Shown here one piece after another: positions 1 to 64,000 of a stretch of DNA of 64,000 nt. Each line of letters starts with the position of its first letter. Within the stretch, counting starts at the first letter, position 1. This DNA comes from Scenedesmus sp. PABB004 (taxonomy: Eukaryota), in assembly GCA_014905635.1 (NCBI GenBank), contig JABVCE010000034.1, forward strand, positions 62,001 to 126,000. The letters run 5' to 3'. The notes beneath the pieces were generated by a model. That model had not been told where the DNA came from. It worked only from the letters and a program-made list of their open reading frames with translations, and made no database searches. The position numbers and the translations under genes were made by a program.

Positions 1-488
1 CCCGCAGCAGCAGCGTCTTCGGTAGCGCGCCCGCCCGATCGGGCGCAGAGCTGGGTGTTGTCGGGGTGCCTCGGGGCAGCGAGCGCGGGCCGCGCAGCGA
101 GCACAGGCGGCAGAGGCGCGCGCCCCGCATGCGACTCGTGCCGGGTGAGCCTGGGGGCGCGCCGCGCAGCGTCGGAGCGCGCGAGAGGGGCCCTGGCGCG
201 CCCGGGCGGGGCGGGCGGCGCGGCCAGCTCGCGGGACAGCAGGGCGCGAATGATGGTGGGCGCCCCTCGCGCCCGGCGAGGGCCGGCGCCGGCCCTCGCC
301 GCTCCGGCGGCGGCGGAAGGCCGCGCTCCGGGGCTCGGATGGGCTGCGGGGGCCCCGGGCGGCGGTGCGGCGGGGGCCACACGACCCCGCCATCCAGGCG
401 CGGCCGCGCGACGCGCGCCCCCCTGCCGCGCGCTGCCGAGCGCTCGTCGTCCGCCCCGCGCCGCCTTGATCGCAGGGTCCCGAGGTTG

Positions 489-1808
489 ATGGGATTGAGC
501 GACGCGCCGGGCGCGAGCGGAGAGGCATCCCCACGCGCCGCGCCGCCGGCGCACGGCTGCGCGGCCGCGGGCGAGCCCGACGGCACGGGCACGCCCGACG
601 CCAAGGACGCGCCAGCAAAGGCGTTCAGCGCGGCGGCAAGCGATGAGGAGCACGACGCGGCGGCAGCAGCGCACGCGCACGTAGCCGGCGGCGCCGGCGA
701 GCCGCACGCGATGGGCATCCGCCGCCACGGCGGCGGGGCCAAGGGCGGCAACTTCGCCTGGGGCCCCGGCCCCTGCAGGCGGTGCCGCCGCCCATGCTGT
801 GCGGCGGCAAGCACGGCCTGCTCGCGCCGCCGCCGCCGCCGGCGGCAGCCGCGGGGCAGCAGGGCGCGCTGCTGCTGAGCGCGCTGCAGGCGGGCGACAA
901 GCAGCAGCACGTGCACCACCACCCGGCGGCGCAGGGCGACGCGTTCGCGAGCTACGGCGGCGCCGCCGCTGCGCCGGCGTCGTCGGACGAGCTGGCACGG
1001 CTGGACGGGCCCGTGTCGCGCTCCGGCAGCGGCGCGAGCAGCCAGGACGGCGCGGCGGCGGCGGCGGCGGTCGGCTTGCTGTCGCCGCGCGCGCCGCGCG
1101 GCGCGCGCGGCCACGACCAGAACCCGCGCGGCCGCGCCGGCCAGCAGCCGGCGCCGCTCGCGCACGACGCGCCGACCGACGGCGGCGGCGCGCCGGCGCA
1201 CGGGCTGCGGCCGCGGCCCCTGGTGCTGCCGGATGAGGACGACCTGCTGTCGGATGTGGCGCCGCCAGCGCCGTCGCGGCTCAAGCAGCAGGCGCTGGCC
1301 AGCGCCGCGGTGCAGCAGCAGCACCAGCAGCACCAGCAGCAGCTCGCGCACCACCAGCAGGTGCTGCGCGCGGCGGGCGCGCACATCGGCAGCAGCCCCG
1401 CGGCGGGCGGCGCCAAGGGCAAGGTCCAGCAGCAGGCGCCCGGCCGCGGCGGGGGCCAGCAGCAGCAGCAGCACCAGCCGGCCGGCGGGGGCGCCACACC
1501 CACGAGCGCCGGCGCGGGCGGCGCGGCCTGGGGCGGCCCGGTGCAGCCGCCGCCGCCGCCGCCTCGGCGGCAAGTGGTCATGCTGCCGTCGCAGGACATT
1601 CGCAAGGCGCCCGGCACGCTCGTGCCCGCGGCAGCGCACGGCTCGCGCGGGCCGCCGCCGCCCGGCGTGCAGCCGGGCGGCCGCATGCAGGCGCCGCACC
1701 ACGTGGGGGTGCCCCACCCGGCTCCGCCGCCGCTGGCCATGTTGTCGCCCGGCGGGGCGCTGCACCGCCGCGGGGGGCCGCCGTCGCCCATGGCGCCGCC
1801 GGGCGCGC

Positions 1809-1845
<37 letters not shown>

Positions 1846-2599
1846 TGTGAGCGGCCGGCCCGGCGGCGCGGGCCGGGCCGCGCCCGGCGGCAGGGCGGCC
1901 TGGGCCAAGGCCGGTGGCGGTGCGCCCGCGCCGGCCGGGCCGGAGGACCACCGGCCGCACAGCCCGGGCCTGCACGGCGCTGCGCCGCAGCAGCCGGCGC
2001 GCGCGCACACTGCGAGCTGCCTGCCAGAGGACGAAGATGACCTTCTGGGCATAACAACCTCGAGCGCCGCCGGGCCGCCGCCGCACGGCGTCGAGCCGGG
2101 CGCGCCGCCGGCCGGCACGGCGCACGGCGGCGGCGCCGCCGGCGGCGCCTACCGGCAGCACGCGCTGCTCGCGCTGCCGCAGCCGCCGCCGCCGCCGCCG
2201 CGCAAGGGCCTGGGCAGCCGGCGCGGCGACGACGACGGCGGCGGGCGGCAGGGGCCGTTTGCGGGCGCCGCGCCCGCGCCGCCGGGGCACATGGCGTCGC
2301 CCGGCGGGCCCGGCGCGCTGCCGCTGTGGAACCTCTACGGCCACCCCATGCTGGGCGCCGACCACGGCCACGGCCACGGCGGCATGCCCCTCGGCAGGCC
2401 GCCGGCGTCGCCGGCGGCGGGCGCGGGCCTGCTGAGCCCGCAGCTGCACGCGCACCCGGCCGGCCTCTACGTGCCCGCCCCGGCCCTGGTGAAGCCGGCG
2501 CCGTCGAAGCGGCTGCAGATCGTCGACCCGCGCCGCACGCCCTGCGCGCAGCTCGACGCGGCCGGCGACGAGGCGGGCGAGGTGTGCGGCAGCGCCTAG
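489..2599 (+). CDS. Pro/Gly/Ala/Gln-rich low-complexity, probably disordered, hypothetical protein
   Basis: The ATG at 489 (MGLSDAPG...) joins ORF 782..2599 if one C is added to the CCCC run at ~770-773 (NFAWGPGP-LQAVPPPM). Repeated motif LPxDEDDLL; C-terminal KRLQIVDPR. No recognisable domain. Confidence 0.55.
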
Positions 2600-3867
2600 G
2601 CGCCCCGCCGCGGGGCGCGCGACCACACTTCCCTTTGTTGCCTGCCGCCCTCCACGCCGCCGCCGGCGCAGCGGAGCCCGGCCCGCGCGCCGCGGCGCCG
2701 CAGTGAATACTCTTGTCGCGGCTGTTTTTGACCAGAGCGACTCTTGGCTGTCATCGGGCTGTTCTTGGCTGCTGCATCAGCACATGGAGGAGCTGCCGCT
2801 CCGGCCTTGATGTGCGTGTGTGTGGTGGGTGGGTGGATGTACGCGGCTCCGCGCGGGTCGATAGATCCGGGTAGCACAGCAGGGGGCGCTGCACAGCGGG
2901 GGCGCCCGTCCGCGCGCCGCGCCGCGCCGTGGGCGGCGCCGCGCCGGAGCGGCTGGCTGGCAGCGGGCGCGCGGGGGCGCCGACGACGGCGCGGTTTTGC
3001 GCGCACGTGGGGCACACGCACGCACGGTTCGAGACCCGGGGCTGCACATTCACTTGTTGCCGCCGCCCGCGCGCGGGTGCGGCTGACGGACTGACCTGCT
3101 GGTACGTAGGCTGTCGCTCTAGGGGGGCCCGGACAGACGGACGCCTCGCGGCCCGCCCCGCGCCGCGCGCGTGTGTGCATTGCGCCGCGCCGGCCGGCGG
3201 CGGCGCGCCCCTGCACTGATTAGGTCGGCTAGACCTGCGTCAGCGGCGACGGCAATGGCACGCCTACGCACACGCCGCGCACCGACCCGCGGCATTGGAG
3301 CGGGCGGCGCCGCGCCGCTGCGCCACCTTACCTAGCGTGCGTGTGTGGGATGCGCTTTTCTTGCAGCCGGCAGGCGGGCGTCGGCCCCCTGTCGGCGTCA
3401 ACGTTCGCCAACGTCATCACTACGGCCAGCCTAGCACCACCACCACTCCGCGGCGGGCGGGCCCTCGGCGTCGGGATGGTGGCGTGCGCGGCCGCGCGCA
3501 GCCGGGCGGCGGCCGCGCGCAGTTGTGGGCGCCCGTCGAGCGTCGACGTGCAGCCTTGTGGTGATGCCCTGTGTTGAACGACACACTCTAGCAAGCAACG
3601 GGTAACGCGGCGAGCGGCGAGCGCCACGTGGCGCCGCCAGTCAGACCGTCAGCGGCCGCGTGCTGAGCCCTGCGGCCCGCCGCCGCCGCCGCGGCAAAGG
3701 CGCCGCCGCCACTCTCGGCACCTCCATTGCCCAGTTCAGGCACGACGGCGGGGGCGCAGCGCCCAGGCAGCAGCGGGCCGCAGCAGCAGCGCGTCGGAGC
3801 AGCAGCAGCGCGCCGGGTCGCCGCAGCGCTCCGCATCCGCAGCAGCGCCCGTCGCAGCACCAGCAGC

Positions 3868-6800
3868 ATGGCACTCGCCGCCCGGGCCCGCCGCGAGGCG
3901 TTTCTGGAGCGCGTCGAGCGCCTGGCGGCCGCCGAGCCGCTGCTCGCGGCGCAGCAGGAGGCCGACGCCACGGGCAACGCCGTGCCGGTCTTTCTGGGAG
4001 ACACCCCCACCGGCGAGGAGCTCGTGCGCGCCGTCGTGGGGCTCGCGCGCGCGGCGGCGCGCGCGCTGAGCGAGCTGCTCCCCGTGCTGCGCGAGGCGCG
4101 GCAGCGCGGCCGCATGCCGGCCAACGCCCCGGTGGGGACTGCGACCGACGTGCTGCGCACCCTCTCTGGCTGCCTGATGCACACGCCGCTCGGCGCGGGG
4201 CGCGGCCCCCATGCCGTCACCGCCGGTCCGCGGCCGCGAGCTCGGCGCCACGGGTGGTGAGGCCGAAGCCGCCGCCGGGCAGGGCAGCGGCGTGGGCACG
4301 GCCGCGCGGTCGGCTGTCACGCCGGCGAGCCGCCGCGCCGCAGGGCTGCTGCCGGGGCTCGCGGCGGCGTGCGACGAGGCGGTCGGCATGCTGCCGCCCG
4401 GCGCAGCGGCCGCCAGCATCACACTGGACTTTGCGGCGCTCGTCGGCGCGCTCGCGACGCTGTGGTGTGACATCCGCAGGTCGGCTGGGCGCGCCGCCGC
4501 TTGGCGGGCCGCGCAGGCCGCGCGCCGCGCCGTGCGTCGCCGCCGCGCGCCGCGCCCCGAGCCTGCGCGCCGCGCGCTGCCCCACGGGTGCGCCCCGCGC
4601 GGATGCGCCCCGCAGGTGCTGGGGCCGGGAGGTGGTCAGCCTGCCGCTGAGTGACAGCCCCATCAGTGCCACGGTCATGCCCGCCGCGCGCCTGGCGGCC
4701 GCCATCCTGCGCAGCGGCGTCGTCAGCTGCGCGGCGCCGCGCGGCACCAGCGTGTTTGCGCCGGGCGAGGGCAGTGGCGGCCGGCAGTGGCTCATGTGTT
4801 TGAGCCACAGCCAGCTCGGCCACGCGTGGCTGGCCGGCGCGCTCCCGGGCGCGAGCGCGCGGTCTCGCAGCGCCCTCACTGCGGGCATGGCGGTCGGCGC
4901 CGCGCTCAGCGTCGCCGACCTGGTGGCATGCGCGGTGTTCAATGAGTACATCCATTTGAATGACCACAAGATCAAGCGCGACGCGTCGGGGCGGCTGCTG
5001 GAGCCGGGGTATCACGTGAGCGAGCTGGTCTGGCCGGCGGGCGTGCGCGCGCGCGAGGCGCTCGACAGCGCGGAGGCCCTGTGGCTGATCGCCGCCTGCG
5101 TGTTGATGGGGGCCGCAAAGCTGCAGCGGCAGCGTCGTGGCGTGGCGCAGCTGCCGGGCAGCGCGCGCGGCGTGCGCGTGCCGCCGCACCACGAGGCCCT
5201 TGCCCGCGCGCTGGGCCTGGCAGACATCAGCTATGCAGAGATGTTTGAGGTTCCGGGCCTCGCGCCGGCCTCGCTCAACACCATCCCGCACGTGACCGGG
5301 CGCGCGCTCGCGGCCGCGCTCGAATGGCGCGCCGCCACGCGCGTCGACGCCAGCGTCGTGCACGGCGAGGGGCGCGACCCGCTGCACGACCTGCCGGCGC
5401 CGCTGCGCGAGCCGCTGGCGCTGACGGTTGTGCAGGTGGTGCAGCACTCGCTGGGCAGCGATGCACGGGCATGCCAAGAGACAGTGATGCACTGCATCAA
5501 CGCCCTGCCCTGCCTCTGCGGCGGCCCCGAGCCCGCTCTGGCCGAGGCGGTGCTGCGGGCGCTGCTGACGCAGCTGGCGCCGGCGCTGCAGCCCGCGGTG
5601 CTGGAGCTTGGGCAGGTCCCGCCCGCGGCCGCGGCCGACGAGAGCGCCAGGCTGGGCAGGCAGAACATGCAGGTGGCGCAGGTCATGACGTTGGCGGCGT
5701 TGAAAGGTGCGTGCCGGGCTGCTGGCGCCACATGCGCTGCCGAGCGCGCGCAGCGGCCGCCTCACGCGCCGCCGCCGCTGCCGCAGTGCCGGACGACGTG
5801 CTGTCCAAGATCCTGCTGGAGCACACCGCGGCCGTCTGCCAGGCGCTCGAGACGATGATGCGCCTGGAGGCGGGGCTGCGCACCGTCGACGTGGCGCTGC
5901 GCCTCCTGCCGCGCCTCGCGAGCTGCCTGCTCAACCTGGCTGGCGGCTACGACGACGTCGACGACAAGTCCGGGGCGCTGGCGGCCGCGCTGGCACGCCC
6001 TGGCGGGCGGCGCCTGGCGGCGCCCGTGTTCGGCCTCGTGCTCTCGCTGTGCAAGTGCGCGCCGGCACTCATTGCGGCGGGTGAGGTGCCAGCGCTGGGC
6101 GCGGCCGGTGTTGCAAACTCCCCGGCAGTGCGCGAGCAGTTCTGCCTGGCCGCCCAGATTGGCGCACTTGCCGCGGCGGCCACGTTTGCGTCGTGCATGG
6201 CCCCGGCAGCCAGAGGCGGGTCGCCCGTGGCGACCAACCCCTGGCTGCTGCTGACGGCGCGCTGCGCTGTGCTGCTCGGCGAGCAGCTCGCCACCACTGC
6301 AGCCGGCGCGGCCGCGCACGCGACAGACCCGGTGCTGGCGCCGCTGGGTACCGTGCCCGTGAAAGGCTGTGTGTTCGTCGTCGCCAAGGCGGCGGCGGCG
6401 CTGGACGTCGGCACGCTGCGGGCCGCTGCCGCGGCCGCCGGCGGCGACAAGCTCGCTGCGCGCGCGGCGGCACTGGAGCCGCTGCACAGCCGGCTGCTCG
6501 CGCGGCTGCGCGCGCTGACAGACCTGGGCGAGGGCGGGAGCTCCACTTTCACTCTGACCCACAGCGCGCTGCCGGCGGCCTGGCAGGCCCTCGGCGGCGC
6601 GGACGGGGTCGGCGCGGCGCTCGCAGAGTGGGGCGCCGCCGTGTGCGCGCTGGTGCCCGCCGCGCCGTGCTGCAACAACCCCGGCTGCCGCTCCCTGGAG
6701 CAGGAGAGCGAGCTGCGGCTCGTGCGGTCGTCGCGGTGCTCCGGCTGCACCGTGGCGCGCTACTGCAGCAGGCGAGCATGCGCGCCTGCGCGGCGGCTGC

Positions 6801-6953
6801 GTGTGCGGGCGCCGCGCGCGGCTGCAGTCAGCTGACGTGCCGCGCTCTCGCCACCGCAGGCAGTGCCAGACGGCGCACTGGCAGCAGCACAGGGCGGCGT
6901 GCAAGGCCATCGGCAAGGCCAAGGCCGCCGGCGGCGGCGGTGGCAGGCGCTAG
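3868..6953 (+). CDS. Helical protein with C-terminal zf-MYND finger
   Basis: Spliced C-terminus CCNNPGC...RCSGCTVARYCSR|QCQTAHWQQHRAACKAIG (GC-AG intron 6772-6859) is a canonical MYND finger. GT-AG introns at ~4480-4615 and ~5707-5786. Apparent +1 indel in the C-run at ~4206-4210. Confidence 0.8.
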
Positions 6954-7184
6954 CGGAGCGGGGGGGGGGGGGGGGGGGGGGCGAGCGCGCCGGCGGAAGC
7001 GCGGCGCACGGCTGCGCCAATTGGCCCGTGAGATGCGTCGGCTGCGTTGGTGCGCGGTGGCGCGCCATCCCGGCACGCGCGGCGGGAGGAGTTGCAGAGC
7101 TGCGCAGGGCAGCCTTGGACGCGGCGGGCCCCTTGCTTGTGCAGCATGTTGAACCCACAAAGGCAGCGCCGCGCGGCGCTCGAG

Positions 7185-9486
7185 TCACTCGCCGTCAAAC
7201 TCGCCGGGCCGCGCCTCGCGCCAGCGCTCGCCCGGCGGCAGCCGCTCCACGCGCTGCCGCCACGCCGCCGCCTCCTCCTCGCGGTCTTCTCGCTCGGCCT
7301 CGCGCAGCCGCTGCAGACGGATGCGGGCCGCGCGGGGACGGCGGGGCAGCTCCGGCGCCCAGCCGGGCGGGTCGGTGCTCACGCCGAGCTCCCGCGTGTC
7401 GGGGGGCGCGTCGCGGCCGCCGCCGCCGCGCCCGCCGTGCCCCGGCCGCCGCGCCCGCGGCCGCTGCGCCCGCGGCCCCTGCCGCGCGCGCCGGCGGCGC
7501 CGCCGCGCGCCACCGCCGCATCGCCCCCCCGGCCGGGCTCTGCGGCTGCAGGGCTGACACCCGTCAGCGAGCCGGCGCCCAACCCCAGCCGCTCCGACGC
7601 CGTGGCCGCCGCCGCGGCCGCCGCGCTGGCTGCCAGCCCGCCGCTGGCGTGCCAGCCGCCGGCGCGCTCGCCCGCGGCCGCGCCGGCCGCCGCCTGCTGC
7701 GCCGCCAGCAGCGCGGCCGCGCGCGGGCGCAGCGCGCCGGGCTGCACGTCCGCCGCCGCCTCGAGCGCCGCGTACGCCTGCCGCACGATGCCGATCTGGG
7801 CCGCCGAGAGCTGGTCCAGCTGGCGGTTGAGGTGCGCCTCGTGCGCGTCCATCCAGGGCGCGCCGGGGAAGAAACCCAGGTCTGCAAACCCCGCCGCCGC
7901 GTCCACGAGCGCCGTGTGCGGCAGCGCGGGGAGGCCGGGGAGGATGCAGTCGGCCAGGTCCTGCGCCGCCGGCGGCGGCGGCGGCGCGCGGCGCGCGGCG
8001 CGCGGCGGCGGGGTGGGCGGCGCTGCGCGCGGGCGCCTGCAGCGCGGCGCCGCCGCCGCCGCGCCCCGCGCCCGCGCCGTCCCCACCTGGAGCAGCCAGC
8101 AATAGCGCCGCAGCCACGCCGTGGCCGCGCCCTCGCCGCCCGCCGGCAGCAGGCGCGGCAGCGCCCAGACCAGCGACGCGGCCTGCGCGGGGCTCGCGGC
8201 GCCCAGCTGCTGGTGGAAGAGCTCCAGCACGTAGCAGCTGAACGGCGCCGGCGGGCGGTGGCCCAGCTCCGCGAGGCCGACCGCGACGATGGCCAGGCCC
8301 TGCGGCGGCATGTGCTGCAGCTGCGGCACGACGCACCTGCGGCGGCGGCGGCGGCGGCGGCGGCGGTGGGCCGCGGCTGCCGCCCCCGAGCGCGCGCGCG
8401 GCGCGCCCGGCCGACGGCGGCGCGGCGGCGCGGGCTCCGGGGCGCGACGCAGGCGCGGTGCGCCCGCTGCCAAGCAGCCCGCCCCGCGCACCGGCAGTAC
8501 TCCTGCAGCCAGCCCGGCGGCGGCGCGTGCTCCCAGCAGCCCAGCGCCCAGATGATGTTGGTGAAGGGCTGGTCCCGCGCGCCGCCCGACAGCCCCGGCA
8601 GCGCGGCGCCAGCGTGGCGCACAAAGTCCTGCGCGCCGCGCGCGCGGCGCAGCGGCGGCGGCGGCGGCGGCGCGCGTCGCGCGGCGTCGCGCGGGCGGGC
8701 GGGCGCGCGCGCGCCGGCTGCGGCGCCGCGCCTGCAGCCAGATGCGCTTTGGCCGCACGTCCATGCGCGCGAGCGCCCACGCGAGCGTGCCGAAGCCCTG
8801 CCCCGAGAAGGAGCCAAACTTGACCTGCGAGGAGGGGCGCGCGCGGCGCCGGGCGGGGCGGCCGGTCAACTTGAGCGCGGCGGCGCTGAGGGCGGCGGCG
8901 GCCCGCTGCGGGGCGGCGCGCGGGCGCCGCGCCGCGCGCGCGCGCCTGCGCCTCGAGCAGCAACGAGTCGAGCACGGCGGCCGGCAGCTGCAGCTGCAGC
9001 ATCGCCGCCGCCCACACGACGCTGCACAGCTCCGGCGGCTGCAGCGCGAGCAGCTGCCCCGGCAGGTGCGCGACGTACGCAGCCAGCCACGGCGCCGGCG
9101 GCGGCGCGCCCCACTTGGCAAACACCCACAGCGCGTTGGCGGTCTCGACGTTGTTCAGGCTCGGCAGCCGCGTGTGGCTCTCGGCCGCAAACGCGGCGAG
9201 CCAGTCGTCGTCGGGGGCGTGCCCGAGCCGCGCGAGGCCCCAGGCGAGCTGCAGCAGCACCTTGTTGCTCGCGCCGCCGCCGCACAGCTGCGGCCGGGTC
9301 GCGTCGAGCATCGCGTCCAGCGCGTCGCCGGGCACCGCCGACGACGCGCCGAGCCGCGCGAGCGCGCCCACGACGCACGACGTCTCCACCAGGCTCGCCG
9401 CGTCGAGGCGGGCGACGAAGCGCGCCACGAGCTCGTCCACCAGCGCCCGCAGCGCCTGCTGCTCGCCCCGCGCCGCCCGCTGCTGC

Positions 9487-9527
<41 letters not shown>

Positions 9528-10034
9528 CTCCGCCTGCGGCGGCTGCTGCTGCTGCTGCTGCTGCGCCGCCGCGCTGCGCGCCGCGAGCTGCCCCGGGTGC
9601 AGCTTCGCCGCGCGGCTGAGCGCCGCGCTGATGTGCACGGGCGTGAGCGCCGCGGCGTGCAGGCGCAGCGTCGCCTGCAGCTGCGCCAGGTCCGGCGCGC
9701 GGCTCAGCTGCGCCGTCAGCAGCCCCGCCAGCACGGCGGGGTCGGGGCCGTCGCCGCCGCCGCTGCTGCCGCCCGCCGCGGGCGCGCTGCCGCCCTGGAA
9801 CAGCAGCGGCGCCGGCTCCTGCCGCGGCTCGGCCGGCCGCCCGCGCCCGCCGCCGCCGCCGCCGCCGCTGCCGGAGCTGCCGCGGCCGGCGACCGCCGCG
9901 CCACGCGCCGCCGCCGCCGCCGCCGCGCGGCGGGCGCAGCGCTGGCCGCCGCCGCTGCCGCCGCCGCGGCGCGCCAGCGCTGCCGCCTGCGGCGCGGGCC
10001 GCCCGCCCGCCAGCAGGCCGCCCAGCGGCGCCAT
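7185..10034 (-). CDS. Octotricopeptide-repeat (OPR) organellar RNA-binding protein
   Basis: ~38-aa helical repeats with LWALAxLG...PPxxW motifs (ANALWVFAKWGAPPPAPWL, LAWALARMDVRPKRIWL, IIWALGCWEHAPPPGWL) and an Ala/Arg/Gly-rich transit-peptide-like N-terminus. Several introns. Stop is at 7379 as read, or 7185 if a 1-nt indel near 7440 is corrected. Confidence 0.85.
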
Positions 10035-10360
10035 GAGCGGGCCGGCGCCGATCGCCCCGGCACGGCAGCGGCGCCTGCTGCCGCCGCCGCCGCCGCTGCG
10101 CGCGCCGCTGTGCGCCCGGCGGTCTCCTGGCCGCCCTACGGTCCCGGCGTGCTGACAGGAGTGCGGGAACGCGGGCAGCCCGCAGCGCAGGGCGACAGGT
10201 GCGGGCCGGCCGGGGGTTGAGCTTTTGCGGGCGCTGCTGGCCCTGCTCACGCCGCACCCGGCCAGCCCAGCACGCGCCGTCTCCTCGATCACACGCCCGG
10301 CGTCGCCGCTCCCCGCCCGCGAGCGCGCCCGGCGCAGCAGCAGACCCGGTCGTCGCCAGG

Positions 10361-12888
10361 ATGCTGAGCAGCAGCAGCGCCGCGGGGCGGGGCGCCCTGG
10401 CCCGCCTGGCGGCGGCCTGCGTGGGCGCGATGGCGAACTCGCAGCAGGTGAGCCCGTGGGCCCGCGCGGGGCGGCTGATCGGCCAATAGGGCTTCGCTGC
10501 CGGCCGTCTGCGCCGCGCAGCGGCCTGCAGCGGCCGCGAGCGCGGGCGGCGCGGCCCCGTAGCTGGCGGCCGTGGCCAGCGCCCCACGCTGGCGCCGGCG
10601 TCGCGCTGGCCCGGGCGCAGGGCGGCGCGCGCGGGCTGATGACCTACATGCAGAAGCCGGGCCAGGCCCAGGAGCACCGCGTGACGCTCATCCCGGGCGA
10701 CGGCATCGGGCCCGAGGTCACCAACGCGGTGGTGCAGGTCGTGGACCACCTCAAGGCGCCGATCAGATGGGACAGGTGCGGCGGCGCAGAGCAGCGCGCG
10801 CGCGCCGGCTGCGAGCGGCCCCGCGCCGCGGCGGTGCGCGGCGCCCTGCCGCCGCCGGGCGCCGGTGTCGCCAGCGGGCACCGCAGCGGCGGCCCGCGCC
10901 GGGGCAGCCGCCGGCGGCGGCTGCGCAGCCGCGGCGTGGCGGCCGCGCGCCGACCCGCCGCCGCCGCCCGCCCGACCGCGCGCTGCGCTGCGCGGCCGCC
11001 GCCAGGTTTGACGGCCTGTCGGGCGCGCTGCCGGACGGCATGCCCCGCATGGACGTGCCGCCGGAGGTGCTGGACAGCATCCGGGCAAACAAGGCGCGCC
11101 CGCGGCGGCGGCGGCTGCGCGGACGGCGGCAGCCGCAGCAGCTGGGCTGCGCGCCCGCGCCCCCGCCCGCGCCCGCGCCGAGCGCCCTCCGCCGCCTCCG
11201 CCTCCGCCGCCTGCTGGTCTGGTCGCCGCCGACAGGTGTGCCTCAAGGGCACGCTCTTCACGCCGCTGAGCAAGAAGAACACGAGCACGCAGAGCCTCAA
11301 CGTGCAGCTGCGCAAGGACCTCGGCCTCAGCGTCAACCTCGTGCACGGCTTCAGCATGCCCAACGTCCCCAGCAGGCACAGCGAGCTCGACATCGTCGTC
11401 ATCCGGTGCGCCTGCCCGCCTGCCCCCCTGCCTGCCGGCCTGCCCGGCTGTGCGGCGTGTGGGCGCGTGACGTGCCTGCGCGCGCGCGTGTGTGTGCTGG
11501 CGCGCATGCGCTCGCGCGTGAGCGACGTTGCCGGGCGCGGCCGCGCGCTGACCCACCCGCGCGCCGACCCGCCCCTCGCGCGCCGCTGTGCCGCCGCGCA
11601 GCGAGAACCTGGAGGGCGAGTACAGCGGCCTGGAGCACGAGGTCGTGGACGGCGTGGTGGAGAGCCTCAAGGCGCGCGCCGCCGCCGCTGCCGCCGCCGC
11701 CGCCGCCCGCGCGGCGCAGCGCGCAGCGCGGACCCGGCGGCCCCCCGTCCTCACACACGCACGCGCATGGGCGCGCGCACGCTCGCCGCGCAGGTCATCA
11801 CCGAGGAGCGCAGCCTGGTGACCGCGGAGTACGCGTTTGAGTTTGCGTTCCTCAACAACCGGCGCCGCGTGACGGCGGTGCACAAGGCCAACATCATGAA
11901 AAAGGGCGACGGCATGTTCCTCAAGGTGCCTGCGGGGGCGTGTGGTGTGGGTGGCGGTGTGGGTGGGTGCGGGTGCGGGTGCGGGTGCGGGTGCGGGTGC
12001 GGGTGTGAGGGAGAGAGGGTGCGTGCGCGGACCGCCGCGCTGACGGCCACCGCGGCGCCCCCGCTCCCCGCGCCGCCGCGCAGGCGTGCAAGGAGGTCGC
12101 CGCACGGTACCCTGGGATCGAGTACACGGAGATGATCGTGGACAACACCTGCATGCAGCTCGTGAGCCGGCCCAACCAGTTTGACGTCATGGTCACGCCA
12201 AACCTCTACGGCTCGCTCGTCGCCAACATCATCGCCGGTGCGGGGCCGTGTGGGTGTGGCTGGGCGTGCGCGTGTGTCGTGTACAGGAGGGGAGGGGGCA
12301 CGGGCGTGGCCGCGCGACGGGGCGCAGCGCTGCAGCGCCCGCGCGCGTCATGTGGTCACGCCCCGGTGCGCCGCCGCCGCCGCCGCCGCCGCCGCCCCCG
12401 CTCTCCCACACCCCCGCAGGCCTGTGCGGCGGGAGCGGCATGGTGCCGGGCGGCAACATCGGCGACGAGGTCGCCGTGTTTGAGCAGGGCGCGCGGCACG
12501 TGAGCAAGGCGATCGCGGGCAAGGGCGTCGCCAACCCCACCGCGCTGCTGCTGAGCACGAGCATGATGCTGCGCCACCTCCAGCTCCACAGCTTCAGCGA
12601 CAGGCGCGACGCGCCGCCGCCGCCGCCGCGCCTGCCGCGCCTGCCGCGCCTGCCGCGCCGCTGCCGCTGCCGCGCTGCCGCCGCTGCCGCGCCGCTGCCG
12701 CCGCCGCTGCCGGCGCCGCGCCGCGCCCCACGGCGCCCACTCAACGCCCGCCCCTCTCCCCCTCCTGCAGGCTTGAGAGCGCCGTGGTGGATGTGTACCT
12801 CAGCAACGACAAGGCCACGCTCACGCCCGACTGCGGCGGCACCGGCGGCACCATGGCCTTCGCCGACGCCGTGTGCGAGCGCCTGTGA
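10361..12888 (+). CDS. IDH: Mitochondrial NAD-dependent isocitrate dehydrogenase, regulatory-type subunit (9 exons)
   Basis: [93 protein letters not shown] (no metal-binding Asp of NLYGDIxSD) marks the regulatory subunit. Presequence-like N-terminus; 8 introns, 3 of them GC-AG. Confidence 0.95.
11967..12005 (+). repeat. (GGGTGC)n hexamer microsatellite in an IDH intron
   Basis: About 6-7 tandem GGGTGC units seen directly. Confidence 0.9.
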
Positions 12889-13879
12889 GCGCGCGGCGCG
12901 CGGCAGCGGCGGCGGCGGTGTGCCGGCGCACGCGGCGCGGGGTGGTCGGGTGCGCGGCGGAGGGCCGGCGCCGGGGCGGTCGGCAGGCTGCGCGCGCGCT
13001 AGGCGGCGCGGCGCGGCGGGAGGCAGCAAGCGGCGGACTGTGGGAGGGCGGCAGGGGGGATTCGGGCCCGCGGCGGCGCTCCCTGCGCGCGCCCTCTCTC
13101 TGTTTTGTGAGTCGTCGTCGTGATTTTTTGCACCGTCCGGCGCGGCGGTCCTGCGGTCCGGGCAGGCCGGCTGCGCGCCGCCGCCGGGCCATTCCTGGCC
13201 AGGCACCGCCACGGCGGTAATCGTGCCACTCGCGCCGCGGCGAAGCTGCAGCAGCGCGGAAGCTGGTGGCCGGCGGGCTGGGCGTCGCCGCCCCGCGCCG
13301 CCGCCTGCAGCCCGACAACTCGGCGAGCCTCCTCCTAGCTGGGTGCTGCTGTGCAAACAAGCAAAACAAGGGGCGGCAGCGGCGCCGTCCAAGCGAGGCC
13401 CACGCTGGCAAAGTCTCAAGCAGCCCCCGCAGCGTTCCTCCCCGACCCCGCCGCGGCTCCTGCAAAGCCCACACGCTACCGCCGCCCTCCCCCGCCGCGT
13501 CTTTTCTCGTTTTCCGCCTGATCGGGCGTCGTCATAGCAACGTGCAGGCATCCCCTGGGTTCAATCGTCGTCATGTCCATGGCGCGCCCTCGCCGGGTCC
13601 GTGCGCGCGCCCTCGCCGGGTCCGCGCGCGCGCGCGCGCGCGACATCATACCGGCACTCACGCGAGCAGGCAGCCCTCTCCCCCCGCCACCACCCCCGCC
13701 GCACGCGAAAAAGCAGCCCTGCGCAGTGTGCTGACGCCGTGCGCTGACGCACGCAGCCCCCACCCGCCCGCCCGCTCGGTCGTCCGCTGCGTCGCTGGCC
13801 CGCCGCCGCGGCGCTGGCCTGGCCGCGCTCGCCAGCCCTCAGCCGAGCCGAGGTTCAGCCGAGAGCTCGAGCCGGGGGC

Positions 13880-16800
13880 TCAGGCGAGCTGGGTCATGAC
13901 GTCACGCTCGAGCGCCTCGTCAAAGCCCGCCGGCGCCTCGACCAGCACCACGTGGCTGCCGCCGCCCGTCCACGCCGCGTCGCCCTCGTCCTCGCCGCCG
14001 TCCGCGTCAGCGTCGGCGCCCCCGCCGCCCCCGCCGCCGTCGCGCGTGATGAAGCCAACGGGCAGCAGCGCCGCAGCCGCGGCCGCGAGCGCGCCGCGCC
14101 ACGCCGCGCGCGGCCACGCGAGCGGCGAGAGCGCGCCGCACCAGCCGGCGCCGCGCCCGCCGCGGCCGCCGCGCGCGCCGCGGCGCAGCGCGCGCGCGGC
14201 GTGCGCCTCGTGCGACGCGACGACGCTCAGCTGCTGCTTACCCAGGCCCAAGTAGTGCAGCTGGGGGAGGCGCGCCACGCCGTGCAGCTCCCAGGGCTCC
14301 AGGTTGAGCCAGGTGATGTCAAGGAAGCGCAGCTCAGGCATCTGGCGCGCGAGGCCGACGAGCGCGCTGCCCCGCCCCGCCGCGGCGACCTCGACGCGGT
14401 TCGCCGCCGCCTGCAGCAGCCCGCACAGCCCGTCCCAGGCGAGGCCCCACGACGCAAAGCGCCCGCGGCCGCGCGTGCTGCCGCCGACGGCGGCGGCGCC
14501 GGGCCCGCCCGGCGCGCCCCAGGGGACGCGCCACGCGCCGCGCCCGTCGCCGGCCGCCGTCGCGGCGCCGCTGGCGACGATGCGGCTGAGCGCGCCGGCG
14601 GCGGCGAGCGGCCAGAGCAGGAGCCCCAGCAGCGCCGCCACGGCCTGCGCACGCACGCCCGGGCCGAGCTGGCTGGTGAGGCTGCTGAGCTGCCACATGC
14701 GGCTGGTGAGGCTGCTGCTGCGCCGCGTGATCGTGCAGCGCCGCAGGCTCAGGTAGCGCAGCCGGCGATACGCCGCGCCCGGGTCGGCCACGCCCGCGCC
14801 AGCGGGCCACGCAGGCGCGGCCGCCGGCGACGACGCCACCGGTGCCGGCAGCGGCGGCGGCACGGCCGCGGCTGCAGCCTCGCCTGGGCCGAGCACGGCG
14901 GGCGAGCCGGCGAGCGGCGCGGCGACGCCGCCGCCGCGACCGCGCCACAGCCAGTGGCAGAGCGCAGCCACCGCGCCGCACCAGGCGGCCGCCAGCCAGA
15001 GCAGCCAGCCGCCGAGGCACCAGCGCGCGCCGCCGCGCAGCGCGCGCCAGGCGGCGCCCGGCGCCGCGGAGCCCCGCCCCGTGCGCGGCGGCGGCGGCGG
15101 CGGCGGCCGCGCGTCGTCGGTGCGCGCGACGCCGGCGCGCGGGTCAGCCGCGCCCCGGCCGCCGTCGCCCGGTGGGCGCGCCGTGCTGTCGAGCAGCAGC
15201 GCAGCGAGGGAGCTCGCCACGGCGAGCACAAACACCGCGCCCACCGCCGCGGCGAGCACCGCTGTCGCGAGCATCTCCGGCCACTTGGGGCTGTTGAGCG
15301 CCACGGCCATGAGCAGGCTGGCAGTGATGCTGCCGAGCACGCGCAGCCGCGTCTGGCGGCACAGCGTGTGCTCGACCCAGCTGCTCGTCCACCTGCGGGC
15401 ACGGGCACAGCGAAGGCGTCGGCGGGCGGGGGCGTGAGCGCGGCGCGCGCCGCGCGCGCCTGGCGCGCGCGGCGAGGCGCCGCGCAGCGCGTGCGCACCG
15501 GCCGTGGCGCAGCAAGCCCGCCGTGTCGCGCAGCCAGTCGCCGCCGACGTCGAGCAGGCCGCCCTCAATGGCCAGCGCGGCGAGGCGGGGCATGCCGGCG
15601 AGCACCTCGGCCAGCTCGGCGGCGCCTGCGCGCATGCGCCAGCGCGTCTCGGCCGCGCGCTGCCTCTGGCGGCACCGCGTGCCAGCGCATGGGGGAGCGT
15701 GACAGCCCGAGCGGCGGCGGCGCCGGGGCGGCCCGCGCACCTGGCGGCGTGGTGATGGATTTGAGCTGCAGCGCCACGAGCCCGGTCAGCGGCGCGAGGC
15801 AGGCCGCCGGCAGCGCGTCCAGCCAGCGCAGGCAGAGCCAGCGCAGGGAGGTCAGGCCCGACAGGCCTGCCCACATCTCCGGCGGCGGGTCCTGGCGGCC
15901 GCAGTCCAGCTTGAGCACGGCGAGCGGCAGGCGCCGGAGCTGGCCCAGGCTGGCCAGCACCGCGGGTGGCCAGGACTGGTCGACGGTCAGCTCAAGCCTG
16001 GCGGCGTCGGTGGGTTGAGCCCGCGGCGGTGGAGGGTGAGCGGCTGCAGGGCGCGGCGCGGCCGCGGGGGCGGAGCAGCGGCGACGGCGGCTGCTGCCTC
16101 CTCACCGTGTGATGGAGGTGGCCGAGGCCGCGAGGACCACGAGCAGCTTGCTGGGGTGCATGCTCGCACGCAGCTGCGCGAGCAGCAGCCGTCGCGCGGG
16201 CGACTCGGGCAGGGGCACCGCACCAAAGCCTGACGGGTGGCGGAGAGGGCCGGGGAGGAGGGGGGGGGGGGCAGCAGGGCAGACGTGAGCGTGCGTGCGG
16301 ACGGGCGCACGCGCGCCGAGCCGAGGCGGCGCGGGCGGGCCGCCGCACCTGGCACGAGCGCCTGCGCCGGCGCGCCGGCCGCCGCCGCCGCGAGCTGCTG
16401 CGCGACGAGCTGGCGCTGCTGGTCGCCCAGCGCGCCCATGCTCGGCCGCAGCGCGAGCACCAGCAGCTGGGGCAGCCCCGGCAGGTAGCCCTCCTGGCCG
16501 GGGTGGTTCAAGAATGCACCGACGGCGCCCGCGCTTGGCGCCGACGCCCCGCCGCCGCCGCGCCGCGCCTTGGCGCCGCCGCGGGCGGCCGCCTCGGCGC
16601 CGCGCGCGTCAGCCAGCGGCCGCGTGTCGTCGCCGCAGTCCCAGCCGCCGCAGAAGCTGCTGCCGCCGCTGCTGCTGCTGCCCCAGCTGCTCGCGGCACT
16701 GCCTGGCGCGCTGTCTGCGCGCCGCAGCGCGGGGGGCACCGGGCGCGCCGCGCCGGCGTGCGCGCCCGGCGGCGCCACGCTGTGCCACGACATGAGCGCG

Positions 16801-18085
16801 CACACGGCCGCGGCGAGCGAGGGGAAGCGGGCGGTGATCGCGGCCGAGTGCCAGCCCCGCGCCTCGGCGACGACGTGGCGCAGGCCCTGCGCGGCGAGGG
16901 CGCGGCGCCGCGGCGCGTGCGCGCGCGCGCGTGGGCGCGGCGCTGCGCTGCGCGGCGGGCGATGCTCACCGCCGCGCGGCGCCCGGCGGCACCAACAAGC
17001 GCTGCCCGCCCCGCCGCGCACCTGCATGTCTGCGAGCTCGCTCCAGCGGCAGGGCGTGACGTACGCGCTCACCGCCGCGCCCTCCTGCGGCTCGTACCGC
17101 GCAGCGCCGGCGCCCTGCAGCAGCCAGTCGCCGCCGCCGCCGCCCGGCGGCGCCGCGCCGCCGCCAGCAGCCGGCACGCTGCCGCGCTGGCCGCGCGCGC
17201 CGGGGCCGCCGCCGAGCAGGCCCAGGCCCGACGGGCCGGCGGCGCAGCCGCGGCGCGGGTCGTGGGGCGGCGGCTCCAGCGCCGTGGTCAGCGTGGTCAG
17301 CAGGCCCACCGCCTGGCCGCGCGGCACGCAGCCGACAACGAGCTCGCGCAGGCGGGGCAGCTGCATCAGGCGAAGCCAGAGCGCGTCGCGGCCGCCCGGC
17401 CCGCCCGCCGCGTGGCCCCACGCCTCCGCGCCGAGGCCGCCCGCCGGCAGGCCCAGCGCGCCCGCCGCCGCGCCGACGCCGACCGCCGCAGCGGCGGCCA
17501 CGGCCTCCATGCCGTCCCAGGGCAGGCCCGCCTCGGGGCCGTCCTGCTGCCCGGGGTGGACGTCGGCCAGGTCGGCCGCCACCACCAGCGTCAGCGCCGG
17601 GAGCTGCTCCAGCTGCAGCAGGCAGGCCGTGCCGGCCGGCGTGAGGCAGCCCACGCGCTCCAGGCTGCGGGCGCGGCGGCGCACGGAGCACCGCTCGTCG
17701 GCGGCGGGCCGGGGCGGCGGGCGAGGGCGGAGGGCGTCGGCCCGCGAGCACGCACCTCAGCTCGCGCAGCTCTGTGAGGACGCTCAGCGTGGGTGGCACG
17801 CAGCTCAGCCCTGCAAGCCGCAGCACCTGCAGCGGCGGACCCGCCGTCAGCTGCTGACGCAGCGGCCAGCAGCAGCGCGCGCCACGGCGGGCGCCAGCCC
17901 AGCAGCGGCGCGGCGCCGCGCGCGCCTGCAGTCGCCGCATGCAGGCCAGGCTGCCGGCCAGGAGTAGCGTGGAGGGGCCATCGAAGAAAACGGAGCGCCC
18001 CGCCGGCAGCAGGCCGGTCAGGTCTGGCAGCGGGCCCTCCAGCGCGCCCGTCTCGCCGGCGGAGGGGCAGCGGCTCCGCTGCGCC

Positions 18086-18124
<39 letters not shown>

Positions 18125-19177
18125 GCACTGAGGCGCTGGCGCGACGGAGAGCGTGCCGGCACGCGCGCGCCGACGCGTGCAGCGTGCAGTGCACCTTGAG
18201 TGCGGTGACGAGTTGCAGGCTCGTGAGGCATGTGAGGCACGACAGCGCCGCAATGCCCGCGCCCGACGCGGGCGGCACGCTGCGGGCGGCGCGGCGGCGG
18301 CGGAAGAGCACGGCGGGGTCGTGCGCGCGCGGCGCCGGCGCGGCGCTCCCGAGCGGAGTAGGGCAGCCCGGTCGCCCGCACGCGCGCGCCTCACTTGATG
18401 TACGCGCGGGGCTTCAGGCAGAGCTCCTGCAGCTGCCGCAGGCCCGACAGGTGGCGCAGGCTGCGCACCTGCAGCATGGCCTGCGGCCCACGCGGTGCAG
18501 CGCGTCGGCGCCGCCGCGCAACCAACGGCCCAGCTGGCGCGCGCCGCCGCCGTGCCGCCACCGCACCCCCGCGCGCCGCGCCGCCGCCCTCACCGTGTGG
18601 CACTCGAGGCGCAGCGCTTGGAGGCCGCCGCAGCCGCCCACGCCGGCGAGCGCGTCCTCGGTGAAGGGGAACTGCATCAACGCCAGCGCCGTCACGCCGC
18701 GCAGGCGCGGCAGCGCGGCAAAGTCGGCGACGCCGCGGCTCCCGCAGTCGGCCGCGAGGCTGCGCAGCGCCGTGAACGCCCGCGCCGCGGCACCGAGCGC
18801 GGGGGCGGGCGGCCCCGGCGCGAGCGCGTGGTGGCGGACGATGGAGCTCTGGAAGACCGAGCGGCACACGAGCCGCGGCACGCCGGCGACGCCGTCGGGG
18901 CGCGCCGCCGCGCCAGCGAGCGAGAGCGGGTAGAGCACGGCCAGCGAGCGGTCCACCAGCGCCTGCGAGTGCGGGCGGTGGTGGCGCGAGCGTGTTGCGG
19001 ATGAGAGGAGGGAGGGCGCCGCTGCCGCTGCTGCTGCCGCTGCCGCCGGCGCAGTCGCGGGGCCACCGGCGCCGCGTCGCTCGCCTTCCAGCTCCTCGAC
19101 ACCAGGCGCAGCGACGCATGGTCGCTGGGCGTCAGGTGCGCGAGCAGGAGCTCGTAGGTGTCCAGCTCGGGGACCAT
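13880..19177 (-). CDS. F-box-like plus leucine-rich-repeat (RNI-like) protein, multi-exon
   Basis: N-terminal LLLAHLTPSDHASLRLVSRSWK|ALVD (F-box-like, GC donor at 19084). Many LxxLxxLxxLxL repeats (LSGLRQLQELCL, LSCLTCLTSLQL, LSGLTSLRWLCL, MPELRFLDITW). Internal exon structure only partly resolved. Confidence 0.7.
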
Positions 19178-20263
19178 CGCGTGCCGGGCGCCAGAGGCGC
19201 GCGCGGCACCCCCTGCCGCCCCGCGTCAGAGCCCCCTCATCCACGGACGCGACGCATGGACAAACGGGCGGGCTGCGGCGCCAGTCGCCGCTCCGCCGCT
19301 GCTGCTGCTGCTCTCGGCGGCGCCGCCCACGCGATCGAGCGTGGCGGCCGCGGCGGTGGTGCTGCTGCTGCTGCTGGGTGTCTGGCAGCAGGATGTCTGG
19401 CGCGGTCGCCGCGTTGCGACTGAGCGGGGCTGTGGGGTTTTGGTAGGCGCGGCGACGTGCGAGGCGCGCATCCGCGTTTGCCGCGGGTGGGGGTGTTATT
19501 GGTCGCGCCGCCGCTGCGTTGCCGCGGGGCGCGAAACCTCATCCCGGGCCGTGTAGCCAGCAGTCTGGCGCGCCAACGCACGCGTCGCGCTACTAAGACG
19601 CACTCGCACACACAGGTCGTGTGCCGCCGCGCTGCCAGGCTAGGCGGGGGCCGCCGAGCAGCACGCGGGTGCGGGCTCGGTCGGCGCCCGCCCGCCAGCC
19701 GCTCGCGCGGTTATTCAGTGGGGCGCGGCCGCGCGGCCGGCGACGCCTAGCCTGAGAGTGCACCGAGCCCGCGCGCGCGCGCGCGGGCGGCAGTGCGCCA
19801 GACAGGCGAGGCGGGCGCGCGCCGCCGCGCGGCCCGCGCCCTGCCTCCACCTCCGCCTCAAGAGCCACCAGCCACGGGGCTGATGTTTGAAAACACTGGT
19901 AGAGGCGGCAGGGGAGGTCTTGACCAGATCCAGACCAGATTTGCCAGCAGGCCGTGCACTGCGCGGTGGGGCCGTCCGTGCAGCCCGAGAGCCAGACTTA
20001 TTGAAACCCCTTGCTATGGGAACACGAGCACTCGCTCGTTTTCCGCCCGCGACCAGCCCTGCAGCGGCACAGACCAGGCCGACCCGGCAAGACCCAGGCC
20101 AAGCCTCCGCGGAGCAGTTCTGCGCGGCGCGGCGCGGCGCGGCGCGGCGCGGCGGCCAGGTGAAGCGGGTGGGGCGGGTGGGCGAGGCGCGCGCGCCGGC
20201 TGCCGCGGCGCGGTGCGCAGGCGCGGCGCGGCGGGCAGGCGCGGCGGGCAGGCGCACGCACCT

Positions 20264-21283
20264 TCACGGGGCGGGCTCGGGCTCCGGCGCCGGGCTGGGC
20301 TCGGGCTCCGGCGCCGGGCTGGGCTCGGGCTCCGGCGCCGGGCTGGGAGAGGGCTCCGGCGCCGGGCTGGGCTCGGGCTCCGGCGCCGGGCTGGGCTCGG
20401 GCTCCGGCGCCGGGCTGGGAGAGGGCTCCGGCGCCGGGCTGGGCTCGGGCTCCGGCGCCGGGCTGGGAGAGGGCTCCGGCGCCGGGCTGGGAGAGGGCAC
20501 CGGCTCGGGCGACGGCGACGGGGTCGGCGCGGGGCTCGGGCTCTCGGGACTCGGGCTCGGGCTGGGCGTCGGCGGCGCAGGGCTGGGGGCGGGCGTGCCG
20601 CACGCGCCGGCGGCGGGCGCGTAGGGCATGGTGTTGGCGCCGCCATTGCCAGCAGGGTTGAGCTTGGACGCGTCTGCGCGGCGGCGGGCGCGGGCGGGCG
20701 GGCGTCAGGCGGCAGCCCCAGGCACGCGCATGTGGAGGGCACGCGGCGCGGGCGGCGCGGGCGTGTGCGGTCGTGCGGGCGTGTGCGTGCGCGTGCGTGG
20801 GCGCCGCTCACTGTTGTACTTCAGGTCAAGGCTGCGGGAGTCGATGAGGGCACCGACCGAGGCCCAGGCGACGCGGTCCATGTTGCCGCGGCAGATGCCC
20901 TGGCGCATGGCGTCCCACACGCGGTCGCGCGTCTCGGTGGTGTTCTCGCCGAGCCAGTTGACGTTGGAGCGCCACGCGGCGTGGTCGACGCCGTTGATCT
21001 TGATGACCTCGCAGGTCGCGGGCGGGCCGCGCACGCTGTCGACGGCGGTGGTGCCCGCGGCGGAGACCGCGGTCTTGATGTCGGCCACGGCGGCGTTGCG
21101 GACGAGGTTGGCAAAGTTGACCAGCGCGTCGTCGGAGCAGGTGCCCGTGAAGGTCAGGGCGTACTGCAGGAACTGGCGGCGCGTCGGGTCCCAGGCACCC
21201 TCGGGCGTGGCGCGCAGGGAGCGCGCCGACGCGAGCGACGCGCCGGCGAGGAGCGCCAGCGCCAGGAGCGGGAGGCACCGCAT
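20264..21283 (-). CDS. Secreted Ser/Pro/Glu-rich protein (~293 aa), truncated paralog of 23067-27194
   Basis: Signal peptide [20 protein letters not shown]. Exons 21283-20812 and 20673-20264. Ends in ([16 protein letters not shown])n then TGA, where the paralog reads ...PAPVK|intron. Confidence 0.7.
20274..20490 (-). repeat. 24-bp coding minisatellite, about 9 copies
   Basis: Units GGCTCGGGCTCCGGCGCCGGGCTG and GGAGAGGGCTCCGGCGCCGGGCTG on the + strand; absent from the paralog. Confidence 0.9.
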
Positions 21284-21789
21284 GGTGGTGGGTGGGCTCG
21301 TCGAGGTGTCTCAGGGCACTGCCGGGCTCGGTTGTCGCGCCTGCGGGGCGGCGCGGGAAAAAAGAGGGAGGCGGGTCAGCGCAATGGTGAGCGGCCAACG
21401 CGCGGGCGCCAGCGCCAGCGCGCACGCCCAAGCGCTGATTTTGCCAAGGTCAGACCGCTGTGGGCGCGTGCACAGCTGCGGCGTCCCCAGCGCGCGCAGT
21501 GCCGGGCGGGCGCTGAGCCGGGATGCCGGCGGCGGTGCCCCCGCGATCGCGGCGCTGTGACCGCCAGTACTCGCGCAAAGCGCTGGTACAGGTACGTGCC
21601 AGCGAACTGTTGCCAGCGCGAGCCGTGGCGCGCACGCGGGGGGGCGCGGGGCGGCGCAGCAGCAGTGATCCCACCTTTCGTGCTGGCTCACTCGGCGTGT
21701 GGCGGTGCAGCGTCGGTCCAAGGCCGCAGGGGTGAGCGCAGGCTAAGCGCGAGCGCTTTTTTTGGGTGCCGCGCCCGGGGCGTTCGAGC

Positions 21790-21797
21790 TATATATA
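21790..21797 (-). promoter_or_regulatory. Candidate TATA box of the duplicated secreted-protein gene
   Basis: TATATATA in a GC-rich background, ~500 bp upstream of ATG 21283. The paralogous position (27711-27717) reads CTATTTA on the minus strand. Confidence 0.35.
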
Positions 21798-22611
21798 GAG
21801 CGCCCAAATCAGCGCGACATGCTGTTACGTTGACCGCGAAGAAAGTGAGCCTAGGATCACGCAGAGGATCAGCCTAGGAGACCCGTTGGCCGCGCCGGAG
21901 TGCTCTCCACCCGCAGCGGTGAATTACAATTCGGACGCACTAGACCCCAGCTTGGGGTCCAGCGGCGGCTTGTGGCGGGCTCGCCCCAGCCTCCACTCAC
22001 TCCTTGCAGGACCGCCGGTCAGATCAAGCAGCAGGGCGCCGCGGCGTCACCGGCCCGGGCGCGGACCACACGGCCGCCGGCTGCGGCCGGCCCCGAGCGC
22101 TCAGGCGTGCGCGCGACCCGGCACGGGTCGCCGCCGCCGTCACGAGGGTGCTGCTGCGGCGGGCGGACCGGTGTGTGGGTGCCGTGGGTGTTACCGACCA
22201 CGACGCGAGCGGGAACCAATCAATAGGGCGCACAGCAACGGCGACGCTGCCTGCACTCCTCTTCGTTCCATCTCTGCTGCGCGCGCGCCGGCGGGCGGCA
22301 GCACACAGGTGCCGCGGCCGCCGGCGTCGGCGCGCAGGGGCGCCTTTCGGCGCGCGGGCGCCCTCCCAAGTCTTTGCAGACTCGGGCCAGGGCGGTGCCG
22401 CAAAGTCATTTGAGGCTAGCGAGAGGTGCCTCCTGTGCAGGTCAACTCAAATTTAGCCGCGGCCGCGTGCGCGGGCCGCGTGAAAGTGCTGGGTCGGTCA
22501 GGGTGGAGACACGACAGACAAGCCCGCCGCGTCGTAGGTCGAGGGATCCAGGGTCAAGAGACGACCGCAAAGCGAGAAGGGTCAGGCGCGCGCGCGCACA
22601 TGTGATGCGCG

Positions 22612-25600
22612 CGCGCGTCCGCGTTTGCCGCGGGTGGGGGTGTTATTGGTCGCGCCGCCGCCGCGTTGCCGCGGGGGGCGCGACCTCATCCCGGGCTGTG
22701 TAGCCAGCAGTCTGGCGAGCCAACGCACGCGTCGCGCTACTAAGACGCACTCAAGCACACACGCACACGTCACGTCGTGTGCCGCCGCGCTGCCAGGCCG
22801 GGCGGGGCCGCCGAGCAGCACGCGGGTGCGGGCTCGGTCGGCGCCCGCCCGCCGGCGCACGCTGCAGCGCGCGTGGGGGTCGTTCAGCGGGGCGCGGCCG
22901 CGCGGCCGGCGGCGCCTAGCCTGAGAGTGCACCGAGCCCGCGCGCGCACGCGCGGGCGGCAGTGCGCCAGACAGGCGAGGCGGGCGCGCGCTGGCGCGCG
23001 GCCCGCGCCCTCGTTCCGCCTCCGCCTCACAGCCTCAGAGCCACCAGCCAGGGGGGCTGCTGCTGCCTAGAAGCACTGGAAGGCGCCGGCGCCGGGGTAG
23101 GTCTGCCAGTAGGCCGTGCACTGCGCGGTGGAGCCGTCCGTGCAGCCCGAGAGCGTGTCGGTGACGAGCGTGCCGGCGCGCGCCGCGGAGGTGTAGGGGG
23201 CGGCGCAGCTGGTCATGCCGGCGGGGTAGCACGCCTTGAGCGCGGCGGGGCTGGAGGTGACGCCCGCCACAAAGAAGGGGAAGGCCACGTTGTCGGCGAC
23301 CGGGCAGCGCGTCGCGCCGGCGATGATGCAGCCCGCGGTCGTGCCCGCGCAGGTCGCCGCGGCGGCGCCGGGCGCGGTGTCGCACGCGACGGTCTGGCCC
23401 GCGGCGCAGCTCGCGAGGCTGCCGACGCAGGAGAGGACCTCGCCCGTCACGTTGGCCACAAACTTGGGGTAGCTCGTGGGGCACGCGGCGTTGCCGGCCA
23501 TGCAGCCGAGCAGCGTGGTGCTCGCGCCGCCCGTCGCGCTGATCTCGGCGGTGTACGCGGTCGCGTTGACGAGCGCGGCGCAGCCCTGGCTGACGGTGAG
23601 GGACACGCCCTCGCGGCACTCCACGAGCGCCGCGGCGGGGGCGTTGACCGAGGTGCGGGCGTAGAGCGGGAAGGTCCAGGCCTTGGGCACCGAGCCGATG
23701 GGGCAGCGCGCGCTGTTGAGGCAGCCCTGCAGCGTCTGGCCGTCGGCCGACTTGAGCTCGGTCGTGTAGGCGCCAAACGTCGCCGACGCGTCGCAGCTGG
23801 TCACGTTGGCCGCCTGGGTCTTGATGCAGCGCTGCAGCGCCGCCTCGAGCGCGCCGTCGAGGGCGTACAGCGGGAAGGTGTAGCCCGCGTCGGTGCAGGT
23901 CGTCGCGGCGCCGTTGATGCAGGAGAGCGGGCTGCTCGTCGCGGTGTCGGCCACGGGCGTGGTGCCGGCGACGCAGGCGCTGCCCGCGGTCAGGCAGCGC
24001 AGGATGGCCGAGCCGGCGGTGCCGTTGAACACCGCCACGGGGTAGGCCGTGTCGGGGCTAGGCACGGTGGGGCAGGACGCCACGCTCTGGCGGCACTGGT
24101 CCACGGTCGCGCCGGTCTGCATCGACACCGGGAAGCTCGCCGGGCAGACGGTGAGCGACGCGGCCATGCAGCCGATGAGGGCGTTGCCGGCGGGGTTGTA
24201 GATCTCGATGCCGGTGTAGCCGGTCACGCCCGCGCAGGTGGAGGTGCCGAGCACGTTGTTGGTGCAGTAGTCGAGGCCCGACGCGCCGTACAGCGTGAAC
24301 GGCCGCGCCGCCTGGGCGCACGTGGAGTCGCGGGTCATGCACTCGAGCACGGGCGAGGTCGTGGAGTCGCCGACGCGCACGGGGTAGGACGCGGGGCAGC
24401 CGGTCACCGCGACGACGCAGCCCTCGGTCGCGCCCTTGTCCTTGAGCGGCACCGCGGGCGCGGCGCAGCTGCCGGTCGCCGAGCAGCTCTCGAGCGTGGT
24501 GCTGACGTTGACCTTGCTCTGCGCGGCGCACGCGGCGGCGCGGGCGGGCGGGCGCGCGGCGGCGCGGTGAGCGGGGCCGCGGCGGGGCGGGCGCGGGCTG
24601 CGCTGCCGGCGCGGCGGGGGCTGCGCCGCGGGCGCGCCGCGGGCGCGAAGGGGGCCACCACCCGGGCGCGCACCGTGGTGAAGGGGTACGCGTCGGGGCA
24701 GATGGTGGTGGTGCTGAGCATGCAGCCCACGCGCGTCGCGCCGCTGACGATGGGGATGGAGTAGAGCCCGGTCGTGCCGGCGGGGCCGTTGGCGATGGTC
24801 ATCTGGCAGCCGGGGTCGACGTCGGCGGGCCTCCAGCAGTTGGTCAGCACGGCGGGCTGGCCGGCGGTGACCTCGGCGTAGAAGGGCAGAGTGTAGTCGA
24901 CCAGGGGGCAGGTGGTGTTGGGGCCGAGCTGCCTGCACTCCTGGACCTGGCCGAGGTTGGTGCGCACGGTCACGTAGCCGGTGGGGCAGTTGGCAGTGCG
25001 CGCGATGCAGCTGGTGGTGGTGCCGTTCACGTTGATCACAGGAGCGGGCGCGGCAGTCGTGTTGCAGACGACCGGCGGCGGCACGGGCTCGGTGCCGTTG
25101 GGGCCGCAGCTGACGAGCACGTTGTTGACGATCGTCGCGGCGTTGAAGTCGGACGGGCAGGCGGTGGCGCCGGTCTTGATGCAGCCGCGCACAAAGTTCT
25201 GGCTGCCGATGATGGGAATGGTGTACGAATCGGCGTTGACGTCGTTGGTCGTGGAGCCCATGCCGGCGGCGGTCAGGTCGCAGGTGGTGCGGCCGGGGCG
25301 GCACTCGACGGTCTGCGGCGGCGGCGGCGGCGGGCGGGGTCAGGGCGGCCGGGCGCAGGGCAGCAGGGAACGCAGCCAGCAGCCGCCGCGGGCGGCGCCG
25401 GCGGCGCGGCGCGGCGCAGCTGCCCCGGCCAGAGGCTGCGCGCGGCGGCGCGCGCTCACGGTGGGCGTGGTGGCGGGGGTCGCGCCGGACATGAGCATGA
25501 AGTTCTCGGCCAGCGGGCAGGGCGCGGTGGCCTCCAGGCACTTGATCGTGCGCGTCGCGCCGTTGGTGAAGACGCAGGTCGTCGCGCCGCCGCAGTTGTC

Positions 25601-27723
25601 GGGGCTCGCGGTCAGGACCTCAAGCGGGAAGTTCACGGGCGCCGCGGACGGGCACGCGTTGTTGGTCGGCAGCGTGAGGCAGGCCACGAGCGCGCCGGCG
25701 AGGGTCTCCGCGGGCACGGTGTTGTCGTTGGACGCGCCGCCCGGGACGTACGCGGGGCAGGCCGTGATGTCGCGGCACGCGGTCATCGCGTAGCCGGGCG
25801 ACGCGCGGTAGGCGACGTAGGGGCAGGCATTGTCCGCGGAGACGATGCAGCCGATGATGATGTTGCTGGCGTTGCGGATGGGCATGTCATAGGGCGGCAG
25901 GTTGCAGCTCGGCAGGGGCGGGCGGCACTCGTCGACCGCGCTCGGGCTGCCGGACCAGAAGCCAAACGGCTCGTTCGCGGGGCAGGGCGAGCCGGCGGTG
26001 AGGCACTTGACGATGGTGCCGGAGAGGGTCTTGGCCTCGACCGGGTAGGGCGCCGGGCAGGCGGTGCCCACGTCGGCGTTGGCGAGGCAGGCCTGGAGCT
26101 TGGTGCCGTTGATGGCCTGGACCGTGAAGCCGGCCTTGGTGCACAGGCACGAGTCGGTCGCCGCGTCGTACTCGCTGTTGGGCACCAGCGCGGAGCAGTT
26201 CTGCGGGGCGCGGCGCGGGGATGCGGGCGGGCGTGGCGGGTGGGCGGGGGCGCGCGCGCGGGCTGCCGCGGCGCGGCGCGCATGCCCGGCAGGCAGGCGC
26301 GGCGCGCGGCGCGCAGGCGTGCGAACGCACCTTCACGGGGGCGGGGCTCGGGCTCGGGCTGGGCACGGGCGACGGCGACGGGCTCTCCGGCACGGGGCTG
26401 GGAGAGGGCACCGGCTCGGGCGACGGCGACGGGGTCGGCGCGGGGCTCGGGCTCGCGGGACTCGGGCTCGGGCTGGGCGTCGGCGGCGCAGGGCTGGGGG
26501 CGGGCGTGCCGCACGTGCCGGCGGCGGGCACGTAGGGCATGGTGTTGGCGCCGCCCTTGCCAGCAGGGTTGAGCTTGGACGCGTCTGCGCGGCGGCGGGC
26601 GCGGGCGGGCGGGCGTCAGGCGGCAGCCCCAGGCACGCGCATGTGGAGGGCACGCGGCGCGGGCGGCGCGGGCGTGTGCGGTCGTGCGGGCGTGTGCGTG
26701 CGCGTGCGTGGGCGCCGCTCACTGTTGTACTTCAGGTCAAGGCTGCGGGAGTCGATGAGGGCACCGATCGAGGCCCAGGCGACGCGGTCCATGTTGCCGC
26801 GGCAGATGCCCTGGCGCATGGCGTCCCACATGCGGTCGCGCGTCTCGGTGGTGCTCTCGCCAAGCCAGTTGACGTTGGAGCGCCACGCGGCGTGGTTGGC
26901 GCCGTTGATCTTGATGACCTCGCAGGTCGCGGGCGGGCCGCGCACGCTGTCGACGGCGGTGGCGCCCGCGGCGGAGACTGCGGTCTTCATGTCGGCCACA
27001 GCGGCGTTGCGGACGAGGTTGGCAAAGTTGACCAGCGCGTCGTCGGAGCAGGTGCCCGTGAAGGTCAGGGCGTACTGCAGGAACTGGCGGCGCGTCGGGT
27101 CCCAGGCACCCTCGGGCGTGGCGCGCAGGGAGCGCGCCGACGCGAGCGACGCGCCGGCGAGGAGCACCAGCGCCAGGAGCGGGAGGCACCGCATGGTGGT
27201 GGCCTGCTCTGGTGGTCTCGTCGAGGTCGGAGGGTGTCGCAGGAGTACTCGCGGGCTCGGCGGCCGCGCCTGCGGGGAGGGAGGAGGGGAGCGGCGGGGC
27301 AGAAGAACGAGTGAGTCCGCGACCAACGCGCCGCGGAGGCCGGCGTGCAAGCCCAAGCGCTTCCCCTGCCCCAGGATCGGCCACACGCGCGGCGCGTGCA
27401 CAGCTGCGGCGCCCCCAGCGCGCGAAGTGCCGGGCGGGGGCTGAGGCCGGGATGCCGGCCGCCGGCGTGCGGCGCGATCGCGCTGGGGCCGACAGTACCA
27501 GCTCTGAGCGCTGGCAAGGGCGCGTGCAAGCGAACTGTTGCCAGCGCAGGGCGCGGCGCGCACGCGGGCAGCGCGGGGCGGCGCAGCAGTGATGGCCCAC
27601 CTGTCTGCTGTTCTCGGCTCGGTGTGTGTGCGGTCAGCGTCGTTGACGGCCGCAGGGTGCGCGCAGGCTAAAGTCGAGCGCTGTTGGCGGCTGCGCATGG
27701 GCGTTCGACCTAAATAGCGCCCG
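22612..27723. repeat. Tandem segmental duplication, copy B (full length)
   Basis: Near-identical to copy A in 3' flank, exon 1, intron 1 and exon 2, with more diverged similarity upstream. Confidence 0.9.
23067..27194 (-). CDS. Secreted ~1185-aa protein: N-terminal globular domain, (SP)n HRGP-like linker, long array of two-Cys repeats
   Basis: Five in-phase exons (27194-26723, 26584-26331, 26200-25460, 25312-24674, 24518-23067; GT-AG). Signal peptide, PSPSPSP linker, and recurring CPxxYP(V/F)...(L/I)xxC units. Confidence 0.85.
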
Positions 27724-27808
27724 TCGCGACCAAGCGAAGTCGTGATTGTCACTTCTGACCTGCACCCCGCCTTCAGGAAGTACCGCGGCGCTGAACCCGC
27801 CACCCGGG

Positions 27809-27859
27809 GGAAATTGGACGCTGGTTGGTCGAAAGAAAAGGAAATTGGACGCTGGTTGG
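27809..27859 (+). repeat. 20-bp direct repeat GGAAATTGGACGCTGGTTGG x2 (CCAAT on minus strand)
   Basis: Seen at 27809-27828 and 27840-27859 in an AT-richer intergenic stretch upstream of the 27194 gene. Confidence 0.7.
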
Positions 27860-28072
27860 CATTCTTAAGCGCGCGGGGCGGCGGGGAAGAACAGAAGAAC
27901 AGAAGTCGCCGACGGCGCCGACCAATCCCCACCAGCGCCGGCCGCGGCCTCGAGCCGGCGCGGGTGACGCTCGGCCCGCGGCCTCGAGCTGGGGCTGCCG
28001 CCCGGCAGCGCTCGCCACGCCGGCGGGGCTCGCCGCCCAGTCCATGGCCTCGGCCGCGCCCTCCAGCACGCG

Positions 28073-31000
28073 CTAGCGGCGGCGCCCGCGCGGGCTGTCC
28101 GCGCCGCTGGACGCGGCCGCCTTGCGCTTGGGCCGCCGCGCGGCGGGGTGGTCGGCGGCGGCCGCCGTGGCCTTGACGGCGCGCGTATCGGCCTCGCCGT
28201 CGTCGCCGGAGTCGTCCCTGCGGGCGGCGCGGCGGGGCGCGCAGCGCGCGGTGGGCGCGTGCCGCTGCCACGCACGCCGCCGCCGGTGCCGCCGCCGCGC
28301 GACCGTCGCTGCGGCGCGACCGCCCCGCTGCCGCGCCGCCGCCGCCGCTGCTGCTGCTGCGTCGCGTGCCGCCGCCGCGCCACCGCCGCTGCGGCGCTGC
28401 CGCTGGCGCGTTGGTCGTCGCGCGCACCGGCAAGAGCTGCTGGGCGCCCCGCCCTCCTCGACGAGCTCGTCGCCCGTGCGCACATAGTCTGGGGGTTGGC
28501 GGCGACGGGGCGGGACGGCAGGGAGCAGAGGTCGGCGGGCGCGGCGAGGCGGGGCGGGGCGAGGCGAGGCTCGCGCGGGCCCGGCAGCGCGCCAGCGCGG
28601 CGCGTGGCGCTCACCCTCATACGGAAAGTTGAGCTTCGCGCCCTTGCCGTCGCGGCGGATGGCGCCGCGGTCGTACGCGCGCGCCGCGGCGACCTCGTCG
28701 CCATAGTAGCCTAGGTGCTTCTTCTTGCCGGCGATGCTCATCTGCGCTTGCCAGCGCCTGGTCGCCTTGTAACGGCTGACGCCACTGCGGGGCGGCGGCG
28801 GGCGCGAGCGCGCGCGCGGGGCGCGGGGGCGAGGGCGCGGCGTCGGGCGGGCCGGGTCCCACCTGGGAGGGGGGGGTGCAGGCCCGTCGTGCGCGCGGCG
28901 GCACTGCCCGCCTCCCGCGGCCGTACGCCGGCGCGCACCAGTACTCGGAGCTGCAGTTGACGTTCTTGATCCTTGGCTTGAGCTCCACCTCAAAGGCTGG
29001 GGAGGGGGGCTCCCAGGCCTCTCCCAGCAGCTGCTGCCCGAGGTCAACGACCACCTTTCTGCGGCCGCCGCGGCCGCTGGGCTGCTGCTGTGTGGGCGGC
29101 GCGCTAAGGCTCGGCGCCAGCGTGAGCGGTGCCACGCCCGGCGCCGCCGCCGCGCCCGGCGCCGCCGCCCACTCGAACAGCGGCGCGGTGCCCGGCGCCA
29201 GCTCGCCGCGGCCGGCTGAGCCGCGCAGGCCGGCGGCCGCGCCCGGCGCCGCCGCCGGCGCGTGCTGGGGCTGCTGCTGCTCGGGCCGCGCGGCGAGGCC
29301 CGCCGCCGGCAGCCATGTGAGCTCGTGCTCGCCTGCCCCGTCGGCGTCAGCGGCGCCCGCGCGGGCGAGGCGGGCGAGCACGGCGAGGGCAGCCTCTACG
29401 GGCGGGCCGTCGGTGGCAGCCGGCCTGAGCGGAGCGGGCGCAGCGGGCGAGCCCCACTCGCCCGCGTCGCCGTCGCCCGTCGGCGCGCCGAACAGCTGTG
29501 GCCCGTCCTCCTCCATCGCAGCGCCGCCGGGCGCCGGCGCCGCCGCGGTCGTGGCCGCCGCGACGGCCGCGGCGTCGACGGCCTGGCGCTGCGCCTCAGC
29601 CTCAGCCGCGACGCGCGCGTGCGCGACAAGGTCCTGCACCAGGCCGGGCGGGTCGGCGCCCGCCTCCGCGCGGCGCCGATAGCACAGCACGTACGCGGCG
29701 CGGCTCTGGACCTGTGCGGGCCGGCGCGGGCGGCGGCGCGTCAGCGGCGGCGGGGCGGCGGCGCGAGCGGGCGCCGCGAGCGGGCGCTACGCGCGGCGCG
29801 CACCGCCTCTGGGCTGATCTCCTCGACGCGTCTGTCGTCGAAGCAGTGCCAGCGCCGGTCGCCGGGCATCTGCGCCGCCGCGGTGTAGTGCCCGCCGCCG
29901 AGGCCGCCGTAGTGGTTGCTGACCGCGTAGCAGTCGTACAGCAGCGGTTGCGCCGCCTGCGGGCCGAGCACGTAGCGCGAGAGGTCGAGGCCCTCCAGCG
30001 GAAAGTCGACCAGCGTGTCGAGCTTGTCGCGGCCCCAGCTCGTGTAGCTGAAGCGCTTGAGGTGCACGACCAGCACCTCGGGCATGCTCCAAAAGTCGAG
30101 CTTCTTCTCGGCCTGCAGGCGCGCGCGCGGGGCGGCGGCGGCGATGTGCGGCGGCGCCGGGGTCAGCGGCGCGCGACTGCGGCGTGTGAGCGCGGCGGCG
30201 TGCGCGCGAGGCCGGCGCCTGGCGGCACCCGGCGGCGGCGGCGGCGGCGCCCAGGTGCGCGCCTGCATGTGCGACTTGCACTTGGGGCAGTACCACTCGT
30301 CCGCCTCACTGAGCTGCTCGGGCTGCAGGAACGTCTCCACGCACGCCTCGAGGCCGACGCTGCGCCCGCGCGGGTCGGCGCGCGCCGCGCGGATGGCCCC
30401 CAGGCTCGCGTCAAACTCGGGCTGCTCCAGCGCGTCCAGCACGTAGTCGCCCACGACCACCACGTCGCCGCCGGGCGCGGCCGCCGGCGCGCAGCCGACG
30501 AGCGGGCCGCTGCCGGGCCCGGGCGGCGCCCAGAAGTGCGGGTCGGCGCTCGGGCCGGGCGGCGCGAGCGCCGGCGCGGGCTGCCCGTCGTCGTCGTCGC
30601 CCTGCGCCTGCAGGGCCGGCGGCGGCGCCCCCGCCGCGCCCGGCTGCTGCTGCTGCTGCCCCGGCTGCTGCTGCTGCTGCTGCTGCTGCCGCGCTACGCT
30701 GCCCTGGTCCAGCTGCTGCTGGTCCTGCTGCTGCCGCTCCACCGCCGCCGCGGCCGCCGCTGCGAGGTAGGCCTCCGCGCTGTGCGCCGCGCCGCAGCCG
30801 GCCTGCCAGTCCAGCACGAACGTGCTGTGGTGGACGTGGGGGTGGAAGTGCGACGCGCACCACGACGCCACGCTCGTGCTGCAGTCCGCCGTGTCACGCG
30901 CGAGCTTGAGCAGGTATGGCGGCCAGGCAGCGCCGCCCGGTGTGCCGGCGCCGGGCGTGCCCGCCGCGGGCGCGGCGGGCGCCGGCTGCGCCGCCCAGAG

Positions 31001-33924
31001 ATCCAGCGGCGTGACCGGCACGCCGCCGCTGCCCAGCACGCCTGCGGCGCTGCCGGCCGCGGCGCCGCCGAGCTCCGCCGCGGCGAGCGCGGCTGCCGGG
31101 TCGGCCTCGCCCTCGCTCGGGGAGCCGCCGCCGCCCGGCGCCGCCGGCTGCAGGTCCGCCAGGCCGCCCAGGTCCATGTCGCTGGCGGCGCCGCTGGCGG
31201 CGCCGCTGCCGCTGCCGTGGCTGCCCCACGAGTTGTTGTCGCCCGCCTCGCTCGCGGCGGGCGGCGCGGCGCCGCGCGGCGCCGCGCCCGCCGCTTGGCG
31301 CGAGGTGCAGCAGGGGTCGGGGCTGGGGCTGGGGTCGGGGCTGCCGGGCAGGGCCGACGCCGCCGCCATCGACACGTCCGGCGCGCCCGCCGAGCCCGCC
31401 GGCTGCGCCGCGCCCGGTGCGCACGCGGCGCCGCCGTCGCCGCCGCCGCCGCCGCAGCTCAGTGGCGCGCGCTGGCGCAGCGCGGACACCGCCAGGAAGG
31501 GCCGCAGCATGCGGCGCACGTGGCGCCACAGCGGCGCGGCGTGGCACAGCGCATACTCCTGCTGCCCGTTGGCGCTCAGCCCCGCAGGCGCGACGTGGCC
31601 CGGCTCGTACGTCTCGCTCGGCGGCAGCCACAGCAGCAGCGGCGCGCTGAACTTGTCGTTGCCGCCGCCTCCGCGCCGCTGCCCCCCGCGCCGGTGGTAC
31701 ACCACGACCTGCCGGGCGCGCCGCGAGCGGACGCGGCGTGAGCGGCGGTGGGGGCAGTGGCGGCGCGGGCAGCGTGTGCTGTCGCGCGGCACGCCGCACC
31801 TTCTGGCTGCCCTCGCCCGCCGGGCCGGCGGCGGGGTCTGCGTAGTAGTAGACCAGCAGCGCGCCGGGCGGGCTGACGCTGTGCGGCTGCAGCTCGCTCA
31901 TGCGCGCGCGCGCGTCCTCGTGCACCACGAGCGCGTAGCTCGACGTCGGGCTGCTGCTCGGCCGCGCCGCGACCATGTGCTCCTCCGGCCGCTCCAGCGC
32001 CAGGCCCGCGGCGCGCGCGAGCGCGGCGTACAGCTCACGCAGCGTGCCTGGCCGCGGCGGCGGGCGCGGCGGGCGCGGCGGCGGGCGCGCGGCGCCGGGT
32101 GAGGCGCGGGCGCGCGGCGGACGCGGCAGCGCCGCGGCCGCCTCCGCGCCGCGCCGCGCCGCGTCGCGCCGCACCGCTGTGCGGCACCTCCAGCCCGAAC
32201 TCGCGCGGCGGCGCTACGCCGTCGGCGTGCATCAGGATCGCCTCGACATGGCGCACGCGGCTCTCCGGCAGCGGGAGGCTGAGGTACATGAAGGGGTCGA
32301 GCTTGACGCTGCTGTACCCGCACCCGGGGCACACGAGCGTCGACTTGTACAGACCCTGGCGCCGCGGGGGGCGCGCGGCGCGGAGAGGCGCAGCGCGGGG
32401 CGAGCGTGGTGCCCGGCACGTGCGCCGGGCGGCGTGCACGCGGGGCGGGGCGGGGCGGATGCGGATGCGGCTGCGCGCGCGGGGCGGCGGCGGCGCACGG
32501 GCGCGCACACACCTGAAAGTGGTCCACGATGTGTGAGTCGTTGCGGGCGCGGTAGTTGGCCCACGCGCGCGCCGCGAGCTCCGCGTCGGACACACCCTCG
32601 CTGTCCGGCTCCTGCGCGCGCCGGCCGGCCACACGGCGGCGTGCGGCCGTGGGCGGCGGCGCGCAGGCGGCGCGCGGCCGCGCAGGCGCGCCCGCCGCCG
32701 CCACAGCAGCCGCCGCGGGGCCCGTGCCGTCGCAGCAGCAGTCACCTCGATGTAGGGTTTGACGTGGATTCGGTTGATGTCCTCGTGCAGGCCGTCCAGC
32801 AGGAAGGCGAGAAACTCTTGGCTGTCGTGCTGCTGGTGGCCGTCGTGGAGGATGTAGCGCTTCAGCGGCAGCAGCGCGGCGTCCAGGCCTTGGTCGTCGT
32901 CAGGCACCAGCGGCTTGACCTGGCGCCCGCGCGGATGCAGTGCGGCACGCTCAGCCGGCGTGCGCGGCGGGCTCCCGCTCGGCGAGCGCGTGCGCGCGAC
33001 CAGCAGCCGGCTGGATCCTCACCTTGCCGGTCGCGATGATGTCGGTCATGCGCTCGACCACCTGCTCCCAGCTCACGCAGAGCTGCCCGTCTCCGAGGCA
33101 CTCGCGCGGCAGGAACGAGGCGCCTGCGCCGGGTGCCAGGGGGCGCGCTCAGCCAGCGCCGCGCGCTGTGGCGGCGCGTGGCCGCGCGCGCGGCCTGGCT
33201 GCGCGCGGCGGGGCGGCGCGCGGCGGGCTCGCGCACCCGGCTTCACGCCCGCGTTCAGCAGCTCGGCGGCGCTCGTGCACCACACGCCCTCGTGCACCGT
33301 CCAGAGCGCAAGGATGCCCTCGATGCCTGCCGCCGCTGGCTGGAACGTGTAGTACACCGCCCGCGGCCGCGGCACGATGCCGCAGCTCTCGCTGAACTGC
33401 AGGCCTGTGCTCATCTGCACGAGCACAGGGTACAGGTGGCCGCTGCCGTCGCGCACGGCCAGGTCAAAGCACATGCCCGGCGTAGGCCTGTAGGGGGGCA
33501 GGCAGGCGGCGGACGGCGGCGGCGGCGGCGCGTGTTGCCACGCGGCCGCGCGCGGCGCGGCGCGGCACGGCACGGCGCGCTCACCTGAGCACAGCGACGA
33601 GGGATGAGCCCATGCCCTCAGCGGCGGCGTTGAAGCTGGACACCATGTCGTGCTCCGCGTGTTGGCTGAGCGCGTTGTGGACGGCGTAGCAGGTGACGCG
33701 ATCGACCGGTGCGCGGTTGGTGCCCCTGACCTCGCGCTGGCCCGAGTCGAGCGGATGCCTGCGAGCGTGGGCGCGCATTGAATCAGCTGCTGTGCACGCG
33801 GCGCAGCCTGCGCGGCGGCGATGGCGGCGCCGCACCCCTGGAACTGCAGCGCCATGGCTCTGGCTTTTTTGTCAGCGCGCCAGCGCCCGCCCTGGGCGCC
33901 CTGCGCCGTCGGGTAGCCCGACAT
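28073..33924 (-). CDS. Chimeric gene: PD-(D/E)XK-like N-terminal domain, ubiquitin-specific protease lacking the Cys box, C-terminal AP2 domain
   Basis: Continuous spliced frame. USP motifs [94 protein letters not shown]2 motif [19 protein letters not shown]...[32 protein letters not shown]. No GNTCF/GNTCY upstream. Alternative start at 33855. Confidence 0.8.
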
Positions 33925-34971
33925 TGCGGGCCTCAGGGCCTCAGCCCAGCTGCGGCGGGGCGGCAGGCGGGCGGTGCGGGCGCCGTGGGCGCAGCTAGCC
34001 GTCGCAGCGCGGCTCGCCCCGTGGCGGACGTTGAGGGCATGGGCTGGCCGCCGCCGCGTACGTCGCGCACCTTTCCGGCCCGCGCCACTGCCGCGCCCGT
34101 GGCAGCCCCGTCGCTTTTGTCTGCAGCGCGGCGGCCGGCGGGCGGCGGGCGTGAGCACGCGGCGCGCGCAGCAGCGGCCGCTGCTGCGGCTGCCGCGCCG
34201 CGACCGCGCGGCGCGGCCGGCCTCCAGCGCTCTTCAAAACGGCGCGTGTCATTCGCGGCGAACGCGCCGGGCGCACGGGGGCGCAGGCGCGCTCGGGAGC
34301 CGGGGGCGCGCCTGCCATCCCATCGCTGCCCGCACCTGCTCGTGTGCGCATCGATCCCAAGTCGCGCGATCACACGGCTCGCATGCTGGTAGATGGCGTG
34401 CGTGAGCGGGCCTCTGCCGCCAGCCGCGCGCCAGGCACGCAACGCGAGGGGCCGAGCTGCTCGACGAGTTCGATCCTGCGCGCGCGGTCGTCTCGGCGTG
34501 CGCCTGCGAGCGCGCCAAGGCGCGATTTCTCACCCCTGAGCGACGGGCGCCGCGGCAGGGGCGCAGCAGCGGGCGTCGCTGAGCCCCCCGCCGCGCGCCC
34601 GCCGCCGCCGCCGCCGCGCGTGGTTGCTGCCACGGCACGTCACAGGCTCGCTCGCCGGCCGGCCGTGAGCACGTTTGCAAGGCGACACTCATCGACTGGC
34701 CGCCGCCTGCACCAAGGGCCGCCCGTTGACCTGCGGGCGGCGCCGGCCGCGGCTGCAGGGCGGAGAGTGGCGGCGCGCGGGCCAGCCAGTCGTCTAGGTG
34801 GAGCTGGGCCTTCATCTGCCTCTGCCTCTGCCTCGCCGCCTCGCGACGCGGTGCTGCCCCGACAGAAGCTCTTGGCTCGTTGAGCTGCGGCCACCTCGGG
34901 CCCTAGCTTCGGCGGCGGCAGCGGCGCCGGCGGCGGCTGCAGCGCAGCGCTCCCTGCTCAGCTCGCGGGCG

Positions 34972-35527
34972 GCCGCGTACGCATGTCGCACGATGCCGAT
35001 CTGGGCCGCCGAGAGCTGGTCCAGCTGGCGGTTGAGGTGCGCCTCGTGCGCGTCCATCCAGGGCGCCGGGGAAGAAACCCAGGTCTGCAAACCCCGCCGC
35101 CGCGTCAACGAGCGCCGTGTGCGGCAGCGCGGGGAGGCCGGGGAGGATGCAGTCGGCCAGGTCCTGCGCCGCCGGCGGCGGCGCGCGGCGCGCGGCGGCG
35201 GGGTGGGTGGCGCTGCGCGCGGGCGCCTGCAGCGCGCGCCGCCGCCGCCGCGCCCCGCGCCCGCGCCGTCCCCACCTACAGCAGCCAGCAATAGCGTCGC
35301 AGCCACACCGTGGCCGCGCCGTCGCCGCCCGCCGGCAGCAGGCGCGGCAGCGCCCAGACCAGCGACGCGGCCTGCGCGGGGCTCGCGGCGCCCAGCTGCT
35401 GGTGGAAGAGCTCCAGCACGTAGCAGCTGAACGGCGCCGGCGGGCGGTGGCCCAGCTCCGCGAGGCCGACCGCGACGATGGCCAGGCCCTGCGGCGGCAT
35501 GTGCTGCAGCTGCGGCACGACGCACCT

Positions 35528-35563
<36 letters not shown>

Positions 35564-36376
35564 GGCCGCGGCTGCCGCCCCCGAGCGCGCGCGCGGCGCG
35601 CCCGGCCGACGGCGGCGCGGCGGCGCGGGCTCCGGGGCGCGGCGGGCGCCTGCGCGGCGCGCCCCCTGCCAAGCAGCCCGCCCCGCACACCGGCAGTACT
35701 CCTGCAGCCAGCCCGGCGGCGGCGCGTGCTCCCAGCAGCCCAGCGCCCAGATGATGTTGGTGAAGGGCTGGTCCCGCGCGCCGCCCGACAGCCCCGGCAG
35801 CGCGGCGCCGGCGTGGCGCACAAAGTCCTGCGCGCCGCGCGCGCGGCGCGCGCGGCAGCGACGGCGCGCGTCGCGCGGCGCCGCGCGGGCGGGCGGGCAC
35901 GCGCGCGCCGGCTGCGGCGCCGCGCCTGCAGCCAGATGCGCTTGGGCCGCACGTCCATGCGCGCGAGCGCCCACGCGAGCGTGCCGAAGCCCTGCCCCGA
36001 GAAGGAGCCAAACTTGACCTGCGAGGAGGGGCGCGCGCGGCGCCGGGCGGGGCGGCCGGTCAAGTTGAGGGCGGTGCTGAGGGCGGCGGCGGCCCGCTGC
36101 GGGGCGGCGCGCGGCCGCGCCGCCCGCGCGCGCGCCTGCGCATCGAGCAGCAGCGAGTCGAGCACGGCGGCCGGCAGCTGCAGCTGCAGCATCGCCGCCG
36201 CCCACACGACGCTGCACAGCTCCGGCGGCTGCAGCGCGAGCAGCTGCCCCGGCAAGTGCGCGACGTACGCGGCCAGCCACGGCGCCGGCGGCGCGCCCCA
36301 CTTGGCAAACACCCACAGCGCGTTGGCGGTCTCGACGTTGTTCAGGCTCGGCAGCCGCGCGTGGCTATCGGCCGCA
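34972..36376 (-). pseudogene. Intron-retaining partial duplicate of the OPR gene (source ~7768-9189)
   Basis: Near-identical to the OPR gene including introns. 2-nt deletion at ~35064 (frameshift in FFPGAPW) and 3-nt deletion at ~36288. Lacks both the 5' part and the native 3' end. Confidence 0.85.
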
Positions 36377-38030
36377 GAACTCATAGTCTCTGCGGGACGG
36401 CGGCTCCAGCGGCTAGAGCCGCCGCTGGTCCTCCGCGGCGACCACTCAACTGCACGCGCGCGTTCGGCGCGCAGCTCCGCGTTGGCCTGCAGCGGGGGGG
36501 GGGGGGGGGGGGGGGGGGGACGCGGCGCGTCGAGCTGGCACGGCACGGGGCCGGTCGCACCTGATGGTATGCGCGCATACCAGGCGCGCGCTGCGCGCCG
36601 CCGCGGCTCCAGCCGGCGACCATGCTGCCGCCGCCGCCGGCCGCCGCACGAGCAGCGGTCCATGAGAAGCGTGAGGCACCGCATGTAGCTGGTGACGTCG
36701 AATGGGGGCTGGTAAAGAGCCCTTGGGAGGCTCGGGCACGCCTCCGACGACGACTGGCTCGCCGCGTTTGCGGCCGAGAGCCACGCCCGGAGGGAACGGG
36801 CGGTCCGGGGCGCACGCCGCTGCACTCGTCCCCGCTGGACGCCCTGCGGTGCACGGCATCCCTGGGCTGACACAAGCGGCGGGCGAGTGCAGGGGCAGTG
36901 CTACGGCAGGGCTTAGGGTTGCCCGGCCCCGGGTCGCGCGTACAGCCGCGCGACCCTAACGCTCGCCCGCTCAGCAGCTCCGCCAACCCAACGCCGGTTG
37001 GTCACGCGCGCCAGCGCGAGGCCACCACGCCGCCGCGCGGCCAGGCGGCCGACCGGCGCGCGGAAAACGCCCGGCGCCGCCCGGGCGCGCATCTCTGGCG
37101 GGAGCGGCGCCGCGCATGGACCACGTACAACGATACCTAGGCTTACATTGCGCTGGCTGCCCAGCCGCGCGGCTGGGCGGGGGCGCGCCGCCGGCCATCA
37201 GCAGCAGGACCAACGCGCGCTAATATGCGACGCGGGCCGGCTCTGATGCCTCGCTCCGCACGGGAGAGCTGCAGGCTTTGCACCGGCCCGCGCGGCGCGG
37301 CCACGCGGTCCGGCGCCGGTGCCGCGGCGGTGCCGCCGGCAGCGCAGCTGCTGCCAGGTCCACGTGCCCGCGGCGGCGCACTGCAGCGCCGCTGCAGGCC
37401 TCGCGCTTGGCGGGGAGGCATCAGGGGTGGCCACTGCGCAAGACTGTGGCCGCGGTGGCCGGCTGTGACGGTACCCGCGGCCTCGACGCGCTGCCGCAGC
37501 GGCTCGCTGCCGCCGCAGCGGCAATAGAGTGTTGGGCCTCGCCGCCGTGATGCTGTCACGGCGCAGGCGCGGGCTGCCCAGAGAGCCTACGATGGAGGAG
37601 CAGCAGCAGTGAAACGACGCCGCGCCCGCATGTCAAGGGCGCCGCGCGGGCAACACGGGCGCCGCCCGCGGACGCGTCGGGCGGCGCGCGGGGCGCCCAG
37701 CGCGCGCGCGCGTGGGGCGGCGGCTTGCGGCGGGCTCGCCCCAGCCTCCACGCACTCGGTGCAGGCCGCCGTCGCCTCCCGCGTGCGAGCTGACGCCCCG
37801 CCGCCGCGGTTCGCTTGCCACAAGCGCCTGTTCGCCGCCGCTTCCAGCGCGGGGTCAGCCGGGCTCCCCCGGCGCCGCGGCCGCTCCCAGGCCCGACTTA
37901 CGGATAATCTCGACCGCCGGACCCGCGCGGCAGCCTTCCGGGCACGCGGCGAGCCGTTGCGCGCATCGGTCTGCCCGCCCGTCCGTCTGCGCGGCGCGGC
38001 AAGCGTGAGTGCACCCCACTGCACCCCACC

Positions 38031-38411
38031 ATGCTGCGACGCTGGAGCGGCCTGCTGCTGGCCACAAGCCTGCTCGCGTCGCAAGCTGCGACGCTCGCTG
38101 CTGCCGCCGCTGCTGCTGCCGCCGCCGCGCCCTACACCGCGCCCGGGCCCTGCTCGTGGGAGCGCGTCAAGCGCCCCGTGGTCATGCCGGAGAACACGGG
38201 CTGCAAGGGCCCCGGGCAGTGCGCCCTGTCGACCACGCTCACGCTGCCGCGCGCCAACGCGTCGGAGGCGTCGCCCGACTGCCCCGAAGGGCCGGTGCCC
38301 ATCGTCGTCATGTTCAACGGCTTCCAGGTGACCCTCCCCGCCGCAGCCGCGCCGCTCGCGCGCCATGCAAGCGCTGCGGCCGCTGGCCGCTGGCCACCGG
38401 CACGCCAGCTG

Positions 38412-38447
<36 letters not shown>

Positions 38448-39573
38448 TGCGCGCAGTCCCCGAGCGCGGCGTACCGCGACTATGCCAGCCGCCTCGCCTC
38501 GCACGGCTACGCTGTCCTGCAGTACGACGCGGCGCCGCTGACGATCACCCCCGACGCGACGGAGCTCCGCTTCCTGGCGCCGCTGCTCGAGGCGCTCCGC
38601 GGCAGTGTCGCCCCCGCCGCGTCGCGCTCGACCAGCTCGCGGTCGCCGGGCACAGCAGGCGCGCGGCGCGGGCGGGCGGCGTGCGTGCGGGCTGCCGGCG
38701 CGGGAGCAGGGGGGCGCGCCGCGCGAGGCGCTCGCTGCGCAGCCCGCCCACACGCCGCCGCGCCGCCCGCCCGCCCCGACCGGCCCCGGGCGCGCAGGGG
38801 CGGCAAGCTCGCGGCGCTGCAGCTGGCGACCAACCCCAGCGTACGGGCGGCCTATCTGGTGGACCCCGTGGTGCGCCGGGGGAGCGCGGGGCGGCGGCAG
38901 CGGCTGCGGCGGCGGAGCGGCAGGGGAGCGCGCCGGCGGGACGGGCGGGGGCGGCGGTGGGCGGGCTCCGCCGTCGCCGCGCCGGCCGTCCCCTCGCACC
39001 CGCGCCGCCCTCACGGCGCGGCGGCGGGCTCGCGCGCGCGCCGCGCGCGCAGGACAACACGATGTTCAGCCCCGAGTCGGAGCAGTACCCGAGCGCGGCC
39101 AAGGCGCTCGCGGCGGCGCAGCCGCGCCGCAGGGCGGGCGTGAGCGGCGCGGGCGTGGTGAGCCTGTGCAACCCCGCGGACGCCAACTACCCTCGCTTCG
39201 TCGATGCGCTCGCGCCCGGGAGCTGGCTCGAGGTGCTGCCCAACGCGACGCACCTCGCGTTTGCCGGCGCGGGCTTCGGCAGCCTCCCCATCTGCGGCAA
39301 GGGCGCGCTGAGCGCGCGGGTGCGGCGGCGCGGCGCGCGTGCGGCGCGGGGCGGGGCGGCGCGGGGCGGCGCGGGGAGGCGCGCGTCGGGCGAGCGGCAA
39401 CGGCCCCCGCCCCGCCGACCGCCCGTGCGCAGGAGGCGACCAGCATCACCGCGGCGACGATGCTCGCCTGGCTGCAGCAGGAGGTGCGCGGCGTGCCGGT
39501 GCCTGAGTCGTTCAAGGCGTGGCTGCGGGGGCGGGCCGGCGCGGGGAAGCTGACGTTTGAGGTCAAGCCGTGA
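38031..39573 (+). CDS. Chlorophyllase-like alpha/beta hydrolase with signal/transit-like N-terminus
   Basis: PIVVMFNGF, YASRLASHGYAVLQYD, nucleophile elbow AGHSR|GGKLAA (GC-AG intron 38659-38797), LVDPV|DNT, His motif ATHLAF. Needs one extra base in the CCCCC run at 38611-38615. Confidence 0.8.
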
Positions 39574-39930
39574 GCGCGGGCCGGATCCGCTTGCCGCGAA
39601 CGAACGGCGCACGGAATGAACGTACTATTGCCGCACTCAATGGCATTGATTTTTTCCCACTGCATTGCTGCGGGGCTGATTGGTACCACGTGCACAGGCG
39701 CGCCAACAAACCGAATCCGGACGGGTGGGGCTTTGCAGGGTTTTGCGCGGCGCTCGCAAGCCCCCGCGTCGTAACACTTTCAGCGCCGCCCCGGCACGCT
39801 CGCCCCCCGGCTCGCCCACGATCAGCACAGCACCCGTAGTGCTCTCCCCGCGCGCCCGCAGCGCAGCGGGCGACCGCCGCCAACGATTGCTCGCGAGGCC
39901 GCCGCCGAGACGGCCGCCGCCGCCGCCGCG

Positions 39931-40789
39931 ATGTTCCTGCAGCACAACTGGACGGGCTCGCTCGCTCTGTACGCCACCAGCCCCGCGCAGCCGCTGCTGG
40001 GCGCGCCCGTGAAGGGCGTCGGGCGCAGCAGCGGCGCGGGGCGCGGCGGCTGGCTCAAGGCCGCCGCGGCCGCGCGGCTGCGCCTCGCTGGCGGCGACGA
40101 CGGCGCCCCGGCTCTGCAGCTGCACCTGGGCGACCGGCTGCTCCTGGCGGGCGACCTGGGCGACGCCGCGCTCGAGCTGCTCCCGGGCGACGTGCTCGCG
40201 CTCACGCCCGCGGCGGCGCAGGCCCCCGGCGAGGCGCGCGTGGCCTTTGCCTTCCGCTTCTACGACGCCGCCGACCGCGCCAGCTTTGTGGCCGCGCTGG
40301 CCGCGCTGGTGCGGGCGCGCGCGGGCGCCGGGCGGCGCGCAGCGCGGCCGGGGCCTGGCGGCGCGGCGGCGGCGCCCGCAGCAGAGCAGCTGCGGGCGCC
40401 GCCGGCGGACCCACCCGCGGACCCCGCTGCGATCAAGGCCCTGATCAAGGTGGGGTGGCAGGGGCGCGAGGGCCTGCAGCCGCGCTGAGCGCGCGCGGCC
40501 CGGCCCGATGCACGCGCGCGCGCTGTGCGCGGCCGTCGCCGACCGCCGCCGCCGCGCGCCGCCGCCGCCGCGCAGAGCTGCCTGCAGGACCCGTCGTTCC
40601 AGGGTGATCGAGCGCGCGCGGTGCTGTGCGCGCTGCGCCGCCGCGCAGCTCACGCCGCCCACGCCGCGCCGACCCGCTCGCGTGCCGGCAGCCTTTGTCG
40701 CACAGGTGGAGGCGCTGTGGGACGAGGCGGCCGAGGAGGTGGCGAGCGGGGGCACCGGCGGCGCCGCAGACGAGGCCGCCGGCGCGTGA
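39931..40789 (+). CDS. REC114: REC114/PHS1-like meiotic double-strand-break accessory protein
   Basis: PH-like N-terminus (HNWTGSLALY...GGWL...LQLHLG...FAFRFYDAADRASFVAAL), a linker, and the spliced C-terminal IKALIK|SCLQDPSFQ|AFVAQVEALW, matching the REC114/PHS1 C-terminal motif from memory. Confidence 0.7.
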
Positions 40790-41096
40790 GGCGCGGCGCT
40801 GACTCAGTTGCCAGGGGTCGTGCGCGGCGGCGCGCGTGGTGCGGTCCAGCCCGAGAGCAACTGCAACGCCCGTGCACTCTTCTTCTGTGCAGCGCAGCTG
40901 GGATGCGCCCTCGCGGCGCGCGCGCCGCCACTCTGCGCGATCGCCCACCCACCGCGCCGCCGCCCCGCTCGCGCTCTCGTGCGCCCCCGCCCGCGCCGCC
41001 CGCGCCGGCGAGCGCGCGCGCAACACACTCGGACGCGCCCCCGCGCACGCGCCCGCGGGCGCGTCGGTGGCGGCCCGCGCTCACGCGCCGCCGCGC

Positions 41097-43272
41097 TCAC
41101 ACGCCGGCGAGGGAGTCGATGATGACCCGATAGCCCTCCAGCAGGTCGCCCCGCTCCCGCACCGCCTCGACGATGGCCTGCATGTCGGCGGGGTCCATGC
41201 TCGGCTGGCCCGCGAGCCACAACAGCAGGTGCAGGTCGGCGAGGCGCGCCGCGTACGGCGCCGACGCGTGCTTGCGCAGGTGCTCGCGCAGCGCCGCCGC
41301 GTTCTGCGCGCGCGGCGCGGCGCCGGGCGGGCAGGTGAGCGCGTGCGTGTGCGCGGGCGCACGCGGGCGCGCGAGCCCCGCTCGGAAAGCCAAACGCGCC
41401 TGCGGCAGCAGCCGGTTCTCCACGGGGAAGCTGGTGAGCAGCGGGCCGGCGTGGTCCTGGATGGCCAGGGCGACGAGGAACCAGTCGTTGTCGACGCTGT
41501 CCGCGTCCTTGCCTGCCGTGCGCGCGCGCCGGAGGGCGGCGCGATGAGCGGCGGCACGCTGAGCGGCGGCGGCACGCTGAGCGGCGGCAGCGTGGCGGCG
41601 GCGGCAGAGGCGGCGCGGCGGCGGCGCGGCGGCGCCGCAGCGGCGGCGGCGGCGGCGGAGGCGGCGGCGCGGCGGCGGAGGCGCGCACCCGCGACGATGA
41701 TGGCCTGCTCCAGGCCCGGCTCCTTGGGGTTGGCGAGCCGGCTGATGCCGCTCGGCTCGGCCTCGGGCAGGAACCAGCCGTCGCGCGCGAGCTCCACCGC
41801 CTGCTCGCTGACCTGGAACGCCTCAAAGTGCACGTTGCCGCCGTGGTCGTTCGCGTCCCACGTCACCAGCACCGTCACGCTCTGCGGCCCAAACTCGGCC
41901 GCCATCGCCGCCATCGCCTGGACCTGGCGGCGGCGTGGCGGCGCCGCGAGCGAGGCGAGCGAGCGTCGGCGCAGGCGCGGCCGGCACGGTGCGCAGCACC
42001 TCACAGGCCGAACCGCGGCGCGGCGCGGCGGTGCTCGCGCGCTTACCTCGCTGCTGCTGACGATGAAGTCGCGCTCCTTGGTGCTCTGGCTGAACACCCA
42101 GCCGACCTTCTTCAGCCCCAGGATGCCAGCCAGGAAGTCGCACTGCGCACGGCGGGGGAGAGGGGGGAGAGCGCCGATGTGAGTTGGGGCGGCCCAGCGC
42201 CACGCGCGGGGCGGGGCGGCTCGGCAGGCGGCGTGGCGCGGCGCGGCGCGCCTGCGCCTCCTGCGGCGTGCCGCGCTCCATAGCGAGCTCGTCGGGCCCA
42301 CCGCTCTGCGGCGGCTCGTAAACAAACTCCACGCGCACCACGCTGTCCTCGCCCACTGCGGCGCGCGGTCGGCGCACGCGCGGTCGGCGCCGCACGCGCG
42401 GGCGGCGCACGCGCGGTCGGCGCCGCACGCGCGGTCGGCGCTCGCGCGGCGCGGGTCGCGCGTCGCGACCCCACCCAGGCGGCGCCGCGCTCGGCGCCGC
42501 GCGCCGCACCGGTGCCGTAGAGGATGCCGCCGCGCTGTATGGAGAAGGCGAGCGCCTGGTTGAGGTAGGTCTGGAACGCGTTGGCCGCGCCGCGGTCAAA
42601 GCTCACCGCCTCGACGCGCGCCTTGTCCTGGCGCTCGATGCGGCGCTGCTTCGCGACGATCTGCGCCACCTGGCGGCGCGCGGCGGGGCGCGGCGCGGCG
42701 CGGCGCGGCGCGGCGCGGCGCGGGGCGCGGCGCGCGAGGTGGTCGGCCGCGCGCGGCGCGGCCGTCGCCGGCGCGCGGCGCGCAGCACGGTGTGGGGCGC
42801 GGCGCCGCCGCCCGCCGCCGCGGCGCACCGTGACGTACGACCCGAACGGGCGGTTGCTGTCGAGCGGGCCGGGCTTGTACACCGGCTCCACCTGGCGCTC
42901 CATGTCGTACGACAGGAACAGGAGCGCCCCGTGCGCCACGCCCAGCGCGCTCAGGCGCACGGCGGCGTCGCCGCTCAGCAGGCTGCGGCGCCGCGGCGCG
43001 CCCGGCGCGGCGTGGGCGCGCGGGGGCGGCGCCGCCCGCGCTGGCCGGCCTGGCGCGCCGGCCGCCGGGGCCTCCGCCGCGCCCGCGCGCGCGCACCTGA
43101 CGCCGGCGCCGCCGTCCTTGGCCGTCAGCAGCGCCGGGTCGGTGCTGAGCCGCTGCTGCTCCACCGGCACGCCCAGCTGTGCCTGGATCGCCTGCTGCAG
43201 CTCGCCCACGGTCGCGCCGTCGTCCACCTGGATCCGCTCCAGGCCATCCCTGGAGCGCAGCCGGATGAGCAT
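41097..43272 (-). CDS. NPL4: NPL4 (CDC48-UFD1-NPL4 cofactor), plant type
   Basis: MLIRLRSRDGLERI ubiquitin-like domain, VSFDRGAANAFQTY, RGGILYG, VEFVYEPPQ, LGLKKVGWVFSQS, VHFEAFQVSEQAV, VDNDWFLV, FPVENRL, LADLHLLLWL, LLEGYRVIIDSLA. Confidence 0.95.
42361..42442 (+). repeat. Imperfect ~17-20-bp intronic minisatellite (CGCGCGGTCGGCGCCGCA)
   Basis: 4-5 imperfect tandem units in an NPL4 intron. Confidence 0.7.
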
Positions 43273-44248
43273 GCTGCCGCCGCGCCCGGCGCCCCGCCCC
43301 GCTCCGCGCGCAGGCCCGGCCGCCCGCCGCCGGCGCCGCCGCTGGCGGGCGCGGGGAGCGGGCGCGCTGCTGCCGGCTGCGACGGCGGCCCTGCCCTTCC
43401 GGGGCGGCGCCTGCGGGCAGCGCGGCGGCGGGGGCGCCCCGCGTCAGGGTCGGTCGGGCGGGCCTCGCGCACTGCGCGCCGCCACTCGCCGCGCGGCCGC
43501 GCCACCACGGCACGCAACACGCAACAACGCTGCACGCGCAGCAGCATCAGATCGGCTTTGTGTGGTCACCACTCGGCCAACACCACGCGCCGGCGCGCGG
43601 GCGCCCGCGCGGGCGCCGCGCCGCGACAGCTCGCGCTGCGCGCGGCGAGGCGCAGCCGCCGCCGGGCCCACGCTCGGCCGCGTGCATGGCCAGGTCTGCA
43701 GTATCCGTCCGCCGCCGCCCCCGCCGCGACGGCGCGCGGCGCGGGCGGCAGCGGTCATCCCCTGCTGCTGCGCGCGCTGTGCCAGCGCATGCATGCGCCT
43801 CCCCACGCACACGCCCGCATCGCTCGCCACGCCACCACCGCGACCGGGCGGGCGGGGCGGCCGCTGGCGCGCGGCGCGCCGCCGGGCGGCGCTGCTGTCG
43901 CCCGCACCTGCGCGCTGCCACGCGTGGCGCCCGCGCGCGTCCGGCGCTCGCCCCGGTGAGCTGCAAGGGCGCCTGGACGATCGGCGCTGCCGCCTTTGCC
44001 GTGCCGCAGCGCTGGCCACGAGGGGCAGCAGCAGCGGTGATGAGGAGGGCGCCGCAACCGGCGTGGGCTGGGGGGATCGGGAGACAGCTCTGGTGGTCCG
44101 GGCTGCGCGCCTCCCGCCTCGACACCAGCGCCCAGACCACGACGGTGCACCGCCGCTGAACCACGGCGGCGCCGCGCACGCGAACGAAAAAACGGCGCTG
44201 CTTTGGCGTGCGCGCGCCGCGCCGCGCCCCACACCGCCGCCGCGCCAG

Positions 44249-45327
44249 ATGTGCCCGTCCACGCCGCCAGACCCCTGGGCCGACACACCCGCGGTGCTCG
44301 CGGCGCTCGCGGCGCACGGCGTCGCGCTGCTGCCGTCCGCGTTTGACGACGCCACGCTCGACGCGGCGCGCGCCGAGGCCGCCGGCCTGCTGGAGGCCGC
44401 CGAGGCAGCGGCGCTGAGCGGCGGCGGCGCGGAGGAGCTGGAGGGCGCTGCGGCGCGCGCGGCGGCGCAGCGGTGCGCCGGCGCTGGCACTGGCGGCGGG
44501 CGCTGCGCGCTCGCCCACGAGCCCCCGCGCGCCGCCGCCGCGCAGGGGCTGCGTGTTCCAGGTGCTGCCGGAGCTGACGTGCGCGGGCCACCCGGCGCGC
44601 CGAGACGCGCGGGCGTACTGGGCCGCGCGGTCCGCGTGGCCCTGCGCGCCTCGCGTCGGCGCGTGGCTGCGCGGCGCGCGCCTGCGCGCCCTGCTCGCGG
44701 CCGCGCTGGGCGCGGCGCCGCTGCTGTTTAACGAGCAGCACATCATCAAGCTCGGCGGCCGCGCCGCAGCGGCGGAGGCGACGGCGTTTGTGTGGCACCG
44801 CGACGGCGACGCGTGCCGCGAGGCGGGGCCTGAGAGGAGGTACCTCTCGCTGTGGGTCGCGCTGCACGACACGACGCCCGACAACGGCGCCCTGGTCGTG
44901 CTGCCCCGCGGGCGCGGCTGCGGCGCCGGCGGCTGCAGCTGCGGCGGCGGCGGCGACGACGGCGGGCCGCCGGCGGCCACGCGGCGGCCGGTGCGCTACG
45001 TGCACGTCGGCGGCGCGGCGGGCGCGCAGCTGCCCGTGGATGACGGCGACGGCGGGCCGGGGCCCGTCGGCCTGCTGATGCCCGCCGGCAGCGCGGTGCG
45101 CGCGCGCCGGGGCCTGGCGCGCCGGCCGCGCCGGCGGGGCGCCGCGGCCGCCGACGCGCGCCGCTGCCCGCCGCGCGGCGCAGGTCCTGTTTGACGACCA
45201 ACTCTGGCACTGCTCCGGCCCGAACGCAAGCCGGCACACCCGGTCGGCGTTCATGGCTCAGTTCTGCGCGGCGCCCCTGACCTGGCGGGAGGGCGGGGAG
45301 CTAGTCGGCCTGGCTGTGCCTTTGTGA
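44249..45327 (+). CDS. Phytanoyl-CoA dioxygenase (PhyH) family 2OG-Fe(II) oxygenase
   Basis: HGVALLPSAF, LFNEQHIIK, FVWHRD (HxD), LSLWVALHDTTPDNGALVVLP, MPAGSA|VLFDDQLWHCSGPNASRHTRSAF (distal His and Arg). The start may lie further upstream because this ATG follows a CAG. Confidence 0.85.
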
Positions 45328-45441
45328 CGGCTGCGGCGCGGGCCGGCACGTGCCGGCCCGCGCGTGCACGCGCGCGCGCCCGCCCGGGCTGCCGGGCTCG
45401 CGCCGCGCCACGCAGAGCGGCGTTAACGCCGCTAGCGGCAT

Positions 45442-45462
45442 TGTGGTGTAAGTTACACCACA
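45442..45462. terminator. Palindromic bidirectional poly(A) signal TGTGGTGTAA-G-TTACACCACA
   Basis: Perfect 10-bp inverted repeat presenting the green-algal TGTAA signal on both strands, between the PhyH stop (45327) and the NDUFB8 stop (45608). Confidence 0.65.
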
Positions 45463-45607
45463 GCGGCGCCGCCGCCCGCGCGTTCCGAAACGCCACCGCC
45501 GCCCCAGCAGCCGCGCCTCCCTCCCTCCCTCTGTCGCCCCTCCCGGCCGCATCCCGCTATTGCACACCCCCGGCGGACGCGCCCCGCCCGGGCCCCCGGG
45601 CACGCGC

Positions 45608-46529
45608 TCAGGCCTGCTTCGCCGGCAGCTCGCGCAGCGGCGGGCGCGCCCACTCGACCTTGCCGCGGTCGGTGTAGGTCTTCAGCACCTCCGGCGGGTA
45701 CTGCGACGGAACCTGCGCGGCGCGCGCAGCGGGCGGGCGGCCGCGGCGCACGGCGCAGGCGCGTTGGCGCGCGCGCGCGCGGCGCGGCCGCGGCGAGGCG
45801 CGACAAGCAGCTGCTGCGGCTGCGGCCGCGGCCGCGGGTGCTCACGTAGACGTCCTTGCGCTCGCTCCAGCTCGCGTTCATCGCCCAGATGCTGCCCGCC
45901 AGGCCGGTGAGCACGATCGCGAGCTGCCGCAGCGTCGTGCCCTGCGCGGGGCGGCGCGCGCGGGGGTGGGCGCGCGCGCGCGGGCGTGTCGCGGCGGCGG
46001 CGGCGGGGGCGGCGGGGGCCGGGGCGCGGGCGCGCCCGCTGCCGCCGTCCCGCTCCGCCGCGTGCGCGTGCGCGCCGCTGCTGCTGCCGCTGCCGCTGCC
46101 GCCTGCGCGAGAGCGCACCGGCGACTGCAGCTGCGGCTCCAGCGTGCCGTCCAGCACCGGCTGCGAGTGCAGCAGGCCGTCGTGCCACCAGAGCTCGTCC
46201 CAAAGCGGCACCTGCGGCGCGTGGGCGGCAGCGGTCGCGCGCGCGCGCGGAGAGCAGCGGCGCCGCTGCTCCGCCGGCAGCCGAGGCGGCAGCCGCAGCG
46301 GCGCCGCCGCCGCCTGGCCGGCGGGGCGCGCCCCGCCGGACCCCGTCCCGCGAGCGGGGTGCGCCCGCGCTCGGCGGTGGCCCCAGGGCGGGCGCGGGCC
46401 AATGCAGCTCACCGGCTTCTCCTGCGGGGCCGCGTACTTGATGGGCCCGCCGCCCCCGCCGCGCTGCGGCAGGCCGCGCGCCTGCGCCAGGCCCCGGGCC
46501 AGCGCCCGGCCGCCCTGGCGCAGCGCCAT
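45608..46529 (-). CDS. NDUFB8: Mitochondrial complex I subunit NDUFB8 (ASHI), 4 exons
   Basis: Presequence, then KP|VPLWDELWWHDG...QPVLD, resembling plant KPLxxNDELxWDNG..PEPCID. One TM segment (LAIVLTGLAGSIWAM) and VY|VPSQYP. Confidence 0.75.
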
Positions 46530-47199
46530 GGAGGGGCGGGGCGCCCCGAGGAGATCGAGCGCACGCGCGGGGCAGCCCAGGGGCGCGGGGGCGTTCGGCT
46601 GAGGCTGAAGTGAGGGCGCTGAGGGGCGAGGAGGCTGCGGGGCGAAGGGGCGGGCGGGCGGCGGCGCCGGCGGCACGGCGCCGGGGCCCGGCAACGACGC
46701 GAGGTCCGGCGGCGTCGCGTGCTGGCGCGGGCTCGCCGCAGGCCGTGCCTCCACAGCGGCACCGGCTCGGCCAAGAACAGGCGCCCCCAACCACGCGGGG
46801 GCGACGCGCGGCGGCCGCGCCCCGCGCTGCGTTGACGTCGCGCTGCGCCGGCGCGGCCGCCGCCTGCCGCGCTGGGGCGGGGCGCGCGTCGCCGCCGTCG
46901 TCGCGCTGCGCTGGCGCACCTCCCGGGGGCGCGGGCGCAGCTGACGCGCGTTACGGGGTTTCGCCTGCCGGGCCTGCTGCTGCCAGGCGCAGTACACAGC
47001 CTACCACTCCCCGCCAGCAGCCCTCACCCCACGCCCGCTCTGTCTGGCCAGTCCCGCGACCGCGCCGACGCCCGACGCCGCCCTAACCGACCCGGCGCTG
47101 TCTTGACCGCCCCGCGCGCCCCCGCCCCGCGCCCGCGGCCCCCCGCCGGCCCGCCCCGCGCTCCGGGAGGTCGCCCAGGCGCTGTCGGAAGCCGCAGCC

Positions 47200-48556
47200 A
47201 TGGCGCTGGCGAGCCGCGCGCGCGTCGCCGGCGGCAGCACTGCCCGGCCCTGCCCGGCGCCCCTGGCGCCGCTCCGCGGCGCCTGCGCGGTGAGGCGCGC
47301 GGGCGGGGGCGTCCCGGGCTCGCCCCGCGCCGCGGTGCCGCGCCCGCTCAGGCGCCCGGGCCGCGCCGCGCCCTGCAGGCGCCCCGCCGGCGAGGCACGG
47401 CCGCCCGCGCGCTGCCCGCGTCGCCCGTGGTGCGGGAGCTGCCCACACAGGTGCGGCGGGGCCTGATCAGGCCGCCGCGCGGCGGCGCGGGGTCGCGTGG
47501 CGCCGCGGCGCGCGGGGGGGGCGCCTCCGAAACATCACGCTGCTGACGCGCTCCCCGCTGGGGCGCGCCACGCAGGTCGCGGAGACCTTCTACGTCGTCC
47601 AGGACCCCGCCCTGTTCAACACCTCCTACTCCGACGCCCTCCTGGTGCGCCGCGGGCCGCGGGCGCGGTTGTTGAGCGCCGATTGATGGCGCTAGTTTAG
47701 GGCCGTGCGCGCGTCCTACGGGCCGCGCCGCCGCCCCGGCTTCCCCCCATGGCCCTCAGCCGCCCGGGGGCGGGGCCGGGGGCGGCTGGGCGGGCGGCCG
47801 CGATCGGGCGCCGCGGGCGCGCGGCGGCAGCAGCCGCCGCCGCTGCTGACGCGGCCGCGCGCGCGCCGCGCCGGCCCCGCCCGCCGCGCCGCGCAGCGCT
47901 TTGTCGACGCCGCCATCCTGGCGTACGAGTGCGGCATGAACGAGGACAGCCTGCGGCACGAGCTCAAGGTCTACAAGGCCTCGCTCGAGCAGTCGCTCGC
48001 GCCGCCCGGCATGGTGCGCGCGGGCGCGAGGGCGCGCGCGGCGGCGGCGCGCGCCCCGCCGACCGCGGCGCGCCCTCGCGGGGCCCCACCGCCTCACGCC
48101 GCACTGTGCCGCCCTGCGCGCGCAGGCGCTGAACGACGAGGGCTGCATGCTGGGCGCCAAGATCGTGTGGATCACGCTCATGGAGACGCGCAGCGTGCGC
48201 CGCTGGGCCGCATGTGAGCGCGGCGGCCGGGGGCCGCCCGGGGCCGCGCGGGGCCGCCGCGCGCGCGCCCCTGCGCTCACAGTCCCGCGCTCACACGCTC
48301 GCGCCCCGCGCGCGCGCCCTCTGCGCACGCAGACAACCCCGTGACCGACGACACGCTGAGCCAGTGGTCTGGCTTTGTGACGATGATCGTGGACGGCTAC
48401 TTCAACCGCCGCATGGCCTGGTTCCCGGTCGAGCGGCTGCAGCTGGAGCTGTCGGTGCAGCAGGACCTGTCGGCGCCGCCGCACGACGTCGCCGAGTGGG
48501 CGCGCATCGTGTACACGGTGCTGGAGAAGGTGCACCCGCAGTTCCCCTCCGAGTGA
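47200..48556 (+). CDS. Conserved green-lineage protein of unknown function, probably plastid-targeted
   Basis: Transit-peptide-like start. Spliced FVDAAILAYECGMNEDSL, RRWAA..PVTDDTLSQWSGFVTMIVDGYFNRRMAWFPVERLQLE...RIVYTVLEKVHPQFP resembles an uncharacterised land-plant family (from memory). Confidence 0.7.
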
Positions 48557-50631
48557 GCGCCCGCCGGCCGGCCGGCGCCCGCCCCGCCCTGCTGAGCTGC
48601 GGGGCGGCGGCGGCAGCCGGGCGCGCGGGCGGGCGGGCGGGCGGGCGGCCTAGGCGCGGGCAGGCGGGCGATCCGTTCCAGCAGTCGGGTGGTCGCAGCT
48701 AGCGGGGCCTGCAGCGGCGGCGGGGCAGGGGCGCCGCGCCCGCGCGCGCGCGCACACACCACTGCTGCGCCCGCCCCCGACGCGCGGCTGCCAGGCCCGC
48801 GGGCGGGGAGGGGGCGGCGCGGCGGCAACAAAGCGCCCGTGGCGGCCGCCCCGGCGCCCGGCGCCGGGGCCGGCGCGCCGGTGCCGCCCGTCGCTGCTGC
48901 TGCCGCGGCCGCCGCCGCACGCCCACGCCAGCTGCGCTGGGCGGCGGCGGCGGTCGCGCGCGTCGCGGCGCGGCGCGGCTGCACCGGGCAAGCAGGCGGG
49001 CGGTGGCGTCAGGTAGAGGGCGGGTGGGGGCCGCCGCGCCCCCGGCCCGCGCGGCCGGGGGCGCGGCGCGCCGGCGACTGCGACGCTGACTCCCGGCATG
49101 CTCGTTGGCGCGGCGCGCGGCGCCCGCCCGCCGTCTGTACAACACACTCACACACAACACACCTCACCCCGCACTGACGCGGGCTGACCCGCGGCGCGCT
49201 CGCGCGCTGCCGCCACTGCACGCTTGACGACGCGTCTTGATGCTGCACGCAGGGCCGCGCACGCACGCACGCACGACGGCCCCGCACGCGGGGCCCGCGA
49301 TCCCAGGCCGCGACACGTTGACGCGGGCAGGCTGGGGCGGGTCGGCAGCGCGCTGGCCGGCCCAAGCCGGCAGCACGCAGCGGCAGGGGCCGCCCCCCTC
49401 TCGCAGCGCAGCAGCGCCGGCGCCCACGGCATTGGGCCGCCGGCACGCCACGGCGGGGCGGGGCGAATGAAAGGGGCTCCCGCATTGCGCAGGTAGCTAG
49501 CTAGGCCAGGTCTGCCGCTGCGGCGGCGCCGCCCACGTGGGCGCGCCGGCGCGGCGGTTGGGGGGGGGGGGGGGCAGCTGCGGCGGCGGCGGCGGCGGCG
49601 CGCTGCGCCCCGCCCCGCGCGCCGTGGCCCTGCTTGTACACACACACTCTGGCGGCGGCGACAACAATTGATTGGGGGGGCGCGCCCGCACGCGTTGTGC
49701 GGGGGCGCGCGGGATTGTCCTTCTTGCTCCCAGGGCCGCCGCGGCAGGGGCCCGCGCACGCGCCCGGGCGCCCGCGGCGCCGCCGCCACGCGTCGAACCG
49801 CGGCGGCGGCGCCCGCCCCGGGCGCGCGCGCGGCGCCCCTGCCCGGCCGCCGCCGGCGGGCGCGGCGGGCGGGGCGGCCGTCGACGCGTGCCGTCGCGCC
49901 GCGCCCGCGCCGCCCGCCCCCCGCCGGCGCGCGCCCGCGCCCGCGCTAGCTAGCTGCTGCTGCTGCTCCCGTGCCGCCTGCCAACCTGCCAACCCGCCTG
50001 CCGTCCATGCGGGCCTTTTTGGGCGCGCCCCCGCACGGCACTGCACTCCCGTGGCCCCGGTCTCTCTTCGCGCGCGCGGGCCCGCGCGCGCTCCGGCGCC
50101 GGCTGTCGTCGCCGCGCGACCGCGCCTGCACGCAGGCGCGCGCGCGGCGCGGGCCGGCGCGCGGCGCCCGCCGCGGCCGTCAGCATCTCTCACGGCCGCG
50201 GCGGCGGCGGCGTCGCGGTGGGGCCCGCGCGCGCCGGCTGGTCGTTCGGTCCCGGTCCGTGGTGGTCGTGGTCATCGTCGTCGCGCCGCACGCGCGCTGC
50301 ACAAGCGCGGTGTCGCGGTGTGGTCAAAGTAACAAGTGCTCCTGTGCCGGCTCGCCGTGGGAGCGCCCTGGTAGGTAGCCGTCGTCGGCCCGCGCCCCGC
50401 ACAGACGCCGCACAGACGCCGCAGGCCCAGCATCAGGCCCCGTTCAGCCGAGCCGCGCTCGCCCGACCTCCCGCGGCCCGGCCGCGCGCCAGCGCGCCGC
50501 CCGATCTCACCTCCCGCGCCGTACCGCGCCTTCTAGCAAGTCCGCCGTCCTTCCCGCGCGCCCGGGGCGGCGGCAGCGGCCCGAGCGCGCCAGCGCGGGC
50601 ACAGCAGCGGCGCGCGCGCGCCGGCGGCGCG

Positions 50632-51999
50632 ATGGTGCAGGTGCGGGCGCCGCCGGCCGCCGCGGCCGCCGGACAGGCGTCCTGGATGCCAGCCCCACCC
50701 CAGGCCGGCGCGGCCGCAGGTGTACGCGGAGCCGCTGTGCCGGCGGCACCACGCAGGCGCGCTGTCGGCGGCGGCGGCGTTCCGCGTCGGCGCGCGCGCC
50801 GCGGCGGTCGTGGTGGCCTTCCTGGTGGCCTTCAGCACCGGCGGGTTCTGGGTCAAGGTCCGACACGAGGTGGCGCAGCCGACGGTGCACTACAGCGGCG
50901 ACGCGCTGCTCGTGCTCGAGGTGCGCGCGCGCTGGCCGGCGGCCGGCGGCGGCGCGGCGGGCCGGCAGACCGGCCTGGACGCCGCCGCGGCCGCCGCTGC
51001 CTGCTGCCGCCGCCGCAGAGCCTGATGCCCGGCCAGGAGCTCGTGTGGACCACGTCGCCGGCGCTGGCCGCCGCGCTGCCGGCCAACACGCTCTCCGCGG
51101 CCGTGCAGGTGCGCGCCCTCCGCGACAGCGCGCGCGCCGCGCCCCCGCTGCGCCCCGCGGCGCCGCCCGGCGAGCGCCGCCGCCCAGCCCTGTGCTGCCC
51201 CTGCCCTGCCCTGCTGCCGCGCCGGCGGCGCGCAGGTGGGGGAGGAGGACGGCAACCACGACGGCAAGCCCGACCTCATCCGCTTCACCGCGCGCGTGCG
51301 CAGCCCCGTGCCCGTGCACTCCTGCAAGCTGCTGCTGCAGTTCACCTACGCGCTGCAGGCGCGCCGCCGCCGCCTCGTGCAGCGCGTGCTCCGAACGCCG
51401 CGCGCGCGCTGACCGCCCGGCCCGCCCGCCGCGCAGGGCGCGGCGCGGCTGCGCATGCACGGCCTCGCCTACCTGTCCGCGGCCTCGCCCCTGCCGGGCG
51501 CCGGGTTCTCGGCAGACGGCCAGGCGCGCGGCGCGCAGCGCGGCCGACGCGCCGACCGCGGCGGCTGCCGACGCCCGCCGCGCCGCGCCCGCGCCGCGCC
51601 GCCCCGCAGCTGCTGCTGCAGCAGGCGTCGCCGCTGCCGGCGGGGGCGGTGCTGGTCGCGCCGGACAAGCCGCTGCCAGACGGTGCCGGCGGCCCCGGCG
51701 CGCTCGGCGGCGAGGCGGCGCTGGACCTGGCCGCGCTGCTGCGGTCATACCAGGCGCGCAACGCCACCACGGTCTTTGCCAACCACTACGGCGTGTGGAA
51801 GGTGCGGCAGCGCGGCGCCCGGCGCGGGCGGGGCGTCCACCTGGGCGCACCAGGCGCGGTGCTCGGCTGGCCACGCTCACCCGCCGGCGGTGCCGCCGCG
51901 GGCAGGCGGGCTCGGGGCAGGACTTTGTGGTGGATGCGACGGTGCGGCTGCCCAGCCAGGTGATCACGTACAGGTGCGGCGGCGATGCACGCGCGCTGT

Positions 52000-52030
<31 letters not shown>

Positions 52031-52270
52031 GGCGGACGCGCCGCCGGCACGCGCGCGCTGGGCGGGCGGCCCGCCGGCCCAGCCGCCGCCGCCGCCGTGG
52101 CGTGCAGGCCGGGGCCGTCCGAGATGCTCAAGTGGGGCTGGGTGCAGTTTGTGGCCACCTGGTGGGCGGTGTGGGCCTTTGGCGGCGCGCTGGAGGGGGT
52201 GGTCCTGCGCTACCGGCTGCTCGAGACGCGCGTGGTCAGCGACGCGCAGCCGCGCCAGCAGCGCTTCTGA
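50632..52270 (+). CDS. TMEM231: TMEM231 ciliary transition-zone (MKS module) protein
   Basis: VYAEPLCRRH, TM1 then GGFWVK..EVAQPTVHY, EEDGNHDGKPD, LRMHGLAY, ITY|RPGPSEMLKWGWVQFVA (TM2). Confidence 0.9.
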
Positions 52271-52384
52271 GCTCGAGCCCGGGCGCAGCGAGGGGAGCGG
52301 CAGCACAGCCCGGCAGGCTGCCGGCGGCTGCGACATGGCCAGCTGGCGGCGCGCGAGGGGGCGGGGCGCGCGCGCAACGTCGAG

Positions 52385-52394
52385 TGTTGCAACA
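52385..52394. terminator. Palindrome TGTTGCAACA giving TGCAA (TGTAA variant) on both strands
   Basis: Lies in the 180-bp gap between the convergent TMEM231 and SOUL stop codons. Confidence 0.45.
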
Positions 52395-52450
52395 TCGCAC
52401 GCACGAGCAAGCGCCCTAGCTCGCACAACGCACAGACGCGCCCCGCCGCC

Positions 52451-54158
52451 TCACGCCTTGACCTCGAACACCACCTCGTTCACGCGCTGCCAGCCGTAGG
52501 CTGCGCGTGGCGGCGGCGGCGACGGCGTGAGCGCGCGGCGAGGCGGCCGGCGCGGCGCGGGCAGTGCGGCAGTCCGCCCGGCTGCTGCGCGGCAGCGCGT
52601 CTCTCACTGAAGGGCGGGAAGTACTGGTACAGGCGCAGCTCGCCCGCCGGGGACAGGCCCTCCGCCTGCCACGCGCGCGCGCGACGCACCGCGGCGGCGG
52701 CCGGTCAGCAGGCGGGCGCTTGGGCGCGCGGCGGCGGCGCGGCCGGGGCCGCCGCGGCGCGCGCACCGCCAGCAGCGCCAGCAGCTCGCGCTTCTTCTCC
52801 TCGACGACGCGGCGGTCGCGCACGTGGCCGCGCCAGCGCAGCACCGCCGCGGTGTGCCCCGGCACCTCGCGCACGCGCACGTCGGGGTTGTTGGGCTTGG
52901 GCAGCGTCGCCGCGGTGAACCTGCACCGGCGGCGGCGGCGTCGGCGGCGCGTGGGCCGGCCGCGCTGCGCCCGTCTCCCACCCCCGGCCGCTGCGGCCCG
53001 CTGGCCGCGCCCCGCCTCCCGCTCACTTGCTGGGCATCACAAAGCTCATGCGCACGTCGCCCGCCGCGTCGGCGGGCAGCGCCTCCGTGCCCGCCTGCGG
53101 GAGCGACGGCCGCGCGGCGGCGGCCGCTCAGGCGTGCGCGCGGCGCCGCACCCGCGCGCCCCCGGCAGCGCGGCGCGGCGCGGCGCACCATGTCCATGAC
53201 CACCGGCGACGTCATCGCGATCGCCTGGCTGCCCGGCGCCTTGCGGCCCTTGCCGCCGCCCGCCTGCAGCGGCGCGGCGCCGCCGTCGGCCGCCCCGCCC
53301 GCGCCGCCGCCGTCGGCCGCCCCGCCCGCGCCGCCGCCGTCGGCCGCCTCGCCCGCGCCGCCCCGCCCCCGCCGCGGCCACCCCGCGCCGCCCCGCCCGC
53401 GGCCGCCCCCCACGCACACACACGCACACCTGCATCACCACGGGGCTGGTCATGGCAATCTTCTCACCGCTGGCGCCGGGCGCGGCGCCGGGCGGGGAGT
53501 TGTTTCCAAAGATGAAGTTCGCGATGGCCCTGCGGGTGGCGGCGGCGGCGGTGGTGCAGCGCGGCGGCCGCCGCACGGCTCACCCCGCGCGCGCGCGTGC
53601 TGGCGGCGTGCACGCGCGCGCACGCCGCCGCGCGCGTCGCGGCGCGCCTGAAGCCCGCCGACGACGCCTCGCGCATCGTGCCGCTCACGGCGACCTCCGC
53701 GATGAGCATCGGTGCATACTGCCGCAGCTCCGCCGGCGACTGCCCGCTCCACCAGCTGCGGCGGCGGCGGTGCGGCGGCGGTCGGCGCGAGGGGGGCGGC
53801 GCGGCGGCGCCACGCCCGCGCGCGGCCGGCGCGCGCGCCTGCGCTTGCTGCCGAGCGGCCGAATGACAGAATACTTGGGCTTCTCGCACTTGGAGACTTC
53901 CCACCTGGTCGGGGCGGCCAGGTTGCGGCAGGCCAGGCCGCGGTGGGGGGCCGTGGGCGGCGCGACAGCAGCAGCGCGCGGCGACAGCGCGCGGCGCCGC
54001 CGAGCGACCGCGCCGCGCAGCAACGCCGAGCCGCGGCAGTCGCGGCCAGGGGCGCAATTGGGTCAGGCGCGCACACACCAGATGCCGACAGGCCAGAGCA
54101 CGGCCGCGCCGCCGACGACGCTGCCCACCACGACCAGCGCTTTCGCCCACGCCTCCAT
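52451..54158 (-). CDS. SOUL heme-binding family protein with N-terminal membrane anchor
   Basis: EKPKYSVI, ELRQYAPMLIAEV, GFR|AIANFIFGNN, two IAMTSPVVM motifs, MSFVMPSK|FT..TLPKPNNPDV, YFPPF...RVNEV. Confidence 0.92.
53279..53362 (+). repeat. 27-bp intronic tandem repeat x3
   Basis: GCCGCCGTCGGCCGCCCCGCCCGCGCC repeated in a SOUL intron. Confidence 0.75.
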
Positions 54159-54429
54159 TCTGTCCCGCCGATTGGTTCCTGGCGAGCGGTGTGAGCGGAG
54201 GCAGCTCTGGAGCAAGCTCGGGGCGTTTCGGACCGCGCCGGCGGCGGGGCTCAGTCGGCGGTGCAGCGCGTCGCACGCCGGCTCGCCGCTCGGTGCAGCG
54301 CGCAGACTCCTTCCCCCTGCCGCTTCAGCCCAGAAGCCCCTGGGGCTCTCTCTTTCTGCGCCCCAGCGCACCCGCCGGCCGGCGCACGAGCAGCGAGCGG
54401 CGCGCGCGCGGCAGCAGCAGCGGCGCCGG

Positions 54430-55884
54430 ATGGCCGGCGGCGGCGAGGAGGGCCCCATCGACGTGCAGGTCGTGGGGGATCACGGCCTTGTGTGGCGCGT
54501 GGAAGGTGGGCGGCAGCAGCAGGCAGCGGTGGCGGCCGCGGCACCAGCGGCGGCGGCGAACGCGCAGCAAGCCGCGCTGCCGCCGGCCGCCGGCACTCAG
54601 TCAGGCCTCTGTTTATCGCACCGACCGCCGCAGACGTGCTCAGACTGCGCACGCAGCACCGCCTGGTGGGCAGCATGGTCGGCGCCGTCGCAGGTGCGCT
54701 TGGGCGCGCGCTGCAGCGGCCGAGCGGCGGCCGCCGCGCGGCGGCCGAGCGCCGCCGCCGCCGCCGCCGCGGCCCGCCGCACGCCGGCAGGCTTCACGCA
54801 GCAGGTGGCGGTGGGCGGGCTGCCGCTGCAGCTCGCACCGGAGGAGGTGGCGCTGGCGCTGGCGCACGGTGCGGCGCGGAGCTGGGGGCCCGCGGTCGCC
54901 GCGCGGGCCGGCGCGCGCCGACGGCCCCGACCCCGTGCCCCGCCACCCCGCCGCCCGGCCGCCCGGCAGGCTGGGTGCGGCTCCACACCGCGGCCGTCGA
55001 CGTGCCGACCGCGCGCGGCGCGGCCGCGGCGGCCGCGGCGGCAGAGGCGCAGCGGGCGCTGACACTTGGCGGCGCGACGCTCGGCGCTGCGGGCGCTGCG
55101 GGCGAGCAGGAGCAGCAGCAGCAGGACGAGGAGGAGTGTTATGACGAGTACTATGCAGCATACTACGGCCTCCCGCCGCCGCAGCAGCAGGCGCAGCAGG
55201 TGCAGCAGCAGGAGCAGCCGCAGCAGGAGCAGCCGCAGTTGCAGCAGCAGGCGCAGCAGGAGCGGGCGCCCTGGCTGGCGGCGCTGGCGGGCGGGCAGGC
55301 GTTCGAGGTGCCGCTCACGGTGCAACAGCAGCCCGAGGCGCCGGGTGCGGGGCGCCGCGGCGCGGGGCGGCACTGCGCCCCGGCCACGGCTGCGCCCGCT
55401 CACGGCCCCTCACGGCCTCCGCCCCCTGCCCTCAACCGCAGGCGGCGCCGGCGGCGGCGGCGCGCTGCGCCCGCTGCCGCCGGCCGACTGGCCCTGGCCG
55501 GCGCGGCGCGGCGCGGGCGCGCGCGCGGCGGTGTTTGCCGACCTGCATGGCCGCGGCTACACGCTCAGCTGCGGGTCCAAGTTTGGCGGCGACTGGCTGG
55601 CCTATCCCGGGGACCCCCACCTCTTCCACGCGCAGTTTGTGGTGCGCCTCGCCGGCCCCGCCGGGCCGGGCGGGTGGGCGCCGGCCGCGTTTGCCGCGCT
55701 GTGCCGCGGCGTGCACGCGGCGCGCAAGCACCTGCTGCTCGCGGCGCCCGCGGGCGAGGCGCCCCGCGGCGGCGCCGCCGGCTGGACCGATGCGCCGGCG
55801 CTGCTGGCGCCCGGCGGCGGCGGCGGGGGCGTGCGGTACATCCTCGTGCCCCGCGCCGGCGGCGTGGACGGCGGCGGCGACTAG
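54430..55884 (+). CDS. TSEN34: tRNA-splicing endonuclease catalytic subunit SEN34
   Basis: LVWRVE|DVLRLRTQHRLVG, GLPLQLAPEEV, VFADLHGRGYTLSCGSKFGGDWLAYPGDPHLFHA, ARKHLLLA (Tyr/His/Lys triad present). Confidence 0.92.
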
Positions 55885-56249
55885 CGAGCGCGCGCGGAGC
55901 AGCGACAAGCCCAGTGAACCGTGGTGACGCCGGCCACGGGCCGGCTGCGAGCAGACGGGGGTGCCTCCATGGGCGTCAGTAGGCTTCCCAGCGGGCGCCG
56001 GGCGGCGGCTGGCGCGCCCGCTGGCAGTGCCGGGGTCTGCGAGCGTTGCACCGCCAGCGGTCCGCCGCCGCCGTCAAAACCACGTCCGGGCACGGCGCGC
56101 CAGCTCCGTGTGCCCGTCTGCGATCACGGCAGTTCGGGAGAGCGCACGCGCTGCAGCACACGCCCGCCAAAGCGTGAGTTTCGTAAGCTGCTCACAACAC
56201 AGCACCCGCCGCGCCCGCCGCGCCGGCCCAGGGGACCAGGGAGCTCCCC

Positions 56250-58861
56250 ATGGCGTCCCACGCGGCGCTGCGCGCGGCGCGGCGCGCCGCCGCTGCGGGC
56301 GCGCCGGCAGCGGCGACCGCGAGGGAACGCGGCCCGCGCGTGGCCTGGCTGCTCCTGCTGCTGCTGGGCTGCGAGCTGCACCACGGCGTGGCCGCGGCGC
56401 GCAGCTCGGAGCAGCCGCACTACGGCAGCGGCGAGCCGGGGCCGGCGGGGGCCTGGCTGCGGCGACGCCTGCAGCAGCAGGCGAGCTCGCCCGCCCCGCC
56501 GCCGGCGGGCGCCGCCGACGCGGCCAGCAGGTCTGGCCTCACCTACCCAGCAGGTGCGCGGCGCGGCGCGGCAGCCCCGCGCTGGCCGGCGCGGCAGCGG
56601 CCGGCCGCCAGGCGGGCGCGCCGCGACTGACCTGTCTGCCCCGCGCCGCGTGCTGCCGCAGCGCCCCGCTCCGGGTCGCGGCCGTCGTGCGAGTGCCCGG
56701 CGGGTCCCAGGGGCCCCATCGGCGCGACCGGGCCGCCAGGTGCGGGCGGCTCGAGGCCGGGGTGGGCGGCAGTGGGGGCAGCGCCGCGCGCGCCGCGCGC
56801 GCCGCGCGCGCCGCCGACGCCACGCCGCCCGCCGCGCAGGCGAGACGGGGCCGCGCGGAAGGCCGGGGCCTGAGGGACCACGCGGGTGCGTGCTCGCGAG
56901 CCGCGCACTCGCTGCAGGGCGCGCGGCGCGGGCGGGGCAGGGGGTCCCCTGAGCTGCCGCTCACGCGCCGCGCCCGCCGCCCGCGCGCGCAGGCCTCCGG
57001 GGCAGGGCCCGCAGGGGCCGCAGGGCCCCGGGGACCCGCCGGCCCGCAGGGAGAGAAGGGCCCGGCAGGAGGGCCGCCAGGTGCGCGGGGGCGGCGCACC
57101 GGCGTGGGCGGCGGGCGCGGAGGCCAGCCTGCGGCAGCGGCCTGACCGCCCGCCCCCGTTCCGCTCGCTGCGCAGGCCCCGCCGGCCCGCAGGGAGAGAC
57201 GGGCAGCCGGGGCCCGGCGGGCCCGACCGGCCCCACCGGCCCCGCCGGCCCAACCGGCCCGGCCGGCCCCCAAGGTGAGCTTGTCACAGCCCGCGCGCAC
57301 GCCGCCGCGCTCGCACGGCCGCGCCGCCCGCATCGCGCGTCGCCGGCCGGCCTCACCCGCGCCCCGCCCGGTGCTGCTCCGCCACGCCGCGCGCAGGCAC
57401 GGAGGGCACGTGCGCGCCGGGTGCGTGCGACCCTGCCAACATCACCGCCACGGTTGTCGCCACGCTGCTGAACCTGACCAACAACGGCACAAACCTCCAG
57501 CCCCTGCCAGGTGGGCAGACACTGCCGCCGCTGCTGCCGCCGTGCACACGCGCGCGCACGGGCCTGCCGTGCAGGCCGCCGACGCCCGCGCCCCGCGCCC
57601 TGCGCCCCGCGCCCCGCGCCCCGCGCCCCGCGCCGCCGCGCGCAGGCGGCAACCAGTCCTTCCAAGGGGCAACCATCACGCTCAGCGCCAGGCGCGCACA
57701 CGGGCGCTGCCGCGGCGGCGGTGCGCCCCCGCCCGGCCGCGCCGAACCGCGCCGCCGACCCCCCGCCCCGCCGCCTCCGCGCAGCGTGGTCGGCGCCAAC
57801 GCGACGAATGTCACGCTCAACGCGACCACCATCACGCTCAATGCTACAAACATGACGCTGAATGCGACCAACGCCACGCTCAATGCGACCAACATCACGC
57901 TCAACGCCAGGTGCGCCCTCCGCGAGGCGCGGCCCAGCGCGCGGGCTGCGCACGCCGCCCGCGCGCGCGTCGGCAGGCCCGCGCCAACCGCCGCCGCGCC
58001 GCCGCGCAGCACGGTCAGCGCCAACGCGACCAACTTCACGCTCAACGCCAGGTGCGCGCGGGGCGCCGCGGCGGCCCCGCGCTCGCTCCGCGCGCCGGCA
58101 ATCGGCGCGCGCTCCCGCCGGCCGCCGACCGCTGCGCGCCCGCCGCCCGCGCAGCTGGGTGGACGCGAACGCGACCAACGTGACCATCAACGGCAGCGCG
58201 CTCATCTACATCAATGGCACGTCCAATCTCACGCTCAATGCGACCAACATGACCGCCAATGCGACCAACATAACCATCAACGCGAGCACGCTAAACACCA
58301 CCAACACCACCATCATACTCGGCCCAAATACGACGCTCATAGACAACAGCAGCCTACCGACGGTCTTCGGTGCGCGCCCGGGGCACCGCCGTCGCCGCGA
58401 GCCCGCGCGCCCCGCCGCGCCGCGCGCCCGTGCGCCCGCGCGCCGCGCGCCCGTGCGCCCGCGCGCCGCGGCCGACCGCGCCCGCCCCCACCCGCGCGCG
58501 CGCAGGGGTGCGGTGCCACGCGATGTTCCGGGGCACCGTGAACCAGACCGACCTCGCGGTCGGACGAAACCAGCCCAACACGAGCCCCTACTTTGCAGTC
58601 GCAAAGATGCCGGGCGCGTGCGGCGACAACGCGACGCTCGTCGGCGGCGGGTGCGAGCTGCTATGCATCAATGCGGCCGACTACGAGCGCGTGATGCTGA
58701 CACGAAATATAGTCGTCCCCGGCACGGTGCGGTTCAGCGAGTCCGACGGCTTTGGCAGCATGGTCGACTGCGGCGCGAGCTACTATTCGACCAATGCCAC
58801 GACAGGGCCCTGCTTCCTGCGCGCGACGCCCTTCTGCTGCCGCCGCCTGCCCGTGACGTGA
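56250..58861 (+). CDS. Secreted collagen-like protein with NATNxTL heptad repeats and Cys-rich C-terminal domain (11 exons)
   Basis: Hydrophobic signal/anchor VAWLLLLLLGC, RRRLQQ motif, ~30 Gly-X-Y triplets over four exons, >30 N-x-S/T sequons, C-terminal ACGDNATLVGGGCE...ATPFCC. One 1-nt indel in the CCCC run at ~57026-57029. Confidence 0.85.
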
Positions 58862-58908
58862 GCGGAGGGTGGGGCAAGGCTGGCGGCGCGGGGGAGGGCG
58901 GGGCGGGG

Positions 58909-58985
58909 GCGGAGGGCGGGGCGGAGGGCGGGGCGGAGGGCGGGGCGGAGGGCGGGGCGGAGGGCGGGGCGGAGGGCGGGGCGGG
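58909..58985 (+). repeat. 12-bp tandem repeat (GGAGGGCGGGGC) x6 in 3' UTR, G-quadruplex-prone
   Basis: Seen directly. Confidence 0.9.
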
Positions 58986-59813
58986 GCGGTGGGTGTGCTG
59001 GCTGGCGTGTGTGGAGTGGGGGCCAGGGCTATTTCATTCGGCAGCGACCCGCGACCGGCGCTGCCGCGAGCACACAGACAAGATGACAGGCGCTGCGGCC
59101 ACGGCGGCGGCGGCGATGGCGCCCTGCGGCGCCGCGCTGTGCGCCCGGCACGCCGCCTGTGTGCCACGACTGTCGCGTGACTGACGCGCCTCTCACTCCC
59201 CCGTGTCGCGCGTCCGCGTGCATGACTCTCTGTTTGACCCCGACCTGCGACACTGCCGACACACACACAACACAAACCCAACTGTGACGCAGCGATGCGC
59301 GGCCCGCTCCGGCGGGCCGGCCCCGCGTGATGGATGATGGCCGGGCCGTGTGCACGCGACCCGTGTGCGCTGCAGAGTGCGTGACCGTTGATTGTTGTAC
59401 AACCACACTTGCTTGACCCAACCAACCCAATGGCTGCTTGTGTGTGAGGGGAGCGGCGGCACCACGTTATTGTGTGGCCTGCGCCCCGAGTGTGGCGTGC
59501 GCGCGGCGGCCCGCGATCGGCGGCGGCGCGAGCCTGACCAGCCTGGCCCGCCGCCTACGCGAGCGGGGGCTGCGGCGGACCGCCCAGCGCTGGTCTTTAG
59601 CTTCCTGGTGCGTCGTGGGGGGCTGGCGGTCGCTGCCCAGGGCCGGCGCACTGCGGCCGGCAGCTGCAGAGGCGGCGGCGGTGCAGCGACGGCGGCGGCT
59701 TGGGTTTGCGCCGCGCCGAGGTCCCCGGTAACTCCTCCATCCGCCCCATCACGTCAGGCGCTCTCGTCGGCCGCGCGCGCCAGCAACAGCAGCAGAGCGG
59801 CGGCAGCAGCAAG

Positions 59814-60250
59814 ATGGCGGGCGGGCAGCAGCTGCGGCGCTACCTGGACGAGGCGCAGCGGCTGGTGGCCGAGTACGGCAAGGTGGGCCAGCGGGGAGCG
59901 CTGGGATGGGCGAATGGCGCGCACGCGGGCAGCGGCAGCGAGAGCAGCAGCAGCGGGCGAACGCCGCCGCCGGCGGCGGCGGCGGCGCCAGCAGCAGCGT
60001 GCCCCACAGCCGCCCCCTCCCCCTCTGCCGGCGCCGCCCGCCAGCACGTGCGGCCGCTGCCGCGCGAGCTCCGACGCCGCCGCCCGCCGCCGCCCGGCCG
60101 CCCTGCCGCCCGCTGCTCCCCCGGCCCCGGGCGCCGCGACGCGTCGCGCAGCCGCTGGTGCACTACGGCTTCATCCCCGCCATCATCCTGGCGGGCATGC
60201 TGCTCACCAAGCCGCGGCCGACCGTGGGGCAGCTGCTTTTCATGGGCTAG
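59814..60250 (+). CDS. TOM7: Mitochondrial import receptor subunit TOM7 (2 exons)
   Basis: MAGGQQLRRYLDEAQRLVAEYGK|PLVHYGFIPAIILAGMLLTKPRPTVGQLLFMG with the hallmark HYGFIP. Intron 59883-60151. Confidence 0.9.
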
Positions 60251-60477
60251 GCCGCGCGCGGTGGCGCGGCGGCGGCGCGGCGCTGCTGCAGGCGCAGCGC
60301 GCCGCGCGCGCGTCGGGCCGCCGGGCTGCGGCGGGGGCGCGGCTCCAGCGGGCGCGGGGCCGGGGGGGGGGGCTCAGTGGAGGGGAGCGGGCCTGTGAAC
60401 GACTTGCACGTGCGCGCCGCCGCCGCCGCCGCCGCCGCCGTCCGTGCGCCGCGCCCCGACCGGCCTCGGCGCCCCCG

Positions 60478-62443
60478 TCACATGAACAGCACGCGGCCAG
60501 GGTGGTGCCGGCACAGCGGCACCGCCAGCCCCGCGCACGGCGGGGCGGCGCACGCGCACGCGCAGGCGCCGCAGCCGCCGGGGCACAGCGCCGGCGGCCG
60601 CGCGAGCGCGCACGCGTGGTGGCGGTGGCAGCCGCACGCCGCCGCTGCCGCCGCCCAGCTGTGCTGCTGCTCCGCCACGACGGCGTGCGCGGCGTGCGCG
60701 ACGCATCCAGGCGCCCAGCCGCGCGCGCAGCAGTGCGGCGCCTGCGCGGGCGCCGCCCAGCTCAGCCCGCCTTGGCAGGCGGGCCCGGCGGCCGGGCTGC
60801 GTGGCAGCGGCGCACACGGCGCAGCGCAGGCGGCGCCCCAGCCGCACTGGTGGGGCGGGGCGCCGCCTGCCGCCGGCGCAGCGCTCCAGCCCCCGCCATG
60901 GCCAGCGCCGCCCGAGCACGTGGGGCAGCCGCAGGCCGGCTCCGCAGGCGCCGGCGCTGGTGCGGCGCGCTGCGGGCTGGCGGCGCAGCAGCCGCACGCT
61001 CCGCGCGCTGGCGCCGGCGCGGGGCTGCGCGGCGGCTGCTGCGGCGCGTGCTGGTGCGGGCGCCAGCCGCACGGGCCCGGGCTGCCGCCGGCGCCGATGC
61101 TGGCGCCCGCCAGCCGCGCGGCGAGCGCGCTGGGGCTGCTGTGCTGCTGCGGCGCGGGGCTCGCGGCACCGCGCGCAGCCGTGGCCGCAGCCGGCGAGCC
61201 GCCGGGCTCAGGGTCAAGGTCAGCGGGCCAGCTGGGCTCGGGGCTCCCCCAGCCCGAGTGGGCCGCGCCGCGGCCGCCGCCGCAGGGCGCCGGCAGCTGC
61301 CCGGGGGCGCGGCCGAGCGCGCCCGGCTGCGCGAGCTCGTGCGGCGCCGCGCTCCAGCTGCGCACCACCTCGACCGTGGCCCTGCGCCCCGGGGGCGCGG
61401 GGGCGGTGTGGGGTGCGGCGAGTTCGCGGCGCGCCGCCAGCCCCGGCCGCTGCGCAGCAGCGTGCAGGCCCGCGCCTGCCGCCGCCAGGGCGGCGCGCGC
61501 GCGGCGCACCGCACGACGAGGCAGTCGCCCGCGAGGTAGCGCCCCGCGTGCTGCTCCAGCAGCGCGGCGCGCACAAAGGCGGGGTACCCAGCCACCACGC
61601 CCGCGCCGCCGGGCCACGCCGCGCGGGGGCCGCCGCCGGGCGACGCCCCCGGCTTTGACGCGCGCGTGAGGTGGCGCCCGCGCCCCGACTGCGCGCGCAG
61701 GCGCGGGCGTGGCGGCAGTCGGGGTGCGGCGGCGGCCGCGCCGGCGCCCTCGACAGCGCGTGGGCATGGGCGCGGACGGCCCTCCTGCAAGGCGGCGGGC
61801 GCGCACCTGGTCCAGGATGGCGATCTCATGCAGCACGTGGCACGGCGCTGTCGCGGCGGCGGCGCCGTCGGGGCCGCAGGCGGTGAGGAAGACCGAGACG
61901 TGCCCCGCGCTGTCTGCCGCCACGCCCGCGGGCCAGACCTCCAGCCGGAACGACTGGCCGCCCGCGTCAAACGCGTCTGAGCACACGCGCGTGCCGGGGC
62001 CCAGCGAGCGGCAGAGCGCGAAGCTGCGCGCGCGCGGGCGTCGGTGGCGGGCGGCGCGCGCCGCGGCGGCGGCAGCGCGGCGCGGCGCGGTGCACCCACC
62101 CGCTGATTGTGTAGCAGTGCGCAGCGCCGACGGTGGTCAGCTCGCGGAAGCTGCTGCTCGCCTGCAGCCCCGGCCACGCCCAGGGCCGCGCAGCGCCGCC
62201 GCGCTTGGCCGGCAGCGACCGCGCCACGCGCCGCTCGCCGCCGCCGGCGCCGGCGCCGGCATCGGCGGCGGCGGGGCCGCCTGGCGCCGGCGCAGGCGCG
62301 GGCGCCGCGGGCTGCACGGGCGCCGGCGGCGTCGCGGGCTGCTCCGCGGGCGGCGGCGCCGCCGCCGCGGGCTGCTGCTCCTCGGACTGCTCCTCCGCCG
62401 GCGGCGGCGGTGCGGGTGACCCGTCCTCGGCGGCCTGCTCCAT
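60478..62443 (-). CDS. MATH (TRAF-like) domain protein with Cys/His-rich tail
   Basis: HCYTISG|FALC...SDAFDAGGQSFRLEVWPAG...HVSVFL, ILDQ|SGRG, GYPAFVRAALLE..YLAGDCLVVR|ATVEVV. No BTB domain follows. Confidence 0.8.
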
Positions 62444-62965
62444 GCTGCGGCCGACTGACGGCGCGCTGACCGAGCGCGGTCAACTCCGCTGACCAGGCGC
62501 GCTGGCCCCGCCCTGCGGCCTGGAGTGCGCGTGAGCTTGCTGGGGTGCACGTCCACACGCCGGGGGGCTGCGGAAGCGAGGGCGGACGACAGCAACAGAC
62601 GCGCCGCCGCTGTACCCCGCCTGCCTTTGGCGCTGGCCCGCGGGCTGCGCCTCGCCCCAGCCCGGCACCCCAGACCAGCTCGTTTCAGCTTACGGCGCTC
62701 CAGCAGCGCCCGCGGAGCCCCTTTCCCGCCGGCACCAGCTTCACTCTGCATTCGCGGCCAGCCAGCCGCGCGCCCGGGGTCGGGCAGCTCGTCCAAGCAG
62801 CTCTCGCGAGCTCATCGCCCCGCGCAGCAGCTCCGGGGCAGCGCGGCGCAGCTCCGGCGCGCCGGCAGCGGCCGGGCCAGGGCGGCCAGCGCAGCAGCAG
62901 CGGGCGGGACGCGCGGCCGCCACCCCCCCCCCCGCGGGCGCCTGCGCGGGCCAGTGCGGAACGCC

Positions 62966-63842
62966 ATGGTCTACTGGGGCTGCTCCACGCCGCGCAACCG
63001 CTGCGCCTGGGGGCTCTTCGCGCTCGCGGCGGCGGCGGGCGGGCTGCTGCTGATCGCGGGCGGCGCCAAGCTCGACGTCTGCGCCAGCCTGCCCGTCCGC
63101 GTCCACGCCGCGGGAGCGTGCGCGGTGGGCCCAGTGGCCATGATGGTCATCGGCGGCTTCGTGCTCCTCGGCACGCTCCCCAGCCTGCTCTTCTTCAGCG
63201 GCTGCGCGCGCGGCCCGCCGGCGCCGCACGACCCCCGCCAGGCGCGCGCCGCGGCGCGGCGCCGGCGCCGCAGCTTGCCGGCGCGCTGCGCGGCGCGCGC
63301 CGCGCCATGCCCCGCGCGCCGCCGCTGCGCGGCCGGCCGCGCCTGACGCCCCCCCCCCCCCCCCCCCCCCCCCCGCCCGCGCGGCGTAGGGCGTGCCCGC
63401 GTCGGGCATCACCGTCGTGCGCCGCACGCCCGGCGGGCCGCAGGTCTATCAGTATGACGCGGCGGGCAAGCTGGTCGCCGCGCCCGACTGCGCGCGCGCG
63501 GGGCGCCGGGCCGACTACGTGCTGGACGGGCACGGCCCCAAGGCCCCGCCCGCGCTGCACCTCGCGCCGGGCGGGAAGGGCGGGCCCGGCGGCGACAAGC
63601 AGCACGCGCCCGGCTTGCCCGGCTCGCCGCGCGGCGGCGGCGTGCCGCGGCTCTACGGCAGCGACAGCGGCGAGCCCGCGGCGACGGGCGAGGTCATCGT
63701 GCGGCTCGGCCCGCTCACCGCGGGGCGGCCCGCCGCCGCGCAGCTCTTCGTGGCGGCGCAGCCGCCGCCGGGGCAGGCGCAAGCGCAGGCGCAGCAGCAG
63801 CAGCGCGGGCAGCAGCCGCCGCCGCCGGCGGAGGGCAAGTGA
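62966..63842 (+). CDS. Hypothetical membrane protein (2 TM helices, Pro/Gly-rich tail)
   Basis: Hydrophobic segments WGLFALAAAAGGLLLIAGG and VAMMVIGGFVLLGTLPSLLFF. A GC-AG intron (63242-63389, branch CTGAC, poly-C tract) joins ORF 63393..63842 in frame. Confidence 0.65.
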
Positions 63843-64000
63843 CGCGCGGGCGCTGGTCGGCAGGTGAGGGCAACCGAGGTCGAGGCACAGGCGCCGTTGG
63901 TTCCAGCGGCCCGCGGGGGCCTCGCTCGCTCCAGCGCGCCCGCGTCTCAGCGAGCACCACGCGCGCGTCCTGCCAAGGCAGGCCAAGCAATCCGAGGCCC

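Follow-up and report, generated by a model that had tools for sequence, protein, structure and literature searches.

Deubiquitinases of the USP4/11/15 type (plant UBP5/8-11 group) have a QQD box, zinc-ribbon CxxC pairs, a large internal insert, a His box and an FDD motif. All of these are shared by a predicted minus-strand gene of the very GC-rich (78% GC) green alga Scenedesmus sp. PABB004, found in a window of 64,000 nt (the whole stretch of DNA that was analysed). Unlike the parent of its USP part (P0002) and the ortholog in Tetradesmus obliquus (P0003), the predicted chimera has neither a DUSP domain nor a Cys box, and it has foreign sequence at both ends; it has evolved about four times faster than P0002.

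Inactive proteins with a USP fold are known. In USP39/Sad1 and PAN2/USP52 the whole fold is kept and the catalytic residues are substituted, and these proteins are ancient and conserved. The chimera resembles them in having a USP-derived domain incapable of cysteine catalysis, but its USP part is truncated and lineage-specific, and its divergence from an active parent is only about 8%. Drosophila jingwei is a young chimeric gene that arose by partial gene duplication or exon shuffling. As in genes of the jingwei type, a fragment of a parent gene has been copied into another gene, the chimeric frame is open and evolution is fast and asymmetric. Unlike these genes, the predicted chimera is a DNA-level copy with introns, from which the catalytic residue of the donor has been removed.

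The AP2/WRI1-like type (PDB 7wq5) has in common with the chimera a match of 60-70 residues, from SSEY.GV to NFP.E.Y. The chimera differs in having one AP2 domain, a cysteine in YRGV, a sub-threshold Pfam score and a USP remnant ahead of the domain. HNH homing endonucleases with AP2, to which the original prediction linked the locus, share only an AP2 domain beside a putative nuclease; in the chimera no nuclease signature was detected, and no evidence for the link was found. In the accessible portions of the literature on strain PABB004 and on AP2-USP chimeric genes in green algae, no description of this architecture was found. Partial duplication is a known route to young chimeric genes; the architecture is unusual.

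Gene model and origin of the USP fragment

The deposited product that matches the window is the NCBI protein 'UBP11 [Scenedesmus sp. PABB004]' (P0001). It was rebuilt letter for letter by exon mapping, from 15 minus-strand exons and 14 GT-AG introns. The motifs named in the original prediction were found in place, and its one continuous spliced frame was confirmed, with minus-strand exons joining through GT-AG introns. The exons at 33758-33585, 33487-33237 and 33123-33023, also GT-AG joined, encode the N-region. They are followed by a junction exon (32919-32746), in which non-USP sequence runs directly into a USP stretch of 10 residues at 32841, as had been predicted. Further USP exons are located at 32611-32513, 32355-32175, 32047-31800 and 31708-29804. 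A single exon (29711-28939) encodes the USP tail, a linker and the first AP2 strand in a single frame. The core of the AP2 domain, located with phmmer against PDB, is in exon 28784-28615, and two C-terminal exons (28488-28428 and 28217-28073) encode a basic tail, with a TAG stop at 28075-28073.

Three alternative starts are possible for the 5' end of the chimeric gene. Three-frame translation gave a candidate minus-strand ATG at 33776..33778, directly before exon 33758-33585 and in frame with it. The exon originally proposed from the ATG at 33924 fits poorly: this ATG is out of frame with the first N-region exon, an extra frame change is needed, and codon periodicity is nearly missing there.

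Read in its annotated frame, every exon is codon-periodic (GC3 0.88-0.98, GC2 0.22-0.71). The stop density here is 0.0089 per codon, and the 257 open codons in exon 29711-28939 have a chance probability of about 0.10; a stop-free frame is weak evidence because stops are rare at 78% GC. The case for a predicted gene is thus carried by homology, splice sites and periodicity and not by openness. A less GC-rich stretch follows the final stop (27751-27926), and there is no such island between USP and AP2. Minus-strand TGTAA poly(A) motifs number just three over the whole 64 kb and are therefore uninformative.

The USP part (29448..32841, minus strand; BLASTP, tblastn and Pfam UCH) is a duplicated internal fragment of 3,394 nt, introns included. 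It begins at the QQD box and ends with the C-terminal tail, without the DUSP domain and without the Cys box. A full-length parent exists in the same genome: P0002, a DUSP-USP paralog on another contig with DUSP and a full Cys box. P0002 can be aligned to P0001 only between the two junctions, over amino acids 474-1404, from GHQQHD (32841) to GEWGSP (about 29448). Identity is 91.7% (800 of 872 aligned residues), and 72 residues differ in addition to 12 indels, a protein divergence of about 8%. With both P0002 and the T. obliquus ortholog, homology starts at 32841 (BLASTP and tblastn). The P0002 model retains a sequence homologous to intron 32745-32612, and this shared intron sequence points to duplication at the DNA level rather than to retroposition. 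Both junctions (32841 and about 29448-29450) are in frame. The alignments show that an intron-containing USP piece of 3,394 bp was copied as DNA into a predicted coding exon, in frame at both ends, which fits the insertion of about 3.3 kb first proposed (here about 3.4 kb). An identifiable parent, sharp homology boundaries and in-frame junctions, the marks of a young chimeric gene formed by partial duplication, were all found. Inverted and direct repeats around the mosaic (26.0-38.5 kb), screened as possible transposon ends, were all GC-rich and of low complexity.

The Pfam UCH profile (PF00443) matches only at positions 85-254 of 254 (E 6.3e-42). The first 84 positions are absent, a loss that extends beyond the catalytic cysteine alone. 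In USP folds the loss of these positions leaves an incomplete thumb; it is doubtful that the remnant folds and that it binds ubiquitin. P0001 does contain two CxxC pairs, the GGGHY His box and FDD, and the QQD, His and Asp/Asn boxes are represented by 19 residues together with FDD. A Cys-box exon spliced in from elsewhere was looked for on the minus strand at 32-42 kb, and neither an NTC motif nor a relaxed fragment was found. The N-region does not resemble the Cys-box region in either P0002 or P0003 (z<0). P0001 has no listed PF06337 (DUSP), in contrast to P0002, P0003 and most of the listed homologs, and tblastn of amino acids 1-445 of P0002 against the window gave only low-complexity noise. 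The missing Cys box and the intact His box both agree with the original prediction, and so does the conclusion drawn from the absent Cys box, that the predicted product cannot be a catalytic DUB.

A reading of 'GVWC...' at the end of the N-region as a degenerate Cys box, with the N-region tail as a diverged USP thumb, was rejected. Local alignments of amino acids 273-473 to the N-termini of P0002 and P0003 did worse than shuffled sequence, the observed score being reached by 229, 255 and 295 of 300 shuffles, and the sharp start of paralog homology at 32841 also speaks against a diverged thumb.

The best explanation, with a probability of roughly 0.55, is a young mosaic locus in which an AP2-ending gene carries a dead, in-frame USP fragment that is kept open as a passenger. 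An internal piece of a USP4/11/15-type DUSP-USP gene was copied as DNA into what is read as a coding exon of the AP2-ending gene. The predicted order is then an orphan N-region of about 200 amino acids, a USP remnant without DUSP and Cys box, a disordered linker and AP2.

Evolution of the USP copy and the upstream FASTK-like fragment

Accelerated evolution of the USP copy and a GC donor in one of its introns had both been missed in the first description of the locus. With T. obliquus as the outgroup of a relative-rate test, P0001 has 31 unique changes and P0002 has 7 (chi2 15.2, p 1e-4); the USP copy evolves about 4.4 times faster than the parent. Restricted to positions that at least 7 of 9 other chlorophyte orthologs share, the count is seven in P0001 and one in P0002. 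The GC donor (CAG|GCGCGC) belongs to a 150-nt intron at 30113..30262 (minus strand), a sixth USP intron that is read through in the gene model and gives 50 extra residues in P0001. P0002 is without these 50 residues, and no in-frame GT/GC-AG excision other than this one preserves collinearity with it. GT-AG is kept in 4 of the 5 USP-fragment introns of the model and in all host introns.

The 12 coding indels between the copies are all multiples of three, and the USP copy has no frameshift and no stop. The single comparable intron has at least two frame-changing indels (exon versus intron, Fisher p 0.011, the exonic indels being unpolarised as to lineage and the intron side consisting of one intron only). 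Many of the exonic indels compared are in codon-level tandem repeats (polyQ, Gly runs and a GTPGG repeat), and the frame-maintenance argument is weak because such repeats slip in threes without selection. The USP remnant would appear to be a catalytically dead, decaying passenger that is constrained only to stay open and spliceable, and it may be kept open because the AP2 domain is downstream of it.

A second ectopic fragment, also overlooked at first, is found 1.2 kb upstream of the chimera. Exons 1-3 of the NCBI model (34972..36380, minus strand) are a pseudogene, a truncated copy of a gene for FASTK-like helical repeats. The parent segment is about 27 kb away (7767..9189, minus strand), and the parent gene continues past both ends of it, in tblastn upstream to about 9734 with P0135 and P0138. 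Copy and parent are 97.4% identical, introns included, with 37 mismatches in 1,399 bases and 9 indels. Relative to the parent, the copy has lost 2 nt of exon sequence at 35067 and reads TAG for CAG at the end of the exon, and both its ends stop inside exons; the frame of the parent is intact where that of the copy is broken. At a divergence of only 2.6% the copy thus already has a frameshift and a stop. The FASTK-like orthologs (P0135-P0146) match only amino acids 1-272 of P0001. Most of the 1,521-nt 'intron' that joins this fragment to the rest in the NCBI model is a spacer without coding signature (33779..34971, minus strand). The GC3-GC2 score is at most 0.18 from 34980 to 33840, except for one 120-nt window at 34860 (0.28), compared with 0.3-0.7 in exons. 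The FASTK-like exons are probably a separate, broken duplicate outside the predicted chimeric gene.

It is possible, but doubtful, that the whole locus is a dead mosaic pseudogene, either because the USP fragment killed the host gene or because the locus is a patchwork of non-functional pieces. The frame would then be open only through recency and the rarity of stops at 78% GC. A dead gene would explain the rapid replacement of invariant USP residues, and likewise the GC donor, just as well, and the low stop density, an N-region without any homolog found and the clearly broken FASTK-like neighbour also agree with one. A dead locus accounts less well for a frame that is kept by 12 of 12 exonic indels and by neither of the two in the comparable intron, for the GT-AG borders kept in modelled USP and host introns, for the strong codon periodicity of all exons, orphan ones included, and for the well-preserved AP2 domain.

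The AP2 domain, the linker and the N-terminal region

In the preferred reading, of an AP2-ending gene with a USP passenger, the USP tail continues in the same exon and frame into an Ala/Pro-rich host linker (28939..29447, minus strand) that ends in the first AP2 strand (SSEY). In frame the linker has a GC3 of 0.89, and there is no stop in the 257 codons of the exon. The AP2 domain, which begins here and spans two introns, matches WRI1 7wq5 with an E of 4.4e-14 (phmmer, PDB) and ERF096 with an E of 0.0014, and both AP2 repeats of 7wq5 align to residues 19-88 of the query. The Pfam AP2 match (PF00847) is below the gathering score (14.5 bits compared with 33.3; E 0.046), and the arginine of YRGV is replaced by a cysteine encoded across a splice junction. 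The complete AP2 domain first described is therefore real as judged by the WRI1 match, but it scores below the Pfam threshold and is altered in YRGV. The alignments to solved AP2 domains show an intact predicted domain, which is of the plant/algal transcription-factor type. The predicted protein, if made, would still bind DNA through this AP2 domain. As a lead only, the clusters nearest to it in the Atlas are those of chlorophyte AP2 proteins. A metagenome scan with the AP2 exon gave one match of 48% identity, on a contig of 1.3 kb whose surroundings were uninformative. None of 119 other USP homologs has an AP2-like or N-region-like segment.

That gene prediction and the first description both merged separate transcription units is unlikely. 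The product could for example be an AP2-only protein from an internal Met (amino acid 1382 of P0001) in the USP-derived tail, in frame upstream of AP2, with the N-region and the USP piece as an independent or silent unit. Only 7,092 genes are annotated in the 39.8 Mb genome, as given in Table 1 of PMC12571836, and P0001 already takes in a pseudogene piece from elsewhere by way of a false intron of 1.5 kb. Between USP and AP2, however, the USP frame has no stop before the AP2 exon, in-frame periodicity is continuous through the linker, and an intergenic-like island of lower GC is missing, unlike past the final stop.

The N-region (32842..33758, minus strand) was first described as about 200 amino acids in a single exon. 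It is spread over four exons with GT-AG introns, the fourth part being 32919-32842, and in frame it has a GC3 of 0.88-0.97 and a GC2 of 0.27-0.52. No match was found in Pfam, NCBIfam or PDB at E<=10; the best that PHROG gave was one family without assigned function (E 0.065). Two very large protein searches gave no real homolog. A word-based search over longer proteins with exon 33487-33237 found only P0001 itself. Exhaustive HMMER with the same exon gave 14 matches at E<=1e-3, each in 3-12 stretches, of which 11 are bacterial Ig/cadherin/HYR repeat proteins matching on a 10-residue stretch and were judged spurious. Amino acids 273-420 gave no usable match in the ESM Atlas, and a metagenome scan with the N-exon gave 172 pattern matches and no relative. 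Single-sequence AlphaFold models of 201 and 128 amino acids (pLDDT 32.9 and 35.9) are too poor for a fold search; they have a beta-hairpin at MCFDLAV / LYPVLV after helices, which at such pLDDT is not evidence.

The PD-(D/E)XK fold first proposed for the N-region thus finds no support in family, PDB or homolog searches or in models with pLDDT of 33 and 36. In place of the core motif D...(D/E)xK the candidate third motif is Q-M-S, without the Lys and without an acidic residue. The N-region is best described as an orphan without assigned fold and not as a demonstrated nuclease. Another candidate, the RAP domain (PF08373) of the upstream FASTK-like gene, also finds no support: there is no RAP match at E<=10, 15 downstream ORFs of the FASTK-like parent copy gave no Pfam family at E<=0.01, none of 12 FASTK-like homologs reaches amino acids 273-473, and the FASTK-like piece ends at 34972. 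An uninterrupted relative was not found. The N- and AP2-side flanks are in frame with each other, as would occur by chance in one case out of three, and this is the only ground for taking them as one gene before the insertion.

Two functional readings give the USP remnant a role. It is improbable that the chimera is an expressed and selected transcription factor in which the Cys-less remnant (Zn-ribbon fingers, insert and palm) has been co-opted as a non-catalytic ubiquitin reader. The remnant would then bring the AP2 domain to ubiquitinated chromatin or hold it there, and the locus, if this were true, would be a newborn 'reader-DNA binder' fusion a few percent diverged from its enzymatic parent. 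Slightly less probable still is the functional pseudo-enzyme of the original prediction, DNA-targeted and ubiquitin-binding with a degenerate PD-(D/E)XK fold at its N-terminus. Its architecture and in-frame junctions are real, and the Zn-ribbon cysteines, His box and Asp are retained; against this, the N-region has no nuclease family, structure or homolog match at very permissive thresholds and a motif without Lys, 84 of the 254 UCH profile positions are gone from the front, and conserved USP residues are being replaced.

Assembly and significance

An assembly artefact, a chimeric contig of USP-gene reads and an unrelated locus, is hardly credible even in an extremely GC-rich genome with few contigs, because the protein divergence of about 8% argues against a misjoin of parental reads, the 72 differing residues and 12 indels mark a distinct locus, and both junctions are within open, periodic coding sequence.

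The locus shows how gene prediction in a genome of 78% GC merges unrelated fragments, the broken FASTK-like duplicate being joined through a false intron, and long open frames in such a genome have little meaning by themselves. With parent and copy in one genome, a direct comparison is possible. If expressed, the chimera would be a dated example of the start of a new multidomain regulator, in which an enzyme domain loses its nucleophile at duplication, rides in frame in a transcription-factor gene and then decays or is co-opted.

Origin of the ubiquitin protease fragment

The deposited minus-strand protein P0001, of 1,698 aa and encoded on a 315-kb contig, is named 'UBP11 [Scenedesmus sp. PABB004]'. 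Its Pfam UCH match (E 6.3e-42, aa 474-1327) covers profile positions 85-254 of 254 only. A motif search found no Cys-box motif or fragment on the minus strand near the ubiquitin protease (USP) piece; this piece has kept the CxxC pairs, GGGHY and FDD. A homolog search with aa 416-700 gave 787 proteins at E<=1e-5. Among the 120 that were listed, the closest match after P0001 itself is P0002, a DUSP and UCH protein of 1,522 aa with a normal Cys box, found on a 4.85-Mb contig of the same strain. The BLASTP alignment of the two is confined to aa 474 (GHQQHD) to about aa 1404 (GEWGSP) of P0001, and in tblastn against the window both P0002 and its Tetradesmus obliquus ortholog P0003 start at 32841. 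The global alignment of P0001 and P0002 has 800 identical residues of 872, 72 mismatches and 15 gap events; of these events, two come from introns that one of the two gene models retains, and a third is an end effect.

Both deposited 'UBP11' models include retained introns. Intron 30262-30113, with a GC donor, is retained in P0001 as 50 extra residues. In P0002 an intron homologous to window intron 32745-32612 is read through as 44 extra residues (aa ~478-521). The two intron sequences are recognisably the same; that of P0002 reads in three successive frames against the window, and there are therefore at least two frame-changing indels within 134 nt.

Because the homology to P0002 has sharp boundaries and intron sequence is common to both, the segment 32841-29448 (3,394 nt) is a recent partial duplicate copied as genomic DNA. 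Since it has diverged from P0002, the segment is a separate locus, and misassembly of parental reads does not explain it. The original prediction of a USP fragment inserted in frame agrees with the limits of this alignment, introns included; with the fragment taken out, the two flanks share one frame, for which the chance is 1 in 3.

Gene model and N-terminal region

The PABB004 assembly is given in a comparative paper (PMC12571836) as 39.8 Mb in 77 contigs, with 78.5% GC and 7,092 genes. The GC of the window is 73-83% throughout, and long overlapping ORFs are seen everywhere on both strands. The openness of a frame is by itself weak evidence here, because all six frames are filled with stop-to-stop ORFs of 40 aa or more (99 overlap 27-35 kb) and, at ~78% GC, stops occur at 0.0089 per codon, or on average once every 112 codons across the six frames. 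Exons and introns are separated much better by GC3-minus-GC2 periodicity.

Rebuilt from the window DNA, 15 minus-strand exons and 14 GT-AG introns reproduce P0001 exactly, and exon 33487-33237 is 100% identical to this single deposited protein. Every exon, read in its annotated frame, has codon periodicity (GC3 0.88-0.98, GC2 0.22-0.71); the introns have 77-94% GC. The interval first proposed for the chimera, 28073-33924, holds 12 of the 15 exons. The suggested first exon of this interval, which starts at ATG 33924, falls where periodicity is absent; the first periodic exon can be read in frame from ATG 33778. Exons 1-3 of the NCBI model are a broken FASTK-like piece, joined onward by a 1,521-nt 'intron' (33759-35279, minus strand). 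This intron is an annotation artefact; it passes over genuine, though broken, FASTK-like exons near 35165-34972 and then a ~1.2-kb spacer, with hardly any coding signal between 34972 and about 33800.

The FASTK-like piece is a second ectopic fragment, a truncated duplicate lying at 34972-36380 (minus strand) in direct orientation 27 kb from a FASTK-like helical-repeat gene at 7200-9900 (minus strand). Self-blastn of the window matched 34972-36376 to 7767-9189 with 95.1% identity over 1,433 nt, gaps counted; the aligned core (36380-34972 against 7767-9189), in which introns are counted too, is 97.4% identical and has 37 mismatches and 9 indels. The copy at 7.8-9.9 kb is the parent; ortholog similarity runs on upstream there. 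The copy at 35-36 kb has both ends inside exons, a 2-nt exonic deletion and, at an exon end, CAG changed to TAG relative to the parent. In each of the 12 homologs of P0001 aa 1-473, similarity is limited to aa 1-272; one homolog is named a FAST kinase leucine-rich domain protein, and the FASTK-like ortholog P0135 has a sub-threshold FAST_1 match. Only three TGTAA motifs are found on the minus strand in 64 kb (37147, 21928 and 45457), and the first of these may indicate the 3' end of the gene that lies upstream of the mosaic.

The ~200 aa ahead of the USP piece (aa 273-473) are coding-like by periodicity, yet orphan. As predicted, non-USP sequence runs into GHQQHD at 32841 within one exon (32919-32746); the whole region is spread over four exons, not one. 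The nuclease fold proposed for it is unsupported: no nuclease or other family matched at E<=10 in Pfam or NCBIfam, nothing was found at E<=10 in PDB, and the models from two AlphaFold runs had pLDDT values of 33 and 36. PHROGs gave one family of the function-unknown class (E 0.065), two large protein searches returned, apart from P0001 itself, nothing but spurious repeat proteins, and Atlas gave no usable match. Two other identities considered for the region, a degenerate Cys box and a RAP domain, likewise failed when tested.

The AP2 domain and probable continuity of the gene

Pfam gives the AP2 segment a score of only 14.5 bits. Against solved structures it matched both AP2 repeats of WRI1 (7wq5, E 4.4e-14), in an alignment from SSEY, the last codons of exon 29711-28939, past NFPYE and into the next exon. 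The domain extends across two predicted introns, and those splices are therefore supported. The YRGV arginine is replaced by cysteine, in a codon formed across the splice junction. A segment 48% identical to the AP2 exon is found on a 1.3-kb metagenome contig (L001:454-579) that is too short for context.

Several observations speak for a single gene. The USP frame reaches the AP2 exon without a stop, the first AP2 strand shares exon and frame with the USP tail, codon periodicity is unbroken through the linker, and the only less GC-rich, intergenic-like stretch comes after the final stop. The fusion is specific to this locus, since none of the 119 other USP homologs among the matches listed has an AP2-like or N-region-like segment. 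Scans of metagenomes turned up no informative relative.

Evolution of the copy

With T. obliquus as outgroup (405 sites identical in all three), P0001 has 31 lineage-unique changes and P0002 has 7 (chi2 15.2, p 1e-4). When the count is restricted to sites conserved in 7 or more of 9 further chlorophyte orthologs, the numbers are 7 and 1. All 12 coding indels between P0001 and P0002 are multiples of three and neither of the two in the comparable intron is (Fisher p 0.011), a weak test as many indels lie in codon-level tandem repeats and the lineage of change is not polarised. No frameshift or stop is found in about 2.8 kb of USP-derived exons of P0001. The main rival explanation, a dead mosaic pseudogene, is less likely than the preferred reading; the frame-preserving indels and the lack of frameshifts and stops speak, weakly, against decay of the USP copy.

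The preferred reading, with a probability of about 0.55, is a young chimeric AP2 gene with a catalytically dead, fast-evolving USP passenger, whose frame would stay open on account of the AP2 domain downstream of it. The structural history taken alone is highly probable, and both the observation and the history originally proposed were largely right. Ubiquitin binding by the USP remnant is speculation. Chimeric genes from partial duplication are an already known kind; a USP-AP2 architecture was found neither in the literature searched nor among the 119 listed homologs.

Follow-up and report, generated by a model that had tools for sequence, protein, structure and literature searches.

The plan of a short collagen rod capped by a globular domain is well known, given that bacterial Scl and BclA, phage fibers, C1q, the collectins, and adiponectin, as described in PMC8968730, all combine a short Gly-X-Y rod with a terminal globular domain. 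Within the chlorophytes, collagen-annotated genes have been reported in Ulva, with 28 in U. mutabilis and 4 in U. compressa, and a matrix role has been suggested in these reports (PMC9266709, PMC10762512). A macroalgal review, in its treatment of matrix fibers, describes collagens as metazoan (PMC8307928). Descriptions of green-algal walls usually center on HRGPs, cellulose, and algaenan. In the literature that we found, no protein of Scenedesmus spines or bristles is named. Chlorophyte HRGPs are secreted, Pro-rich proteins built as a rod plus a globular domain.

We analyzed a 64,000-nucleotide window of Scenedesmus sp. PABB004 DNA (about 80% GC), which carries a collagen-like gene on the plus strand at positions 56250 to 58861. 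Given its structure, its conservation, and a model of its C-terminal head, we consider it reasonably probable that this is a native nuclear gene of a Scenedesmaceae type for a collagen-like glycoprotein, which we infer to be secreted and to form a homotrimer. Like the proteins named above, the product joins a short rod to a terminal globular domain; it is unlike the Scl, BclA, phage, and C1q types in its head family, its N-glycosylated heptad stalk, and its origin in an intron-rich nuclear gene of a green alga. It shares with HRGPs the Pro-rich rod and globular domain but differs from them in having Gly strictly at every third residue, in the dominance of N-linked sequons, and in the absence of Ser-Pro runs, such that the long Ser-Pro or Pro-run shaft of the HRGP type is lacking and the model contains one short PPP. 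The gene does not represent a new category, because collagen-like genes are already annotated in Ulva, where they are known to us by annotation alone; no Ulva protein appeared in our head searches. The head family, its likely fold, and its algal setting are without a description in the literature found: no paper on the head family was recovered from sources that covered subscription work, including older bristle work, thinly.

Gene structure and genomic setting

Splice-site reading of the window gave 11 exons and 10 introns of 93 to 136 nt. Nine of the 10 introns have GT-AG ends and intron 7 (57692 to 57784) is GC-AG, while G occupies both -1 and +5 in 10 of 10 donors and GCAG closes all acceptors. 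The sequence-only reading had proposed an 11-exon, 10-intron gene over this interval with a signal or anchor, the motifs RRRLQQ and SCECPA, about 30 Pro-rich Gly-X-Y triplets with two short interruptions, collagen-part introns that split Gly codons, the motif CAPGAC, a repeated Asn-rich heptad, and a Cys-rich C-terminal head domain. Each of these was recovered here, although the hydrophobic core is too short for a clear membrane anchor.

Exon 1 (56250 to 56553) encodes the start codon, a 30-residue n-region, the hydrophobic core, a putative pro-segment, and a short Ser/Pro/Ala linker, and its Met is the sole in-frame one downstream of a stop that ends just before 56187. The core (aa 31 to 41, positions 56340 to 56372; hydropathy 2.73 over 11 residues and 1.65 over 19) belongs to a probable signal peptide. 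RRRLQQ (aa 71 to 76, 56460 to 56477) is a possible processing site of the subtilase/S1P type; our literature search found no algal support for cleavage at this motif. Exon 2 (56662 to 56739) supplies the CECPA Cys pair (56688 to 56702) and starts the collagen triplets at 56703, which continue through exons 3 (56840 to 56885), 4 (56993 to 57080), and 5 (57176 to 57274) and end in exon 6 (57397 to 57510), where they are followed by CAPGAC (57411 to 57428) and a conserved neck. An Asn/Thr-rich stalk starts in exon 7 (57646 to 57691), directly before the GC-AG intron, and runs through exons 8 (57785 to 57910; five NAT-x-x-T-L heptads), 9 (58010 to 58051; a single heptad), and 10 (58155 to 58369; three heptads and beta-like segments). 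The head completes the order along the product and is encoded by exon 11 (58506 to 58861), with the stop codon at 58859 to 58861. With an X placed at a break in exon 4, the product has 504 aa, 13 Cys, and 35 N-glycosylation sequons, and the hydrophobic core, the sequons, and the even number of Cys in the head bear on a possible secreted or surface location.

The assembly that holds the gene comprises 40 Mb in 80 contigs. The collagen gene is flanked by a tRNA intron endonuclease-like gene (PF01974) and a Tom7 gene (PF08038), with a MATH-domain gene farther out, and these are ordinary nuclear neighbors. No TGTAA polyadenylation signal was present within about 950 nt 3' of the gene.

The collagen shaft

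The collagen part comprises about 31 Gly-X-Y triplets in runs of 11, 7, and 13 to 14, with two short interruptions. A scan of the assembly with PF01391 (Collagen) gave 31 bits at the gene, above the cut-off of 27.2, and exon 5 alone, which encodes 11 perfect triplets, scored 24.1 bits (E 3e-5), below that cut-off. We considered that the Gly-X-Y pattern could be an artifact of GC-rich repeats and no protein feature, given that most other PF01391 matches in the assembly are simple repeats. The scan returned 18 matches, and among the 15 loci inspected (three overlapping duplicates were skipped) one was the collagen gene and the other 14 were rejected as paralogs, being simple or low-complexity repeats that lack a neck, stalk, or head. 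The window contains four Pro-rich mixed Gly-X-Y runs, all of them at the gene locus, whereas 17 of 20 order-4 Markov nulls of 64 kb contained no such run and the other three contained 1, 3, and 1. The triplet register also survives four introns, and a Tetradesmus protein has an equal architecture and triplet count. The artifact explanation is therefore vanishingly unlikely and is already refuted by conservation.

Among the 27 triplets of certain frame, Pro occupies the X position in 19 and the Y position in 3, and Thr occupies Y in 6. Human collagens carry Pro at Y in about one third of triplets (PMC8968730, Table 1), and the shaft thus falls short of the animal-collagen trait of frequent, hydroxylated Pro at Y. 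In the comparison given by the same source, its Pro-at-X-rich triplets are closer to those of bacterial collagen-like proteins than to animal collagens. Stability of the shaft may come from the Cys clamps and O-glycosylated Thr. Introns 2 to 5 split Gly codons, which we rejected as a sign of animal-collagen ancestry because the G|G splice consensus favors split Gly codons and because introns 6 and 10, outside the collagen part, likewise split them. As a separate observation, the 2OG-Fe(II) oxygenase family PF13640 has 10 matches in the assembly, which are prolyl hydroxylase candidates by family only.

A frame discrepancy in exon 4

The best splice-site chain yields a coding sequence of 1514 nt, 1 short of a multiple of 3, and meets a stop at codon 230 when joined literally. 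The discrepancy of one base lies in exon 4, which also contains a one-residue interruption in common with Tetradesmus and in-frame internal acceptors at 57005, 57014, and 57023. The sequence-only reading had assigned an indel to 57026 to 57029. The discrepancy itself holds, but its pinning to those positions does not, given that in-frame routes exist without any indel and that the 5' half of exon 4 is readable as Gly-X-Y in two frames, so that the position of an indel cannot be fixed. The Tetradesmus obliquus protein WIA43142.1 confirms the reading frame in the 3' part of exon 4, since both proteins have exactly 14 triplets between the one-residue interruption and the first neck Cys.

When the literal routes that link exon 2 with exon 5 were enumerated, several stayed in frame without an indel. 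Skipping of exons 3 and 4 gives 459 aa in perfect triplet register, and joining of exon 2 to the internal acceptor at 57005 gives 484 aa. The normal donor of exon 3 (56886) is the sole phase-2 donor of the collagen part; use of the weak alternative donor at 56890, which is off-consensus at -1 and +5, with the normal acceptor gives 505 aa with the register kept and one Gly changed to Ser.

We considered whether the family could be real and functional as described while the window copy is a recent pseudogene, with a genuine exon 4 frameshift that is not bypassed. Such a reading would account for the stop at codon 230, for the loss of the relatives' second short collagen segment and the expansion of the stalk in this copy, and for the fact that the in-frame routes need weaker sites or the skipping of a well-formed exon. 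It fits poorly with a head that retains every Cys, with the intact state of the remaining exons, with the failure to find another copy in the assembly, and with the location of the break among G and C runs in sequence of 85% GC. Assembly slips are common in the G and C runs of very GC-rich sequence. Given that this is the sole copy found in the assembly and that the gene is otherwise intact, we favor an assembly slip as the most likely explanation of the break, or else its bypass by splicing, and regard a pseudogene as improbable.

The head family and its relatives

The head is a domain of 117 aa with eight conserved Cys. A search of 1.84 billion representatives gave 10 matches, of which seven were true homologs and three (P0005, P0009, and P0010) were dropped as repeat artifacts, and a profile search gave eight matches, three of them new. 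The named relatives, KAF6253360.1 of Scenedesmus sp. NREL 46B-D3, WIA43142.1 (P0011), and EukProt EP00775 P009778 of Hariotina reticulata, are hypothetical or unnamed proteins that all belong to Scenedesmaceae, and the remaining members are unnamed Logan or JGI proteins. The window head is 32 to 54% identical to those of its relatives. In the 11-member alignment, none of the eight Cys is lost from a row that spans it, the terminal Cys-Cys is invariant, and the window head keeps 20 of the 22 columns that are invariant among the relatives (artifactual first Met dropped), with conservative changes in the other two. At the level of sequence, the architecture of collagen, neck, and predicted all-beta head is real and conserved.

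Pfam gave no match for the head, and COLFI, NC1, gC1q, and C-type lectin gave none for the head or for any of the 11 alignment members at E up to 10. PHROGs and PDB sequences gave no match, and the ESM Atlas, whose search leaves out small clusters, returned no usable match for the head of the window protein or of WIA43142.1. Three queries found the head as a single copy in the 40-Mb assembly. Searches among longer proteins gave no match, a weak test given that WIA43142.1 exists yet escaped it, and no complete relative carrying a signal peptide came to light. The sequence-only reading had suggested looking for the head across algae, bacteria, and giant viruses, which produced algal homologs and none in the viral or prokaryote sets, at limited sensitivity: narrow patterns matched 0 of 22 viral contigs and 0 of 6 prokaryote genomes, and phage records gave no match. 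Pattern scans of metagenomes gave 11 matches, none of which was confirmed, and the 3 of 193 that passed in a further metagenome scan were rejected as chance matches, having no head context.

These searches bear on the possibility that a phage or bacterial collagen-like fiber gene was acquired by horizontal transfer and later filled with introns. The X- and Y-position composition of the triplets is prokaryote-like when set beside the values in PMC8968730, and the collagen part of WIA43142.1 matches phage tail-fiber families. However, these matches are confined to the low-complexity collagen part, and the head is without a match in PHROGs, in phage records, or, by narrow patterns, in the viral contigs and prokaryote genomes. 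An N-glycosylated head with eight Cys also suits the eukaryotic secretory route. We therefore give horizontal transfer little credence and retain the native nuclear gene as our reading.

In WIA43142.1, collagen (PF01391, 29.7 bits) leads into a Cys-x-x-Cys neck, after which come another short collagen stretch, a short stalk, and finally the head. Both it and KAF6253360.1 have the Cys-Cys neck and head family in common with the window protein, and 13 of 18 neck residues encoded by exon 6 are identical to KAF6253360.1 (pairwise E 4e-7); the neck is probably a short helix. In these two relatives a second short collagen follows the neck and the stalk is about 35 residues long, whereas the window protein lacks this second collagen and its heptad stalk extends over about 140 residues. 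A second subgroup consists of P0003, P0013, and P0007, with P0003 84% and 52% identical to the other two, and in P0003 collagen triplets directly precede the head. In P0012 and in P0016, itself present on 20 contigs, the neck leads to the head without a break, and P0019, P0014, and P0013 have unrelated sequence up to the Gly at which window intron 10 falls. This difference points to spliced and unspliced sources and suggests, from the proteins, that intron 10 is common to the relatives.

The heptad stalk

Across aa 217 to 388, sequons are present on 31 of 33 Asn, compared to a mean of 8.9 and a maximum of 16 in 2000 shuffles. Self-identity over the nine heptads peaks at 44 for lag 7 and 46 for lag 14 and is at most 24 at other lags, so the sequons exceed shuffle chance and the period is 7. 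Exon 9, with the same phase and ends as exon 8, resembles a shortened copy of it, and exon 10 bears a weak likeness to the relatives' short stalk (pairwise E 0.057 versus P0012). The stalk was found nowhere in the assembly beyond the gene locus, matched no solved structure, and had no useful match among PHROG and PDB sequences. Pfam matches to DGF-1 beta-sheet (E 7e-4) and, on P0012, to Hexapep_loop (E 0.007; the sole Pfam match among the 11 alignment members) were set aside as below cut-offs or weak. In the sequences compared, the long heptad stalk is missing from relatives; like the loss of the second collagen, it is peculiar to the Scenedesmus sp. PABB004 genome and no family feature. The alternation of hydrophobic and N-glycosylated positions suggests that the stalk most likely forms a glycan-coated rod of intertwined beta-strands, which would act as a species-specific spacer.

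Predicted fold of the head

An AlphaFold2 model of the head built with 11 sequences, several of them nearly identical, is nearly all beta, with a pLDDT of 87 and a pTM of 0.78; the single-sequence model has a pLDDT of 35. We compared the model with 48,161 solved chains, and all fold matches have a Z below 8, the range that the tool calls common for unrelated arrangements. The top match was the third module of the PCSK9 C-terminal domain (7anq, Z 6.5, rmsd 2.4, 74 aligned; 4k8r, Z 6.4). Plasmodium APC-beta took first place in a second comparison (Z 5.6, rmsd 3.1, 74 aligned), and further matches were a pyocin fiber tip (Z 5.5, rmsd 3.9, 90 aligned), WSSV VP37 (Z 5.1), Toxoplasma APC-beta (Z 4.8), H-type lectins (Z 4.1 to 4.5), and resistin (Z 4.0). 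The next rows unrelated to the PCSK9 group had Z values of 5.5 and 5.1, and Foldseek against PDB and viral libraries gave nothing at E 0.001 or better. Resistin, H-type lectins, and fiber tips are homotrimers.

In the alignment, residues 3 to 114 of the model correspond to PCSK9 605 to 682. The last head Cys falls on PCSK9 Cys679, if the strand is ungapped, and the first is out of register with Cys608, the partner of Cys679 in the description of PMC7929951. For PCSK9 and APC-beta, PMC6294395 describes a pseudo-threefold, double-layer beta-prism that is disulfide-linked, and the PCSK9 C-terminal domain is described as resistin-like (PMC9816786). The predicted head fold thus resembles modules that assemble in threes, and the head plausibly works as a beta-prism trimer cap. 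For such a threefold prism we would predict the disulfide pairings C3-C111, C38-C110, C49-C88, and C53-C102 in the head. The algal head is larger (117 residues, versus about 75 to 90 for the PCSK9, resistin, and APC-beta modules) and differs from them in having no sequence or Pfam match, in its eight Cys, and in occurring once per chain behind collagen.

Proposed assembly and function

The sequence-only reading had put forward a homotrimeric surface fiber that could be a bristle, adhesion, or mucilage component, and the conserved architecture and the resemblance of the head fold to threefold modules support it in part. We propose that the chain would enter the ER and that the pro-segment would be cut after RRRL. 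Three heads could then assemble as a beta-prism locked by disulfides. With the register set by this cap, the chains would zip N-terminally by way of stalk and neck and form a triple helix of about 96 residues, roughly 28 nm long, with Cys pairs that clamp both ends. The heptad stalk would form a glycan-coated, beta-stranded spacer, and the resulting lollipop of about 40 nm would present a binding head at a distance from the wall or matrix. We favor this role, in which the protein tethers a binding head to the wall or matrix, over a soluble recognition protein or an appendage subunit.

Collectins and C1q combine a short collagen with a Cys pair on the N-terminal side and a globular head at the C-terminus, and the window protein has the same layout. 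We considered that it could be a soluble recognition molecule of this kind, with a head that binds carbohydrate or microbes and no structural part in the wall. The presence of H-type lectins and a pyocin fiber tip among the fold matches is in line with this, as is the single-copy state of the gene, which is less typical of bulk wall material. Even so, no lectin family matched, the lectin Z values are low, and a common fold does not show function, so we regard a soluble recognition role as possible but on balance unlikely.

The gene could alternatively encode the subunit from which Scenedesmaceae build their bristles, spines, or fine wall fibrils. All named relatives fall within this family, and the spines and teeth of Scenedesmus are reported as glycoprotein (PMC9372998), with spines described as nano-fibrillar tubes (PMC13238346). 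Nothing in the examined data ties the gene to appendages, however, and a 40-nm rod would require a mode of polymerization that is absent from the sequence. Wall proteomics of S. obliquus, in which most wall protein escaped identification, does not mention collagen in the text and one supplement (PMC11839794). We find a structural subunit of appendages a poor fit and improbable. The account of chrysophyte silica bristles in PMC12589706, considered for its bearing on a bristle role, was irrelevant to it.

A bolder proposal, which we hold as speculative and rather doubtful, would have Scenedesmaceae build a surface appendage or coat from collagen that is truly triple-helical and carries as its cap a free homotrimeric beta-prism of the PCSK9/resistin/APC-beta type. 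It would represent a green-lineage counterpart of animal defense collagens or bacterial collagen adhesins, and exon duplication would tune the length of its glycan-coated beta spacer. If the head is indeed a homotrimeric beta-prism, the fold of PCSK9, resistin, and apicomplexan perforins would extend to green algae and would represent a new collagen trimerization module. The gene offers a specific, conserved candidate in which an undescribed family of heads with eight Cys is joined to a shaft with little Pro at Y and to a stalk with dense N-glycosylation sites.

Public models of the relatives look faulty, given that the head start is missing in KAF6253360.1 and a RING domain stands at the front of WIA43142.1, where it is probably a fused neighbor. 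Since public gene models miss or fuse the head family, it may have escaped notice in wall proteomics of these algae. In a shifted frame, residues 210 to 226 of WIA43142.1 are compatible with the start of the window collagen at 13 of 17 positions, which is a hint only, given that the next best place reaches 12.

Stalk exons and flanking sequence of the collagen-like gene

Near-identical sequence closes exons 7 to 9 of the collagen-like gene, which encode the first part of the stalk, six of its Asn-rich heptads included (window 57646-58051), pointing to growth of the stalk through exon duplication. The intron that follows exon 7 (57692-57784) is of the GC-AG type, and its local consensus is perfect apart from the GC donor. 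Directly after the stop codon, a G-rich repeat of 12 nt runs in tandem (58895-58985) and represents a possible G-quadruplex-forming stretch of the 3' UTR.

Upstream on the plus strand, an intron-containing gene resembling the catalytic subunit of tRNA splicing endonuclease (54440-55884; PF01974, E 2.5e-9) has its 3' end approximately 370 nt from the collagen-like gene. This endonuclease-like gene carries a long, Gln-rich insertion. Downstream lie a two-exon Tom7 gene on the plus strand (59815-60250; PF08038, E 6e-8) and, on the opposite strand, a MATH-domain gene (60478-62136; PF22486, E 2e-9).

Related sequences and base composition

For the Tetradesmus obliquus relative (WIA43142.1), the public model appears to join a RING-finger gene to the collagen-like gene (residues 1-215), and the first collagen exon may have been read in a shifted frame. 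Elsewhere in the assembly containing the window, a Gly-X-Pro repeat (GMP/GLP/GAP; 10 + 9 triplets) occupies positions 1501-1620 of locus L004, away from the collagen-like gene, with neither neck nor head close to it.

Window 18001-28000 (~10 kb) differs from the remainder of the window in its reduced GC content (74-77%) and steadily positive GC skew (up to 0.2), and is possibly a repeat or mobile element.
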